The position numbers and the translations under genes were made by a program. Shown in pieces: positions 1 through 6,943 of a stretch of DNA of 6,943 nt. The notes below the pieces were generated by a model that was not told the origin of the DNA, did not search any database, and was given only the letters and a program-made list of their open reading frames with translations. Position 1 is the first letter of the stretch. The number at the start of each line of letters is the position of its first letter. The DNA is from a virus (taxonomy: Duplodnaviria; Heunggongvirae; Uroviricota; Caudoviricetes). Location of the stretch: the IMG/VR virus record IMGVR_UViG_2698536628_000001. One strand, 5' to 3'.

Positions 1-1472
1 GCTCCGGCATGCTTCTCCAGCGTCCGGAGTTCTGCCTGAAGCGTCAGCAGGGCAGCATGAGCACTGTCTTCCTGACGATCGCCCGCAGACACCTTCACGC
101 CGGACTGTTTCGGCTTTTTCAGCGTCGCTTCATAATCCTTTTTCGCCGCCGCCATCAGCGTGTTGTAATCCGCCTGCAGGATTTTCCCGTCTTTCAGTGC
201 CTTGTTCAGTTCTTCCTGACGGGCGGTATATTTCTCCAGCGGCGTCTGCAGCCGTTCGTAAGCCTTCTGCGCCTCTTCGGTATATTTCAGCCGTGACGCT
301 TCGGTATCGCTCTGCTGCTGCGCATTTTTGTCCTGTTGAGTCTGCTGCTCAGCCTTCTTTCGGGCGGCTTCAAGCGCAAGACGGGCCTTTTCACGATCAT
401 CCCAGTAACGCGCCCGCGCTTCATCGTTAACAAAATAATCATCCTTGCGCAGATTCCAGATGTCGTCTGCTTTCTTAAACGCAGCCTCTGCCTTAATCAG
501 CATCTCCTGCGCGGTATCAGGACGACCAATATCCAGCACCGCATCCCACATGGATTTGAAGGCCCGCGCAGTCCTGTCTGCCCAGGTCTCCAGCGTGCCC
601 ATGTTCTCTTTCAGGCGGCGGGTCTGGTCATCAAACCCTTTCGTTGCGGCCTCGTTCGCCGCCTGCAATGCCCCGGCTTCATCGCCGGAACGCTGCAACT
701 GAGCAACATACGCAATCTGCTCCGCCGTCACGTTATGGAACTGGCGTGCCATCGCCGTCAGCCCCGACGTCGGGTCTGTGGTCAGCTTCCCGAAGGCTTC
801 AGCGACCTTGTCCACCTCCACGCCGGATGCAGAGGAGAAACGCGCCACACTCTGGCTGATGGACGCAATCTGAGCCTCACCGCTTACCCCCGCCTTAACC
901 AGTGCGCTGAGTGACTCGCTGGTCTGGTTAAACGTCAGCCCTGCCGCCTGCCCGGCTCTGGACAGGACCAGCATACGATCTGCCGTCAGTCCCGCCTGAT
1001 TGCCGGAAAGGACCAGCGTTTTGTTGAAATCGGACAGGGTTGAGTTGCCCTGATACCAGGCATACGCCAGCGCACCGGTCGCCACCGCCAGCGAGGTGGC
1101 CCCCACCATCGGCAGGGTGATCGCACCGGCAAGCCCCCTGAACATGGGGATCATCCCGCCGAAGGAGTCCTTCACCTGCCCCCCCTGTTGCAGCAGGATC
1201 AGCCACGGACTTTGCCCGCCTGCAAGCTGCGTGGCCACGTCGGTGAACTGTGCAGGCAGCATACGCATGGCGGCTTTATACTGCCCGACGGAAATCCCCG
1301 CTTTCTGTGCAGCCAGCGCCTGTCGGCTCAGCGACTGTTCAACGACTGCCGCTGTTTTTTTCGCATCACTTTCCGTACCGGAAAAATGACGCCTGACTCT
1401 GGCCATCTGCTCGTCAAATCTGGCCGCATCCAGACTTAAATCAACGACCAGATCGCCTACCGGTTCAGCCAT
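1..1472 (-). CDS. H: Tail tape measure protein gpH, N-terminal 490 codons; the gene runs off the left window edge (lambda gpH is about 853 aa)
   Basis: ATG is the reverse complement of 1470..1472. My translation reads MAEPVGDLVVDLSLDAARFDEQMARVRRHF... and ends ...LRTLEKHAG at the window edge, matching lambda gpH. The six-frame track lists no closed minus ORF in this frame, consistent with a frame open to position 1. An AGGAGGAG Shine-Dalgarno lies 7-8 nt upstream on the minus strand (1481..1488). Confidence 0.9.
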   Translation of the reverse strand, partial: MAEPVGDLVVDLSLDAARFDEQMARVRRHFSGTESDAKKTAAVVEQSLSRQALAAQKAGISVGQYKAAMRMLPAQFTDVATQLAGGQSPWLILLQQGGQVKDSFGGMIPMFRGLAGAITLPMVGATSLAVATGALAYAWYQGNSTLSDFNKTLVLSGNQAGLTADRMLVLSRAGQAAGLTFNQTSESLSALVKAGVSGEAQIASISQSVARFSSASGVEVDKVAEAFGKLTTDPTSGLTAMARQFHNVTAEQIAYVAQLQRSGDEAGALQAANEAATKGFDDQTRRLKENMGTLETWADRTARAFKSMWDAVLDIGRPDTAQEMLIKAEAAFKKADDIWNLRKDDYFVNDEARARYWDDREKARLALEAARKKAEQQTQQDKNAQQQSDTEASRLKYTEEAQKAYERLQTPLEKYTARQEELNKALKDGKILQADYNTLMAAAKKDYEATLKKPKQSGVKVSAGDRQEDSAHAALLTLQAELRTLEKHAG

Positions 1473-1905
1473 ACCGGACTCCTCCTGCGATCCCTTCTGA
1501 TACTGTCATCAGCATTACGTCATCCTCCGTCATGTCCGCCACATCCGGGGAAGCGGGGATAACTTCATTCCCGTCCGGGCCAAAGCGGACGCCTCCGGCA
1601 AGCCCTGCCGCTTTCTGCATCAGCACATCATCTTCAGGCTCTTCGTCAGCCTCACGCCGGTTCAGCAGACTGAAATCCAGCGGATGCATATCCGGATCGC
1701 TGAAAAACAGGCTGAGCACGGTGTACGTCAGCCCGGAAAAGTGCATATCCAGCAGAACATCATGAAAATAATGGGTACTGTAAAAGCGGTGCCAGTCGGC
1801 ATACTCCGTGGATGACATCCCGGCAAGCATGGCACGCCAGTCGGGTCGCCCCATCTCGCGCGCCAGTTTCAGGGCAAAACTCAGCTCACCGTCGAACACT
1901 TTCCC
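1465..1905 (-). CDS. T: T-frame segment of the tail assembly chaperone fusion gpGT, reached by -1 frameshift from G; no independent start expected
   Basis: Track ORF 1465..1899 (VFDGELSFALKLAREMGRPDWRAMLAGMSS...) matches lambda gpT. It lies in the -1 frame relative to G and begins at the slippery heptamer 1899..1905. Stop TGA is the reverse complement of 1465..1467. Confidence 0.85.
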   Translation of the reverse strand, partial: GKVFDGELSFALKLAREMGRPDWRAMLAGMSSTEYADWHRFYSTHYFHDVLLDMHFSGLTYTVLSLFFSDPDMHPLDFSLLNRREADEEPEDDVLMQKAAGLAGGVRFGPDGNEVIPASPDVADMTEDDVMLMTVSEGIAGGVRYG

Positions 1906-2303
1906 GCAGAAACAGGCTCTGCAGGCCCGGCGTCCTCTGCCTGTTCAGGGGCATCATTCACCACAAACTCATACATACCGGACAGCCGGTACACCACGTT
2001 TTCAGCATGAGAAATTGCCTCTGTGGGCCAGGTGGTAAGCACTTCCTGCTCAATCTGTTTAACGGCTTCATTCATGGAAGGCTGCTTTGTCTTCTGCGGA
2101 TGGTTATGCCACAGGGACATCGCCACCACAAAAGCACCGGTTCTGATGGCGTCTTCCACTGTAAACTTCCGGTTGCTGTCTGACTCCGCCTGTTCTGCCT
2201 GCCGTTTCATCAGGGCGAGATGCTCAATACGCTGCAGGGCTGAAAGTTCAGAAAGCGTGACGGTCACGCCGTTATGTTCAAATGATTCGGTTTTCAGGAA
2301 CAT
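1881..2303 (-). CDS. G: Tail assembly chaperone gpG (140 aa)
   Basis: Track ORF 1881..2303, MFLKTESFEHNGVTVTLSELSALQRIEHLALMKRQ..., matches lambda gpG in sequence and length. A GGAGAG Shine-Dalgarno lies 8 nt upstream (minus-strand TAATCCGGAGAGTCAGCGATG). Confidence 0.93.
   Translation of the reverse strand: MFLKTESFEHNGVTVTLSELSALQRIEHLALMKRQAEQAESDSNRKFTVEDAIRTGAFVVAMSLWHNHPQKTKQPSMNEAVKQIEQEVLTTWPTEAISHAENVVYRLSGMYEFVVNDAPEQAEDAGPAEPVSAGKCSTVS
1899..1905 (-). other. Programmed -1 ribosomal frameshift slippery heptamer G_GGA_AAG (X_XXY_YYZ) producing gpGT
   Basis: Minus strand reads GCG GGA AAG TGT TCG ACG GTG AGC TGA in the G frame (...SAGKCSTVS*). Shifting -1 at GGGAAAG gives GGG AAA GTG TTC GAC..., which continues into the T ORF. 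It sits 5 codons before the G stop, as in the lambda G-T frameshift. Confidence 0.85.
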
Positions 2304-2318
2304 CGCTGACTCTCCGGA

Positions 2319-3059
2319 TTAACTGTCGGTGACAGTGATTTCTGCAACCGCAGCAAGTTCACCATTACCGGATACGACCGGAATGTTGACCTTGCCTGCA
2401 GCAACACCTTTCACGGTGATGGTCATACCACTGACCGACACGGTGGCTTTTGTTTTATCCGCAGACACCGCACGGAAGCTCTTGTCGGTTGCGCCTTCCG
2501 GCTGGAATGCCACGGTCAGCGTGGTGCTCTGCCCTTTCACCACCGAGGTGCTGGCAGGCGTCACGGTCATGCCGGTTGCCGCTGTGACCGTGCTGCGATC
2601 TTCTGCCATCGACGGGCGTCCCACATTGGTGACCTTCACCGTGCGGGTGATCACTTCCTTCGCCGTCACCGCTTTACCGATACTGCTGACCCAGCCACGG
2701 AACACATCGACCGTGCCGTTCGGGAAGCGGATTTTATAGGCACGGGTATCACCTTCATTAAACCACGCCAGCAGCGCCTGCTGCCCCTGCTCTCCGGGCA
2801 TCCACGCCAGCGTGAAGCTGGTATCTCCGGCTGATTTCTGCCCCTGCCCGGTCGCAGTCCAGTCCGCATCTTCATCATCGAGATAGCTGTCGTCATAGGA
2901 CTCAGCGGTCAGTTCGCCGGGCGTCAGGTCTTTAACTTTTGCCAGACGCGACCAGTCAACGTCTGAAAGCGGATTCGCATAAGGGTCACCGCTCCCCTTA
3001 TAAACCCACAGGGTGGTCCCGGCACCTTTCACCGGCATTACAGGATTTGGTACAGGCAT
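2319..3059 (-). CDS. V: Major tail tube protein gpV (246 aa) with a C-terminal Ig-like domain
   Basis: Track ORF 2319..3089 contains [36 protein letters not shown]..., matching lambda gpV. I place the start at the ATG that is the reverse complement of 3057..3059 (M11 of the track ORF), which has a GAGGA Shine-Dalgarno 4 nt upstream and gives the 246-aa length of lambda gpV. The 10 upstream track codons overlap the U 3' end and stop. Confidence 0.93.
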
Positions 3060-3066
3060 AGCGTCC

Positions 3067-3462
3067 TCACATTTCATAGGTAATGACATAAGTCAGATCG
3101 GCTGAACTCCACAGGCCCGCATCATCGTCGCGTCGGTAGTCATAGCCACTGGCCACCATACTGGTGATCAACTCTGACAGTGCCGGGATATCGCTCATCA
3201 CCGGATAAATCCGGGACTCCATCCACGCATCCAGCTCTGAATCCGGCACCTGAGCAGGCAGGAAAACTTCGATATGCAGCTCCGCCTGCCAGGTATCGCT
3301 GTCCAGCTCTTCGCCCGTGTATTCAGCGCCGGTGAGATAAACGGCAACTGCCGGAAAATCCGCCTCATCAAAAACAGCGGGGCGACCATCAAAAAACGTC
3401 GCCCCGGTGTCATGCTTCTCCAGTGCATCCAGTACGGCTGCACGGAGTTCAGTATGTTTCAT
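3067..3462 (-). CDS. U: Tail terminator protein gpU (131 aa)
   Basis: Track ORF 3067..3462, [45 protein letters not shown]..., matches lambda gpU. Its ATG overlaps the Z stop as ATGA (3459..3462). Confidence 0.93.
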
Positions 3463-4037
3463 CGCTTTATTACCATCCTCAGTTGATGCTGCAGCGCATA
3501 GCCCAGCTCTTTCGGAAGACGTTCACGCCGTATCCGCTCAATATTTTGTTTAAACGCCGTGGTCAGCGGCACCGCCATCGGGATTTTCACCACATCAATG
3601 GGGTAACGGTTTTTCCCGGCCACACGCTGCATAACATGCCACCGGCCATTTTTCAGTTGCTGAATAAACGCGCCGGGAATACGACGGTTACCCACCACAA
3701 GCACGCTGCCGCCACCTTTCAGGGATGAACGCTGCCCCTTTTTACGACGCCTGCGGCGCGAAAGGACAACCCGCGCATTACCCAGCTTGATTACGGGCAA
3801 ATCCCCCCGGTTAACCTTGATTCTGGCCTGCGGATTTTTGACCGTGGCCCTTTTCAGCCTGGCCCTTTCCTTTACCAGTTTCCGGCGTACCTTTGTCTCA
3901 CGGGCAACCTGTGACACCGACTGCGATATCGCGGATGAAGCAACGCGGTTAATGGCCATTGCGGCGGCACCGGGCACCGCCGTTCTGCTGATACGGCTGA
4001 GGTTTTCAACGGCCTGCTCAAGACCTTTTATGGCCAT
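3459..4037 (-). CDS. Z: Tail completion protein gpZ (192 aa)
   Basis: Track ORF 3459..4037, MAIKGLEQAVENLSRISRTAVPGAAAMAINRVASSAISQS..., matches lambda gpZ. An AAGGGGGA Shine-Dalgarno precedes the ATG on the minus strand. Confidence 0.93.
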   Translation of the reverse strand: MAIKGLEQAVENLSRISRTAVPGAAAMAINRVASSAISQSVSQVARETKVRRKLVKERARLKRATVKNPQARIKVNRGDLPVIKLGNARVVLSRRRRRKKGQRSSLKGGGSVLVVGNRRIPGAFIQQLKNGRWHVMQRVAGKNRYPIDVVKIPMAVPLTTAFKQNIERIRRERLPKELGYALQHQLRMVIKR

Positions 4038-4402
4038 ACATCCCCCTTCCAGCGGCGACGGTTAACGGCAGGCGGTACGCCCCGCCCAAGCCAGAGATGA
4101 CAGCTTCCGCCATCATCCGGCGAAATCCGGTCTATCCAGAAGTTTTCCTCACCGATGGTCAGCGTGTCGCCGCGCCGCAGCTGCCGCACATCATCAGTCC
4201 GGACAAACAGGGACGGGCTGGAGCCTTCAACGCGCACGCCCTGTCCGGCATAGCTGATATTTTCAGGGTCATCAAAAACACCACGTATCACAGCACCGGA
4301 CTGCTCACCGGATGTCATGGTGGCTGACGTTCCCATGTACCCGCGTATCGTTTCATCGGCGCAGGCAATGGCAGCATCGAACAGGTTATCGAAATCAGCC
4401 AC
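4028..4402 (-). CDS. FII: Head-tail joining protein gpFII, 124 aa here versus 117 aa in lambda, GTG start
   Basis: Track ORF 4028..4402, (V->M)ADFDNLFDAAIACADETIRGYMGTSATMTSGEQ..., matches lambda gpFII. The start codon is GTG (reverse complement of 4400..4402), preceded by a GGGAGG Shine-Dalgarno on the minus strand (TAACGGGAGGCGCTGTG). The C-terminus carries an extra WKGDVWP after ...AVNRRR. Confidence 0.92.
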   Translation of the reverse strand: MADFDNLFDAAIACADETIRGYMGTSATMTSGEQSGAVIRGVFDDPENISYAGQGVRVEGSSPSLFVRTDDVRQLRRGDTLTIGEENFWIDRISPDDGGSCHLWLGRGVPPAVNRRRWKGDVWP

Positions 4403-4413
4403 AGCGCCTCCCG

Positions 4414-4809
4414 TTATTGCATTCTGGCCAGGCCGCGCTCTGTCATTTCAGCTGCCACACCGGCAGAGACACGGAACGCCGTTCCCGGCAGCACAAATGC
4501 CACAGCCTCATCCCGCGTGGCGTGAAGTGCATCAGTATGCAGCGTCACCAGTGCCACAACCGTGACCAGATCAGCCGTATCAGTCACGGTATCCGGCTGC
4601 GCTGATACAACCTCATTTTCATGTCCGGTCAGCGCATTTTCCGGGCTGACAGATGTGTCCTGACCGGCAGCGTCATCCGTGTCATCAAGCTCCTCTTCCA
4701 GCTCTGCCACACGGAGCGCCAGTTCTTCTTTCGTCCCCGTCAGGCTGACATCACGGTTCAGTTGCTCACCCAGCACCTGAAGACGGGCAATCAGTTCATC
4801 TTTCGTCAT
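4414..4809 (-). CDS. FI: Head assembly and DNA-packaging accessory protein gpFI (131 aa)
   Basis: MTKDELIARLQVLGEQLNRDVSLTGTKEELALRVAELEEELDD...AEMTERGLARMQ matches lambda gpFI. I chose the ATG that is the reverse complement of 4807..4809 because it has a GGAGGA Shine-Dalgarno 4 nt upstream. The track's longer start at 4848 lies inside the intergenic hairpin. Confidence 0.9.
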   Translation of the reverse strand: MTKDELIARLQVLGEQLNRDVSLTGTKEELALRVAELEEELDDTDDAAGQDTSVSPENALTGHENEVVSAQPDTVTDTADLVTVVALVTLHTDALHATRDEAVAFVLPGTAFRVSAGVAAEMTERGLARMQ

Positions 4810-4819
4810 GGACTCCTCC
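4810..4819 (-). promoter_or_regulatory. Ribosome binding site for FI (minus-strand GGAGGAGTCC immediately 5' of the ATG)
   Basis: The reverse complement of 4810..4819 is GGAGGAGTCC, followed directly by ATG at 4809..4807. Confidence 0.75.
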
Positions 4820-4820
4820 A

Positions 4821-4848
4821 CAGAGAGAAAATGGCCCCGAAGGGCCAT
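4821..4848 (-). terminator. Intergenic E-FI stem-loop: 7-bp stem AUGGCCC/GGGCCAU with a UUCG tetraloop, followed by a U/C-rich tract. Candidate partial intrinsic terminator or mRNA 3' stabiliser
   Basis: Plus 4831..4848 atggccc-cgaa-gggccat is a perfect inverted repeat. On the minus-strand RNA it reads AUGGCCC UUCG GGGCCAU, then UUUCUCUCUG (reverse complement of 4821..4830). It lies 2 nt after the E stop codon. Confidence 0.5.
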
Positions 4849-4850
4849 GA

Positions 4851-5705
4851 TTACGCCAGTTGTACGGACACGAACGCATCAGGGTCAGCCAGCAGCATCA
4901 GCGGTGCTGACTGAATCATGGTGAACTCACGCGCCGGATCGCCGGTGGTCACCCAGTTTTTCGGGTAGCGGGCAGAGGCGTTAATACCTTCGCGCTGTGC
5001 GTCCGCATCCTGAATGCAGCCATAGGTGCGCAGACCGCGTGCCTGAGTGTTCCCCAGCACCATCGTGTTGTCCGGAAGGAAGTTCTTTTTGACGTCGTTT
5101 TCCACGTACTGTCCGGAATACACGACGATCGCCGTATCGCCATACATCCCCTTATAGGACACCGCTTCGCCCAGGTCTTTTACCGCTGTCTCCAGCTCGG
5201 AATGAGAGCCGCGACGGGTATCCAGCTTCTCCCTGACGGCTTTGAAGGAACGGAACAGCGCCCAGCCTTTCGGATCAAACACGATGATATTCACCACACC
5301 GCTGGCGTTCAGCGCGTAGGCTTCGATATCGTCGGTCGGGTCATACGTGGACTTGTCACGCTTGCTCCACTCCGTACCGCCGGACTGCGTGATGTTGTTC
5401 GCCACACTGCGGCCCATATCCACTTCAACCGGATCGAAGGCTTCACCGGTCATGGTGTATTTGCCCTTAAGCACGGCAGAAACTGCCTGCATCTCTTCGA
5501 CCTGAGCAATGGCCAGCTCTTCGTCTCGCATGTTCTGCAGGATGATGCGACGGCGGCGGTAAGCCGGGTCCGCCAGATTCTGTGGATCTTCATCCGGCAG
5601 GCGACGCAGGGTCATCTGCGGATTCACTTCATGCTTGGGTTTGACATATCCCGGCGTAAATTCAGAGGTGGAGCCGCCACGGGAGCGGATAACCTCACCG
5701 GAAAC
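4851..5705 (-). CDS. E: Major capsid protein gpE, C-terminal 284 codons; the 5' end is lost in the N gap (lambda gpE is 341 aa)
   Basis: Track ORF 4851..5627, ...NPQMTLRRLPDEDPQNLADPAYRRRRIILQNMRDEEL...ADPDAFVSVQLA, matches lambda gpE. The frame stays open and keeps matching (KPKHEV) up to the gap at 5705. The track's start at 5627 is an internal GTG (Val). Confidence 0.92.
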   Translation of the reverse strand, partial: VSGEVIRSRGGSTSEFTPGYVKPKHEVNPQMTLRRLPDEDPQNLADPAYRRRRIILQNMRDEELAIAQVEEMQAVSAVLKGKYTMTGEAFDPVEVDMGRSVANNITQSGGTEWSKRDKSTYDPTDDIEAYALNASGVVNIIVFDPKGWALFRSFKAVREKLDTRRGSHSELETAVKDLGEAVSYKGMYGDTAIVVYSGQYVENDVKKNFLPDNTMVLGNTQARGLRTYGCIQDADAQREGINASARYPKNWVTTGDPAREFTMIQSAPLMLLADPDAFVSVQLA

Positions 5706-5750
5706 NNNNNNNNNNNNNNNNNNNNNNNNNNNNNNNNNNNNNNNNNNNNN
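5706..5750. other. Run of 45 N: assembly gap or masked bases
   Basis: Positions 5706..5750 are all n in the supplied sequence. Confidence 0.99.
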
Positions 5751-6052
5751 GCGGTCCGTTTTTTCGTCTCATCGCTGGCAGCCTCCGGCCAGAGCACATC
5801 CTCATAACGGAACGTGCCGGACTTGTAGAACGTCAGCGTGGTGCTGGTCTGGTCAGCAGCAACCGCCAGAATGCCAACGGCAGCACCGTCGGTGGTGCCA
5901 TCCCACGCAACCAGCTTACGGGTGGCGGTGTCCAGCATCAGCGGGGTCATTGCAGGCGCTTTCGCACTCAATCCGCCGGGCGCGGTTGCGGTATGAGCCG
6001 GGTCACTGTTGCCCAGCGGCTGGTAATGGGTAAAGGTTTCTTTGCTCGTCAT
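5751..6052 (-). CDS. D: Head decoration protein gpD, residues 1-100; the 3' end is lost in the N gap (lambda gpD is 110 aa)
   Basis: [42 protein letters not shown]...[11 protein letters not shown], then the gap. The ATG is the reverse complement of 6050..6052, with AGGG 6 nt upstream. The track's start at 6058 (MFM...) is 2 codons further upstream and overlaps the Shine-Dalgarno. Confidence 0.92.
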
Positions 6053-6061
6053 AAACATCCC

Positions 6062-6667
6062 TTACACTGGTGTGTTCAGCAAATCGTTAACGGCATCAGA
6101 TGCCGGGTTACCTGCAGCCAGCGGTGCCGGGGCACCCTGCATCAGACGATCCAGCGCAGTGTCACTGCGCGCCTGTGCACTCTGTGGTGCTGCGGCCAGA
6201 ATGCGGCGGGCCGTTTCCACGGTCATACCGGGGGTTTCTGCCAGCACGCGTGCCTGTTCTTCGCGTCCGTGAGCCTCCTCACAGTTGAGGATCCCCATAA
6301 TGCGGCTGTTTTCTGCCGCAACCGCTGCGGTGATCTGCGCGTTCACGTCCGGCTGCGCCGCGCTGGCGTTTTCGCCCTCCGTCGCTGGCACCACGTCAGT
6401 AACGTCAGCCTGCGAAGCAGTGGCTGAAACAGTTGTTGATTGAGTCTCTTTGGTCATTCGCCCTCCTGAGAGACGGGATTTACGTGCATCCAGTGCATCA
6501 CGCATGACGGTGATCGCATCGGTGCTGTTAACAAGTTCATCAGCCAGTCCGGCATCAATGGCCTCCTGACCGCTGTACACTGCAGCCTCGGTATCCAGCA
6601 CAGCCTGCACGGACAGGCCGGTATATGCCGACACCTTCTGCGCAAACATCTGGCGGGTTGCGTCCAT
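6062..6667 (-). CDS. Nu3: Scaffolding protein Nu3, nested in-frame in the 3' part of C (internal initiation; 201 aa)
   Basis: The in-frame internal ATG (reverse complement of 6665..6667) begins MDATRQMFAQKVSAYTGL... and shares the C stop. This mirrors the lambda arrangement in which Nu3 is the C-terminal 201 codons of C. No strong Shine-Dalgarno is visible, so the call rests on homology and position. Confidence 0.55.
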   Translation of the reverse strand: MDATRQMFAQKVSAYTGLSVQAVLDTEAAVYSGQEAIDAGLADELVNSTDAITVMRDALDARKSRLSGGRMTKETQSTTVSATASQADVTDVVPATEGENASAAQPDVNAQITAAVAAENSRIMGILNCEEAHGREEQARVLAETPGMTVETARRILAAAPQSAQARSDTALDRLMQGAPAPLAAGNPASDAVNDLLNTPV

Positions 6668-6940
6668 CCGGTACTGCAGTGTCTCCCGGACGTCATCCGG
6701 AAGATGGCTGTAGGGGTTGCCATCCACCTTATGGCTGCCGCTGTAAATCAGCGTGATTTCCACACCCTGTTTCTCCAGCGCAGCACCGTAATTACTGTGA
6801 GCCATCATGACGCCGATGGAGCCTGTCCGGGCGGTCTGCGTGACCAGACGCCGGGAGGCGGCACTGGCAAGCAACTGACCTGCACTGCAGTTCATGTCGT
6901 TGGCAAGCGCCCATACCGGTTTTATGTGTAACCGGCTCAT
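6062..6940 (-). CDS. C: Capsid maturation protease/scaffold gpC-like ORF (S49/ClpP-like serine protease family), 292 aa here versus about 439 aa in lambda. It is bounded 5' by an in-frame TAA at the window edge
   Basis: Track ORF 6062..6940, MSRLHIKPVWALANDMNCSAGQLLASAASRRLVTQTARTGSIGVMMAHSNYGAALEKQGVEITLIYSGSHKVDGNPY...AVNDLLNTPV, matches the C-terminal two thirds of lambda gpC from about residue 153. The presumptive catalytic Ser is in NDMNCSAG. Positions 6941..6943 (tta, reverse complement TAA) are an in-frame stop. Confidence 0.88.
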   Translation of the reverse strand: MSRLHIKPVWALANDMNCSAGQLLASAASRRLVTQTARTGSIGVMMAHSNYGAALEKQGVEITLIYSGSHKVDGNPYSHLPDDVRETLQYRMDATRQMFAQKVSAYTGLSVQAVLDTEAAVYSGQEAIDAGLADELVNSTDAITVMRDALDARKSRLSGGRMTKETQSTTVSATASQADVTDVVPATEGENASAAQPDVNAQITAAVAAENSRIMGILNCEEAHGREEQARVLAETPGMTVETARRILAAAPQSAQARSDTALDRLMQGAPAPLAAGNPASDAVNDLLNTPV

Positions 6941-6943
6941 TTA

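Follow-up and report, generated by a model that had tools for sequence, protein, structure and literature searches.

A truncated gene C at the edge of a lambda-like prophage contig almost certainly reflects insertion of an IS66-family element

Lambdoid prophages of enterohemorrhagic E. coli (EHEC) include members inactivated by insertion sequences, as in the "defective prophage pool" of O157 and O26 strains, and prophages of O157 Sakai have been reported to be mobilisable with the help of co-resident prophages. The prophage locus analysed here resembles the IS-inactivated members of this pool in carrying several inactivating lesions. The affected gene, C, encodes the head protease/scaffold protein and is essential in lambda, as its knockdown by CRISPRi reduces the efficiency of plating to < 2e-7 (PMC10695390). 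For insertion sequences of the IS66 family a target duplication of 8 bp has been reported (PMC6778807). ISCro1 was named in Citrobacter rodentium, which holds 24 copies of it (PMC3072379), and for E. coli ST131 the element that precedes afaA has likewise been named ISCro1 and assigned to the IS66 family (PMC8764528).

Measured against lambda, the gene C considered here is alike in its 439 codons (after restoration, see below), its nested Nu3 frame and the downstream genes D, E, FI, FII, Z, U, V, G, T and H; unlike in lambda, an insertion after codon 154 splits it, and the annotation lists two pseudogene fragments. The interrupting element shares with ISCro1-like and IS679-like elements the genes tnpA, tnpB and tnpC, a length of about 2.7 kb, GTAA repeats, the 8-bp duplication and its multicopy occurrence in E. 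coli; the sole difference from ISCro1-like elements is the target, the prophage gene C. As to size, 2,824 bp are given for ISCro1 in PMC8764528, versus 2699 bp here as measured between the duplications. Among the papers listed by a literature search, none has a title or abstract pointing to this insertion in C. The lesion is an ordinary one and is already annotated by RefSeq, as a split pseudogene.

The right edge of the window and the inserted element

The window, i.e., the whole stretch of 6943 nt that was analysed, reads on the minus strand from position 6943 taa atg agc cgg tta cac ata aaa ccg gta tgg and continues with gcg ctt gcc aac gac atg aac tgc agt gca ggt. This start is composed of TAAATGAGCCGGTTAC, ACATAAAA and CCGGTATGG, corresponding to the terminus of an insertion sequence, a target duplication and gene C, respectively (Table 1). 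The last 944 window bases (minus strand) were used as a megablast query against 50,697 phage records and 5,426 complete E. coli genomes. Among the phages, 80 records were matched (lambda and 79 other lambdoid records, including 434, HK629, HK630 and DE3), all of them over query bases 17–944 and with 99.1–99.4% identity. Because the phage alignments begin at query base 17, which is window position 6927, and run downward from there, the stretch 6928–6943 is without a lambda counterpart; over the 3' fragment of C, the DNA identity to lambda C amounts to 99.2% and ends at base 6927. Many E. coli chromosomes among the 5,426 complete genomes match at 100% over bases 1–944, among them O26:H11 str. 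11368, further O26-labelled strains and one O103-labelled strain.

At the break, lambda gpC reads ...ARVRDIKPVW (full stretch IIARVRDIKPVWALANDMNCSAG), and the first residues common to both proteins are I153 and K154; the lambda bases at the corresponding place, GCC CGT GTG CGT G, have no similarity to the TAA/ATG stretch. A preliminary description of this DNA had noted a TAA directly in front of the C-like frame and a breakdown of the similarity to lambda C at this point, had given ...ARVRD for lambda where the window has MSRLH, and had placed the start of the gpC match at about residue 153. These observations are borne out by the minus-strand read from 6943, by the end of the megablast identity at 6927 in all 80 phage matches and by lambda gpC (439 aa) itself, from which the window does diverge at its edge. 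The description was equally correct in that some 150 N-terminal residues are lost from the frame, the break lying after K154, and in that Ser166 (within NDMNCSAG) and the Nu3 frame are kept: Both are present in the translation.

The bases 6928–6943, on the minus strand TAA ATG AGC CGG TTA C, identify the foreign sequence. On the plus strand they form the 16-mer GTAACCGGCTCATTTA, which occurs a single time in the window (0.01 chance matches expected) and is the reverse complement of the final 16 bases of an insertion sequence in O26:H11 11368, with 100% identity (positions 9001–9016 of the reference locus L001, which was taken from NC_013361.1). The window holds just these 16 nt of the element, and everything said below of the remainder is inferred from identical complete genomes.

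Table 1. Features at the right edge of the window and independent copies of the inserted element
Feature	Source	Positions	Strand	Remarks
3' fragment of head protease/scaffold gene C, pseudogene	window	6062..6919	-	codons 155-439 + stop
Hybrid ORF MSRLHIKPVW..., 292 aa	window	6062..6940	-	from mechanical ORF listing
Nested Nu3 scaffold frame, 201 aa	window	6062..6667	-	open, in frame with C, starts MDATRQMF...
IS terminus, first 16 nt, tnpA-proximal	window	6928..6943	+	GTAACCGGCTCATTTA; rest of IS past window edge
Target duplication, right-hand copy	window	6920..6927	-	ACATAAAA; C codons D152 (final two bases), I153, K154
Inverted repeat, 6 nt	window	6916..6935	.	CCGGTT 6916-6921 / AACCGG 6930-6935; one arm in C, other in IS end
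Independent IS copy L012	WCHEC96200			adjoins prophage excisionase (xis) gene
Independent IS copy L013	AH21B060			upstream of afaA
Independent IS copy L014	ATCC 25922			adjoins ISEc49-family element

At the reference locus the element occupies L001 6318–9016 (2699 bp) and is flanked by two duplications at 6310–6317 and 9017–9024, each of which reads ACATAAAA; at the left junction gcccgtgtgcgtgACATAAAA meets GTAAGCGACTCG, and at the right junction GAGCCGGTTAC meets ACATAAAAccggtatggg. The terminal inverted repeats (GTAAGCGACTCGTCAGAACCG and GTAACCGGCTCATTTAAACCG) are imperfect, with 15 of the first 21 positions matching, and begin with GTAA; such ends are reportedly typical of the family, as described for IS679 and IS66. 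The RefSeq gene order at this locus is portal, S49 peptidase (missing C-terminus), IS66 tnpC, tnpB and tnpA, S49 peptidase (missing N-terminus) and D, followed by the major capsid protein, FI, FII, Z, U, V, G, T and the tape measure protein. The genes of the element, which lie on the strand opposite to C, are named IS66-like ISCro1-family transposase, IS66 TnpB and IS66-like TnpA, and all three are intact in L001. Pfam assigns DDE_Tnp_IS66 (2.5e-103), zf-IS66, LZ_Tnp_IS66 and DDE_Tnp_IS66_C to TnpC, and TnpB_IS66 (4.7e-40) and HTH_Tnp_1 (8.6e-15) to the other IS proteins.

The full-length element is found in 1493 of the 5426 complete E. coli genomes, on chromosomes as well as on plasmids and at up to 34 places per genome. 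Three independent copies (Table 1) are 99.8–100% identical to the one in C, have exactly equal termini and are each bordered by their own 8-bp duplication (GTTAGTGT, TATTCAGA and GGCGCATA). Judged by these sequence features, the inserted element is a member of the IS66 family and ISCro1-like, a name that follows RefSeq and PMC8764528. One of the three copies, that in AH21B060 (L013 362–3060, NZ_CP196273.1), shows no difference from the copy in C (100% identity); it lies upstream of afaA and resembles the ISCro1 insertion that was reported as lowering afa transcription in ST131 (PMC8764528).

We are thus left with little doubt that an IS66-family insertion into C with an 8-bp duplication explains the edge of the window. 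In this reading, gene C of a lambda-like prophage received the 2699-bp element, with tnpA, tnpB and tnpC opposite to C, directly after K154, and the 8-bp target ACATAAAA was duplicated in the process. As the window starts 16 nt within the element, its minus strand consists of TAAATGAGCCGGTTAC, one copy of the duplication and C from codon 155 onward, and codons 1–154 would lie on the far side of the IS. Nu3, nested in C, and the head and tail genes further downstream would be left intact.

Prevalence of the junction and the contig edge

The distribution of the lesion was determined with a junction probe of 120 nt, half of it IS and half C (60 nt each), at a coverage of at least 80%. The probe is matched in 113 of the 5426 complete E. 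coli genomes and elsewhere just one of its halves is found; none of the 80 matching phage records contains the junction (0/80), and an exact scan for 42 nt across it gave no hit in collections of viral, genome and metagenome contigs. As the same junction occurs in 113 closed genomes, misassembly is excluded, and the junction is a real heritable lesion of the prophage. Since not only the junctions but also their context are identical, the insertion would most simply represent a single ancestral event, passed on by clonal descent within an O26:H11-type lineage, rather than several separate insertions into one site. The junction may serve as a handy clonal marker for this subset of O26-type strains.

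The preliminary description had also considered an assembly or contig-end artefact, to which a chimeric join or junk bases at the window edge may be added. This reading draws on the facts that the window ends 16 nt past the break, that it contains a gap of 45 N and that the 292-aa ORF is mostly found on contigs of 5–10 kb. It is nonetheless very improbable, because in the closed genomes the full IS stands behind the junction and the 16 nt are an exact IS terminus. What survives of the suggestion concerns the position of the edge and not the junction: Short-read contigs break at multicopy IS, which is probably why the window ends 16 nt into the element.

The gap and the contig sizes are informative about the window itself. 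Among public assemblies, 461 blocks contain precisely this 292-aa ORF, and in 264 of these 461 the longest contig that carries it measures 5–10 kb. The run of 45 N (window 5706–5750) corresponds to 257 bp in O26:H11 11368 (L001 10194–10450), a stretch that runs from the final 31 nt of D across the D–E spacer into E, of which it takes the first 171 nt. Given this difference in length, the run is a scaffold gap and no in-place mask, and the truncated-looking D and E ORFs in the window are gap artefacts. Together, the predominance of 5–10 kb contigs and the 45-N gap suggest a typical short-read contig, in which the 6943-base window would lie between a multicopy IS and a repeated tape measure gene. 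The case illustrates why short-read EHEC prophage contigs stop at such junctions. Window base 1 (L001 16155) is located inside the tail tape measure gene H (L001 14684–17245); the whole window finds 5–9 places per genome, and the H region is repeated among the several lambdoid prophages that these genomes carry, which fits a contig break at a repeat.

The hybrid reading frame and the fragment of C

The 292-aa ORF, whose translation begins MSRLHIKPVWALANDMNCSAG... (product start MSRLHIKPVWALANDMNCSAGQLL), takes its first codons from the element: Both the TAA (6941–6943) and the ATG (6938–6940) are IS sequence, and the codons for S, R and L likewise lie in the IS end. The fifth codon (CAC, H) straddles the boundary, with C being the final IS base and AC the first two bases of the duplication. 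The I and K of MSRLHIK come from the duplicated target, and true C sequence follows from P155 on. "MSRLH" is thus an accidental hybrid N-terminus and no diverged gpC. Further downstream, the position of the Nu3 frame corresponds to that of lambda nu3 (5132–5737).

RefSeq annotates the 3' fragment as "S49 family peptidase, incomplete, missing N-terminus". It matches Pfam Peptidase_S49 with 6.5e-44 and 150 bits (cut-off 24.9) over model positions 6–151 of 154, and residues S166 and K218 are retained. The solved protease domain of SppA (3RST, 4KWB) aligns to gpC residues 81–298: S166 falls on the SppA serine and K218 on an Ala of the 3RST and 4KWB chains, which are K199A mutants. At this locus there is no uninterrupted frame of about 439 codons that would span the whole SppA-type fold, as the IS interrupts it after codon 154. 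Through the cut the fold loses its first third, in which the conserved DTPGG region lies, and because of this loss the 3' fragment is predicted to be no working protease. The 292-aa "S49 peptidase" ORF that gene callers report for hundreds of draft assemblies is a fragment of an IS-disrupted pseudogene and no novel short protease.

Could the ATG provided by the IS nevertheless give rise to a functional, N-terminally truncated gpC'-Nu3 that is made on late transcription of the prophage? Two roles are conceivable for such a product, that of an altered scaffold and that of a dominant-negative protein which poisons procapsid assembly in related superinfecting or co-resident lambdoid phages. The hybrid frame is open over 292 aa, it has kept S166 and K218 and covers the Pfam S49 model almost completely, and the insertion has been preserved unchanged in 113 genomes. 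A scan of the junction and the adjoining 300 bp of the IS, however, yielded no promoter-like site and no terminator, and by eye no Shine–Dalgarno sequence at proper spacing was seen, the nearest GAGGA ending 18 nt upstream of the ATG (L001). With no promoter-like site and the GAGGA 18 nt off, nothing suggests designed expression. Furthermore, the fragment is without the first third of the SppA-type fold, clonal descent accounts for the retention of the insertion, RefSeq lists a pseudogene, and the same prophage has suffered further lesions, namely an IS3-family element that lies upstream of Nu1, separating it from the lysis genes, and a stop codon within K (C40 peptidase). We hence regard production of a functional truncated protein as highly unlikely, and give the altered-scaffold or dominant-negative role just as little credence.

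Excision of the element and the state of the prophage

The remaining alternatives attribute the break to an event other than transposition. In the complete genomes the N-terminal portion of C is found upstream, at L001 5856–6317, where the preliminary description had proposed to look for it. When the IS and one duplicate are removed by joining L001 5856–6317 to 9025–9882, a frame of 1320 nt with one terminal stop is obtained. The restored C has 439 codons and differs from lambda C in 8 of 1320 nt and 4 of 439 aa (S42R, S237Y, V260A and K389E), and the insertion point lies directly after codon K154. Of the four substitutions, S42R is located in the upstream fragment outside the window and the other three within window 6062–6919; V260A and K389E alter Nu3 as well.

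Restoration of the gene upon excision argues for a simple transposition into an intact C and therefore excludes both a mosaic junction and a point nonsense mutation. A mosaic recombination junction, in which the lambda-type 3' half of C is joined to an unrelated phage module, had been put forward in the preliminary description; the high mosaicism of lambdoid prophages and the abrupt stop of the lambda similarity speak for it, but the foreign DNA bears inverted repeats and an 8-bp duplication and is an IS, not a phage module, the lambda-type 5' half of C resumes beyond it and precise excision restores C, which reduces the probability of such a junction to almost nil. An ochre lesion or a naturally split two-gene protease, suggested by the in-frame TAA directly before the ATG, can be dismissed with practically the same confidence, as TAA and ATG belong to invariant IS sequence that is also present at unrelated loci, so that no C codon was mutated, and as none of the 80 matching phage records has such an arrangement. 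The more general notion of a split protease gene was right insofar as C is split, with its 154 N-terminal codons 2.7 kb upstream; the cause, an IS66-family insertion, had not been named.

The short inverted repeat that was reported to flank the breakpoint is present (Table 1) and is no part of the mechanism. We rejected it as a target signal: The flanks of three other insertions of the same IS (L012–L014) contain no comparable repeat, and 6-nt inverted repeats with arms at most 15 nt apart straddle about 3.3% of the window positions. Given this background, its absence from the three other sites and the fact that one of its arms is fixed IS sequence, the repeat is best read as a coincidence.

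Owing to the IS66-family insertion, full-length gpC protease can presumably not be made. For the maturation of its heads the prophage would therefore depend on gpC from a co-resident lambdoid prophage; the complete E. coli genomes that were matched contain 3–5 copies of the C region each. The host prophage (L003, NC_013361.1 608000–657000) is situated beside a tRNA-Arg gene (argU site) downstream of fimZ, presumably at the DLP12 site, and carries intD, quuD, essD, rrrD and rzpD. Taken with the lesions near Nu1 and in K, the prophage is a decaying one; the insertion in C adds one further inactivating lesion to this argU-site prophage and bears on particle formation in the absence of a helper prophage.

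Several minor observations were made on the prophage and its relatives. In L003, an ompC-like porin gene, iss/bor and lom-like genes are present. A variant of the locus (L005 1864–4013, GCA_047262325.1) has kept just the last 885 bp of the IS66-family element (IS 1815–2699); this remnant abuts an IS3-family element, with lysis and bor genes directly upstream. From this layout it follows that Nu1, A, W and B were lost along with the 5' portion of C, apparently via an IS-mediated deletion. Finally, the heptamer GGGAAAG is found at window 1899–1905 (minus strand) at the end of the G ORF (1881–2303), where the T ORF (1465–1899) overlaps, and matches the known slippery site of the lambda G/GT –1 frameshift: A single GGGAAAG is no more than chance gives, and it is its position that makes the site meaningful.
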